NCBI GenBank assembly: GCA_965649825.1
Contig: OZ287695.1
Location: 1,911,288 to 1,975,287 of the forward strand
Direction: 5' to 3'
From: Penicillus capitatus
Taxonomy: Eukaryota; Plantae; Chlorophyta
Length of the DNA: 64,000 bases
In this document: positions 1 through 64,000 of the stretch, piece by piece
How the letters are laid out: each line of letters begins with the position of its first letter
How positions within the stretch are numbered: the first letter of the stretch is position 1
Program-made: the position numbers and the translations under genes
The notes under the pieces: generated by a model
The model's input: the letters and a program-made list of their open reading frames with translations, nothing else
The model's database searches: none
What the model was told of the DNA's origin: nothing

Positions 1-340
1 CGAAATAAGGCAGACTGACTGGCTCACGTCCCATCGAGGGAAAGGGAACGGCAACGGGATCCTCTGAAGTGCATTGCCTTCAGAACTGCCCGCTTTGCCG
101 CGTCTGACGCGACTCTACGACTAGACCCATCTGCAGACCGTCGCAGCAGCCAACGCTCTGCTTAGTAATCAAGATGATCAGCAACTGCTGACAAGCCGTA
201 GCCTCCGCGCAGACTCAGATCCCAGGCCGCGGCACAGATGTATCCGTTTTTGGGTCGTACGTCTGTCTATGAATTTCTGGGGAAGGTATTTGTGGAAACA
301 GGCATCGCGCCCATCGACTCGCCGTTTCCATCACAGAGCA

Positions 341-360
341 TCAACTCAACTCAACTCAAC
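341..360. repeat. (TCAAC)4 microsatellite
   Basis: Four perfect TCAAC units read directly. Confidence 0.9.
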
Positions 361-753
361 ACGACGCCCTATCCATGTGCTTGCCGCCGTGTCTGAGAGA
401 CAGCACATATTCCAATCTAACGGATAGGGTCTCTATATCCGTCACAGCGACAGCAGCGCGTACCGTACGATCACCTGCTGACCGTCGCACTGTACGATGT
501 CCATAGCATCGACCCTCTCCTCTCTACCCTGAACACAGACGTTCAATTTTGGCCGTTCTCTCTGCAGCAGCGCTGTTGGATGCCGCAAGCGGCTCGAGGG
601 TGGAGGGAAACTCACGAGCAGTCGTCGCGAGTCCTATCAGCATTTGCTTCGATGTGACATCGATGGACTAAATGGTATAAAAGCCATCGCTGTGAGTTCG
701 ATTTCTTCAAGCGCGTTGTCGCACACGTGATTTACCAAACATCTACATACACA

Positions 754-2160
754 ATGCGACAAAACGTAGAAGAGGTCTACGGGTGGATCGTGGACGACGT
801 TGTGACGAAAGTTCGGGATGTATTCGCCGAAGAGGGCATAGACGTGTACGTACGCACACGCGGTTTCCCTAACACACTTGGCGGCGGTGGTGCAGCACTT
901 TGTTTTTCCTTGTCACTCTTTTCCTTCACTACTCATCTACCTCGTCGCGTTTCATTCGCGTCTCGCGCCTTTACTGACGGGTTTGGTCATTCGGAACCTG
1001 TTTGGTGACAGGTCCGTCCTAAACGAGTTGCGTGAGACGTGGTCGCGAAAACTGGACGAATCTGGAGCGATGGGAAATAACAGTCACAGCTCTGATGCTT
1101 GTGAATGGGCGACACCGGAAAAGACAGACAAAGCTGCCGTCGCTGCCAGACCCATCAAGACATCACACGCTGTCTCATACCATCCACCCCATCGCACGAA
1201 TAGCACAGCAGCAACAGAGTCCGTTGCATTGAGAAGTCGACTGTCGATTGGCATACCGCGGAAGAGAGTCGAGGCAGCGCCTTATGCAGCAGCACGAACC
1301 TATCTGCCAAGCGAAGCTGCTGTCATCTGGTCGGGGCCAACTGCCAATCAACATCTCTATCATCAGCACTATCCTGGAAGGGGTACTTTCATGACGGGCA
1401 TATCGAGACAACAACCGTCGCATGTGATCTCTTCAAGTCAAGCCACGCCGCAGCCAACCAGAGCATCCACGGGCATCATGGACACGCATTTGCTGATGAA
1501 TACCCTGTACAGTACTGGCACCACTACTCCAACGCGTTCACAGCCAATACGTGTCATTCCTAATGACAACGCCTTTCACCTGCAACATTTCACACCGCTG
1601 ACGACGTCTGTTTCGCCACAAGTAAGCTCGCTTCCTGCTTCACGCACGAGTGACGCGCATGAGCATGCTGACACTCACTCTGTATATGTGTGCATCTCAC
1701 TCAACTGATGTGATGAGTGTGTTGTACAGGTTCGTTTGTCTGGCAAACGAAAGGAGCCGGATGATCCGGTGTCCTTGGTATCGCACAACACGTCGACGAA
1801 GGCTGTTCGTCGCAAGAGTGGCGACAGCAAGGCGTCGAGCGTGATTCCGCAGCGCGACGGAGCTGACGAAAGACCAACAACCCCAACACCTCAATACTCT
1901 GAACAAGAAGGCACGTCATACATTTCTCACACAAAATTCTCACTCTTCATACTGCAGAACCTGACCTCGACGACGATTCCGCTTTGTCGGACGGTGACGA
2001 CGATGAGGAAGCAGTGGAATCGTCCAACTGTTTGACGGCTCAGTACGACAAAGTGAGTCGTATTAAGAATCGATGGAGATGTCAACTGAAGCACGGCATC
2101 TTTCACATCGACGGAAAAGACTATCTTTTCAAGTCTGCAAATGGAGAATTTACTTTCTGA
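754..2160 (+). CDS. GTF2A1: Transcription initiation factor IIA large subunit (4 exons)
   Basis: N-terminal VEEVYGWIVDDVVTKVRDVFAEEGIDVSVLNELRETWSRKL and C-terminal NCLTAQYDKVSRIKNRWRCQLKHGIFHIDGKDYLFKSANGEFTF*, the two conserved TFIIA alpha/beta blocks around a low-complexity linker. Introns 846-1011, 1622-1729 and 1911-1957 (GC-AG). Confidence 0.93.
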
Positions 2161-2420
2161 ACCGCATGCACGGGTTCTCGATGTGCCTAGCTTGAAAAAT
2201 GATTCTTTTAGCACGCACGGACAATGCAGTCACTGTCTGCTAGATTAGATTTTCAAGTGGGACAATTCTAGTCCACGATTTAATCACCTACTAGATGGAC
2301 TGGCCGATCCATTCCGTCTGTCTGTCTGTCCTTAAGCTGTTTAGTTTTGGTGAAGATTTCATGCAATTTGATGCTGACATGACAAACCCGCTCGGGCAGG
2401 TTAATTGAGCATTTAGTCGA

Positions 2421-3787
2421 ATGGCAGCGCATTTGTATGGCGACCTACCAGAGGCAAAAAACAAGGAGCAAGAAGACCGTCACGGCACTGCCGACGACAC
2501 GGCAACCACAACGACGCCCTGGTCCGATGTTGCGAAGCCACCCCCTCCACCGCCAATAGAGACCCCGACCATCGACGACAGCAAAGAGATGACCCTAACA
2601 GAGACCCAATCCACACGCACGGCACTTTTCGCCCCTCCACGCTCTGTCCTCAAAAAACAGAGCAGTATCCCGTCTGCCGTCGTCACCGATGTACATGCGG
2701 GTCATCGCGAAACGGACAGTGCGAAATTTGGTTACCGTCTCTTCGGAGATATCGAAGACGAATACGATCCGGCCAAACCCAACGATTATGAAGCGGTCAT
2801 CCAAGAACGTGAACGCAAGAAGCGCGAGGCAGAGATAGAAGCTGAGAAACAGGAACGCCTTATGCAACAGCAGATAGAAGAGAAGGTCTCACTCCCTCAT
2901 CCGTCCCAATCACCTCATTGACACACTCCAACGCATCTTTGCAGGAACAGCGTGACCGTGAGCGAAAGGAGAAGAGACAACAGAGTCCGTCGCATTTAGA
3001 AGACGAAGAAGAAGGGCGACACCATCGGCGCAAAATCACACCGTCTGAGGCACTCGTCTCCGATACGATGACGCAGACACCGGCAACCGGTTGGAGATCG
3101 TTTCGATGTTTCGCAGAGGAGACAGCTCTGCCTGCGTTTAGGCGAAGGAAAAGGAATGTCGCTGGCGCAGAAGATGCTGGAGAAGTATGGATGGCGTGAG
3201 GGCGAGGGACTAGGGAAGAAACGCCAGGGAATGGCGACGCCACTCATTGCACAGAAAACAGACAAACGCAGCGCCGTCATCGTCAAGGCGCAGCAGCTCC
3301 CCAAAACGGAGCCTGAAGCGGCCGCCCACTCGTCACAAGTCTGACGCGTTGCACAGAGAAGCGCTGCCTTGACAGGGGTCTGGCTGCCTGACTAGGTACC
3401 CGCTGTGAAAGGCAAACCGACGCGTGTAGTGCTGCTGCGCAATTTGGTGGGTCCTGGTAAAGTGGATGACGATCTCGAGGACGAAGTGGCCAACGAGTTG
3501 CAGAAATATGGCCATGTACAGAGTGTCTTGATTTTTGAAGTCACTGAAGATAACTTTCCAGCCGAAGAAGCCGTTCGTACTTTCATTGAATTCAAGACAA
3601 CCGATGAATCACGTAAAGTACGAAGTACACGCCGCGGACGGCAGAGAAAAAAGATGGTCTTGGTTTTCAGGCGGCGACGGCGTTGAACGGACGGTTTTTT
3701 GGTAAACGCATTGTACGAGCTGGATATTATGACGAAGCTAAATTTTATGGCTGTGATCTAGCGCCCGTCGCCGGCGAGTTCGCCTGA
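2421..3787 (+). CDS. RBM17: Splicing factor SPF45/RBM17 (DRT111-like), G-patch + UHM, 5 exons
   Basis: SPF45 motif YDPAKPNDYE; G-patch LAQKMLEKYGWREGEGLGKKRQG; UHM PTRVVLLRNLVGPG...LNGRFFGKRIVRAGYYDE. Four short GT-AG introns restore one frame. Confidence 0.93.
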
Positions 3788-3886
3788 CTGGTGGAGGCAG
3801 TTGGGGGCCAGTTGCACTTGTGGACCGGCGCCAGAGGGTAACATGCAACGTTCGTACGTTCGTATCTCTGATTTGTTTCGCGCGTT

Positions 3887-5380
3887 ATGTCGACCGAGCT
3901 GAGTCCGAAAGAACGTCTTGCCTCGATCGTCGACGCGAAACCTCTCTACGTAGCGCAGCACGGCAGTGCAGCTTTGGCGTTGGTGCAGTTGGTGGACTAT
4001 GACGACTGGTGTGTTTTGGATGCGGAGTGGCTTTTGGCGTTCTTACACGAGCTACATCTTTGCGTCGATGGCTTGGTTCAAGAGTACGGTTTCTACAAAG
4101 TCGGGTTTCAGTCTGGAGCATTTACCGTCGCGGCGAACATATCGAACGATGTTAACCCGCATGCAACGGAGAGAATGTTGCAGTTTGCGACGGAGGTGTT
4201 GCGAGCGTTGAGGGACAAGAGACTCCCTCAAGGCGGCGCACCTCGCACGCGTATTTCTCTGTCGACTGGTCCAGTACGGAGCGCCATTCTTGGCAAGACA
4301 GCACTGAAGTACACGGTGCATGGACGACCAGAAGTCATTGCTCGGCTTCTGCTCAAGTCCCATGGCCGAGACGGCTCCATTATCGCTACCAAACGGCAAG
4401 GACGATGTTAACGTTTTATTGAGTAACCTCGGGAGCTCTTAGATTTGTGGAGAGTCTGACGAGGCAGGCGGCATCATGGACGGCATTGCCTTTGGTACAG
4501 GGCGGTTCTCAAGGCAGTACGATGGAACGTGCATACCTCTTTGAAGAGGATGCACCGGAGGACGCATCTCACAAACAAGTAGAATGTCAGCACAGCCGTC
4601 CTGTCATGGTAGGTTCCGTATCGTTGGCCCTCGTTCTGAAGAGGGCGATGGTGTTGCTAGGCAGTGTGGAGATGGCTGACCTTTCATCCATCCCTGTGTT
4701 TCAACGATACAGAGATGGAGCGTCATTTTCTTTTGTTCCATGCAGATCGATATTCGTCATTTGATGCTCTATACATGTCTTTGTCCCTCTCGATGATTGC
4801 AGCCGGCCTTGTCCGTACAGGACAGGAAAATACCTTATCCGGCGCATTGATACAATTAATTCTCTCCCTCATCGGTAGAGACGCCATAGATTCTGAGAAT
4901 GTGTGTGGGAGATGGGGAGATGTGTAGGAACGGCTATACCGTTGATCTGCCTTGTCTGGTGGGGGTCTTTCTACAGACAGAACCGTCAAGGCATTCTCTG
5001 CTTCTTCAGAATCGTCAAGCTAGTGACTATTACTTTCTTCGGACTTCAAAAATCGATCGCCAGTTTAACGCCACTGTTACTCAACTATGCCATTCTGCAT
5101 GGAATGCATGCGATCGGCACACAGCTCATACTCCCGTGGCATTTGCTTTTTCAGGTATCCTCTTCTCTTCACGAAATCTCTTCGCTTGACGATTCTCTTC
5201 TAGGTCGTTTCGGTATTCTCGATTGCAGGGAAGAGTGTCTACCTGTGCCGCACTCATGAAGAGGTGGAAGAATGTCATTCCATCATTGGAGCTTCTGCTG
5301 TCTTTCTCTTTACGTTGGTCCTGCCTTCGATCGTTGCCTTCAAGTCACATAAGCACTCTCTCTATGCGGCGTGTTCTTGA
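3887..5380 (+). CDS. Degenerate class III nucleotide cyclase-like domain fused to a C-terminal multi-pass membrane region (5 exons)
   Basis: Cyclase fold pattern YKV..., ERMLQFATEVL, RISLSTGPVRSAILG..KYTVHG. Spliced downstream exons give several hydrophobic segments. Introns include 4396-4442 (GC-AG) and 5155-5203. Start codon uncertain. Confidence 0.72.
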
Positions 5381-6423
5381 CATCAGAGGCCATGTAGAGT
5401 GGAAAAGCAACAGAGGTGTGTGTACTCGCATGGTTCCTACAGCGGAGCATTGAAGCAGAGCTGACAATGGTTGGCTCTTTTTCTTTCGGAACGGTTTTGT
5501 TTCTTCTAAACGAGCGTTCCTATCCTAACACTTAGCTGTTTCTGTCTAGTCTTGGACTGTTTGTTCTGTCCGATCTCACTGAACTGAAGACCTTACATTT
5601 CGTTTAACATGTCGTCGTGTGGATTTGGCTGCGACAAGTCTTCGTTAATGAAGCAAGCGGAGTCTAAAACCAGGATGTGCTCTATGATTCTTTCTGGTGT
5701 TTGTCTGGTTCTTGTATGCTGAAAGAACAGAACCGAAACACAGCAGTGCCGCGAACGAAGACCAAAGGTGCTGCGGCTCCCTTGATATTCATTGCTGTGA
5801 GAAGTCATTTTTGTTCCGTTTGTTCCATTTGTTTGTCATTGACCTGTTTTCCGATTAACCATAATGGGGATGACCTAGATACTGGCGATCTGTATATAAA
5901 GAGGAACTGAGGACGGATACAATTTAGTTCGATGAAGAAGTCAACCAACCAATCACGACCAATACCCATGACATAATGAAGATGCCGTAGATCATCTCTG
6001 CCTCTCCACTGAGAACACATCGTTCTGGGACAGGGACGGCGGTAAGAACGTATCTCAGGAAAAGGATCTGATGCCAGAACCCGACACGCTGAAAAATTAC
6101 TGGCATCGATCGTTTGTACAGAAACAGTGATGCACGACGACGGTTACTCTTTGTATTCAATTGGATGAAATGCCAAAGGACTTCCAAGAGACAGTTTCTC
6201 TGACACATGGGATCTCATCTGTAGGACTTAGAATCCGTAGTTGTAGTTTCTAGCGATTCCCTGACCACCGAACGAAGGGATTTGTAAGGACTCTGGGGTT
6301 TTGCATAAATGCATCACTGTCTTGTGTAGACGCTGTGACCATTCACAACATCATGCAACACACTCTCACTCTCTTCGGCGCTCGAGATCTAAATGATCAT
6401 CATAAGACACCGAGGCCATATGG

Positions 6424-8146
6424 ATGCTCCATAGAGGGCCACAGCAATGGAAGACATACACTGTTGCCTTGTCCTGCATCTCTGTGCATCGCTGTTTCAT
6501 GTTCCATCGGCGCATGTCACTCACGACAGCTTTGTTTCAGTGTCGACGCATTGACAGCTGCGTATCGTTAATTCGTCCACGTTGTTGGATACAGACTTCT
6601 CTGCGTCTTGCGGAGACATTGTCGACGGAATTGGCGATGTCTAGAGAGACGATGCGCTACGATGGGGATAGTGGACAACGGATTCGCCAAAGACCGACAC
6701 TCTATTTCAGCGGCGGCTCCAAGTGTGTCCCACATGGGTATGCTCCGCTGTGACCCTTGGTCACTGTGATGGCGCAGAGGCCAGTTCGGAACTGGCGGTT
6801 CCGGATCTTGTCTCTGCGACGTTGAAGGTCGTACGCTATGGTGCGTCAAGAATAGACCTGGGCTGGCCGTCCAGAATGTTGTCTAAAGGGAAGGATATTT
6901 CTACCTTCAGGAGTCTGCCACAAGTAACACGGCACACTACGATGGTTTGATTCAAGGATTAGAAGCGGCGAGACAATCGGGGTTTAAGCAGCTGAGGGTG
7001 TGCAGTCATGCGCAGCTCGTGATCGAACAGATGCGGGTGGGTGTACATTCGGCTGCACTCGGCTCATCGATGCCGTGTTTAAGGGCAACTGGAAGGTGAA
7101 GAATGAAAGACTGATGGAATGGTACAATAGAGTAAGGCCATAACCGTCACCATCTACGAAGTTTCTGGCTGAGATCTTTTCATTCTAGGCACGGCAATTG
7201 ATTGATCTCTTTGATCATGTCGTCTTTGATAATATCCCGAAGGAAGAGAACCGTACGAGCACTTCACACTTGCAGAGTGTGACTGACATGTGGTGTGTGG
7301 TCTATGTTATGGAACAGTGGCAACGGGTTTGTCTGCCAAAGCAATGACGGAATACCGTACACATTCAACATGGGCACACGCATCGCACGCGTCCGGGACG
7401 CAACCGATGGAGCAGAGAGATGAAATGCCCCGAGAGAATTGCACATCTGCGCAGATAGAGCCCACTCACACACTCTACTTCGATGGCGGCGCTAGGTGCG
7501 GTACCAGTCGCACGGGCTACAGAGAGATTCGATGATGATATTGGATGCTAGAGGCAATCCAGGCCCCGGCGGCTCAGGCGCATGTCTTTACGATGCCACA
7601 GGTCGCATCGTTTGGTAAAGACGCTTCTATTGCCTCTCATTTCTCACTCTTTGCGTCGATGCAGGGAAGGATACTTCTATCAAGGCCATACAACTAACAA
7701 CATTGCCGAGTACGATGGAATGATCCAAGGTATGCGCGCCGCCTCAGATGCCGGCATCAAAACCCTCCGAGTCCGCGGCGATTCCAACCTTGCCATTCAG
7801 CAGATACAAGTCCGTCATATGCCAAACACGAACGCATCCCTTAGCAGAATCGCTCTGCCAGGGAATCTGGAAAGTGAAGAACGCCAATCTCCAGCACTAC
7901 TATCAACAAGTACTGTGATGATCATCTAACCTGTCCTTTCAAACGACAAGACCTGGCCCTAGGCGCAGCAACTGCTCGGGCACTTCGACACGATCATCTT
8001 CGAGCACATTCCGCGAGAACAGAACAGTCAGAGGAGCCCTCTATGAACTTAAGGCTTCGAAATTGATCTGTTGTGCGACAGGTGTGGCTGATGCCCTCGC
8101 GAATACTGCCATGGATTCACGCAGTACGCATGCATCGTGGCGCTGA
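6424..8146 (+). CDS. Tandem two-domain RNase HI (archaeal/plant type); N-terminal domain lacks the catalytic acids; possible organellar presequence; 11 exons
   Basis: Domain 2: LYFDGGARGNPGPGGSG, NNIAEYDGMIQG, LRVRGDSNLAIQQ, HIPREQNSVADALAN. Domain 1: LYFSGGSKGQFGTGGSG, SNTAHYDGLIQG, LRVCSHAQLVIEQ, NIPKEENLATGLSA. Start ATG uncertain. Confidence 0.88.
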
Positions 8147-8412
8147 ATGAGACACGGTGTCCAACTTCACGATGATTCTTAAACGACACGTTCATCGCAT
8201 TGTGTCTATTTTGCAGAGCTTCTTCTCTTTATCAGTCGTCGATCTTTCCAAATCTCCTCTCAGCGTTCGAAACGTCGTATACGTCTCTATTGCGGCTCAA
8301 GGTACCGACTCCAGACGGTGCGCTCTCGCGTTGTGTCCCGTTGTCTTTGGCGCCGCCATCGACCGATCCCTCTCTTCCGTGAGGCGGCACTCGAAGGCGT
8401 GTCTGTTTTCAG

Positions 8413-10195
8413 ATGCGGCGTTTTCAACTGATGTTACTATTCGGCTGCCTTTTACTAACGGCGTCGGTGCATCGCGTCATGGGAGTTGAAGAGGCGGAAG
8501 TGGAAGAGGCGGAAGATGAGTACGAAGAGGTGGAGGGCGAGGACGAAGTGCAAGAGGAGAAAGAAGGGGAAGTCGACGACAGCGATGTCGTAGTGTTGAC
8601 CGACGCTAACTTCGACGAAAAGATCGGAGCGGCGAAATTCGCTCTGGTAAACGAACAGCACTCGCGACGCATATGATACAAGCACTTGTATCTGCTGTGC
8701 AGGTCGAATTCTATGCACCCTGGTGTGGACACTGTAAAGTGAGCTCGACAATTGACTCCCTTGAACGAACGAACGGACACTTTTGCTGTGTAGAATCTCG
8801 CCCCGCATTATGCTAAGGCAGCAACCACGTTGAAGGCAGTTGATGATACCATCCTCATTGCTAAGGTCACGTCATCGGCGGCGGCAGGATTGTTGATGAA
8901 TCATGTTTTTTGTGATGTGACAGGTGGATGCGACCGAGAACAAGATTGTGTCAGAAAAGTATGGCGTCCAAGGATACCCAACACTCAAATGGTTCGTCGA
9001 CGGCAAAGACACGGAATACAATGGAGGCCGCGATGAGGAATCGATCGTGCGTTGGGTGAAGAAGAAAACTGGGCCGCCTGCTCAGACGATCAAAGAAGCA
9101 TCCGAGATCGCAGAGCTTGAAAAAACGAATGAGGTGTTTGTTGTGGGCTACTTTGCCGCTTTTGAGGGAAAAGAGTACGAGCTCTTCGTCAAGGCTGCCC
9201 GATTGGGTGAAGATGTGACCTATACCCAAACCACGTCCAAAGATGTCGCCAAAGCAGCCGGCATCACGAAAGATGCACCCGGGATCACAATCATTAAAAA
9301 TTTTGAAGGATACGAACGCGAAGTGATGGAGTTTAAAGACGAGATCGCCGTTGGCAATCTCGAGGATTTCGTGATCGCGGAGAAGATGCCTCTGATCCTG
9401 CCCTTTATTGAGAAGAACCAAGAAAAGATCTTCGAGGCAGGCATCGAGACACACGTTTTGATTCTGGCCAGCGGCGAGAACTTCAAAGCCGACGCCGAGA
9501 TGGCCAAGATATTGAGAGGAACGGCCAAGAACTTTAAAGGCAAGCTCATGTTTGTCAGCGTGGATGTCGATGACGAGACATCTTCGTCGCCGGTTCTCAA
9601 TTTCTTTGGCGTTGAGAAGAAAGACGCCCCAGTCATCTTCGGTTTCCAAATGAACAAGAACAAGAAGTTTAAGTACAGTGACGCCGTCACAGAGGAGGCT
9701 CTAAAGAAATGGGCTGGAGATCTGCTGGAGGGCAAGGTCGAGCCCATCTACAAATCTCAGGATCCACCGGAGAACGATATGGAAGATCACGTGAAGATCG
9801 TCGTCGGCAAGACAATCGATACCATCGTCAAAGATCCAACCAAAGACGTGTTGCTGGAGGTCTATGCTCCTTGGTGTGGGCATTGCAAACAGCTCGAACC
9901 CATCTATAAGAAACTCGGCAAGCGCTTCTCCTCGATCGATTCCGTCATCATCGCCAAGATGGACGGAACGGAGAATGAGCACAAAGATATCGACGTCTCT
10001 GGATTTCCGTCAATTATCTTCTTTCCAGCTGAAGAAGGGGCAGAGAAGGTGACCTATGAAGAGGGTGATCGTTCTTTGCTCAGTCTGACGAAATTCATCA
10101 AGAAGCATGCCAAGATTCCGTACGAGCTGCCTAAGAAGAAGGCGGGAGAAGGCGATACAGAACCAAAGGAACCAGATGTCAAGACGGAGCTGTGA
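8413..10195 (+). CDS. PDI: Protein disulfide isomerase, a-b-b'-a' type (4 exons)
   Basis: Signal peptide, acidic N-terminal tract, two WCGHC thioredoxin sites (first one completed by splicing), C-terminal KTEL. Confidence 0.96.
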
Positions 10196-10393
10196 GATGC
10201 GTGTGGGCTTTCTTCTTGAGGTGATAACTATTGGATGAAAAAAACATCTTTGGTATCTGACGCTAATGTTGTGAGAAAGCACCAACAACGATGGAACTCG
10301 GTCTCCGCCGTCACATCATCCGCGCCGTCACATCATCCATCATCGACGAACCGTTCGCGACTCGCTTCACGTTTGGAATCGCGCAAGAAAACG

Positions 10394-11442
10394 ATGGCAG
10401 AAAAGAGTCGAATGTTATTCTATGCATCCCTTATCTCTTTGGTGCGCTATGCCGATCGAGGGACGGCGCTGAAAAGCTCCTTTGATGGGTGGGCAGGTCT
10501 GTGGTGGTATTATCATTGGACTGGCAGCATGGAACGCGGTTGGTCTCCAATGCATCCGACACGAACGGCTGAGAGATGAAGGCGCTATGGTGTAGAACGA
10601 AGTCACGTGGTCGCCTCTCACGAGTGCGATAGCAGGAGTTGGCGGCGTTCTGATGGGAACCTCACTTTTGGGTATCTCTCGGATGACACGGAAGATGAAA
10701 GGCAGATGTCCTTCTCTAGGAATGATGAATGCACAAGGATGCACTTTCTGCTGTCACATCGCCCTCTACGTACGCCCCCAGGCTGATACATGAGAGATGT
10801 CACTGTCCTGTGCCTTACAGCTGTATGTGTTGATTATGGGCGCCCTCTCGCTGGCAGGACTGGCCTTCGTCATCGCAGCTGCGGTGAAAAAAGTGCGACT
10901 GACTCTATCCAGCCTAAATCATGACACGCACTGATGCGGTGTCTCCTATAGAGTGAATGGATCCAAGAAATGGCAGAGAAGTATTCAGACGGTATTGCTT
11001 ACGTTATGCCCTCACTCTACAGCAACAATCATGGGATGCAGAATCTCAGCCGAATATCGATCACTTGAAGGAGAAGTATGATGAGTTCATGCCATACGTC
11101 ATCGGCTTTGGCTGTGTGACCGTCTTCTCTTGTGTACCGCTCTCTATCGAATGCTACAGGACAGAGTGATCGTGGGCATTAGGTACTCGGTTTCTTCTGT
11201 GGCTGGCGTTACTTGGCCAATCTAAAACGAAGAAAAGTGGTTGAGCGCGAGATCGTCGCGGATCGAAGAGATCGACGCGTCAAGGCCGAACGCGAGAAGG
11301 CAATCCTTGTGTATCATTGATGCAGAGCAGATGTGACGACATGGAAGTGTCACAGGTGAAGAAGCGACATCATGAAACCATTGTGCAAATGACGGAGAAA
11401 TACAGAAATCGAAGAGATCCAGAAGGCCGACTGTTGAAGTAA
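10394..11442 (+). CDS. Four-TM tetraspanin-like protein (TOM2A-type architecture), about 8 exons
   Basis: Spliced model gives four hydrophobic segments (MLFYASLISLVCGGIIIGLAAW; AIAGVGGVLMGTSLLGIS; LYVLIMGALSLAGLAFVIAAA; YVIGFGCVTVFSCVLGFFCGW) and a basic helical tail. One internal junction is uncertain. Confidence 0.6.
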
Positions 11443-11545
11443 TCACAGCAGCAGAGGAGGTCATTCAGGAGAGCTGTCACGTCATGTCTCGTGGTCGATT
11501 GTGTCAATAGACTCGATTGTGCATGGACATAAGACAATTGGGTTG

Positions 11546-13106
11546 TTAAGCGAATCCTCCATAGCTGTTGTCGGATTCCAGATGAATTGCTGTCCAAAGA
11601 TATGCGCCATCGGATTCTCGGCACATTTCGATCGAAACGGGAAGCACTGTTCTCGAAACGCCCTTTGCTGCGGAGTAGGTGATTTGACAGAGATGGCAGT
11701 GGACAGAATCGACGGCGTCACTGCGCTCCGCTCGAAGGGCATCGATAAAGACAAGAGATCCCTGGGCGATCTGCAGAGCGGCTCTGACCTTCGCCTCATC
11801 GTGTCCGATCGTCACCTGAACAACCACCCTCCTCTCAACGATACACTTTTCGACGATCGTTAGAGACAGACGGTTTCTTGTGGCGTCTGCAGTGTGAGGT
11901 CGTCCGATAGGAACATCACGTGCTGGACTTTGATAATCTCGTCCATTCCGTCCAATAACTGACGCATCATTTCGTTTTCGTTGCCGTTCTTGACAGTTCC
12001 AAAGTGTTCTAGCGCCTCGACGATTCCGCCGGCAAAGGATCGTGTTGCCTGTGACAGCATCTCCAGTGCACAACGATTTGAGTGTCGTGTCGATGCATAC
12101 GTGAAAGAGTGTCTGTTGATTTTTCTGACCCTCAGCCCATCTCTTCAGTTCTGGCATCGCATTGGCGACAATGCATCCACGGACACCGTTGATGGTGAAA
12201 AGATCGATGTCGTTTCCAGAATCGCCATTCACTTGGACACCATCTATTGGATAACGGTCCGACGCTCGTAACTAAGAATCTGCATCGGCATTGCTGCAGG
12301 GTATGGCAGTGAGAGCACCTCATTAAGGATGTAGGCAAGTGCCGGTCCTTTTCCGCCGCCACGAGGCAAAAGATCGAGATGCTGTCCCCCACTGAACAAC
12401 ACTTTGGCAGAGATGCCGTTTTCTGTCAATTGATCTGGACACGGACACACGTGCTCTATGGACTCCTGCGACAGCAGGATGTCACTTTGAAGTGTATCGG
12501 TCACAGATTCGGCGTTCTTCGAGAGATAAAAGCTTATCTTGTGTGGCCTCTGTTCGCTCTCTTCCTACCGCTAGCTTTGAGAAGACGGGTCATCTTTGCG
12601 TAGAAGACCTGCGTGCCTGGGGCGTAAGGATTGCGGAATCGAAGCTGGCAGCAATTTTCTGTAGCCGTTCCCGCTCCCAATCTTCACCGAGATGTCGTTT
12701 CCATTCCTCATCCGGCACCAACTGGCCGTTTTCGTTTCTCCAGAAAATTTCCGTTCCCACCGAACAAACCAACACATCCGGTACTAGCAGTGGAGCAGCA
12801 TTCTGCAACAAACAGTATATGTCTTCCATCACAGCTTCCTCGCAACTTCCTCTACCTGAAGTTGAAGATACTTCGCCGGAGACCGCCCTGTCGAATAGAC
12901 GAGCAGGGAATCCTGGGCCAAGTGCTCGTGCCATGTTCGATTGAAGCGCAGCAGTTCGTCGTGCGTTTCCTCCTCCTCGTGTCGCACCTATCCCCATTGC
13001 CTTTCGCGCGACGCAACAAGTTACCTATCTCTACCAGTGTGTGATCCAAGTCTGTTGCCAACACAAAACGCAGATTCTTGCGGTGCGGGAGCGACGTCGA
13101 TGGCAT
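11546..13106 (-). CDS. SPP: Sucrose-phosphate phosphatase-like HAD phosphatase
   Basis: HAD motif I FVLATDLDHTLV, LLVYSTGRS, PDVLVCSVGTEI, HLDLLPRGGGKGPAL, motif IV GDSGNDIDLF, followed by a C-terminal extension. Confidence 0.9.
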
Positions 13107-13193
13107 CTTTGATGAAAATGCTCGTGTGGATGCTCATTCACTAAACGGCGACGGCCATTGCATTTCATCCACCTCAGCACTGCACAGGAGATC
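13107..13193. promoter_or_regulatory. Putative bidirectional promoter between SPP (-) and PPase (+)
   Basis: Divergent start codons about 87 nt apart; inferred from geometry only. Confidence 0.45.
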
Positions 13194-14438
13194 ATGTCTG
13201 CGACCATACTTCGTCGCGCTGTGACAGGACGCATGCGCAGTGGTGTGACGCTCAGGCCGCATCGCCGCCATACGCACCTTGACCATGTCTGGCTGTCGCG
13301 AGATCTGCGCCGCCGTTGCGATAGGACTGTCGCTTAGGCACACGCGGGTTGTCGTTCACTGACACATGTCTGTTTACAACGTCCGTCGCCGCAGTCGGCG
13401 ACTCGTCGTCTGTCGAGACTCCTTACCGCCGTGCGCTGCGCGTACTCCACGAAAGAACAGGTGCATGACACTCTTCCGTCTGCTTCCTTGATCGAATGTG
13501 GTGGATGGATGGGGTGTATGTGTAGGGTGAACGAGGGACACTCGATTTCAGAATGTTTATCTCCGACAAATCCGGTGCGTCTTGTCGCCATCATGCTAGC
13601 AGAGATTCTTTGAGACAAACCGCCCAGGCAATACGGTGTCTCCTTGGCATGATATTCCACTCTTCTCGGAAACGGGGTTGCTGAACTTTGTGTGTGAGAT
13701 CCCCCGAGAATCGTCCGCCAAGATGGAAGTGGCTGTGGTATATCGCCAGCCCCTTGTGAACATATAGACATGTGCTGTGCTAGGACGAAGAGAATACGCC
13801 AATCAAGCAGGATACCAAGAGCGGGAAGCTCCGTTTCTATCCTTACAACATCAACTGGAACTATGGCCTCTTGCCGCAGACATGGGAAGATCCAGAGATC
13901 CAGAACAAGGACCTCAATGGCGTGATGGTACGAGAAGCGGCATAGAAGCGGAAATTATGGATCGAAATTATGGATCATGTGCAGGGAGATAACGATCCTG
14001 TCGATGTCGTCGAGATCGGATCGACGAAGCTCGATATGGGAGGCGTCTACACCGTGAAGCCGTTAGGCATCTACGCCATGATCGATGACGGCGAGCTCGA
14101 CTGGAAAGTCGTGGCCATCTGCGCTGACGATCCAAAGGCGAATCTCGTAAACGATGTCGAAGATGTCGAACGGTCGGCGATACCTCACTCTTTTTCTCAC
14201 TCTTCTGACGCAGCGATGCGTTCCTTCCTTTAGCGAATTTCCTGGCGAGTTGGAAAAGATCATGATCTGGTTCCGCGACTACAAGATGCCAGACGGCAAG
14301 CCGGCGAACGAGTATGGATATGATGCCAAGTGCATGAACAAAGAGTTCTGTTTGGATATCATCAAAGAGACCAATGAATTCTGGAAGGCTTTAAAATCAG
14401 GCGTTCGACAGAATTCTGAGGAGCTGTCCCTCGTCTGA
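13194..14438 (+). CDS. PPA: Soluble inorganic pyrophosphatase, plastid/eukaryote type
   Basis: [74 protein letters not shown]. Transit-peptide exons and the start codon are approximate. Confidence 0.93.
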
Positions 14439-14962
14439 GTCAGAAGGATTTGCACTTATGTTGTTGTTGTCCTATGAGATGCTTAGAAGACATACGCCGA
14501 AAGGGTTATACATATAAGAAAATACGTTCCTCCTTGTCTGTGGCTGTCGCATGCAACAAACTTCGTGCTTTAACATTTTCTGCTGTCATAGGTGTGAGAT
14601 CGGTCACAGATAACAATAGGTGTCTTGTCGAATGGCACTTCGATTCTCAACTTTCTCGATCGAGTCAACAAACAACGATGGCGACAGTGATAGCGTCAGA
14701 ATGAAGACCATTGTGATAAATAATTCTTCAATGTTCTCTCGCGCGTTATCTCAATCTCCATGGCTTGCCATAGATTCACTGACCCATTGAACGCACTCCC
14801 ACGATGTGACAAACAGACTCCTGTCACCGTGCTTGGGTGGGAAGATCAAGGGCACTTAGATGATACGATACTCTAGGCAAGAGAGAATGACGTCAAAAAA
14901 TGAAATGCTACTATATGTCTCTAGCCCATCAAGACACATGGTGTTTTCAAAACCGAAGCGCA

Positions 14963-16054
14963 TTAGATGCTCATGTGCAGTTCTGTATCCGTCCTTTCGC
15001 ATCCTTGCATCCATGCACGCTGCAGACTATGCATATCGCTCGGTGGCATCACGCTCTTCAAGGCTTCTTGCAGTGAGCCGATATCAAAAATAAATTCATC
15101 GTTTGATGGTCTCTCATCGTCATCGGACAACGAAGATCTGTCCTCCGAACGATCTGCCTCGTCTTCTTCTGAACTGAACAATAGCGAGTCGTCATCGTCA
15201 TCATTATCATCATCCGATGAACGCTCGAACCAATCCTCCAATCGTTCCAGAATAAATCCCCTCTGCAGCGGTTTGATGAAGTGCGGACGCCGTCTCTTTT
15301 CCACGTAACACTGCCTGACGACGGAATGAAAAGAGCTGTAGAAATCTAACTCCATCTGAAGATTGTACGGTACGCAGGTTTCACTCAAATTCACTGGATG
15401 ACCCAGGACAGGAGAAGCTGCTTGAGGGGTCTCTGTTGCCGCTGCTGCTTTTTCTGTAATGGAATCCTCCATTTTTGGTTTCCCTTCGACAGTCGTATCT
15501 TTCAAGATGGATGCCACAGCAGCTGTATCATAGTGTGAAAACTGAGCAAAGTCATCGATCTGAAACGAAAGTGGGGAAGGGACAGGGCTAAAAATGAGTG
15601 CAGACGTACAGTCATCACCCCCATCACTCGACAACGACACAGGATGACTCTCAGCCATCAAAGCTGTGCACTCAGATATCAACTCATTGCAGGACTTGCT
15701 GACACTCGACAACGTCTTGGCACTACTGTTCATCATATCTCCTAGTTTCACAGCTGGAGTCGGAGCAGCCGGAGGATGGGGAATATCGATGGCGGGCGAT
15801 GTGAAACGAACATTGTGGTGCGGGTGCGGGTGATGGTGGTTGTGGTTGTGGATATGCGTCGTCGATCCCTCTAATGTCTTCTCCGAACTGTCATCCTTCA
15901 TTTTTTTATTCTTCGTATCGTACTCCGAAGCTTTTTTGCGAATGCCTTTCCGCCGTCCGCGTTTCTTTGGTGCGTTTTCGTCTTGGGAGTAAGAGGCCGA
16001 GAGATCTGGGCTCTCCTGACTCTCTGAGAGCTTCATCTTGCGCAGGCCCTCCAC
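14963..16054 (-). CDS. Hypothetical 363-aa single-exon protein (basic KKRGRRK NLS-like patch, His-rich tract, acidic tract)
   Basis: Long uninterrupted ATG-initiated ORF filling the gap between two genes; no family recognised. Confidence 0.75.
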
Positions 16055-16237
16055 ATCGATAGAGCCACCCTCGAAGACCCACGGAATGTCATTGGGTGGT
16101 GGGAAATTGCATCGGGCACTGACGCCTCGTATCTCTCGATTCGCTCTGTCGTACGCAAGAGCGGCCTCTTCTGCCGAATTGAATGTTCCAAGCCAACTAC
16201 ATACATCATCACGTGCATACTCAAATCAACCTTAAAC

Positions 16238-17633
16238 ATGTGTGTGCCTTGGACAGTGCTGCCCGGCACAGAGTCATCATTACCGTCGGATTTTGTCTTT
16301 GGGGTCGCGGATTTCGGCAGCCCACTTTCCCCAGGGGCGCTGCCGCACGCCGCGATACGTCTTGTTGCGGCCTCTCGGTATGACAACAGGCGGTGGAATA
16401 CCGGATGCGTGGATCGGCTTCGGTGCTGTATCGCATCGAACCGGCTCCCTCTTTGCGTCGACCGTCGGATCCTAACCGCACGACCTCGTTTCAGACAGCG
16501 CCCAACGGGAGAAAGACCCTTGCGATTCCATTAGACCAGCACGATCGAAGAAGCTGACCTGAAGCTGCCATAGCTTCGCGTTATGTACCTGCAACTGTGC
16601 CGACGGAGCCGCATCGTTGAGCGACGGATCCACGCGTTGAATGCCTGCCGTGAGAGCACTCCATGCCACTGGCGCGCGTTTCTCGACCTCTGTCACGTGC
16701 GCAACGGCACCGTGCTTCGAAACATCTTTCGAGTTCTCCATTTTAGAAACATGCGCTTGGGCAAAGACAAAACAAGAGTCGTGCACTGCGCACTCGACCT
16801 GAGCAAAATCAAGGCAAACGGAGGAGGCATCCAGATGGAACCCCATTTCGAAACGTCACATCAGCCTTTTAGAGATGTTCAGCACCTCGTCCACAAACCC
16901 CATACTGTTGTTTACAAGATGCCCTGGCCACATGATGCGCCCCGCGCAGAAGCGTGGGGGAATGCGGATGGAGTGGAGACGGCGATGTGGTGAAGGAGAA
17001 CGTGTGGAAGGCGAGAGACTGTCGCACGCGTTTGCGCATTACGTCTTGCAAAACGATCTGCAGAATCTACCAACGCGTCCGTCGCATCTCATGTCACCAA
17101 CGGCTGTCGTGGCCTCTCAGATGTCGGCGCTGCAACGCAACGACTGGCCTGAATCGGACAGCGGTGCCCAAACTGTGTTCTTCTTCAGCAAACCGGAAGA
17201 TCTGGCTGCCATCGACCAGGGGAAGATGCCACGTCGTCGGACATGGTTTGCCACCGAGGCATACTTAACGCAACAGGAGTTCACAGAGATGCTGCATCGA
17301 CCACCCTATGCGGCACTGACGCAGTTTGACGATTGGCAGGTTTGAGCGCGCCACGTCTCGTCGTCCATCCGTGCACACAGGGGCTGTCACTGTAGCCGCT
17401 TTCGCCGATGGTTTTCCCAAGTCGTCGCAAAGACGTCGCCGTTCAAGCCATCCGCATCACCATGCGAGATCTCACCGAATGCATTTTCACCTTCTGTCTC
17501 GAAAGAATACCCGTCGGTTCTTACAAGGTATTGTGAGAAAGAGTGAGAGCGATGTGTGATTAAGGCATTGCTCTGTGTGGATTAGAATTGCTGGTTGACA
17601 GTGGGTGTTCGTCTTGGTGACTATGCATCTTAG
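16238..17633 (+). CDS. Hypothetical multi-exon protein, C-terminus reminiscent of DUF4864-like green-lineage proteins
   Basis: 3' exons splice to [42 protein letters not shown]...[29 protein letters not shown]. 5' exons and start not resolved; family call is from recall. Confidence 0.5.
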
Positions 17634-17753
17634 CATTTCATTTTCCATAATGGACCGTTTTTCTGCTTCGAATCTTCATCAAATTCCGTCTTCGTGTGCG
17701 AACGCGTTTTTCGAAAATTGCTGTTTGTTTGACGTTCTTCGCTCCCGTTGTAA

Positions 17754-19975
<2,222 letters not shown>

Positions 19976-21536
19976 GTTTTCTCTCCAGCGCTTTCTCTCT
20001 GTCTGTTTTTTCCTTGTGTTGTGGTGTGACGTCTAGAAAGCATGTGTGTTACGCTGTCAGAAGCTCACTCGTACTGTTCCTTGCAGATGACTTCTTTGAC
20101 AAATAAATTTCGCAAACAAGCCCAATTAAAATCGGAACGGCTTTTAATGTAATGACCGTCTCATGGACAGGCCAGGGGTTGTTCGATTATGAAGGAATGC
20201 TGTCTGTGTCGAACGTGTTTCCAAGCTCTGGTGTCCTATTCACACGTTTCTTATACTTTTGCTTATATTCTTGTGCACTACATGGCCCGTTGTGTTGTTT
20301 TGATCAGCCCAGGACCGATCGATCGTCATTCTTCATGCATTCATGATCTATGTTCATGTGTGTCGGATGGGTTACCAAGTCTACATACAGAATCACTCAA
20401 TTCTCTAAATGCGCTTGTATTCTTTGTTCTTTACAAGCGCTCCTATAAGGATAAGCATTGTATGGATTTCTTCTATTGTTTTGTGCACGCATGTGTGATG
20501 GTTCCTTCTACATCCCAGCAGGGAATCCAATAAAACAACGATGAACAAGAGAAGGATATGTTGTGCATGATATGTTTGTTTGTGTTTCTTTGTGTCTGGG
20601 GTAGGTTCGGTCAGGTCAAGTATCAGCCTTCTCATATAGTTCATTGTTGCTGATGATGCTGCCGCTGCCCATTCCTGTCTCATTGCTTTGCCAAGACAGT
20701 AGCAAAGAAGTAGATTTCTGTGTCGTCTTCCTTCTTAGCTAGCTTGATGAGAGAGACTATGTTCGTTCGTGCGTTACGGGACAGCGGTGTGTGTTTGTGT
20801 TACCAAAGTTGTCAGCTAATGGGATGGAAGTCGGGGGAAGAGTCGTTCGTCTATTGTTTTCTTTTCTAAACGGTGCGGCGTCGTCCTTTTTTCTTGAGTA
20901 GATGATTTGATGATGATTGGTCCACTTTAAAGGGAGGGATGATAGTAGTTTGACAGATCAAAACAGAACATCAACGGGCTTTAATCTCTTACCTCTGTCA
21001 AAATAAGACTCGATACGACAGTACATTCTCACCAATCCATGCTTCACTTCATCCTTCATTCTGAAGAGTGTTCTCTGGAATTTGCTTGTTTTCTGTCTGT
21101 CTGTCGTTTGGATGAGACATGAGACAAGAGCATTACTGTCGTTATGCTGTTACCAACAATAAAAAGATATGATTTAGTTTTGTGGTCATTACAGTTTTAT
21201 TTGTCGATCTGGTTTTTATTGAGAAGAATGAACTGCAAGAAACAGCGTACAGACAGATGTTGAGAAAGTGAAATACACACAAACATGTGTAAAGACTGCG
21301 AAAGGCTACCTTACCGACGTCCAGTGCATACATACCATCCATTGCATCGTTAGGCAATGATGAACCGTCACGTCATTGGTAGCCGCGAGCTAAACGAGTC
21401 AGACGTCGCGTGTGTGTCTCTACGTGTATACGCACCAACTGTGCGACCAGCGTTCTATTTTGAGCAATTCCGAAGCCAAGATTCAACTTGGACTGTCCTG
21501 TTGCTCTGGTGAACGTGTTGCGGCTTCGACAGAAAC

Positions 21537-22565
21537 ATGTCGCGCGATTACTATCCCTTTGACGAGCAGCTCATCTCGACGCTCTCTGCCAGGACCGTCC
21601 ACCCTGTGACACCGTTCGAAGCCGCGGACACGCAGCAGAATTTCTCAGCTGCATTCGAAGGCGCTACTTTCAGCAGTGGAAGTTCAGTGCTGTCTGCTTT
21701 TGAACCCCCGACGGACACAGACATCCTCGAAAAGGCATCTCTCGCTCATCTCATGGACGAGAATCGCGCCTATACAGGACGTCTGGTATCCAGTCCTTGC
21801 AGAGAGATGTCACCCGGCAAACTAACGGTCGCTTTGCCCCAGGAAGACCTCCGAGCACTTATTGACAGACTTCAGGCAATCTACTTCTACCGCCAAGTAT
21901 GACATCCTATGGCCATGAGGGTCAGCTCATGTGGATGGGTGGGTGACTAGGGTCTGCAGGCACTGGCGAATGAAAGGGGATGTGTTCACGCCAGTGTGTC
22001 CAATGGAAACTCTGCTGGCGAATCTCACTCTTTTGCTAAGCCATCTTTGGTCATCGGAGCACCGGCGTCGATTCTGGGCGTCACAGATTCGATTTGGAAA
22101 ATGGATGATCACCAGCTCTCCATAGCGGCTCGAGCAGTCGAGGCAGCGGCTGTCGAGAAATCTTTAACGACAGAATGCTTGCCGCCACATACCCCTCCGA
22201 CGCATCCTCCTCCTCCTGAGGCATTTCTGCCAAGCGTCAGTGGACCGCCGGCACAGACAACGGAGAGTGCTCAGAGAGGGTATCGACGCAAATCGCGCCG
22301 CCAACGCAGCTGTCCCGTCGCTCTGTGTGCTCCTCAATGGGCAGATGCCACGTGGGATCCCAAAACCTCTGTCAAACCCCACAATCACTCATCCAGTCAC
22401 GGCACGGGTGTGTTCATCCCTCCCCATCTGGCTCAGTCTCCAGCAGCAGAAGGTCTTTCAACAGCCACCTGTCACATCACCTGCACGATGTGTTTGACAG
22501 GTAGTGGCAGTGATCGAGACATCGGCACACCACAGCATCGTATGGATCTGAACCACCACCCCTAA
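21537..22565 (+). CDS. Hypothetical 2-exon disordered protein with a GTGVFIP motif
   Basis: ORFs 21537-21896 and 21951-22565 join in frame through a 54-nt GT-AG intron; HGTGVFIPPHL lies near the C-terminus. Confidence 0.65.
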
Positions 22566-23542
22566 CCACCCCGGTAGCTTTTCTGACTCCGTTTTCTTTC
22601 TAGACCTTTTTACAGAATCACAATGCGAAACGCATCCGGCAACTCTGCAAAACCACAACAACGACCTCAAAAGATGAATAAAGACTTCATCTACAAACAA
22701 GGTTCCTGGTTCGATTCGAAAATGCAGCAGCCTATGTATCCAGAAAAGAAGAAGAAAGATCAAAAAATGTACTCCTTAATCTCGTTGCGGCTACTTTCCA
22801 AGTTGTGTGCGTTGTTATTGTATATAAAGAAATCTCTTTTTTCTTCCGTGGATTCGGGGAACTAGTCATGCAGAGATAGAACGCAGATCATTTTTCATTC
22901 TTCGTCTGGTTCTGCTCAATGGGAAATGGTCCTGAGTTGGGAATACAAGATGGTTTTGCGTATTGTCTCGATTTTTTCCTTTTGATTTAAATAATCGACA
23001 GACGTATGGTGACCGAGAATGAAGGATGTGAGACCAAAGTGCTGATGAGGCCTCATGCCATGGAAATAAAGACAAGACTGGTGGTATGTTCGTTCGTTTG
23101 TTCACCTCGGCCGCGTTGCGTGTCTGCTGTGGAGTAACCTCGACGAGACAGCGTGTTTCTGCAAAGATGGACGGTGACGATTTTCCACAACGCACACCTC
23201 AGAACGACGCCAAACGAGGTCTCCTCGACGACGGTCGCACGGAGCAGCCTCGACGTCGACAGGAGGTCTTTGACGTGTTCGGTCAAGACGCTGTGCCGCT
23301 AGCCCTTGTCCTTGTCGTCCTTCTACTCAGTAAGCCAGATACCTTCATCACTCGCGTACCTATCGACGTGACAGACCTCATGGGAGCGGCAATGACGCGC
23401 TGTACGTGCTGAGCAACGGAGACCGCATAGAATCGAAACCACACAGCAAATAACCAAACAAATATTCTTGACACGGCGCTGTGAAACGCGGTGTAAAACT
23501 GATGTTTCTGTGTGGGGTGGAATGTATGGTATGGATGGACCC

Positions 23543-24774
23543 TTATGTCTCAGCATCCTCCGGTTTCTCGAATTGAGAAGGAGAATCCAATATGTGCATG
23601 CAGCAGAGACCTGCTGTCAATGCCAGACTCAAGATAATGGCCAAAATGATACCCTCCAAGAATTTCACACGAACCTAACGACAGACCCACGCATGATGGA
23701 TGAGATGGATGGCCAGAGAGAACGTACTTTGCAGAGCTCATCGCAGAAACCGTAGTCGATCAAGGTCCTTTCCTCGTCCTCTTCGTCGGATTTGAGGCTG
23801 CGTCGACGTTGAGGTGCATTGATGAATGCTGTGGGCTGCACCAACTCCGACACAAAAAGCATGGCGTACTCAACTGCACGAACATACAGATAGGTCGCCA
23901 TGATCCGAATGATCCGGATCGCACTTTGTGAAGCTTTGAGTGCCGTGCCCATCTCTTCCAACTGTGTCATCTCGTCTGTCAAATCACCGTCTCCGCATTT
24001 CACCACGATCTAAGTGTGCGCACGGTGAGAAGATGGATCGAGGAGTGGGTGATGGGACTTTGGGTGCCGATCCTTTTTCGGCTTTGAGAATCGAGGCGAA
24101 GTCTGCGGTATGACCAGCTTCGGCGCAGCTTCCCAAGTACTAAACCCATCTGTCAACGAGACGTATGCACTCCATAGCTGTCCTTACCGTGACATCTGCA
24201 TCCACATCTGAGAGTGACGGTTGAATGAGATCCCTGACTCTTCCTCTCTAGACACCATCGACGAGGCAGCGATCTCGCAAAGGTTATCCAACAGAGTACC
24301 TCGACGCGGACATTGTTGAAGACATACTTCGAGGCACTGCTTGTGAACGCTCGGCGCAGAGGCTCGGACACCGAAGTGTCTCCAGACAGCATCCAAGGGT
24401 CCATCTACCGAACAGACTCGACAGTCGCAAGGCTGCGCAGGGTTTGGCGATAGGGGGCACCTGGCCGCTGATGAACACAACGAAGACCTCCGGTCTTTTC
24501 GCCGTTTGCGAAAAGTAGGCGTCGTTTCCATCGCCGCGCGTCACGAATGCATCGATGGTCGCTTTCCACAGATCGAGAAATTCGACTGTCTGTCCAGCGC
24601 AGCGGTTGTGGACGAGGGTCGGTGCGTGCTCAGGGAACATACTTGATAGACGACGGTCGGTTCGGCTTGGGCGTTGCCTTCGGACGCAGATGACCAAAGA
24701 AGCGTCGGTGCGAGTTCGTGTCCGTGGCCGGACAGGAACGAGGCGGCGAACACAACGCAGAGAAGGAGGCGCAT
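23543..24774 (-). CDS. V-ATPase accessory subunit Ac45/VOA1-like type I membrane protein
   Basis: Signal peptide MRLLLCVVFAASFLSG followed by APTLLWS. Spliced C-terminus FCDELCKVRVKFLEGIILAIILSLALTAGLCCMHILDSPSQFEKPE matches the recalled plant Ac45/VOA1 TM motif. Alternative in-frame ATG at 24801. Confidence 0.75.
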
Positions 24775-24810
24775 TTCTGACAGCGAGACACAATCGATCA
24801 TGGCCAGCCA

Positions 24811-25572
24811 ATGGGCCACATGAATACATCTCCGTCGGCGATGTCGACGTTCCTACAACGACAACGACTCGCCACCGGCCGTTCCTCTATCGATACCCAA
24901 GGGTCGCGCAAATGGACGGCGATGTGTCCTCGGAGGCGATGGTCACGACGACAGGCGTTGCAAAGCCGTGGAGGCCGATTGGTGGACGATCTCGAAAGAG
25001 ATCGGCGTTTTATGAACGAAGCGCTGATGGAGGCGAAAAGGGCTTACGATAAAGAAGAAGTGCCTGTTGGTGCGGTTCTGGTCTTGGATGACGAGATTAT
25101 TTGCCGTTGCCACAATCAAACGGAATCGCTCTCGGATCCGACCGCCCACGCTGAGATGCTCTGTATTCGACAAGCGGCAGCCATGCAGGAGAGTAAACGC
25201 ATGTGCTATCGAGATAGATATCTGACGACTCTCCTTTCGCTTTAGATTGGAGATTGACGGAATGCGAGCTGTATACCACATTGGAGCCGTGCCCCATGTG
25301 CGCCGGGGCGATTTTGCAGTCTCGGATCTCCAGGTGTGTCTATGCGGCGAAGAGTGTGCGTTTGGGAGCAGCCGGAAGTTGGATTGATCTTTTTGATCCA
25401 TCGCGCCACCATCCATACCATCGACATACTGAAGTCGCGTCGACACAGAGTAATGAAATGCCACCTGACATATGACTGTTTCTAGGTCTTGCAAGGAATC
25501 TGCGAAGCGGAGAGCAATGCCCTTCTCACTTCTTTTTTTCAAGTCCGACGACAAAAGTGTGACCACTACTGA
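24811..25572 (+). CDS. tadA: tRNA adenosine(34) deaminase, bacterial/plastid TadA type, with N-terminal extension (3 exons)
   Basis: FMNEALMEAKRA, EVPVGAVLV, DPTAHAEMLCIR, NWRLTECELYTTLEPCPMCAGAILQSRI (HAE and PCxxC zinc motifs). Confidence 0.92.
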
Positions 25573-25637
25573 AGTTGAGTTTATGACGCAGCGGCAGCAG
25601 TCAGCATTCTCGTCATCTCTAAATGTCCTTTTCTTCC

Positions 25638-28370
25638 CTAACTTCCAATCGCAATGTCTTCGAGAGGTACGGCCGTTTCCATGTCGACATGATCCAAACG
25701 TACGGTGCCGATAAGCGATTCCGGCAACTCTTCTTCACTGTCCCCTGTAATGAAGGTCACGTCACACATTGTTTAAGAAAGAGTGAGATACCTTGAATAA
25801 GAACAGCAAGATCAACGGTCAGACTTCGCGTTGCTCCCCGGACAATGCCGATGACAGTGGACGCTGCTCGCGAAGAGGCGACATCGATGTCGATCTCGAA
25901 GTAGCCTTGATCCATGTGATACGTTTGCTTTAATTTCTTCCCCATGATGACGGGCGTGTGCCCAACAGCCGTACGAATCAACCACTTCCCTTCAACCACC
26001 TACGCAAAGGACAGGTGTCTTCGTGCACGGACAGGATTCGACGAGAGCCTTGGGGATGAGTTTAAACATGCTGTCTCTTTCTTCGTCCGTTGCATGCAAA
26101 AATTTGAAGAGGCTTGTTTCGAAGGGATCCCTGTGGATTGAGTCGTTGGATGAATTGGAATGCGTCGGTTCGTTCGTCCATCCGATCACCATCGATAGAT
26201 ACGGAGGACCCGGAAGCATGACTTGAATGACAAACGTGAATTCGTTCTGCCCGGATCTGCTGTCACATCACATCATTGTCCTCGTGACAGATGGCATACC
26301 TAAGGGCTGGTAGAAATCTCGAAACATTGGTCGTCGGCTCGGCGAGTCTCAAAACGTAAACCCAATCGAGTCGAAACCGTGGCTCAGGGGCCGGAATCTT
26401 TCTCTTGTCTACTAAGTAATTTGCTCCCCTAACGTAGAAGCCGGTACTCCCGGGGGCGCTCCAGAATCTAAGACATCGAGCAAAGCTCTGTCAGCCAGCA
26501 ATCAATTCTCGATATCTCGTTCTTGCCTGTCATTGAGAACACCATCTTCACGAGGGAGACTCTCGTGTCGATCGAAACCCTCTCCAGTGAAACTCGAGCT
26601 GCGGAGCGAAGAGGATGCGTGTCGCAATGGGGTACAAGACTGCAGTAGAGAAGAGGCTGTGCGCAACTGCACACAAACACCGAGGGATTAGCGGCGGCGA
26701 GACATGGAGAGTAACGCGTTCGCGAGACCAGAGTGCCAACGATTGACGGCGAACGAGGGATTGCCGCACCGGCAGTCTCTCTGTCTAGCGGCGCATCCAT
26801 CGGCCGTCACTCTTGTATACGCGTCGAATGATGGGACAGCTCCGGGGAGCGTTGCGCACCTACCTGGCACTGGTTTTCCAAACTGTTCTTCAAGACAGTG
26901 ACGGTTCGGAGCATCCGGTCGATCCAAATCTGGCAAATGCCCAGGGCGTCGATCAGAGGCTTGCAGGGATGGCCAACAGAACACACGCCACCGAAGTCGA
27001 TTTTCAGCACTAACGTCAACTGTGCACCCATCTCCTGTCCTCTTGGCGAGGAGGCGACGGGCGAGATCGTAAACCCAGCCGCCGGAATCTAAACGCACAA
27101 TGGACGTCACGCAGGAAATGGACGATGCTGCCGGCACATGCGCCTCAATGGGATCGTTGAACCACGACCACCACGTCTTGGGTTGACTCAATGCATTGGA
27201 GGTCTGTCGGTTGCAGCTCTTGAAGAGGACGCCCAGCGTACCGGAGGTATATTCGGTCCACATTCGCTCAACGAGCAGCTCTCGTGCCGTCAGTATCCAA
27301 CTGCCAAGACCGACGGGCTGCAATCTTAGACGCAGAATCTGTACAGCCATACGAGTGTGTGACATGACGTCAGCCGCGCATTCTTACTTCCAAATCGCCA
27401 TCCCTTCGCACGAGATTGACGTCTCCCCAGCACAGAAGGAAAGACCCCGTTGTCAAGGCGTTCAGGATTTTCTTGGGGTGACTTCGGATGGATGTAGACA
27501 CCATGTATGCGCCGCCTGTCACATCTTCTTCATAGTACACGGTCAATCCATCCATCTCTTTGATCGGCTGCCATTCATCTGACACCACACTCCGTGTCAC
27601 ATCACATGTGTGATCGAACATGTGCGTCCTACGCTCATCAAGAGTGTTTATTGGATCAGGATCTCTGCACTCTGAATCCTAGGGCATCATCCATCACACG
27701 TGCATCAGTCACGTCAGTCAGGAGCTGTTCTGAAACTACGAGCGTCGAATCGTCAATTTGTGGTGTGATCGGTGCATCGGATTCTGGTGCTGCTCCAGAA
27801 CTGTCTTCGCGATTCAGAGCATCGCACGGACGTCCCATCAGAGACTGTGTACCTATCCCTCTGCTCATTCATAGAGATCCTCATAGAGAACAGCATCACC
27901 CATGATTGCATTGGTCAATGCCGTCCTCCATTCCGCCGCCAATTCCTCCGACTCAAATCCCAAAATCAAATCCGTATCCGCCATCATTCTCGAAGTCGGC
28001 CAGGACAGCGAAATAACATACTATAAACAATGAAGACTCAAGGCGAAGAGTGAGAAGAGTGAGAGATCACCCCGTTCTTTGCGTAGCTTCTCCCCAACAT
28101 TCGAGCGACAAATGGGTTCCAACCATCCTCAGCGACCCAAAACGTTGCTGGCATCACACGCTCTATCTCACACTCCTTTGTCAGCGGCCACATGCGCGGG
28201 ACGGCGTTGTCTGCTGGGTCGCGATATGTGACGAACACATCTTTCACCAAAACGCCGCGTCTCCGAACAAAGAGACTGCCGAGATGGGTGCCTCGGAAGA
28301 CATCGCTCGCCATCTGCTCGTGTGCCAAGACGTCATGCGAAGAAGCCTCTCGGTCCGAACTGAAATCCAT
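25638..28370 (-). CDS. EDR2: EDR2-like PH + START + DUF1336 protein (about 10 introns)
   Basis: N-terminal PH-like exons; START-like EWQPIKEMDGLTVYYE...AHIPAAGFTISP; C-terminal RDSMFKLIP, WLIRTAVG..PVIMGKKL, YFEIDIDVASS, DLAVLIQGDSEEELPESLIGTVRL. Confidence 0.85.
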
Positions 28371-28447
28371 GGAATAATCAATGCTGTCGTACACGGTTAA
28401 CACACGACGCTATTTTCTACCGGTTAGATCACTGGATCTCGCCTATC

Positions 28448-29841
28448 ATGACATCCATCCCTCTGGGCATCGCAACGCGTTCGCCGCTCTCACTGCTGCG
28501 TTGGAAAGCGCGATGCTCGATCTCTTCGGATGAGAGTGTGCAGAAGAGAAGGACGACAGCAGAGGATCTGAAGAAAGGCCCGAGCGGCAGTGGGGTTGTA
28601 CGGCACGATGACATCACACCTTTGGATATGTTCGATTCAAATGTCGTCGAGATGGAATCGACGATTTCGGCAGAGCAGCGGGCTGCGTTGTGGAAAGGAG
28701 CGATCAAAATCCCAATGTACTGGGTCGCAGCGATTCCTGTCTTGGTATGTGGATGACATCTGTCTACATCATTCATCTGTCCCTTTCTGATGTTGCTGTC
28801 TCAGGTGGGCGCGGCTACGGCCTATTATGAGACGGGGTTGTTTGCCATGGCCAGAACAGCCCGTCTTCTGCTTGGCTCTCTCTGCGTCATTGGCTGGCTG
28901 AATCTGAGGTGATGGATCCTGTTATTCGACTATGTGATGTGTCTGATTTTGGTATTCTAGCAACGACGTGTTTGATCATGAAATGGGCGCAGATGTTCAG
29001 AAAGGGGAGTCCATTGTCAATCTGACAGGGAATCTTTCGCTCATCTTTCAAGTGTCGATGGCGCTGCTCACAATCGGCATCGCCCTGTTGGCGTCCGTCA
29101 TCCTGACAAACCGGGCACCGTCTGCCACTCCGCTATTGGGTCTTGCCATTATCTGTGGCTATCTCTATCAGGGACCACCGTTCCGGTGCGTCTCTACCCC
29201 TCTATTAAGTCGGCCCGGATGCCTTGCCATAGACTGAGTTACAAGGGACTTGGAGAACCGTTGTGTTTTGTAGCTTTTGGGCCTCTGGCGACAACTGCTT
29301 TCTACCTTCTTCTCTCCAGCGGTGCTCCTATTTCTTCCTCCTGCTGGGCAGCATCTGTTTTGGTTAGAGAGCAGTAGCCGTGTCACTCTTTACCCTATCC
29401 GATGTCGCATTCTGTAGGTCGGTGTAACGACGACCCTCGTTCTTTTTTGCAGTCATTTCCACCAGTATGACAGCGACAAGGCTGCCAACAAGATGTCGCC
29501 CATTGTCCGACTCGGCGGAGCCAGAAATTCCCTCAAAGTATGACTATGGTATCCGCCCGAATGCACATGTCCAGTCATAGGTGCTGTCGGGATCGATCCT
29601 CTGTTTCTTTTTGACAGTCTTTGGAATGGGTGTCGCCCAGTGGCTGCCGCTTTCTTTGTTTCTACTGAGTTTGTATCCAATCCTCATGGGATTTCGTTGC
29701 GTCGGTTATGCCAAACAACACATCGATAACCCATTCCAACTCAAATTCCTGAAACTCTATGCACTGGATCTGCATAGCGCCTTCGGCATGGTCTTAGTTT
29801 TGTCCCTCGTTGCATCGAGGACGCTCTTTTCTCAATTCTGA
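28448..29841 (+). CDS. menA: 1,4-dihydroxy-2-naphthoate phytyltransferase (phylloquinone biosynthesis; ABC4/MenA, UbiA family), 6 exons
   Basis: Transit peptide, LWKGAIKIPMYWVA, WLNLSNDVFD, YQGPPFRLSYKGLGEPLCFVAFGPL, LFCSHFHQYDSDKAANKMSPIVRLG. Confidence 0.93.
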
Positions 29842-29917
29842 ACTTCCGTTTGCAAGACAGTGTCCATCATCACATATCTCAAGCGTCATCTCTTACACTG
29901 ATGGGCAACGCTTTTTA

Positions 29918-31858
29918 CTATTTGTTGACTTTGATGAACCATTTCAGCTGTTCGGTCCCTGTAAGAATAGCTGCAGATGGAAAGGTGTCCGTCAGAGACG
30001 CGGGCATCACCGCTAAGCTTGACAATAATTTTCGATTTTCCGTCATCCCACAGATGCAATTGCTGCTTCTTCGAGAAGGAGACTGTCCTTTGGAAAACAT
30101 CTTCTGAAGAGAAATGCTCGAAGAGCATTCCATCGTCTGTCTGAATCCGATGGATGTCTTTCTGCCACAGCCGAATTTGATTCGAGACATTCTGCCGAGA
30201 CGCAACCGAGAACGTCATTGGATAGAGTGCGGGATGAAGACGGCTGACATGGGGAACAATTGGAGAGCGGTGTTGGATGCTGGGATGGGCGTGGGCATGG
30301 AGATAGTGAACCACGAGATCCGCTGACAGACCACACTCAAGGGCATCCGCCATAGATTCTCGCGTAATACTGCCGACATAGAAGTTCGGCGTCGTGTAGT
30401 CGCACCGACAGAAGAGGTCCAAAACTGTCCTGAAGAGAGGGGACATCGTATAGCCATAGACCTGCATTGCCAACCAGTCCCCCTCAGAAATGCAAGACAG
30501 AAAAGAAGGCAGACCTTGAAGTTTGTCTCCACGACGATGGAACCTCCCAGACGAAAAGTTGCGATCGATGGAGTGAAAACGGTGCAGAAGCAGGAAGCGA
30601 GGGGAGTCGGAACGTAGCTGACATCACCAGAAGGTACCTGCGATGCCTTTGCTCAGAAGATCGAACAGATCATCTCCTTGCCTTGAAAGTCTTCAGTATG
30701 CCGAACTGCTCCATGTGTGTGGCCACGTTGTACAGAATGGAATCGAGGGAGGCAACATCGCCAGGTCGATTGGATGGGCGAAACCCAAGCTCGAGCAAAA
30801 AGCTGAACAGTTTACCCAAGTCCGTGCCTGAGACGCTAACCGTCTTGCAAGACAATTGGAGGAGGCCATGGACATACCCATCTCCGCCTCCGCTGCTATG
30901 ATGTAGTGAGAAATGAGTTTCCACAGCTGCGATGCTTGATCCATCAGTAAAAATCGATAGCCTTCGGCTGTAATGGCCAAACGACCGGAATCCCTGTAAC
31001 CGATCAGGCACAGCTGCACGCATCCCTTGACAAGAATCGCGGTCTCACTGGATGTCTCCAAGCGAAGCATGTTCTAACAGCCGATCCAGAGCAATGCCTT
31101 TTCCACGCTAAGGGAGACAGAGTCTTTTTGGCAGTGGCGCTGGCAGGATGCATCTTGCCAGATGTGCGGATTTCTTGAGGGGTTGAGAGGACGCACCTCC
31201 AAGATAGAGCAGCAGTGCCTGTAATGGGTAGTCAGTATCAACGACAGAGAACTCTCCCCGTCCCATCGCACCTCCCATCGCTCATTCGCAAAATCGAGCA
31301 GCTCTGTCTCGCTGGGGAGATAAGAAAGGATGTCCTCTGCGACATCCGCATGCAGTGCTCCCCTGCAATAGTGTCGGTGAACGCGAGCTGTCACATCACA
31401 GAGCACAACTCACTCTCCAGAAATGGACAACTGCAAATGCCGTCGAAACACTCTGTGCAAGGAAACCTCTTCTTTGCCGGCACTGTATGTGAGAGATGCA
31501 TGCACGCCTCAATCTCTATTACCCGGTGGTCGTCTGATCTCACCTGTCAGCTGTCACCTGCATCAGCTGTAATCGTCGGAGCTTCTCCATCGTTTCCTGG
31601 TGCTCTTTCTCCGATACAAGCCACCCATCGAGGATCGCTACATGTGTACGGAGCCTTAGATCTGATCCAATGCCATTGATGCGACGTGCTTTTCGCCAGA
31701 GGTCTCTCCAGGAGGAGCATTCTGAGGCAGTACTGCTTTGCCAGGGGAGGCAGGGATCGAAAAACGGCCTGACAGGTCCATTGGTTGTCGTAGAGTCCTC
31801 GGAGCTTCTCCGTTGGTAGTGTCTCCAGAAACGTCGTCAGGTTCGATGAGACGTTCAT
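29918..31858 (-). CDS. TFB2: TFIIH subunit p52/Tfb2
   Basis: LYDNQWTCQAVFRSLPPLAKQYCLRML, ITAEGYRFLLMDQASQLW, VGSITRESMADALECGLSADLVVHYL, NVSNQIRLWQKD; multi-exon. Confidence 0.95.
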
Positions 31859-31916
31859 GAGGCGACGGCATCGAGTATCTCTTGCACGAACATACCCTTT
31901 TCAGCTTCGTCGCGCG

Positions 31917-33448
31917 ATGCTTTCTGTTTACGATGACGCGCATCGCGCGCCGATTGAATATTCCGATAGTAGTGACGACTGTTCCAGTGATATCCCTCCG
32001 GTACCTCTCACTCCCGGTCCACTCGACCCGGAACAGTGCGCAGTGGCAGGTCGTGGCTTCTCGGGCGGAGCCGCAGGCGCACCGCTCTCTCTTACCGTCT
32101 TTTCTAAAGATACCCACGGTGTCCGTATCCGCGAGGGGGGAACGCACGTTCGCGTCTCGCTCGAAAAGAACGATACGGCGTATGTGGTGGTCAATGTCGA
32201 GGCGCTAGATAACAAAGACGGCACCTACACAGCCACCTACACTGCACCGCCTAGGGGAGACTATAAAGTGAGAAAGATGAACATCTCACCAAAAGAGTGA
32301 CCGAGTGCACGTTGTCTCTTTAGCTGCGCATTACAATGGATGGTCTTCCCATTGGCGGGTCACCCTTTCCTGTGTTCTTCAGTCCCCCGACCATGGCCGA
32401 AATCGCCGCCTCCCTTCTTGCATCGCAACGCATGGGCACGACGCCTGAAGCTGCTCTCCAAGTACAGGCCCGAAACACCCTTCATGTGTGATCCTATCTG
32501 ATGTGACGTTCAGATGTTGCCAGATGGCGTCGACACCATCAATGAAAACATCGAAAAATGCCTGTGCGTCAGCAACGTTAGCGCCAATATCAAAACAGAT
32601 CAAGTACGACAGCGTTCTGTTGCTCCTAGATCTCTAACCGTCGTGCCTCTTCGCAGATCAAGCAGCTTTTCCAATACTGTGGAAAAGTGGTTAATGTCAC
32701 GTTCATTAGTGAAGGGAGGGATACAGCACTGGTCGAATTTGAGACATCTCTGGAGGCCGGCTGTGCCATTGGACTAAATGGTGTGACCGTGGGTGACCGT
32801 TCGTTGACCGTCAAGCTGGCAAAAGCCGTATTCCAGGGGATCGAGACGCCTTCAGTCGAATCGATCGCCTCCGCACAGTACGATGCGTTGTCCTCAGCGA
32901 CTCAGAATGCACATCATCTGGTGATGCAACTCGCCAGCTTGCGTGCCGTTGCCCGCACCGCATTGCTCCCTGCGATCCAAGCAGAGGAGCGAAAATATGA
33001 AGGCCGTCAAGCCGCTCTCAATGCCGCCGCCGAAATCTCGCGCAAACTGGGATACAAGGAACCCGAGCAGTTATTTGTTCCAGAGCCATTACCGCCAGAC
33101 TCGTTGCTGGAACTGCAGAAACCTGTCTTCGATAAACAGAAGCTCGGCGGACCGAGACATTACAACGGACGCGGTCGTTTTGCACGAACCCGTGTGCGAT
33201 CGCGTTCCCGAAGTCCACTGCCCTTTCATAAAAAAGATCCGCATCGTCATCCCGCACGACAACGAAAACAAAGAAGCCGAAGTCCTTCCCGTGAGCATCG
33301 CCGTCCCAGACGGCACCGTTCCCATTCCAAAGATCGTTCTTCTCGTCGTGATCACGGCCATCGCCATCACAAAGATAAGAGTCGAGATGAAAAGAAGCGT
33401 TATCGTCATTCGAGGGCCAGAGACGAGAAGAACGATGAGGAAAAGTGA
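31917..33448 (+). CDS. Filamin-repeat + RRM + RS/RH-rich protein (SREK1/SRSF11-like, plant-type architecture), 4 exons
   Basis: Filamin repeat LDPEQCAVAGRG...DNKDGTYTATYTAP.RGDYKL.ITMDGLPIGGSPFPV; RRM CLCVSNVS...QLFQYCGKVV...ALVEF...LNGVTVGDRSLTV; RSRSRSP tail. Confidence 0.85.
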
Positions 33449-33460
33449 TGTGTGAGATTT

Positions 33461-34621
33461 TTATCTATGGAGAGGGGTGACGATGGGCGTATCAAAGGTG
33501 TAATTAACGATTTGGTAAGACTTGGTAAATGCCTTGATTTGATGAGCACTGAGCGATGGATCGCGTTGCTGTGCAAGAGCGTACAGGCTTGTGAGTATCG
33601 GCAGGACCTCTATGGTCTCGACGCGGAGCTTTGTTAAGGCATCGGCCAGCACGACGAAATCGTCGTTCCACATCTCTTGCGAACTCCACGTTCCAAACGA
33701 CATCCTTCCACGCAACAGATGCAACACGTCACGCAGGTCTTGGTACTGCAGCAGAGCCAGGGATGAGATGAAGGAGGCAATGTGATGCATGTTCATAAGG
33801 TCGAAATAGAAAGTGCAGTTGTGGACAGCAGAAGCCACGATATCGTGGTGCACTGGGTAACATTGCCTCGCCGTGGCCTTCAAGAAATAGAGGAGATTGA
33901 AGGGTGAGGTGGACGGATGTCTGAAATCGTGGACGGCGTTCCGCAGAAGGATCTTCTGGACGTCAGCCTCGAGAGGGAGTCCAAAATTGGATAGTGCTTC
34001 GACCATGTTGCATGCATTGTTGCCTCCAAATTCATTGGTATCGATGAGTAAATCGTGTACGTGATAGATCCAGGAGGCAGATGGTCTCCACAGAATGGAA
34101 GGGCCCAATCGAGACATACCCCAGAAGAATTGCATGAGTTCTCTGTTCTGTGCTTGATCGGCCTTTTCTGAGATTTCTGTGAGGAGGAGTGGCAGAATGG
34201 ATTTCAGACGTGGGAGCATCCAAAGCTCGGGATGCTGTGAACGGATCAAAGGGATCAGCTGTCCGATTCGATGACAACTGACAGCGAGACTCGGGATGTC
34301 CAGAATGGCTCGAAATTGATAGAGCGCTTCGCTAAGAACGTCCAAATGCGTTTCGATAGTGGTTTGGCGCTGCGCATAGCGATCTTCTCGATAGAGAAAG
34401 GGTTTCAGATCGCGCTGCACGGCATCAAAGATGCCGTTGAGGTGTCTGCTGCAGTCGTGACGTCGACGTCCGGGCCACAACAGATCATCACGACGACCAT
34501 ACGACTCAGATGATGATGGGACGTCGCTCGGTAAAGAAGCTGCCGCGAAGCGACGGTAAGTTCTGGCTGATGCCCTTCCTATGGTATCGAAAGACAAAAA
34601 AGCACGAACAGAGAGCACCAT
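33461..34621 (-). CDS. Helical-repeat (OPR/FAST-like) putative organellar RNA-binding protein, single exon, 386 aa
   Basis: Arg/Ser/Ala-rich presequence-like start; repeated segments ELMQFFWGMSRLG, NACNMVEALSNFG, IASFISSLALLQY, FVVLADALTKLRV. Confidence 0.6.
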   Translation of the reverse strand: MVLSVRAFLSFDTIGRASARTYRRFAAASLPSDVPSSSESYGRRDDLLWPGRRRHDCSRHLNGIFDAVQRDLKPFLYREDRYAQRQTTIETHLDVLSEALYQFRAILDIPSLAVSCHRIGQLIPLIRSQHPELWMLPRLKSILPLLLTEISEKADQAQNRELMQFFWGMSRLGPSILWRPSASWIYHVHDLLIDTNEFGGNNACNMVEALSNFGLPLEADVQKILLRNAVHDFRHPSTSPFNLLYFLKATARQCYPVHHDIVASAVHNCTFYFDLMNMHHIASFISSLALLQYQDLRDVLHLLRGRMSFGTWSSQEMWNDDFVVLADALTKLRVETIEVLPILTSLYALAQQRDPSLSAHQIKAFTKSYQIVNYTFDTPIVTPLHR

Positions 34622-34803
34622 CGCTGTCGACCTGTACGACCGCCGTGATGTGACGTCATCATCTCTTCAGTACCAAACGCCCTTTAGGTTTTGTGCACGA
34701 TTGCCATTGACCGAGTGACTAAGCAATGGCCTGTACGGAAAGGACTTATTCTCAGGAGTGGTGGTCTCCATGCATTACAATGAAATCACTGTATCGATAG
34801 ACA

Positions 34804-36491
34804 TCAGGGTCGTGATCTCCGTTGTCCCATCCATTTCATACAGGCCAGCAGATCAGCCAGCATAAATTTCAAAGCCTTCGTCCATCGTGCGTCTTTTCCC
34901 AGTGCAAGCTTTATCGTCTTGCCATCGATCTTGTCAGCTTCGATGGAAAACGGCAGATTGAAAGCATCTTCTTGGTTTTCTCTCAAATCCTTTCACAAAT
35001 CCATTCGAACGCCGAAACACAAACTCGCCATCTCACCTCCGAATGCGCAAAATCTGCAAACTCTTTGAGACAAGCCAGGTAGCTGATCATGGCCTTGTCA
35101 AAGTTGAAGCTCCACATCTTGTTGACAGGGCCATACAGTTCATGAACGCGGCCTGTGATACAAAGCTAGTCAATGTCCACTTGCAAATGGAAGCATACGT
35201 TCAACGCCTCTCTTCTCCAGTATCTTTGGCTTACTCCCCAGCGGCACCAGTCGATAGACAGAGAAGGTGTATCGGCAGAGATTAGCCATGGTGTAGAGAA
35301 GGAGCACTGCCTGACCCCAACCAGCATTGATCTCGTCCCACTCCACAAAGACCTCCGATGTGCGCCCCATTCTGCAACACAGGTCTATCTCTGAGTCTAT
35401 TAGCCGCCATCTGTTGCTCGCCTGAATCCACTGATGGTGCCGAAGGGACCGTCGTGATCGATTTTGAAGGCGTCGAGACAGACATTGGTTCGCTGCAGCC
35501 ATGCCAGCTTCTCCGTGGCGAGATTGATGCGCGTCACCACAGCCGCTTTCTCATCCAAATAGTTATCCATTCGCAGCGCATAGTCGTTAAACATATGCCA
35601 GTAATCCGCCTCCAATTCTTGCAGCTGTTCAGATACGGCATGCAACTGATCCACCCGCATCTCTGCTTGGCAAACCTGAGCTTCCAGCTCTTCGACGCGT
35701 GCCTTCTCCTCGGCAAACTCTGCCTCTGCCTGAGAGAAGGCTGGTACGGTTAGTGACTTTCTGCTATCGATGGACGCTCACTTCTCTCATCTTTTTCTCG
35801 AATTCTTCATCGGAGAGCAAGTAAAGTCCGTCTTCTTCGCTTTCTAATCGCTTGACGGCCTCGGAGTAGTCCGAGATTTCGGCCTCGATCTTTCGCTTCT
35901 CCGTTTCCATTTGCATCCGAACCTGACTCGCGCAGTCCACACACAACGGATGATCCACACCACTCTCTTCGCTGGCCAACTGCAACGAAGAGCATGACAT
36001 CGATGTCGAAGCGTAGAAGAGCAGCGCGTTGACTTCGAAGATTCTGGACAGCGCTTTGAGCTTCTCGTCCAAATCAACAGGGCTCGCCAGTGTTAACCGA
36101 TCGCTCTCGTCTGAAAAACAAACCGTCCTCAACGAAGCTCATTGTGGAAGCAGTTCGTATCACCTTCATCTCTCTCAAGTCCATCGCGCTGAGAGGCAGG
36201 AGATGAGATGGGACCCAGAACAACGAAACTCTCGTCCACTGCTCGATTGCCGCTCTGTTCTGTGGCAGAACGCTCTTGGGTGGATGAGAAGCATCGCTTG
36301 GCTGCTTTACCACGGCGGCGGTCTTTCAGGCGAGGCTCGAGAAGGATGAATGAATCTTCAGGTTTCGTTTGCCTATGCCCGTCGTGCTCCACACCCGAGC
36401 CCGTCGTCCTATCAGACGACATCTGTTCGATGCCCGTCACTGCCAAACGGGCCTTGCAAGATTGGCAACAAAACAAAACAGGCTCCATCAT
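34804..36491 (-). CDS. ATG6: Beclin-1/ATG6 autophagy protein
   Basis: [23 protein letters not shown], coiled coil, [54 protein letters not shown]. Confidence 0.95.
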
Positions 36492-37444
36492 AGAACCGTG
36501 GACCGACAGCAAGCAGATGGCGTAGAAACGTCACATCATCCGCAACACTTGCATCGACTTTGGATACCATTGTTCCTAGAATGCTCGAAATGGCATGCAG
36601 ACGATGCGAATTTCCTTTAACTGGGTGAACGGAGCTCGCAGCCGCAAAGTTGTAGAAGCTGACGGTTTATGCTATCTAAACGCTGGACCTTGACACAGAG
36701 GTTATTCACTTCATCTAGCTGTATGCTCTCATAGCAGTGGCGATGGCGATGGCGATGCGTATGCATCCATGTCACAATCGCTTGTAGAATTCATTGTTGT
36801 GAGCACCCCTCTTCTGGCAGCACGACGGTGATCATGAATTACCATCAGGAAAATGCGAAGAGAGACATGAGAACGCCAGACGAGACGATGGCACGTTTAC
36901 AGAGTCATCGTCCCAGGCGATGCCGTTTTCTCAAAACGCGACGGATACACTTCGTGCAATCAACCGACCACCTGTTGCCAGTCCACACGACGGCACATCC
37001 GAATCGCAGAGCAGACGATCATTTCCGTACGTTTTTCCACCTCACCCGTCATCCTCTCGAAATCAACCATCCCCATCTCCATTACATTCCATCGCAACAT
37101 GCAGCCCACGCACACGCACTTTCCATTCTTCTCTCTCTTAGTTATTTGCAGCTCGAAGGTGAGCAGACGCGGTCGATGGGACAGCAAGCCAACAGTTGTC
37201 CATTTAACCGTTCAGCTTCAAAGTCGCTGAATCGTAGAAATTGGCGTTATCCATCATTTCAGTGAGGTGTGTGAATCAGTGAGTTTGCAGTAGTCCGCTA
37301 CGCTTCAGATAGTATACTTCAGTGAATTTGCCTCGGCAATTCTTCACGGTGTTCTAACCAAGACGTCGACGTTCTTGAGCAACCAAGCTCATATCCGTGC
37401 CATAGCCACTCCGTCGCGCAAACCGACATCGTCTGTAAGCAAAT

Positions 37445-39448
37445 ATGCCTTCTGAAACATCAAGCAACGAAAACAACAACGGACAGAAGCCTGTTGTGTC
37501 CGTGACCCCAGAAGCCCACGTAGTGTTTAGCTTCTTATCAACTTCCGTCGATGTCTGACGCTCAATTCTGAACAGACGGAGAAAAAACTGACTTCACGTT
37601 ATCGTGGCGTCTGCTGGAACAGAAAGAACAAAAGATGGCAATCTGCGATAAACCGAGCAGGGAGATATATCTATCTAGGCAGCTTTATATCGGAACTTGA
37701 GGCCGCTCGAGCTTTTGACCGTGCTGCCGTCAAACTGAGAGGACCCGCGGCAAAGATTAACTTCGCGTGAGGCGCATCCGTTGTTGTGGATGTACCCAAT
37801 GGGACTGTCTGTGTATGTCAGGTTTGCTGACTATCAAGCTGAAATGACGTGGTATAACCAGGCGTCTTACATGGGAGACACGACGGAGCTCGTACTGAAG
37901 CAGCCTCGGTTATTGAGGGAACGCGTACATCTGACCCCATTCCAGGGAGCCATTCCACCTGTTGTACCATACCCACAAAGCTTCCAACGCCCTCCCCCCT
38001 GTACATTTAATCCATCAACCATCAGTCCCATCCCAGGCACGACTCAAATGAACATATTCCAAGGGCAGGTCATCGGTCACGGGCAGGCAAGGGGATCGCT
38101 ATCCATGCCATGCATCGGATGATGTGACGTTTTGTACTGTAGGGATCTCTTGTACAAAGCCCTGCCGGATGTGCTGTGTATACAAGTGTACCGTGCCAGG
38201 ATATGGCTTTTGAGAAGTGCCCGATGCCCGCTGGTTTTTTTATGAACGGCGAAAACGGAATGCTTCCCACCAATCCGAACCTGTATACCCCAGACCGAGC
38301 ACGCCTGTCAGAACCAGTCGTCAAAGCTGAGCCGATCACATCCACTCCCCCAACATCAGCTGATACGTTTTTGCCGGTCGTCAATATGCCGGACGGCGCC
38401 GAAGTGACACAGCTCTACCGTGGATCCCACAACGCGTTCGCCATGGGCTTCGTGCGAAAAGAAAACACAGATACCGAAGTTCTCCTCTACGATGGTCGCT
38501 CGATGCACGAAGTTGGATCCTTCTCAACAAAGGACGACGCAGCTCAGAGTTGCCAAGCCCTGTTGAAGCTGCTGGAGAGTGTAAAGAATGGAGACAGTAT
38601 TCAACCAGATCAACCCATCGATCTCGCCCCTGTTCGGAGACCATGTGCTCCTCCGCCCTCCAATCCTGCGACGCTGTTCAAATCGAATCTCGCCCGTGAG
38701 GGGCACGGAGTCGTGCAGTATGTCGATAAGCTTGAAGGAAAGAGTCCATTTGATTTGCCACCAGGAAAGTGTCCCTCTTTCGATTCTGATAGATCAGGTA
38801 GGCCACGTCTCTTCGACAGCATCGCCAGAGACGTGAAGTCGTTTGCTTTTAGAGGAAGAAGCGTGCAAGAATCTCAAAATTGACTCAGAAGATCATCAAA
38901 CGGGGCAGTGCCATCCGAAAACGACGTCTGAACTTCAAACAGATGAACAACAGGGGTCTTCCTTGGTCCAGAGAATGGGGTCCTTACTCCGTCTAGACCC
39001 TTCTCTGTCTATGAGTCGTCTGGACAAGATCCCGACACCGCAACCGTCCATGTCGCAGCCAGAAGAGTGTCGGAATGAAGCCAGCATGAAGATCTCGTCG
39101 AGTCTCTCCTTAATCAACAGTGGAAGTCTGAAGGACCTTTTGCTGGTTTTGAACCAGAGCGGCAATTTCAGTGTATTCAAGAAAGAAGGCAGCGAGGACG
39201 AAGAGATTGCCGTCGAACCACAACTGACAGATGGTCTCACTTTCACCTCCCGTGAAGATCATGCAGGAGAAGAGCCGCCAACGCCGACCTTCTACACAAC
39301 AGAACGATCTTTATCGCCCTTTGACAGAAAATCTCCTTCGGCCATGGATTATCCTACAGCCTTTTTGAACGGCGCCGCAAGCACCTTTCGCCGAAGAAGT
39401 TCAGAGATGGAAGATCACAGAGCATGTGCTAAAAAGCAAAGAACGTAG
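37445..39448 (+). CDS. AP2/ERF-domain transcription factor with a second degenerate AP2-like segment
   Basis: SRYRGVCWNRKNKRWQSAINRAGRYIYLGSFISELEAARAFDRAAVKLRGPAAKINF at 37594-37764; exons join in frame to the stop at 39448. Confidence 0.9.
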
Positions 39449-39845
39449 ACTTAGAGAGAGGGATGTCTAATGTCTCCAATGCTCACTCCTGTGTCATACA
39501 TACGCATACTTATTGTTGTATTACCTACTCACGCTTCGTAACTTGCCAATATCCCAGAGGGCAAGAAATCTATTTCGGCAAGAACTATTGCAAAGGGATT
39601 CCATATTTGGATCTCTGGGGTCCGTGTAATCGACGTTGATGTGACATTAGCAAAATAGTCGTTGCCCTTAATCATGAGTGGTACCATTTCATCAAGGGTC
39701 CTTTGTTGTAACAGAGAACTCATTTCGTCCAGCTACGGCTGTATACTGTTGTATGAATGTGAGAGACTTCCGCACTCTAAATTTCATTATGTACAAAATG
39801 AGTCACGTTTGCATGTATCAGATTCTGCTGTTGTTAAATAGACGG

Positions 39846-42842
39846 TTATGATTTTTTCGCCTTGGTGCTGCGTGGCCCACTGCCTCGTCCTCTGCTTGTC
39901 CCTTTGCTAGTCTGTCCAGTCTTGGTCACCTTCGATCCGGGGCGTCTGCTCGATTTCGCCTCAGCGAGCTTTAACTGGTACCCACTCTTCTTCATATTTT
40001 CTGTCATATCAGCGGCATCCACGATCTCCTCTTCCTCCTTGACCTCTTCTTTGACTCTCTCCTCAATGACACTGGACTCTGGGTTGAATGCCTCTTCTGG
40101 CGATTCCTCTGTCTTTGCAACTCGCTTGACGACTTCATCTTTGTGCGGCAGAGCGGAGCAAGAGATGTGTGCAGCATTCACTTTTCGGGTCAGTGCTGCT
40201 TTGACTTTGGTCGGGATCTTGAATAGCGGACTCTGTGCCCACGTCGTGTTTCCCTTGAACTGTGTGACTTCCATAACATAGTCATAATGGTCCCTATGGT
40301 CGGAATGCTTAACGTTGTACGGCAACACTAGAGAGAATTACTTGTCAATACAGTATGTGTTCATGACGTCGTAGACGACGGAAATCCCTGTCGCGTCATC
40401 CTTGGTCAACGGAAGCGTCAAGAGATGTCTCAACAACGGAAGGTAATCCAGCACGGCGGCATCTTTGTCGATGCTGTAGTTCTGCATGGACGACATCCGC
40501 ACGGCCATTGACTGCAGCAATCGAAGTTGCTTGTTCGTCGTTGACAGATTCCCCAGAAATCCAGTGAACCGAGTGAAATTCATTTCGTGTGTGTTAAAAG
40601 TGTGACGTGTGCCCCTCACGACGGCGGCTGGTGCCAGTGAGCCCATATCGACAGCTGACGGCAAGAGGCTCCATTTCTGTCGCGAGCGGATCCTTGTATT
40701 GAGCCGATCGCCAAAGGACAGGTACCGTGCTGCTCTTGCCATCTTCTTCAGTCGTTCCTTCTTCGACGTGACGCCCATTGGATTGTGATTCACATAGTTC
40801 TCCTGGATGAGCAACGGAATGAGATCGAGATCATTGAAAACGAGGTTGCTCAAATCGTTCCATTTCTTCCCACGGCTTTCAGGAGAGAGCAGAGAACGAG
40901 CTGCCTCGAAGGGATTGATATCGTGATTCTTCTGGATAGATACTGCTCCATTCTTAACATCATTGTAACGAACAAACTGTGTGGTTGCACGGACGACTTG
41001 CAGTCCTCCAATGAGTGTACGGATATCTCCGTGAGCTTGTTCGATCAGCAGTTCCATCGTCGAATCGCTCTCAAATCGCAGCCCCTCCGTCGCGCATATC
41101 GTTTTCGCACGTTTCATCAGTTGGACTTTGCCAGGACGGCGGAAATCGAATTCTGCGCAGTGATTCCTGAGGGATGTGAGTTTTCGGCTGTACTTGTCAT
41201 TGCAGATGCAGATGATCGGAATCTTTGCCGTCTTGATATTCTCGATCAAGTCTGCCACTCCGCCATAGTCACCCGCTGCAGCCAAACGTCACATCGGTGT
41301 CAGCCATCATCGAGACTTGCCTGACATGCCGTCGACTTCGTCCATGATCAACACCATCGATGACTCTTCTGTCGTTGACGGATGAAGCACGCTCGTGTTC
41401 TGGCAGAGAGCCTTGATCTGATTCGATCGCTTTCCAGCAATGCCACCCTTTCCAATCTTGTCTGCCCTGTTACGCGTATCGCTGGCATTCACTTCGATAG
41501 CATCAAATCCTGCCTCCCTATATGAGGTCACATCATCGTAAAACGGCGATTGAGCACAGTGAGCGACATACTTTGTCACTAGAAGAGCCGTCGTTGTCTT
41601 TCCAATGCCGGGAGGACCGTTCAGCAGAACTGCCTTCTTGGTGTTGGCATCTCCATTTGTTTTTGAACGTGAGGCCGGCGCCTCCGGGATCATCTCGTGG
41701 CGAAGGTGACAGCTATGCCAGTTCTGTAGCCATTCGAACAATGCGTTCACCAAACTGGGATTGCCCACAATCTCCGACAGCGACTGTGGCTTGTACTTGT
41801 CCACCCACAATCGCTGGTCCGCGATCTCATCTACCGATCACACCGATCTACGATCTGTCTTCTAAGTAAGATATCTCTCACCCTCCAACATCCGAGATGC
41901 ATCGCCTGTGTCTGTATCTTCTTCCATCATTCCACCAACAGCCCTCGATGACGCAGGTTCCCCTTCTGGTCTTCGGAAGTGTGAAATGTCGGCCGCCTGA
42001 ATCAACTGAAACAAACCGTCCTCGTCGATCAATTTTGTTTCCAGGTGCTTGGCCTGATTCAAACATATGCACCTTATGTATTTTTATCGCAAATACGTGC
42101 ATACCTTTTCGAGCTTTGATCGGCCGCATTCTTTTCCAACCACCAGAAACGTCGTCTTGCCACTAACTGCGGATGTGACCCGTCCACCATGGCGTTTGAT
42201 GAGGTGCTCGGCTTCGTCGCGCGTCAACGATTCCAGTAAGCCCGAAATGACAAAGGTCTTTCCTGTCAGGCATTCGGGATGTCCTTCAGGGATGTGCTTG
42301 GATCCATGGCGCTCAGGGAACTCGTTGGAACGAAAGGCAAAGGCCATGCCTGTCTGCTGTTCCATCACGGTGAACTTCAGCTGGCTCTGATTCGGCAGCC
42401 GAGACAGTTCAGCATCCACACGTCGAACGGCTTCGGTTCCTTCAACGCTCGTCTTTGGCAATGATGACGCCGTTGGCTGTGTTCTCTGCTTCTTTGTCTT
42501 ATGAGCACCCTGAAAGGACCAGACGTGTCGCAATCAATGGTTGACGAAGGTGTGATATGAATCGATACCTTCTTCTCGGGAGGTGGCGAGATCCGACTGC
42601 TTTGTCGTTTGCGTTCGGACAACTGCTTGCGCGAAGAAGCGGCGGCGGAAGACATTGCTTGCTTCTTGCCTCTTCGAGTGATGGGTTTGGCTTTTCGGAC
42701 TTTTTCGCTTTTGGTCTGAGACGCGCCAACGTCGCCGTCGTCCTCCGAAGGAACATACTCCGAACCGTTGCTCTTGGAAGCCTATGAATAAAAGAAGGCG
42801 TTCGTTGATGAAGGTATACGCATTGAAGGAGACCTCCGACAT
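39846..42842 (-). CDS. RFC1: Replication factor C subunit 1
   Basis: BRCT CLTGKTFVISGLLESLTRDEAEHLIKRHGGRVTSAVSGKTT; LWVDKYKP; Walker A GPPGIGKTT; EVNASDTR; IMDEVDGMSAGD; IPIICICND; RFC1 C-terminal domain. Confidence 0.97.
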
Positions 42843-43947
42843 TGCAGACCCGTTGCCGAGTGCGAAGACTGAGCGCGAACAGTCTAGCCTCTGAAAAGAC
42901 GTGCGATGGACGAAAACGCGTCATCTGCTGTTGCAAGGTCAAATCTAAATCTTAAAGAAAAAACGAAGAGACGGACTCTATGCTTTTGTATGAGTATTGT
43001 TCGCGAGACAACGGTATGCGGAGTGCATACATCTGCTTGATAGCTGTTGCCAGACAACGCGTAGGAAATGGCAGATCATCGAGATGTAGACAACCTATAT
43101 TACTATTGGCTGATTGTCCTTATCGATGAATCAGTCTCTACTGTCTGTGATGTGACTGGGAGCGGATAAAAGTCGATTGTGAGTGCACACTGTTTCGGAA
43201 GAAAGATGCTTAACCTGAGCACGTCAAGGTCCATCAGATCGACATCTCGACGCGTCTTCCGGTCTCAGACGAGAAGTTTACAGCTGCATCAGTGATAGTT
43301 GAAACATGATCATCGCGGAAGCATCATTTCCTCAGATGAAAGTACATCGAAGGTCAATGATTGACTCGCGATTCATATACGTGATGTGGATCACTTTCTA
43401 GAAGGCTCTCCATAATCACAACAAGTATGACAGTATAGGAAGAACGGACAAGATAACCTATGACAGCCGAGTAAAATTGCCTGCAAAGGAACCTTAATAA
43501 ACGCATGAGAGGAAAGAACAGGTTATGACTAGTACTTGTTCATAGAACAAGAGGAAACGTATGCATCTTCAGGACAATGTGGCCAAGAGACCAATGATGT
43601 CACGCATTTGACTAAGCCTCCATCAGTCTTATAACAACCCAGCGTTCTATTTACTCTACCGAACAGGCTCTTCGCCTGGCAGGTCGACAACTGCCCTGCT
43701 CGAATGCGTCTCATGCTCAGAAACGGCTGGCAAATGCACTGAGTTATACATCGAAGAAAGTGTCCAGGACAAACAAGATCACATCTCGACTGTAAAAATC
43801 CTGTAGAGTCTCCGAAAACGCCACACAATTGCGCCGCCTGGACCATCATTCGGAAAAAAAACCTTGCCACAGATCCAAATCTTCGTTTGTGAAGCATCGG
43901 CGGTCCTCGGTTTTGGAAATGCTGAAGTTCGACTGCAAAACAATCAG

Positions 43948-45430
43948 AGAACGGAAAGTAGAAAACCTATCAGTATCTTGTTCTTGGCCAGTTCCGTGAT
44001 GCTGGGACATCGAGGATCCGATACCATCGTTGTGCGACTTCAGTCGATCCACTAAGCCGAAGGAGATCTGTGTACAAATGACGCCTCAAAAGAATATTTC
44101 AATGCCGAAGCTAAGCAAGAGACATACAGATTCTCTTCCTCTTCTCGATGACTGTCATCCGGAAGGCATCGCGAGTTACATGCCACTGGACTGCTCTTCT
44201 TTGAATGAGAGACAGATCCGAACGCAGACGTGTGGGTGCTCGCTAGCTCTCCTGCGATGGCGACGTACGAGAGAGCTGTAGATAAAAGAACTCATAGGAT
44301 TTTTACGACTGTCCGGCGGACATTAGAAAGCTCAAAGGAGACACAAAGAGAGAGCACAGCATGCAGCCAGTTGCATATCGAGAGCGGAAAAAGTCAAAGT
44401 GGTCATGGCTCAGTGCGCTAACCTCTGCCACATCAATGCTTCGGCGGTCTTCCATTCACAGTCGGAGAATCCAACATAGGACCGACGACACATGATGGAT
44501 GAACACCTCGGATGCTCGATCTTTCAATACAAACAGAATCGAGCCCGATGCATACGCATGGAGTTCATGCTTAGGTCGAGGAAATGGTCTTGCCAGGAAT
44601 CTGTGCAGTCGCAGCACATCCAATGAGGTAGAACATTTGACAGGTCAAGCAATAGCTGTCGAAGGTAATCGGCTGCCAGGAGAGAAACTTTAGCGCACAT
44701 GAGAGATAGCAATCCTAAATCATCGAGGACGTGCAGAGAGTGTCACCTCCCATCGTAAGACGCTCATTTGAGTGGCGAATGAGATTAAACCTCTGGCCTT
44801 CTGTCATCCTCATCCTCTGCCATACCACATGTATTCCGTTCACTGCATCGAATAAGAATCCGTTCGCTTGAGAAGTCGATCTCTGTTCACCTGTGGGCCA
44901 GAGCGTATAGAATCCCAAGGTCCCCGTTGAAATGTACGGCAAAAAGGACAGCAGAACCGTCAAATGGGTACCTGTTCATGAGCATCCCGGATCCGATAAA
45001 CAGAAAGCTCCTCTGCTCCCCGGCGCATGATCAGAAACAGGTCTATCGACTCAGCGTCCGACACTTCGACTCGAACACATAGTCTTCTGACATCGCCAGT
45101 GATCTCTCCGGGTGCGGGAGTCTCCACCTCAGATACTGTTGGCAACCCCCACTCGTCAACCCTAACTGCAGCGGCATCAAAACGTCCTCTCGCGCGTCCT
45201 TCGGCTCACTCGAGTTTGCGAACTCTCTGTCGCCAAGATCTGGCTTGGCGATGTGACTGCCCAGAGGGTCACATCGCTTGAAACGGATAAAAACCCTGGG
45301 TCTGTGAACCTTTGTAAGCCTTTTGCGTTCTGCGTTACGTGCGTGTGTAAGCGAAATCCATCCTGGATAACGACGAAGCGCAACCGCCTTCGCGTGCAGT
45401 TGTTCCTTACCCTCCTTTGTACCAAAACAC
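43948..45430 (-). pseudogene. Decayed, apparently intron-containing coding relic of unknown family (copy X1)
   Basis: 43948-44500 is homologous by eye to 58954-59058 plus 63559-64000. Shared translated blocks such as DRRSIDVAEVSALSHDHFDFFRSRYATG vs DRRGIDPAEASTL*HDYVEFFRCRIATG; many stops and frameshifts. Outer limits approximate. Confidence 0.55.
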
Positions 45431-46238
45431 GCCATATCTGTCGGCGCTAGCGTTCTTCAGACAAGCGGAACGTGGGAGCTCTGACGTGACCGAGTCCATA
45501 GCGCAGGACGGTACCCAAGTCGACGATCGACTGGTCCATCCTGTGGAGGCAGGACCAACCGACGCAGAAGCCGACGAAGAAGCACCACGAAGGGAATTAT
45601 CCCAAGAGCGACACTCTCCTGCGGTTTCTGCTCTTTCTGCGGTTTCTGTGCCTTGTGCGAACGTTGCTCTCGCGATGGCTTCTTCCGATTCTCCAGCGTC
45701 ATTACCGTCTCTGGCTCCGTCTCTCGCCAACTCTCCCTCCCTGGCTGGGTCTGTCGGGTCTGCGCCGACCCTGGCTGAGTCCGTGGCATCCTCGCCTTCA
45801 ATGGCTCCGACACCAGGGTCCCCGATCCAGTCCTTTTCTTTTGCCGAGGGGTCCCCGGCTCCGTCCGTGGCGTCCTTCTCCTTCTTTCAGGCTCCATCCC
45901 CGGCTCCGTCTTCCCCCTCCGCCTCGTCAGACTCCATGTCCACCTCTCCCTGTCATCATCTTTTCCCTCCCCGTCCGCAGGTATACTGCATTCCTGCCTC
46001 TCCTCCGCCTCCCATCCCCCACGCCCTTTTCTCCTTTCCATTCCATCCTCCCGTCCACCCATTCCTCCACGCCCCTTCCGCTACTCCCTCCGTCACCCAT
46101 TTTTTCCTCCCCGTCCCTTCCTATATTCCGTCCCTTCCCATCCACCTGCCATCCCGCCACGGCCCTATCTATTTTCCTTCCGCTCCCCTCTACCTGCCAT
46201 TCCGCCACGGACCTGTTTTCTCTCAGGAGAGTGTGTAA
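45417..46238 (+). other. Low-complexity Ser/Pro/Ala-rich open frame over a degenerate minisatellite and a C/T-rich tract
   Basis: Recurring (c/a)(c/t)ggctccgtc-like units; a direct repeat at about 46143-46166 / 46191-46214. Coding status is unproven. Confidence 0.35.
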
Positions 46239-46419
46239 GTCCATCTTTTTCTTAGACTTTCTTCTGTATGCTATTCGTGTAGGTTTTCGTACCCGATTGG
46301 GGACAATAAAGAAGGTAGACCTTCTCTTTTTTTGCTGTTAGGGGGGGGGGGCGAGAAAAATTTTAAAGAAAATAAAAACTTTTCTTTTTGATCGTCTCAC
46401 ACTTTTTCCTTCGTGTGGG

Positions 46420-46494
46420 AAAAACAAAAAAAAAAACAAAAAAAAAACAAAAAAAAAACAAAAAAAAAAAAAACAAAAAAAAAACAAAAAAAAA
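46420..46494 (+). repeat. A-rich tract (A8-13 runs punctuated by C), preceded by a G11 run at 46341-46351
   Basis: Read directly. Confidence 0.9.
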
Positions 46495-46719
46495 GTTCTA
46501 AAGGGCTGTTTTCTTTCTGTATTGCTTTTCTGCCATTCCACCTTCGATTTGTCGTGGTTGGCTTGTTTATAATAATTTTCGATGTGGAGACATTAGTGGG
46601 GGTTTTTTGTTGTTTCGCTGTGCATAGTGGCTGCCATGTTCGATTTGCTGTTTTGTGGGTGGAGCCTGAAAATGTCCTATTTACTGTTTCGCTATGGACG
46701 GAGGCTGCAATTTCCCTAA

Positions 46720-46916
46720 TTGCTGTTTTGCTGCCTGGAGGCTGTCATGGTCTTATCTCACTTGCTGTTTTGCTGCCTGGAGGCTGTCATGGTCTTATCT
46801 CACTTGCTGTTTTGCTGCCTGGAGGCTGTCATGGTCTTATCTCACTTGCTGTTTTGCTGCCTGGAGGCTGTCATGGTCTTATCTATCTCACTTGCTGTTT
46901 TGCTGCCTTGAGGCTG
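46720..46916. repeat. 42-bp tandem minisatellite, 4 full copies plus a partial fifth
   Basis: Unit ttgctgttttgctgcctggaggctgtcatggtcttatctcac at 46720, 46762, 46804 and 46846 (the last with a 4-nt insertion), partial copy at 46892. Confidence 0.97.
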
Positions 46917-47129
46917 GCTATACGTAACTAGGCATGTGCTGTTGCAAAAAGTCCATTTTCGCTGCTGAGCTTTCCGTTCTGGTCGTTACCTCTTTTGAGA
47001 CAAGACCATGGAATATTGCCGTTAAGGCCGTACCGATAAATTCCTGCTTGGATCGTCGAATGACATAAGAAGAGTGAGTCGACCTTCGTTAGTTGTTCAA
47101 ATCCCTACTTCCTCTGTCGTTCTAGAATA

Positions 47130-50100
47130 CTCATGAGAAACAAACCAGTCTGCAACGATATTCAATCTGAAGCCACCAACCAACCACCCTTTGGTGTCTT
47201 GTGTGAGTCTGGAGCTCTTTCTGTGCTGTCGACGAACGGGCAGCGATGGAGAATCGTTGTGACCAAGAGCATTGAGTGTGACCGGGTGAATTCATGGACT
47301 GCATTACACACGCTGGCAAAGAAGTGTAAAGAGAAGCCTAATGGAGACGAAGAGAGGTGATCTTCCGAGTACAGACTCTGTTCCAGAACACACCGTTCGC
47401 TGACAGACGCCTACATGGACTGCCATGCATCGAGTCCTTTGCCGTAAGTCTTGTGATGTTCTCCAAACGGTCATGTTTCAAACAATGCAGAGATGCATCA
47501 AGCAAGAGAAATGGTTTGAGATATTTGTGAATAAAGCACTTTACATCATCGGCATTTGGTCAACCAAACAGTTGAATCATGAAGGTAAACGAGTAAAAAC
47601 GCCTAATCTGATTCAGCTTGATCATTCTTTGCTTGTCTAGGGATATGAAGATCAAAACCGATCTGTCTGAAATGCGAAAGAGATGAATCAAGAACAGATC
47701 GTCTCAGCAGTCTGAAGAATCGGCACGATGCAAGGAAAAGTGCATTTCTGAGCCATTAAGCTCAGTCTCTTCGACGAGATGGACACTCGGCGCACTGCCT
47801 AAAAACTGCATCATCTATAGGAGTCATCCAGCAATCTGCCAAGAGGAAGCACTTCTTCAGCTGGAGGATGTCCCAGACTAGGATGTGAGGTCAAAATGCA
47901 CATGCAGGGAATTGTTGTCGGAATGGTCACCATCTTCGATGTAGCAGGCAAGGTCAGTAAAACAGCTTTCGCTGCAAAATGCAGATTCGCAGGCTCTTGG
48001 AGGGAGGGAGATTGTGACAGGAAGATGAAGTCTCTTTCCAGACAAGGGTCCGTAAAGCATTGGAGCTGGGAAAATCGAGGTTGTGGCTTTGCACGGCAAA
48101 GTCAAGAATCGTCTTTGGAAATTCACGGCAATCTGAACCAATGGAGAGAAGCCGGTTCAATTCGTGTGTATCGGCCTGTGCAGACACCACCCGTCAGTGG
48201 ACGGATGCACTCTCACGTTCGAGGTCAGACTTACTTGTGCTCATGATCCCTATGCGATTGCCATCTGCAGGCACAAGACGCATGCCTCCTGGTGGATATT
48301 GGTGGCCACGTTACTGGAAGGCGGACTATCACCGTCCAGTCAGATTGTCCCTCATCCAAGCCGCAGCAGGCTGTTGATACAATCACACCGTTTGGCGAAC
48401 CCAGTGCTTCTTCACCCGCCATGCATCAGTTCGTACAAAGAAAAAGAGATGCCACCCCAGTGAAGCAGCCAGTGACTGGGATTGGTGCTGGACTGGAATT
48501 GCTGGGTCGATCGCATGTCGCTCTTCTTTCTTTTGGTAGCGGAGAGCGACAATCACCCCTAGAATGTTTCGGTCGGGTTAGTCTATTTTGCACCCTTTCA
48601 CTGCTAGACACTCTCATTGTGCATGCAGAGATGAGATGCAGTAATCTCTACCGAAGGAGTGTGTCCTGGGCGACATCGACAGAAAAAGAGGCCGAAGGCA
48701 GACGAACAAGGCCGACAGAACAAGGAGAGACCGAACACCTCTGCCTGCGTAGAGCTTCTCCGCATGATCGAGACTGTGCAACATCTTGAGCGTGAAGTGA
48801 GTGACAGATTCATGATCTGAACTGATCTCACTTACCTGATCAGGGACGGATGAGTGACATCGTGTCGAAACACTGGTTGAACGCAAGGAAAGATCGCCGG
48901 GATAAAAACGACGGAGCCCGGCCTGCAGACTCCTTTCTCATGCTCGAGTATGCATTACTGCTGATTTCGCTGTGGCTAGACTTTCCTCCTAGGATGGAGC
49001 ATGGGATCATCATCATGAACTCGACAGAGACAGAGACACTCTTCCATCTTCCACAAGGGGATCGAGCAGACGGACGAGGCCTGGACTCGACTGCCCGGCC
49101 AGACAGTCCCGGAAGAACACGAGCATGTCACAGTGCCAGACCGGAGAGAGAAGTCAGCAGGAGAGTTCATTGCTGGAGGATTGGTTCATTGGAACGTGCT
49201 CTTCAATTGGCACCATGCCTTACATTGCTTTGCATGTGCTGTACCAAAAACTCTCTTCTCTGTCGAGCATTTCGTTCCAGGTGATGCCTCATCGAGAGGA
49301 CAGCTCAAGGTTGTTCACCCTGACGACCGCATAGATGAAGATCAGTCCTGGACTTCCGTTTGACATATGCACCGTTAGTTGCTCTTTGACGATTGATGAA
49401 ATCCCAAGCGCCGGTGTGGTTCTAGAATGGCCGAGATGGAGACAGCTTGGCACAAACTCAGTCGAACTGGAAGCGAAGATCCCTTGGAGAAGTCACGAGA
49501 GTTCAGAGTTCAGGCCGTGCTGGATGACAACGAACGAGCAGCATGGAATCCATCTCAGCCAGCTACAGATGTGTGATCGGGCAGAAGCATCCGCGACACA
49601 CGCCGAAGAAAGAGTACAAGGACCGGCGACTTGACAATGGCGAAGAAACCTTCATTCAATCACGAGTCCTGCTCTGGCCACACGCAACCTTCGCTGTCGA
49701 AGCGATTGAAGCAGTGAGCCAGTCATCATATCCTCAAGGTAAGCCCTACTCGGCTTTACAAACAGTCATGATCAAGTCCATGCAGAGATTGCGCCACCGA
49801 CAAGACAACATTGCGATTTTGCAGTACAGAGCGAGCGATAAACCGGTGGGATTTGGTCGCCAGCCAATGCGTATCGCCACAAGAAATCAAGATGTCCGAT
49901 AAGAATGCCTTTATTTTCTGGAGAGACACGACAGTCCTTCCAGGATGAAACTGGATAACCTCAAGGCCTCAATCCATTCAGTAAGGTGCATGGAGACGCC
50001 GTCCTTCCGAAGTAGCCGATGAAGCCCTCGAATGACACCGACCAGACTCGTCCCACTGCGGATACATTGTGTTGTCTCCTCCAGAATAGAGAGACAGGCG

Positions 50101-50850
50101 AAGGATGGAGCCTCTCTGCAATCCGGAGACGCTGCAGTTGTTCAGAATCCCTTCTGTTGACCCAGACAGCCCACATCAAAAAAGCCAGGAGAACTGCGTC
50201 TAAGAAGACCCGGTCTTAAAGATAGCATTTCTGCATCTGCAGCTGAAGTCATGAAAACGACTTCCCTGTTGAACTGACATCCCCGAGCCTCTTGAGAGAC
50301 AGATGCCTTCGAGGAGAAGGCAGGACTTTGATCCAGATAAGAGTCCATCGAGATCGAAGCGAGGCGAATCGTCGTGATGAAGCTCTGGTGTACATCCGCC
50401 AACGGTCCCTGGAATGTCACGTTCTCTGGGCCACCACTACCAAGACAAACCGAGAGAACATACGGCAACCAAGCCACCCATTCGCTCTTCCAGCCCCGTG
50501 GAGACCGGAATGAGATCGAGCTTGGGGTGGGCCACGGTGTCCATGTGATCATATTCTCCAAGCAGCAGATGCAATCGTGTCTGTCGAAGCACGCTGGAGC
50601 ACGTTCAACTGGAAGGGCGGGACGCGTCGCAATCCAGCCTGAGCGTCTCCTCCAGCTGTCAACGCACTGCGGACAAAATCACAGTCTGTGTTGCAATTGC
50701 AGGACTTTTCTCTCTGACAGGGATTCTACTGGAAAGAGGGATAGCAGTCAAAACAAAGCAACTGCGAATGACACACAGTCATGGACTGAGAGTGTGCAAC
50801 CGACAATACTCTGGTCTCCCGTCGGAGCAAGAACCTCCACTTGAGGGATG
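47130..50850 (+). pseudogene. Unidentified decayed gene-like region
   Basis: Host-sized intron-like segments (GTAAGT...ATGCAG, GTAAAC...GTCTAG near 47.44-47.64 kb) separate protein-like fragments broken by stops; no family recognised. Confidence 0.3.
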
Positions 50851-51469
50851 CGACTGACAGGTTAGTCCATCCACTGACACTCTTTTGCATCCAAACGGCC
50901 TTTCAGTCTATCCATAGACAAGCTTGAGAAGAGTCTGCTGGTGAAGCGTTCAGTGGAAACGCGGCTGGCTGAAGCTCCTTGGCCAAGCATACAGCCAGCC
51001 GACCAGCCACAGTCTCGAGCAATCTTCTCTGGACCTTCCTCTACACGCACCAAGGCAAAAACTGCCATGAACTCTGAATCTGATAGAGACAGTGATCTGC
51101 GTCATTCGCCGCAGAAGCCTGTGAACAAACCCATTGACAAGAGTGAGATCACCCGCCGCCGTTCTAAGTGAGGTATCTGATTGACTCGCAGATCTAGGAT
51201 AACTGACTCACAAAGCGCTTAGAGAAGCCGATGTTGCAGACAACAGCATGGAGAAGCATGACTCCGAGACATCCAGGGCACCGAGATCACTGCATCCATC
51301 AGCTGCAACAACATCACTTCCACACCCCGAGGCAGCGGCGTCGCACCACCCCTCGCGGCACCACCGGGTAGGGCCTTGGCGACCTGCCCGCCTTTCGGGG
51401 TCGCGCACATGAGGCAGGCGGGTGTGGACTGCCGACGAAAGGGGGTAGGCGTGAATCTCAGACACCCAG

Positions 51470-51830
51470 GACCGTCTTTTCTTTCAGTTTTCTTAGTATC
51501 TCTCCTCCCTCCTGGGTGTCTCTTGTGTTCTTCCTTGCTTTCTGTGCCAGTGTCTTTTTTGTTTCCCTCTGTTTGTTGCTTACCTGTTTCTTCTGTGTTT
51601 TATTTACATTTTGACTTTTTTCTTCTTTGTTTGTCTGTGTGCACTTCTTCAACTGTAATTGTTGTTTTTTCTTACTGTAGCTGTTTATGCGCTGCGTTAT
51701 CAGATTCGCCTTCTCCTCTTCTAGTGTGACTCTGTTACCTCCTGTTGTGCATGTTTTGCTTATTTTTCTCCATGCAAAGTGTTGTTTCCTGTGTTATTTC
51801 TTTTCACCTGTCTGTTCTTTCATGTCATTT
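51470..51830. repeat. T-rich/pyrimidine-rich low-complexity tract
   Basis: Strong T bias on the + strand, similar in composition to 46500-46720. Confidence 0.7.
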
Positions 51831-52399
51831 TGGACCCACCTGCATGTCCGCGCTGCGCGCCGTCTCATTGAGATTCGCGACCTACCTCCGACTAGTTGAC
51901 CATCAGTTGCATCGCGTTCTCCTCGCGCACCTCGATCGGATCTGGTGTCAGTGCTCGTTCAGGGTAACAACCTCCTGCGCCGCACTGTGAGGCGCCGCTC
52001 GCCGACCGTAAGTCCCTCTAGCGCACTGTTGGAAATGTAGCATCCTATCCACTGTTCGTAGCCGTCTGAAGCGGTTCGTTCCATGGTAACCACCTTTGGC
52101 GCGCTGTCCATCAGATGCGACGGGTGCTAGCCTCCGAGCCGATTTCTTCATAACAGTCGGGCGATGGTTTTCGAACATGCCCTGAAGTTCGCGACTGATA
52201 GCTGTAGGGGTTAGGAAATCCACAACCATCGTGGGTATTTAAGGACCGACAATCTCCTTGTAATAACTTCTGTTCGTATCTCAAAAAATCTGATTGCGTT
52301 TCTGTCGTAACGTTGCGCGAAGGCTTGACTGTCTCTAAAACACGTCGTTACAGCGATTCCCAACACGCACATTCACAGTCTCTCACTCTTGCTTTGCAG

Positions 52400-54230
52400 A
52401 CTATGTGGCGGGGTGGGCAACTCCTCTTCCGTGCTCCTCCATTCTGACACTTTTTCACTGGACATCATCACACTTTCCAAAGAATAATATTTGCAAGAAT
52501 TGTTTAAACAGTCGACTTCCGTTCCTTTTACGTTGCGTGCGACCTACGATCCGACGACGTAACGCTGAATCGACGACGCCTTCCTGACTCTTGCAAAGGG
52601 TGTTGCACCGCATTCCATCGTCAAGGTCGTCGTCATCTGCTGGGCGAAGGCGTCTAGAATCCGCAGATCTCGTCGGTGCATCCACCGCCGCCGGCAGACG
52701 AGGGCGGCGCCGACTCGCAACAGGCATTCTCGACTGAGGTTCCGTAACTCGCCGAGCACGTTGCGCCGTGTGACCGCGGACAACAGTTCAGCTCGCTATG
52801 TGTCGCCCATCCTGCGGTCTCTCTGCCAGCACCACCACGCCACGCCTCTGTCCGAGAGGCTTGCACGCGAATGTCGGTGTCCGAGCGATGCCCGAGATCT
52901 CGAAAGGGTGCTTGTGGAATGGAATAGACTTGTGGCGGCTGTGGCGGCGGAACGGCGACCGGAGAGTGACAGACAAGGGTCCGTCAGTGTGCCGGACTCT
53001 TGAGCAGCCACGGCTCGCCCTTTCAGCCTGCAGATCGATTCGAGGCGACACAGGTCGGGTGTCGCTCAGAGTCGGCGACGGCACGACCGACAGCAGACGA
53101 CGTGCTCTGAGAGAAGCCCAAGTCGAACGTTCGCCTGGGAGAAGTTGCCAAGCAGCGCGTCGTCTGAGCTTCGCTTTGCACTCTTTCCTGTGTCCGAGCA
53201 GTGCATGGCGTACAGTCCGGTTCAGCTGTTAAGGACTGAGAAGGGCGTGCGTATCGACGCGACAGACACCGTTTTCGTTTCGTCTCCTCCGACACAGTTC
53301 AGCAAGTGGCCACAAAGGCGTACGGGAGGGAGGGACTCCGACGTAAGACGGACAGATGCGAAAACGGCGTGAGTTCGTCGCGAGGTCAAGGCTGCGAGAG
53401 AACGTCGTGCGTGGGCTTCCAGGAACGCTTGTTCGGCAGCTGAAACTGCGTCGGCCGACCACTGTCCTGCCATTCAAGTCTCTTTCTGGTTTAGCGATCC
53501 GCTTCCGGAAATCCTCGTCGCTCATGTCTGACTGCCGTTGGTATTGGATTCTAACACTTGAGTTCTTCGCCGAGGCTTTGCCAGGCAGACCATTGTAAAG
53601 AAAGCCGCAGACTCTGTGTTCGAGCCGATGCGTGTTGATGTGTTTCGGCGTACTGCTGATTCGTTCGTCCACTTTCTCTCTTCGTGTTAAAGAAGAGCCT
53701 TCTTCTAACAGAAACGCGTTCCGGCGAAAACAAACCGAACCGTGGCAAATGCATGAAGCATGACAGCCATTTGTTGAAAGGCAAGCATCTGTGTGCGCTG
53801 CAGTGATTGGAATCGGGTGGAGGACTGCTTAAGTGAGACGAGGCTGCGAACTTACTGGCTGCCTGCACGGCATCGACGAGACAAGGATCCGAACGAGTCT
53901 GCGCGCGGGAGACGCGGTTTCGAAAGCCCTTTGATTCCGTCACGCCGCAAATCTCTGTGCGTCAGGACGCCAATCCGATCCGCCAAAGAGGGGATACGCG
54001 AAAGCTGTCTACAGGTGTTGTCTGTCTGAACGCAATACCACAGCGATAGAATCACTACGACTCTCCTAGAGAGCAAGCAACGCATCCCTCAATCTCCACC
54101 CTTCGGTGTGTTTCTCTGTTGTAGGTGTCTGCTTGACGACACTCGCTGCGGCGTCGGGCATAGAGATGGACGAGCGTGTAGAGATTCTGCGCATCTCGCG
54201 AGTGCGTAAAACAACGAAACTGTCTTAGTG
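52400..54230 (+). pseudogene. Unidentified decayed gene-like region upstream of the Ig-like gene
   Basis: Protein-like frames interrupted by stops (e.g. LDIITLSKE*YLQELFKQ...DPTT*R*IDDAFLTLAKGV); no family recognised. Confidence 0.25.
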
Positions 54231-54569
54231 CCATCGGCCGACGAAAACGACAAGTGTTCGTTCGGTCGACGACGATCGCAGGCGATCCTTGTCGCGCAGT
54301 GGCATCTCGACTGTCGTCCTTCTGCGGTGCATGAGCAACAATGCAGCCGTCAAGCATGAACGCGGAGTCGGCATCGACGAAGAGGTTGGCGCGTCCACGA
54401 AAGGCGCGTAAATAAGATAGTGACGAACGTATCGCCGCACAAGTCCTGGGTCGTCGCTCGGTACCCTTGCCTTGCATTCGCACACCGAGTAGGATGGATA
54501 ATTTTCAACAATTGAGTCCGTTTCAAATGATTGTTCCGAGGAAGTCGGCGTCCTGCCGCGGCGATTTCC

Positions 54570-56017
54570 ATGTCTTCTCCCCGGTTCCTTTTCTCCCTGT
54601 TCCTGCTGAACGCTTTGGCGTCGTCTTGTCGCGCGAAAACGAAGCCGCCTCAGAATGGTCAGCAGACTCCTCTTTTACGACCTCCGTCGCCCACTGTTCG
54701 ACGAATTCTTAGGAATCCCACTTAATGCATTCGAGGCCGCGAGCGAAGACGTGGCTCGGAAGGGACATGCAGCGTGCAGCTGGTGCGACTGGCGTCATCT
54801 TCCTCTGAGCGGATATCGACGCCGACTGCGCCAGAGAGCATCGAAGGAAATGATTCGCATCACGGAGGTCAGTGTCCTTTCGCGGCGAGTGGTCTTTAGC
54901 CATTTTGCAGGGAAACTACAAGGGGGCCTTCTTGAGGCAAGAGGTCGTCCTAGTGGAATTCGTCATCGAGTCTCCCTTCCGCGCAACGCCTCGCGGGCTG
55001 CAGTGCGTCCTCGCGAGAGACGGCGTCACAGAATGGACGGACACGTGCTCCTCGCCGCTGCTGTTGGAAGACCAGGTTCGAGAGGACGGAGAGTACCGCC
55101 TTGACATCCAGGCAACGCTGTTCTGAGCCGCGTGGCGCCAGACCGGATGGACTATTGTAGGGAGTCGGAGTCCGTCCGGGCGAAGAACTGTCGGCGTCGA
55201 GCTCGTGGATCGTCGATCGAACGCCTCCAGGGACCGAGATCGTTGATACGCAATACGTCGGGGACAGAGGACTGCGCCTCGAGTTCGACGCCACGGACGA
55301 CTGGGGAGTCGACGGATTTCAGTGCAGTTTCAACGGCAGCAGATGGAGACCGTGCGTCAGTCCCACCAACGTCGAAGTAATGTCCCGCGGGACGACCCGC
55401 TATGTACTGAGGAATGTGCGCAGTTCGATGGAGCTGGGCTGTATTCGTTCAAGGTTCGAGCCGTGGATCGAGCAGGAAACAAAGATCCGCATCCGCCCAC
55501 GCGCAGCGTCAAAGTGCCACCGCCGAACAAGTACGTCGAAACACGGCCAGTCGAAGCCTCCTGTTGGCGTGTCACACTGTTCTGCCACAGGGATGCGGCC
55601 TCCTACGACGTCTACGATTTTCTAGACTGCTTAGATTGTTTCGACTACATCGCCGAGTTCAGTTTGCCGTCGGCGGAGCTGTACGACAGCCATTCGGAAG
55701 CCGACGACCCCTTAGATCTCGCCGACGACCCCTCGGGCGCCGACTTCTCTTTGGATGTCGACGATACCTATACGTATCCCGATTTTTACCTTGGTTTTGA
55801 CGAAATCCATTTGAACGCTTCTGGGCAGATCGAACCCCGCGGCAAAGGACCAAAACAGACCGTCAATCCGATACTTCCCACGATAGTTTTCATGGTTTTC
55901 TTCATCATCGCCTTTACCGAAGTTTATGTCTGTCTCAAGTGGGAGTGCGCGTGTATCCGGCACCGCTTTCAGAGCTCGGTCGCTCGCAGGGAAGAAGAAG
56001 GCGGCGGGGAGGACTGA
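54570..56017 (+). CDS. Type I membrane protein with two bacterial-type Ig/FnIII-like repeats (5 exons)
   Basis: Signal peptide MSSPRFLFSLFLLNALASSCRA; GYRRRLRQ; repeats ...LQCVLARDG..WTDTCSSPL...DGEYRLDIQG and SWIVDRTPPGTEI...FQCSFNGSRWRPCVSP...GLYSFKVRAVDRAGNKDPHP; acidic linker; TM ILPTIVFMVFFIIAFTEVYVCL. Four introns, including GC-AG 55112-55160, give one open frame. Confidence 0.82.
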
Positions 56018-57558
56018 CACTTTCGAGTCCTTCGCTAGAAACTTTCACCTCGTTTCCCACGTTTTTTCGTTTCAGAATCTCGGGATCGAGATTCTTCACC
56101 ACACACACGAACTGCAGCACATACTGACGTAACTGACGCGTAAGAAAAGAAACCGCCAACGTATCTGGATGCGACAGCCGAACTGGCGCATCGTTGTTCT
56201 TTCTTCATAGCCGATATGTTTTCCTCCTTTGCTCTGGCAGCGAGCTGTCGAATCCGGGCTTGGTGCAGCCTGTAGGGTCGTACGTAGAACAAGAGGCTGC
56301 TGCTATTAGGGACGCGCAAAGTACAGTCCCAATTCGACTCTAGTCGTTGGCCGCCGAAAAGAATAAAGAAAATCTCAAATCTGTTGCAAACGATGAGACT
56401 GCGATTGTTATCATCATCGGAAATCGACGTTTTAGGGTAGCAGGTTACGCAGCACTGGGTACGACGAGATACTGGCATCCGTTAGCCTCAAGCGACAATC
56501 AAAACAAAGCGCGCGGGAGCGAAGATGATTCGACGTCATTGAGTCGACAGGAGTGGCATCGTGTTACCCGTGCAAGCAGATCGTCGATCCTTTGCAACAC
56601 TTCAATGTCTGCCTGTCTATCGCATTCGGAAGTTGCCACTCCGACTCTAAACTTGATGAATGACGAACGGTCTATTCTTCACCGTCAGATGGCAACTTGA
56701 TTCGTGCGCACCGAGACGTTCGTTTTCATCGGAGTGGCGTACGTCTTCGCATCTTGACGGCGACTGCTCTCGCCGCGAAGCGGTTGGTTCAGAATAACAC
56801 ATTCCTCCGGGCGCCTGTGGTCATTCATTGCATTTCATCCAAGAAACGCAGGGTACGCGTTCCGAATCGAAGCGGCCGATTACAAGAATACGCGGAAGCG
56901 AGGGCTGCTTGCGGATGAGATCGCGCCACCCGCGCCACCCGCACAACAGATTCCTCGCCGACACAAGAATGCTGTTACGCGCATCATGAGCATCCATCTT
57001 AATCTTGCTTTCCCGATCCTTGGTTAGACTGACAATGAAAAGGCTTTAACGATTACTGAGAGATCACGAACAGGGAAGGTCAGAAGTCGACCAACTCTCG
57101 CAAAACACATCTAGTCTTGTTCTCGTCGCTGCAGGTGTCATCCCGCCCTTCTTGGACAAGTCTTCCTCTGTAGTTCGGAGGCGAACCATGTGTTGAATCC
57201 GTATGGCACTTACTCTCTGAGTACGTTAAATGCCGACTGCATTGAGCTTTGTCGCTCGTTGGCGGTTTTTAAACTTTCGTCATCTCGTGGTGGCATAAAA
57301 ACAGTGATCTCAGCTTTGTCGGTTACGTGGAGTCGACACGATAAAGTCAGTCAGCGTCTGTGAGCGAGACGCACGACAATGCCTGCAGTATCCTGCGTCG
57401 GAAAAGAAGGCCGTCGTCTTCGGCTCAAGTCCGCGATTCATCTTCGGCTCCTTTGTCTTTACAGACCCACTGGTACAAGGCGACTAGTACAAGCATTTGA
57501 ATGCGCTTCCAGTGGTTTCGTAAAGAGAACCTTCTCGTCACGCTGCGGTGTTCCCTCG

Positions 57559-58440
57559 TTGAGCCGTCGACTCCTCCCGTGCTTGTTCTTGACAGCTGCT
57601 TTGGCGTCTCCCTGGCGCGTCGGAGCAACATTGGCTGCGAAGGGGCTCCTAGCTCCTCTCTGTCTAGGCAGCCCAACTGTGTATTTCCAGGAGCCCGATT
57701 TCAGCAACATCCGGAGGAGATGCGCTGCCGACGACGCCTCTGATCTTCCTCTACGCGGATATCGACGCCGACTGCGCCAAGGAGTCTCGAAGGAAACGAT
57801 TCACATCATCGATGTCCGTGGTCTTTCGGGGCGAATCGTCGTTGACTGTTCCGCAGGAAAAATACGAAGGGCTTCCTGGAAGCAAGAGGCCGTCCGGGTG
57901 GAGTTCGTCGACGAGTCGCCGTTTCGACGTCGCCTCGTGAATTGCAGTGTTTCCTCTCGAGAGACAACGTCGAAGAATGGCGGAATGACGCTGTTCCTCA
58001 CCGCTGTTCCTCACCGCCGTTCGTTCCTCGAAGGCCGGATTCAAAAGGACGGAGAGCATCGTCTCGAAACCCAGGTATCGGCGACTCAAACTGCAAAGCC
58101 GAGACTCAGAGCGCCAACCATATGGAGAGGTCGGAACGGCGAAAGACAGACTATAAGCTTCGAGCTTCTGGATATCGACAGAACGCCGCCGAAGACCGAA
58201 GTCACACTGGTGACCTGCGTTGGCCGTAAGAGAGGAGATTCACCTTTACGGCAACCGATGTCAAGGCGGTGAACGAGTTTCAGGCAGAGTGGACGGGAGC
58301 AAACGGACATGAAGCAGCAGTCTCTACGAGATTGAGGTAGTCTTACCGAGAAAGCGAGGATGCGCTGCTTGCTCGACACTTAGGACGACGGAACGGGAAA
58401 CTGTGTCATGGAAGTCAGAGCCATCGACCTCCCCGTGCAC
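57559..58440 (+). pseudogene. Pseudogenised paralog of the Ig-like membrane-protein gene
   Basis: Same order of blocks (signal peptide, GYRRRLRQ, VEFV.ESPF, LQC.L.RD.V.EW, DGE.RL..Q, DRTPP, EVRAID) and matching intron positions. TTG stands in place of ATG, there are several frameshifts, and no TM exon is seen. Confidence 0.85.
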
Positions 58441-58953
58441 TTTCAGAATGTGACGGTCTCTAGGTTGATGATGTAATACCATCGCATCCAGGTTCATCCT
58501 TGGCGATTTCGTTGCGGGGTGGGTTTGTTGCAGGTGACAGCTGAGGACTCGGGTCATTCGCAGGACTGAGCACGACATCAACGGCTACAATGGACATTTA
58601 GTGCTCAAGCTTAAGCGTTTCAGTTCGACAGGTTACAGCGGGTGCTTCTTCTACTTGAGTGTCCTCGACTAAAATACCTTTATGTTATCTTTGTCGCATG
58701 TAAGAACGCCAAACCTGAACGGGCAGACGAGTTTTCGACGCGAAGATACCGTTCTCGATGACCGTGAAGTGGATGACATACGAATTCTGATGTCGTTTCC
58801 TTGTACAAACTCCTCTGAACTTTGTCCGTTAATCAACTCGCGACGAGTGCTCGTTTGACACATTCGTGTGATAGGCGAAACAAAGTGTGTGTGTCCGGAG
58901 AGACTGCAGAGAGCAATTTCGATGAACAGATCAACTGAATGGCGAGAGTGCGT

Positions 58954-59058
58954 AGAGCGGAAACTTCGACGACCTGTCACTATCCAGTCTTTGGAGAATT
59001 CCTTGATGTTGGGGTATCGAGGTCCCGATACCCAATTATGAGACTTCATTCGCTCCGC
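58954..59058 (-). pseudogene. Relic X3, part left of the LTR insertion
   Basis: Aligns by eye to about 43948-44052; continuous with 63559-64000 once the LTR element is removed. Confidence 0.6.
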
Positions 59059-59291
59059 TGACATGGGCAAGTACGTGACGGTGGTAGACGCAACAAAGTT
59101 TCTTACAAAGATAATCAATGTGACAATAATCCCCTTTTTATAGTGTTGGGTTTCATAGGTGCTGAGTAGGTGCCGGGTAGGTTCTGGGTAGGTTCTGATG
59201 TGGCCATTATGAGCTGTTTGGCCATCAGTGCCTCTTACGATGATGAGGCATTTATTGGACCATCATCCTTCAGCTCTTCATCATCATGACA
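59059..59291 (-). repeat. 3' LTR (233 bp)
   Basis: Identical by eye to 63326-63558; polypurine tract GCAGGGAAGCGAT on the minus strand at 59292-59304. Confidence 0.97.
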
Positions 59292-59339
59292 ATCGCTTCC
59301 CTGCGCTGAACTCCGATTGAAAAAACGTCGTAGATGATC

Positions 59340-62300
59340 GCGATGTGCGAGAAAGGGTTTCTTGGAAGAAGAAGAAACGAAACGGTAACGTTAGGAAGAA
59401 AATGTATCGTGAATCGTCTACGGTCCGAGCCACTGCGGAGGAAGCTGGTTGCCATGCGTTTGCGCGTGTTGATTGTCAAAAAGCAGCACCAGGGAGCCGA
59501 CTAGGATGTCGGAGCAACGGTGAGAGTGGGGCAGTTGTTGGTGTGGATGCTGGTGCTGCATCTGGTGATCGATGGCGGTCCAACGAGTTGCAAGAAGGGC
59601 GCGGTGAAAGTGAGTGGCGCGGGAATGAAGTGCGGGAGAGGTTGAGAACCGAAAGCGGTCTGTGCGGCGCTGAGTTTGGTCACCGAGTTCGGAAGCGCGT
59701 TTAGCAGTGCCTGAATCTGGGGAAGATCTGATGTCCATTTGCCTTGAGTTTTGAAGGCGGTGTGGACGGCGGATGACGTCTCGGCTGAGACGCTCGGAGG
59801 TCCCTATGCATTGTGATCACGGGATGGTGCAATCACGGGATGGTGCGGCGTTGAATTCCTCGGGCCGACATCCAATTGGATAACTGATTGCCTACGAGCG
59901 CTGAATCGTTGTCTGTCTGCAGACACTCGGGGTTGCCGAAGAGGGCTGTCCAGCGCTCGAGCAGTTTGATGATGGATGTCGCTTTGGCTTGCGAGGATGC
60001 CGAGAGAAGACAAAATCGTGTGCAGAGGTTCACTGCGGCGATGATATAGTTTGAGGAGCCGTCAGGCTTCATGGGGTCGATGACGTCCATGCCTACGCAC
60101 TGCCTCATAGGTTGCCACGTATTCAATGACTGCGCGACGGGCGAATCGTGGCGGGCAAAGTGTTGGCACTGGGGGTTGGCGTCATCGGGACATCGACCTG
60201 TCTTCAGATAGTTTTCCATCTGCAGGTACCACACTGGCCAGCAGTTGTGGTGTGCGGTGGCCGCAAGCGCGGGAGCTTCGGTCGTCGTTGGTCCTTTCCT
60301 GCAGAGAGGTTGAGGGTGTCTAGATGACACTGCACGAGGAAGCTCTGCTCGCTGCTTCGACTCGCTTGTTTGACAACGGTGGCGTCAGTGAAGATGGTGA
60401 GATGTTTGCCCATGAGCAGGTGCCTGTTTCTTCAGCGCCTCTTTCATTCCGAGTAGCTCAGCGTTGCCACTGGATCGGAACGGTTCACGTTGGAATCCGC
60501 CAGCTCGAAGGCGGAGGAGACGTTTAGAGTCACTGTCGAACAACGCGTACCCAAAGCCATCCTAGCGTCGACATACAGGTCGACATTACGGCCAGCTGCG
60601 TCAGACCGGTGATACCAGATGCGGTTGAGAGAGCGGAGGAGGGTGGCCCAGCGGTTGGGATCCTCCGCCCAGTATCGTTGGATGACTTTGGTATTGGCGT
60701 TCGTGAGGTTCGACAGGGCCGCTAAGCTGCGGCGGTCGCACTTGCAAGAGTTCAACAACGTGCGAAAGTGTCCCGAAAACGAACGGACTGGGGTCTTCGT
60801 TTGAGGCTGTGCTGCATTGAGCGTCTGCTGCAGCGGGGCCGCTAAGCTGCGGCGGAGGTCGCACTTGCAATAGTCCAGCAAGGTGCGAAGGAGTCCCGAA
60901 AACGATCGGACTGCGGTCTTCGTTGATGCGGCGCTGCAGGGGGCAACTGCTGCAGCGTGGTTTGGGGGGCAAAACGCCTTCGGGCGTGAAGCGGTGTCCG
61001 AGGAGCTCGACCTCGTTAACACCGTCCTGGCACTTCTTCGGAGATGCCGTCCACCGGTATTTGTCACAGACCGTCAGCAGTTGGAGAACTGCTCTCTCGA
61101 GATCTTCTTGTGTCCGTGCTCCTGCGGAGACGTCGTCGGCATAGCTCTCGATTGCCGTTCGAGTCTTCTGCTGCTTCAACTGGTCTCGTGCTTCCGCTAT
61201 GGTTTCTTGAACATCTTGGTCGAAGAAAGCCATTGAGTTGATCCAACCCATCGGAAGCCGTGTGAAGGCGTAGGGCTTTCGGTCGGACACGGTGACGAAA
61301 TACGGCTGGAGGCCATGTGCCAGAGGTATCTGCTAGAATCCGTGTCGGAAATCAAACTGCGCATAGTGGCGCATCCCGGACAGGTTCTGAACTGCGCCTT
61401 CTCGATGCATGGGCAGCGCGGGACTCCCTGTGGTCAGCGTGTTGAGTCCGCGAAAGTCTAGCTCCACTCGCCGCTCGAGCGAGTTCTTCTTCGGAACAGA
61501 AAACCAGGGGATGATGTGCTTCGGTTTTCCGTGAAATCGGCTGACGACTCCGGCTTCGATGAGTGCGTCGATCTCGTTTCTGCATGCCGTCGTTTCAGCA
61601 GCGAACGTGTAGGGAACTTTGGTAAAGACCGAATGTAGTTGCCCTTGTACGTCGCGAATGCCGACCTCCCATCCCGAAGAACGTCCAATTTTTCACAAAG
61701 TACGTTTGGGAATCGGGCCAGCAGCTGTTCGAGACTGCAGCAGCCAATTTTAGGCTTCGGCGACAGTATGCCTGACTGCAAGCGTACTGCCGTTTGGGAA
61801 AAGGTGGTCTGTTGCTTCTCAACGGATGTGGGTTTCCGTTGCAATCGCACGCGGTATACTCGACGTCTTGTCTTGTGGGCACGTCCAAGATCGTCGTTCT
61901 TCCAGTTATCTTCACTGGTTCCGCGGCATGGTTGGCGAGCGTTGAGAACGTGTAGTACTGCACACCGAGGTGTACCGAGAATCGCGGTGCCACGGTCGGA
62001 ACCCTCTTGTACACGAGTGCGCCGGGGAGCACGTTCGGCGTCTGAGCATCTTGCTCTCTCGTGGTCCGAGCACGATTGACCGGTTCAACGGCACCTGTAG
62101 CCGTTCTTCGGTGATTCTCGGTAGATAATCGACTTTTTCGGTGCAGCGGCATATCTTCTCATGCGCGATCTCATTGGCCGCCCTTTTGTCGGCTTTCGGT
62201 CCTGTGAGTGGCATTTGACCCGTCGCCTCTGATGCTGATAGATCTGTCGTGGGATGCGCGGAGATCTTATTGTCGATCATCGCGCGCATGCACAGTAGTA

Positions 62301-63297
62301 GATCGTAGCCGTGCCTCGGTAGTACGAGGCAACTCATGGAGAATTGTTGGTCGGAGGATTGCGCCAGGGCTGCCTGGAAGTCGCATCGTCCGGTGACCTT
62401 CGCGGTCTCTCCATGGGCCAACAGCAGACGGGTCTCGTCTGGCCTGACCTTCACTCCCAGTTCTTTCGCTCGTGCCGGGGATACAATGGAGGACTCGGCG
62501 CCAAAATCAACTAAAGCGTTAATATGGCGTGGATATCCCAAATGGCTCGGGGAGATGAGACCCAGTTTTAAAACTCTCCTGGTCTTGGTGACCGCTCTAA
62601 CGGTGTGTGCGAACTGCACATCCTGTTCCGTTGGGTCTTCTTCTGTCTCGCTAATGGTCTCGCAGACGTGTGCTTCGTTTCCTTTCGGCAGAGACTTCTC
62701 TGCGGCGAAGGCACGACGCCCATTCCATTCCTCGACTGGCCTGCTGCTCTTCGTGGCCTTGTCGATGCATTGCTCGAATTGTTGATCTTTTGTAAGAACT
62801 TCAGCATGTTGAGCGCCTCTCGTCTAGAGGTTCTGCAGATTTCCCTGGCTCCGATCATGACGCTTCCAGCGTTAGAGATCGCTGAAAAGTTGATCGAGCC
62901 GTCGTTGCCGATCACTCTTCCGTCGGCGGCAAAGTTGACCAATGGCGTCGTCGCCACATCGGGGTCAATGGGATCATGATCTGCGTCCGTTCGCGTCAAC
63001 ATGCTCGACTCCCAGAAGCTAGCGTTCTTGAGGACAGTGGTCATGTCCTCAGTTTTGAGGCGCAGAACCTCGTCGGCAAAAATAGTGCAAACTATGGCCG
63101 CGGGTCCGGCAAAAGGCCTCATTGAATGCTGCCTGCGTTCGAAAGCGCGGTCCGACTCGCTCGAGGACCCGCTGTATCAGATCGAAGGCAGGCGATCTGG
63201 GCTCCACACTTTGAACCACGTACTTAATCCGAGGGCGGTAATCGTCCTCGACGAAGGCTGCCGAGTTGAGAAGGGACGTGAACTCCTCACAGTCCAT
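59340..63297 (-). pseudogene. Disrupted gag-pol
   Basis: gag ATG 63297; protease ALVDFGAESSIV (62506); RT LDFRGLN, RLPMGWINS, YADD (61132-61143); integrase VGMDVIDP, QTDND, SERL and WLGP*. In-frame stops at 62872, 62824, 61333 and 59418, plus several frameshifts. Confidence 0.93.
60716..60950. repeat. Diverged 120-bp tandem duplication inside RT
   Basis: ggccgctaagctgcggcgg recurs at 60717 and 60837; it encodes TKTAVRSFSG and TKTPVRSFSG. Confidence 0.9.
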
Positions 63298-63305
63298 CTT
63301 CGAAA

Positions 63306-63323
63306 GTCGCCGCTCCGAAACCA
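63306..63323 (-). promoter_or_regulatory. Putative primer-binding site TGGTTTCGGAGCGGCGAC
   Basis: Begins with TGG 2 nt inside the 5' LTR boundary; cognate tRNA not identified. Confidence 0.6.
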
Positions 63324-63325
63324 AT

Positions 63326-63558
63326 TGACATGGGCAAGTACGTGACGGTGGTAGACGCAACAAAGTTTCTTACAAAGATAATCAATGTGACAATAATCCC
63401 CTTTTTATAGTGTTGGGTTTCATAGGTGCTGAGTAGGTGCCGGGTAGGTTCTGGGTAGGTTCTGATGTGGCCATTATGAGCTGTTTGGCCATCAGTGCCT
63501 CTTACGATGATGAGGCATTTATTGGACCATCATCCTTCAGCTCTTCATCATCATGACA
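63326..63558 (-). repeat. 5' LTR (233 bp) with TATAAAAA box at 63402-63409 on the minus strand
   Basis: Identical to the 3' LTR; contains short GGGTAGGTTCT tandem units; TATA orientation agrees with gag-pol. Confidence 0.97.
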
Positions 63559-64000
63559 CCGCTTAGCTAAAGAGGTCTATGCGCAAATGATGCCCGCAAG
63601 CATGGTTCAACGCCCGAACCTTTACAAGAAACGTCTAGATTCTCTCTTTTCCCGAGGCCTGTCATCCAGAAGGCACCACGAGTTACATGCTAATGGACTG
63701 CTCTTTTTCTTACTTGTAGACGGATCTGAACACAGACGTGCGGGTGTCCACCAGCTCTCCTGCGATGGCGTCGTATGAGAGAGTGTAGATAATAGAACTC
63801 ACAGGGTTTTCACGAGTTCCCGCTGACTTTAGAAACCTCAAAATAGAGAGAGCACAACATTCAGCCAGTCGCAATTCGACAGCGGAAGAACTCGACGTAG
63901 TCATGTCATAGTGTACTGGCCTCTGCCGGATCTATACCTCGGCGGTCTTTTATTCTCAGTCGGAGAGTCCAACGCAGCACCCACGATTGGATGATGGATG
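63559..64000 (-). pseudogene. Relic X3, part right of the LTR insertion (runs off the window)
   Basis: Aligns by eye to about 44050-44500 (e.g. agctctcctgcgatggcg shared exactly). Confidence 0.65.

Follow-up and report, generated by a model that had tools for sequence, protein, structure and literature searches.

A predicted archaeal-type RNase H1 of a bryopsidalean green alga with a putatively inactive, duplicated N-terminal RNase H fold

Why does an RNase H gene of a green alga encode two RNase H folds in tandem, of which only the second keeps the catalytic acids, and what could the first fold do for its live partner? The gene was found in a window of 64,000 nucleotides from Penicillus capitatus, which is the whole stretch of DNA analysed here. 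The gene is nuclear, comes from a green alga of ulvophycean (Bryopsidales-like) type, and is a member of the plant/archaeal-type RNase H1 family.

Gene model and domain layout

The RNase H gene was rebuilt with 11 exons (Table 1), giving a predicted protein of 394 amino acids. The model was built manually with the reading frame held to the stop codon at 8144-8146, and both splicing and start are predicted. Candidate in-frame start Met codons are at 6424 (Met1), codons 26 and 31, and 6637 (Met72). Ten introns of 40-65 nt were identified, each of them GT-AG, and an RNase H profile was matched by the exon pieces in the order predicted by the gene model. From N to C terminus, the predicted protein would consist of a basic extension, a dead RNase H fold (D1), a linker and a live archaeal-type RNase H (D2).

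Table 1. Positions of the RNase H gene, its predicted domains and the neighbouring gene in the window
Feature	Positions	Strand	Basis or remark
Whole gene (CDS span)	6424..8146	+	manual model; exons and splice sites all kept in the related species L003
Exons 1-6	6424-6722, 6778-6840, 6889-7036, 7084-7131, 7189-7252, 7318-7495	+	
Exons 7-11	7552-7614, 7665-7809, 7862-7909, 7963-8026, 8082-8146	+	
N-terminal extension, aa 1-71, possible organelle-targeting presequence	6424..6636	+	open frame, basic
D1, putative pseudo-RNase H, aa 88-217 (exon 1 end to exon 6 start)	6685..7346	+	RVT_3 and PDB 3hst matches
Inter-domain linker, aa 218-254	7347..7457	+	inside exon 6; open frame in window and L003; dN/dS 0.32
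D2, archaeal-type RNase HI, aa 255-385	7458..8116	+	RVT_3, PF00075 and PDB matches
Neighbouring protein disulfide isomerase (PDI) gene	8400..10195	+	5' limit approximate; main exon = ORF 8924-10195

The donor of intron 1 (AA/GTGTGT at 6723) was conserved between the two D1-bearing species. A donor at 6738, used in the first gene model and adding C-V-P-H-G, was dropped because the 6723 donor restores the intron position of D2 and because the GT at 6738 is missing in L003. With the 6723 donor, F-S-G-G-S-K/G-Q-F-G of D1 aligns exactly with F-D-G-G-A-R/G-N-P-G of D2. The original prediction that frame and splice sites of D1 are intact holds in L003, where all are kept, with the exception of this one donor, which it had placed at 6738. 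Exon 6, stop-free in both the window and L003, extends from the final D1 helix across the linker, where two Met residues are kept in both species, into the first strand of D2, and a two-gene model was ruled out by this bridge.

The RVT_3 family (PF13456) was found twice in the protein by Pfam (E 6.7e-49), as expected from the two tandem folds that had been predicted here. D2 matched RVT_3 with E 6e-30 and RNase_H (PF00075) with E 1.4e-9, and its best structural matches were 4e19 (4.5e-27) and 3hst (6.4e-27) in PDB. All four predicted acids were present in D2, namely Asp263 (7482-7484), Glu303 (7708-7710), Asp327 (7780-7782) and Asp377 (8090-8092), and 37 of the 40 conserved columns were retained. 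Halobacterium RNase HI, the N-terminal domain of Rv2228c and LC11 are examples of archaeal-type type 1 RNase H (RVT_3), a class of enzymes that use metal to cut the RNA strand in RNA:DNA hybrids. By the fold and the D-E-D-D site of D2 the predicted protein belongs to this group, with D1 as a putative pseudo-enzyme copy.

D1 by itself also matched RVT_3 (E 1.1e-18) and the solved archaeal-type RNases HI 3hst (5e-15), 4h8k (3e-14) and 4e19 (4e-13). At the four acid positions it carries Ser96 (6709-6711), His137 (6935-6937), His161 (7007-7009) and Thr210 (7323-7325), that is S-H-H-T, while the tetrad is D-E-D-D in 115 of 122 related domains. The predicted loss of all acids was thus confirmed, with one correction, since the third position is the His of C-S-H-A-Q and not the Ser. 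D1 retains 22 of the 40 family-conserved columns. It keeps the G-x-W-K-V-K-N motif and, within T-N-N, both the Thr and the second Asn. Besides the acids, D1 has lost the G-N-P-G loop, the first of the two Asn in T-N-N, the Ser that follows the third Asp and the A-D-A-L-A-N helix. These lost motifs line the canonical substrate groove, therefore any binding by D1 cannot be quite canonical.

The N-terminal 71 amino acids have a net charge of +7 and 20% Ser+Thr, and no family was found for them by Pfam. Their frame is open in the window and in L003, and an open frame survives in only 3.6% of shuffles; dN/dS between both species is 0.83, which is nearly neutral. Such a basic, open and fast-evolving stretch is compatible with a transit peptide.

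A Cauli_VI/hybrid-binding domain (HBD, PF01693) gave no match at E<=1 in a Pfam search of the 394-aa protein. A profile made from 38 HBD-bearing relatives found none in the six-frame translation of the entire window (best E 1.1) or of L003, a search that very short exons could escape. The predicted absence of an HBD thus stands, and the 394-aa predicted protein falls outside the eukaryotic/plant RNase H1 architecture of HBD plus catalytic domain.

Origin and maintenance of D1

D1 shares 48% identity with D2 (E 1e-47), and their exon blocks have the same phases, with 63/148/48/64 nt in D1 and 63/145/48/64 nt in D2. Outside its own protein, the best matches of D1 were live domains of at most 42% identity. 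D1 and D2 were monophyletic in 79% and 64% of bootstraps in two analyses, which used neighbour-joining trees with a custom distance routine on the 122 related domains collected. Synonymous sites between D1 and D2 were saturated (pS 0.82), ruling out recent gene conversion, while dS between the window and the related species was 0.3-0.6, which means that the retention of D1 goes back far beyond the split between the species. In the gene as modelled, these comparisons show an origin of D1 by old internal tandem duplication of an exon block.

The duplicated unit was the five-exon block of the catalytic domain. D2, the C-terminal copy, kept the D-E-D-D site and is the predicted nuclease. The N-terminal copy passed through an early burst of change, which stripped all four acids together with a large part of the catalytic face, and purifying selection has since held it as a folded pseudo-enzyme domain. 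In tree distances, the stem branch of D1 was about 2-4 times that of D2, and only 1.4 times after the species split.

The locus of the related species (L003) is syntenic with 83% nucleotide identity, and has the same two-domain gene with S-H-H-M at the D1 tetrad. D1 is 81% identical between both species, with the fourth acid position varying (Thr/Met), and the sole indel in the D1 exons of L003 is one in-frame codon. The dN/dS ratio was 0.16 for D1 (bootstrap 0.08-0.28) and 0.18 for D2. A decaying duplicate or pseudogene was rejected on the D1 ratio and on the frame and splice sites kept in L003, and the original prediction, which had named dN/dS as a check on whether D1 is preserved, was borne out. 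These data support D1 as a preserved, catalytically dead duplicate fused to a live domain in one predicted polypeptide.

The PDI gene, a feature outside the RNase H gene, served by its large exon as the synteny anchor for orthologous loci. ORF 8924-10195 matched PDI at 90% (L003), 64% (L005) and 56-66% (Caulerpa, Bryopsis). The RNase H gene lies directly upstream of PDI in L003, L004 and L005, of which L004 is from the window's own species (99.94% identity) and adds no comparative power, and host-gene synteny is common to four species. In L005, a third and more distant species, the syntenic locus encodes an N-terminal extension and a single live domain, with neither D1 nor HBD, and its intron positions and exon lengths (63/145/48/64) are as in the window gene. 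Caulerpa lentillifera g2668.t1 (P0004), which adjoins a PDI gene, also has a single live domain and no HBD. Thus the immediate ancestor was already without HBD, and D1 was added, not substituted. D1 had been described as standing where an HBD would be expected, and this part of the original prediction was not sustained. The same architecture in relatives, which had also been looked for, was found in L003 and in diatom analogues that are not orthologous, while L005 and Caulerpa are single-domain.

Close orthologues of the spliced protein were not found in a protein-database search, as a genome with exons this short is represented there by ORF fragments only. A scan of metagenomes with D1 exon 3 gave 67 pattern matches, none of which was confirmed.

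Remnants of LTR retroelements were observed at 60.4-62.6 kb of the window, away from the gene. Such remnants, together with a gene model known from genomic sequence alone, could favour an artefact, in which two neighbouring genes, a duplicate decayed to a pseudogene or part of a retroelement had been read as one gene. This is highly improbable, considering the single open exon that bridges D1 and D2 in two species, the low dN/dS of D1, the ten introns that are all GT-AG in the second species and the host-gene synteny. In addition, neither reverse transcriptase (RT) nor integrase was found beside the gene, nor any further archaeal-type RNase H domain in the 64-kb window. A retroelement origin was rejected on the absence of an adjacent RT or integrase, the 10 spliceosomal-type introns and the conserved host synteny.

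Possible roles of D1

We infer that D1 most likely serves as a non-catalytic module for substrate binding or positioning. D1 would act in cis on behalf of D2 by binding or positioning nucleic acid; the gain would be higher affinity or processivity, or a defined cleavage register on RNA:DNA hybrids. This role is modelled on the retroviral tether/connection fold and on the HBD of other eukaryotic RNase H1s. An organelle is a possible site of action of the protein. The predicted pI is 8.5 for D1 and 5.6 for D2, and a basic D1 fits a binding role; the retained motifs, the absent HBD, the recurrence of a dead N-terminal before a live C-terminal fold and the tether precedent also bear on it. Against it, the nearest orthologues manage without D1 and without HBD, therefore a binding module is not strictly required. 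For the whole account, with an old duplication, D2 as nuclease, D1 as in-cis binding or positioning module and a possible organelle location, our confidence is evenly balanced.

Purifying selection on D1 may also stem from a role in protein-protein contacts or from selection against misfolding. In the first case, D1 would be a protein-protein or regulatory module without nucleic-acid binding, which might pair within the molecule as a pseudo-dimer, auto-inhibit the enzyme or dock proteins of the nucleoid or replisome. A catalytic and substrate face wholly remodelled around a kept core, the selection on D1 and the single-domain orthologues, which need no added binding module, would agree with this. 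It is nevertheless unlikely, as D1 is basic and D2 acidic, no partner is known, and degenerate RNase H folds beside live ones contact the substrate in every known precedent (PMC10508981).

In the second case, D1 would be an inert relic adding no function, kept folded only since misfolding would harm D2 or the cell. It ranks next in probability, also on the unlikely side. In its favour, the nearest orthologues lack D1, and the function of D1 is a putative one. But its dN/dS equals that of the live domain, a constraint tighter than a passive spacer should show. D1 has moreover survived since a duplication so ancient that synonymous sites are saturated, though simple exon loss would have removed it, and the dead-N/live-C order evolved repeatedly.

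D1 might otherwise have evolved into a sensor or into another enzyme by gaining a new site for a ligand or metal, with His137, His161 and Cys159 (same face, strand 4) and Ser96 as candidate residues. Two of the four acids were changed into His and a Cys lies two residues before His161, all kept in both species, but D1 is known in these two species only, giving little statistical power for residue-level conservation, and at 81% identity these residues would be shared by default. The fourth acid position varies, and this option is quite improbable. A binding or positioning module remains the preferred reading of D1.

Comparison with known RNase H systems

D2 is the same RVT_3 catalytic domain, with D-E-D-D, as in green-lineage RNase H1 of the AtRNH1A/B/C type and in Bryopsis sp. 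BSKO_03953 (P0002), with 52-58% identity to the latter and roughly 50% to RNH1-like proteins of Linum. An N-terminal extension is likewise shared with the organellar (RNH1B/C-like) isoforms of plant RNase H1. Plant and Bryopsis enzymes combine an HBD with one catalytic domain, whereas the window protein has no HBD and an extra dead fold. The HBD was seen only in the farther homologues, namely Bryopsis P0002, 38 of 120 relatives and plant RNH1s, in which it is N-terminal (10.1101/662080). The single-domain orthologues of L005 and Caulerpa resemble the window locus in their PDI-adjacent position, live domain and lack of HBD, but they have one domain, while a second copy was inserted and inactivated in the window lineage.

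A dead N-terminal and live C-terminal tandem was present in 85 of the top 152 proteins of a library search, mostly in a diatom SAP-psiRNH-RNH family (P0003 family; Thalassiosira, Chaetoceros, Seminavis, Cylindrotheca), which is annotated merely as "ribonuclease HI". Like the window protein, this family is cellular, with a live archaeal-type C-terminal RNase H and a basic D1 (pI 9.6 for D1 and 6.3 for D2, the same polarity). It differs in having a SAP domain and K-E-D-x in D1, a tetrad that lacks no more than the first and the last acid, compared with S-H-H-T and no SAP in the window protein. Orthology was rejected, since the window D1 is closest to its own D2 and not to diatom D1, and no SAP was found by Pfam. 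Median D1-D2 identity was about 30% over all retrieved tandem proteins, mostly of the diatom family, and comparison of the tandem proteins indicated that the dead-N/live-C order arose repeatedly.

In the AF2 model of diatom P0003, D1 holds the RNase H topology with pLDDT above 90. With this model as proxy for the window D1-D2, Foldseek gave a serial alignment to the connection and RNase H domains of foamy-virus, MLV and HIV-1 RT, at an rmsd of 16-20 A. No published description of the diatom family was found in a limited literature search, in which queries on cellular tandem, pseudo- or inactive RNase H gave only retroviral RT, UvrC and unrelated topics.

Pseudo-enzyme domains that serve live twins are a recurring theme. 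The alga gene and the diatom family suggest a general design principle for HBD-less RNase H1 enzymes. Tentatively, and with less confidence than in the account of D1 itself, it may be proposed that cellular RNase H1s gained a dead N-terminal RNase H fold at least three times independently (in diatoms, this bryopsidalean lineage and the P0336 lineage), converging on the retroviral "tether plus RNase H", and that the pseudo-domain is a general device, not described so far, that can take the place of an HBD in holding or positioning RNA:DNA hybrids (R-loops). If so, the alga and its single-domain close relatives would form a natural before-and-after experiment on the origin of such a module, in which the ancestral state persists at the same locus and selection on the dead copy can be measured. 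D2, D1-D2 and the single-domain orthologue would be tractable proteins for the contribution of the dead fold to R-loop processing.

To our knowledge, the only studied case of a dead RNase H twin is the tether of retroviruses or LTR elements. In the dual RNase H of retroviruses and of Tat, Chronos and Archon LTR elements, an acid-less N-terminal fold is followed by a live D-E-D-D domain, as in the window protein. The live domain of plant and oomycete dual-RNase H elements is also archaeal-type (PMC10508981; PMC4408406). The retroviral tether has lost catalysis and kept the RNase H fold and substrate-binding capacity, and a tuning effect on the active RNase H has been proposed for it (PMC10508981). 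In these retroelements the two folds are of different origin, a native and an acquired RNase H within a Pol polyprotein, whereas D1 and D2 of the window gene are sister copies within a host gene that is syntenic, rich in introns and free of RT. A layout like that of the retroviral tether is thus found in a host gene, where its origin can be read as an exact exon-block duplication.

Gene model and domain identity

Three-frame reading of window positions 5800-9000 gave an RNase H gene of 11 exons (Table), with a coding product of 394 aa and very short introns (40-65 nt), all ten of which were bounded by GT-AG. In Pfam the family of archaeal-type RNase H domains (RVT_3, PF13456) matched this protein twice (E 6.7e-49). 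The C-terminal domain (D2, aa 255-385) matched Halobacterium RNase HI (4e19, 4.5e-27), Rv2228c-N (3hst) and LC11 (3u3g). D1, which is N-terminal (aa 88-217), still matched RVT_3 (1.1e-18), 3hst (5.4e-15) and 4h8k (2.9e-14) when used alone as the query, and was 48% identical to D2 (E 1e-47). On this sequence evidence D1 clearly shares the fold of D2, and the tandem arrangement seen in the original prediction was confirmed and strengthened.

The D-E-D-D tetrad was present in 115 of 122 aligned related domains; in this alignment D2 carried D263/E303/D327/D377, and the corresponding positions of D1 were S96/H137/H161/T210. The codons proposed for the D1 Ser (6709) and the D2 Asp (7482) were correct, and D1 lacked all four acids while D2 kept them, as had been claimed; the aligned residue of the third Asp had to be corrected, to the His of CSHAQ. 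Two-metal catalysis is not possible in D1.

The exon pieces matched the domain profile in exactly the expected order, and no other match to this profile was found elsewhere in the 64 kb window. Exon 6 spanned the final helix of D1, the linker and the first strand of D2 and was free of stops, so a single polypeptide would be made unless splicing is quite unlike the sequence prediction; that the joined gene is an artefact of our own model is highly improbable. The D1 splice sites had been described as intact, which held for every GT-AG in a related species (locus L003), while the donor of intron 1 was 6723 instead of 6738. Both GT donors are in frame in the window, 15 nt apart, and the upstream one is conserved, being the only one present in the L003 species. 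With the 6738 donor the protein would gain C-V-P-H-G, possibly through alternative splicing specific to this species. In the linker (window 7370-7400, aa ~226-234), two Met codons were kept in both species (QPMEQRDEMP / QQMDQRDAMP), and an internal start there could conceivably give a D2-only isoform.

Table. Coordinates of features in the window
Feature	Position	Strand	Note
RNase H gene, exon 1	6424-6722	+	own model
RNase H gene, exon 2	6778-6840	+	own model
RNase H gene, exon 3	6889-7036	+	own model
RNase H gene, exon 4	7084-7131	+	own model
RNase H gene, exon 5	7189-7252	+	own model
RNase H gene, exon 6	7318-7495	+	own model
RNase H gene, exon 7	7552-7614	+	own model
RNase H gene, exon 8	7665-7809	+	own model
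RNase H gene, exon 9	7862-7909	+	own model
RNase H gene, exon 10	7963-8026	+	own model
RNase H gene, exon 11	8082-8146	+	own model
D1 His137	6935-6937	+
D1 Cys159 to His161	7001-7009	+
PDI exon	8924-10195	+	synteny anchor
LTR-retroelement remnants	60400-62620	minus	overlapping broken frames
RVT_1 fragment	60601-61290	minus	E 9e-10
Aspartyl protease	61912-62619	minus	E 4e-7

The retroelement remnants at 60.4-62.6 kb were unrelated to the RNase H gene.

Orthologous loci and the origin of D1

Orthologous loci were located through an exon of the downstream protein disulfide isomerase (PDI) gene, which covers 8400-10195 with an approximate 5' limit. This exon was 56% identical in Bryopsis, 57% in Ostreobium and 56-66% in Caulerpa, and it puts the window in a green alga close to Bryopsidales. 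One locus (L004, ENA ERZ25074695) was of the same species as the window (99.94% identical). L003 (ENA ERZ26696514; 83% nucleotide identity over 3.4 kb) had the same 11 exons and a product of 405 aa, with S-H-H-M at the tetrad positions of D1. In a third locus (L005, Logan SRR33785045; PDI 64% identical) the RNase H gene immediately upstream of PDI encoded an N-terminal extension and a single live D-E-D-D domain (exon lengths 63/145/48/64), with neither D1 nor a hybrid-binding domain (HBD). Caulerpa lentillifera g2668.t1, adjoining PDI g2667.t1, was likewise single-domain and without HBD. The two-domain architecture was found in L003 and was absent from L005 and C. lentillifera, and RNase H-PDI adjacency was kept in four species. 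The adjacent Caulerpa PDI, g2667 (56% identical), is a more distant paralogue than g4678 (66%), therefore the history of the locus includes PDI duplication or loss.

The exon lengths of D1 (63/148/48/64 nt) and D2 (63/145/48/64 nt) corresponded, and the intron phases were identical in both blocks (2, 2, 0, 0, 1); the gene is the product of an exon-block duplication. D1 and D2 clustered in neighbour-joining (NJ) trees with 79% bootstrap without L005 and 64% with it, the L005 domain being sister to both, and the alternative grouping of D2 with L005 received 1%. The best matches of D1 outside its own protein were live domains of at most 42% identity. The NJ placement and the single-domain L005 gene together date the duplication after the split of the L005 lineage and before that of the window and L003 species.

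Plant RNH1s are defined by HBD and D-E-D-D (10.1101/662080). No Cauli_VI (HBD) match was obtained on the 394-aa protein in Pfam at E<=1, as predicted. That D1 stands where an HBD would be expected was right for the wider family (38 of the 120 relatives carry an HBD, among them Bryopsis P0002, the nearest relative with a name) and not for the syntenic genes: these are single-domain without HBD, so the immediate ancestor had lost, or never had, an HBD, and D1 is therefore an addition instead of a replacement. The N-terminal extension, which may be an organelle-targeting presequence, is basic (net +7, few acidic residues) and evolves nearly neutrally. Its frame is open in the window and L003 species, against 3.6% of shuffled sequences, and its start codon is one of several candidates.

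Selection and residue changes in D1

By the Nei-Gojobori method, window against L003 with bootstrap 95% ranges, dN/dS was 0.16 (0.08-0.28) for D1, 0.18 (0.09-0.35) for D2, 0.32 (0.12-1.06) for the linker and 0.83 (0.43-1.72) for the N-terminal extension. Selection on the dead copy is clear, and its predicted preservation was borne out. Between the two species the only indel in the D1 exons was one in-frame codon, and the D1 introns had many gaps. Synonymous sites between D1 and D2 were saturated (pS 0.82) against a species dS of 0.3-0.6, thus D1 has been retained several times longer than the two species have been separate, and recent gene conversion between the domains is excluded. On NJ distances the stem branch of D1 was ~2-4 times the length of that of D2, and since the species split only 1.4 times, a pattern that reads as an early burst followed by constraint. 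In addition, dS in D1 (0.59) was about twice that in D2 (0.32) of the same gene (window 6685-8116 against L003), for which small sample, codon bias or a local rate difference are candidate causes.

Among the most conserved family columns (n=40), D1 retained 22-23 and D2 35-37. The losses of D1 were concentrated on the catalytic and substrate face: besides all four acids, they took in the loop G-N-P-G, the leading Asn of T-N-N, the Ser that follows Asp3, the H-x-P-R-E His and the helix A-D-A-L-A-N. D1 retained its core and G-x-W-K-V-K-N and, within T-N-N, the Thr and the second Asn; these two residues are part of the DNA phosphate-binding pocket in RNase H-hybrid structures. D1 is basic (pI 8.5) versus the acidic D2 (5.6). 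Two of the four lost acids have become His, and Cys159, two positions ahead of His161, sits on the same face of the strand. His137, Cys159 and His161 could form a new metal or redox site, as compared in only two species, yet a new ligand site as the role of D1 is improbable.

Proposed role and the same layout elsewhere

D2 would be the nuclease, because its catalytic motifs are intact. Selection preserves D1 as a folded, basic domain tethered ~37 residues upstream, and the best-supported reading of it is a predicted cis-acting module which binds or positions substrate for D2, with a precedent in the dual RNase H of retroviruses and LTR elements. Against binding, the canonical groove residues are largely gone from D1, and the nearest orthologues function without D1 and without HBD. 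D1 might instead be a protein-protein or regulatory module, which is possible but rather unlikely; an inert relic constrained by its fold only is slightly less likely again. The earlier interpretation of D1 as a binding or regulatory module was partly supported.

Two tandem proteins were combined into a profile, which retrieved 420 of 1.84 billion representative proteins at E<=1e-30. Composition was read for the top 152: dead-N/live-C in 85, a single live domain in 27, and dead-live-dead, live-dead, live-live and other layouts in 10 each. The dead-N/live-C layout is not unique to the window gene. Most such proteins belonged to a large diatom family of SAP, psiRNH (K-E-D-x) and RNH (P0003 family; locus L001, proteins P0247-P0469). 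Its members come from Thalassiosira, Chaetoceros, Seminavis and Cylindrotheca and bear no annotation beyond 'ribonuclease HI'. A separate tandem protein (P0336, 344 aa) had H-Q-S-D plus D-E-D-D, with copies very similar by eye and a D1-D2 identity outside the top 20 listed; it is seemingly a further, younger independent event of duplication and inactivation of the N-terminal copy. In the library of papers searched, no description of cellular dead-plus-live RNase H tandems, including the diatom family, was found.

Modelled with AF2, diatom protein P0003 showed the full RNase H topology in its D1 (pLDDT >90; overall pTM 0.70), and its single domains matched Halobacterium RNase HI in Foldseek (TM 0.94), this being a diatom proxy for the window protein. 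The duplication origin is unusually clean and datable. Recurrence of the layout and the retroviral precedent lower the surprise; the question is made testable by the convergence and by a set of species from before and after the duplication. Through internal duplication, a host gene of the RNase H1 family has arrived independently at the 'tether plus RNase H' layout. In Foldseek the connection and RNase H region of retroviral RTs aligned serially but loosely with both domains of the P0003 proxy (rmsd 16-20 A), and the dual RNase H of retroviruses and LTR elements has the same layout as the window gene.
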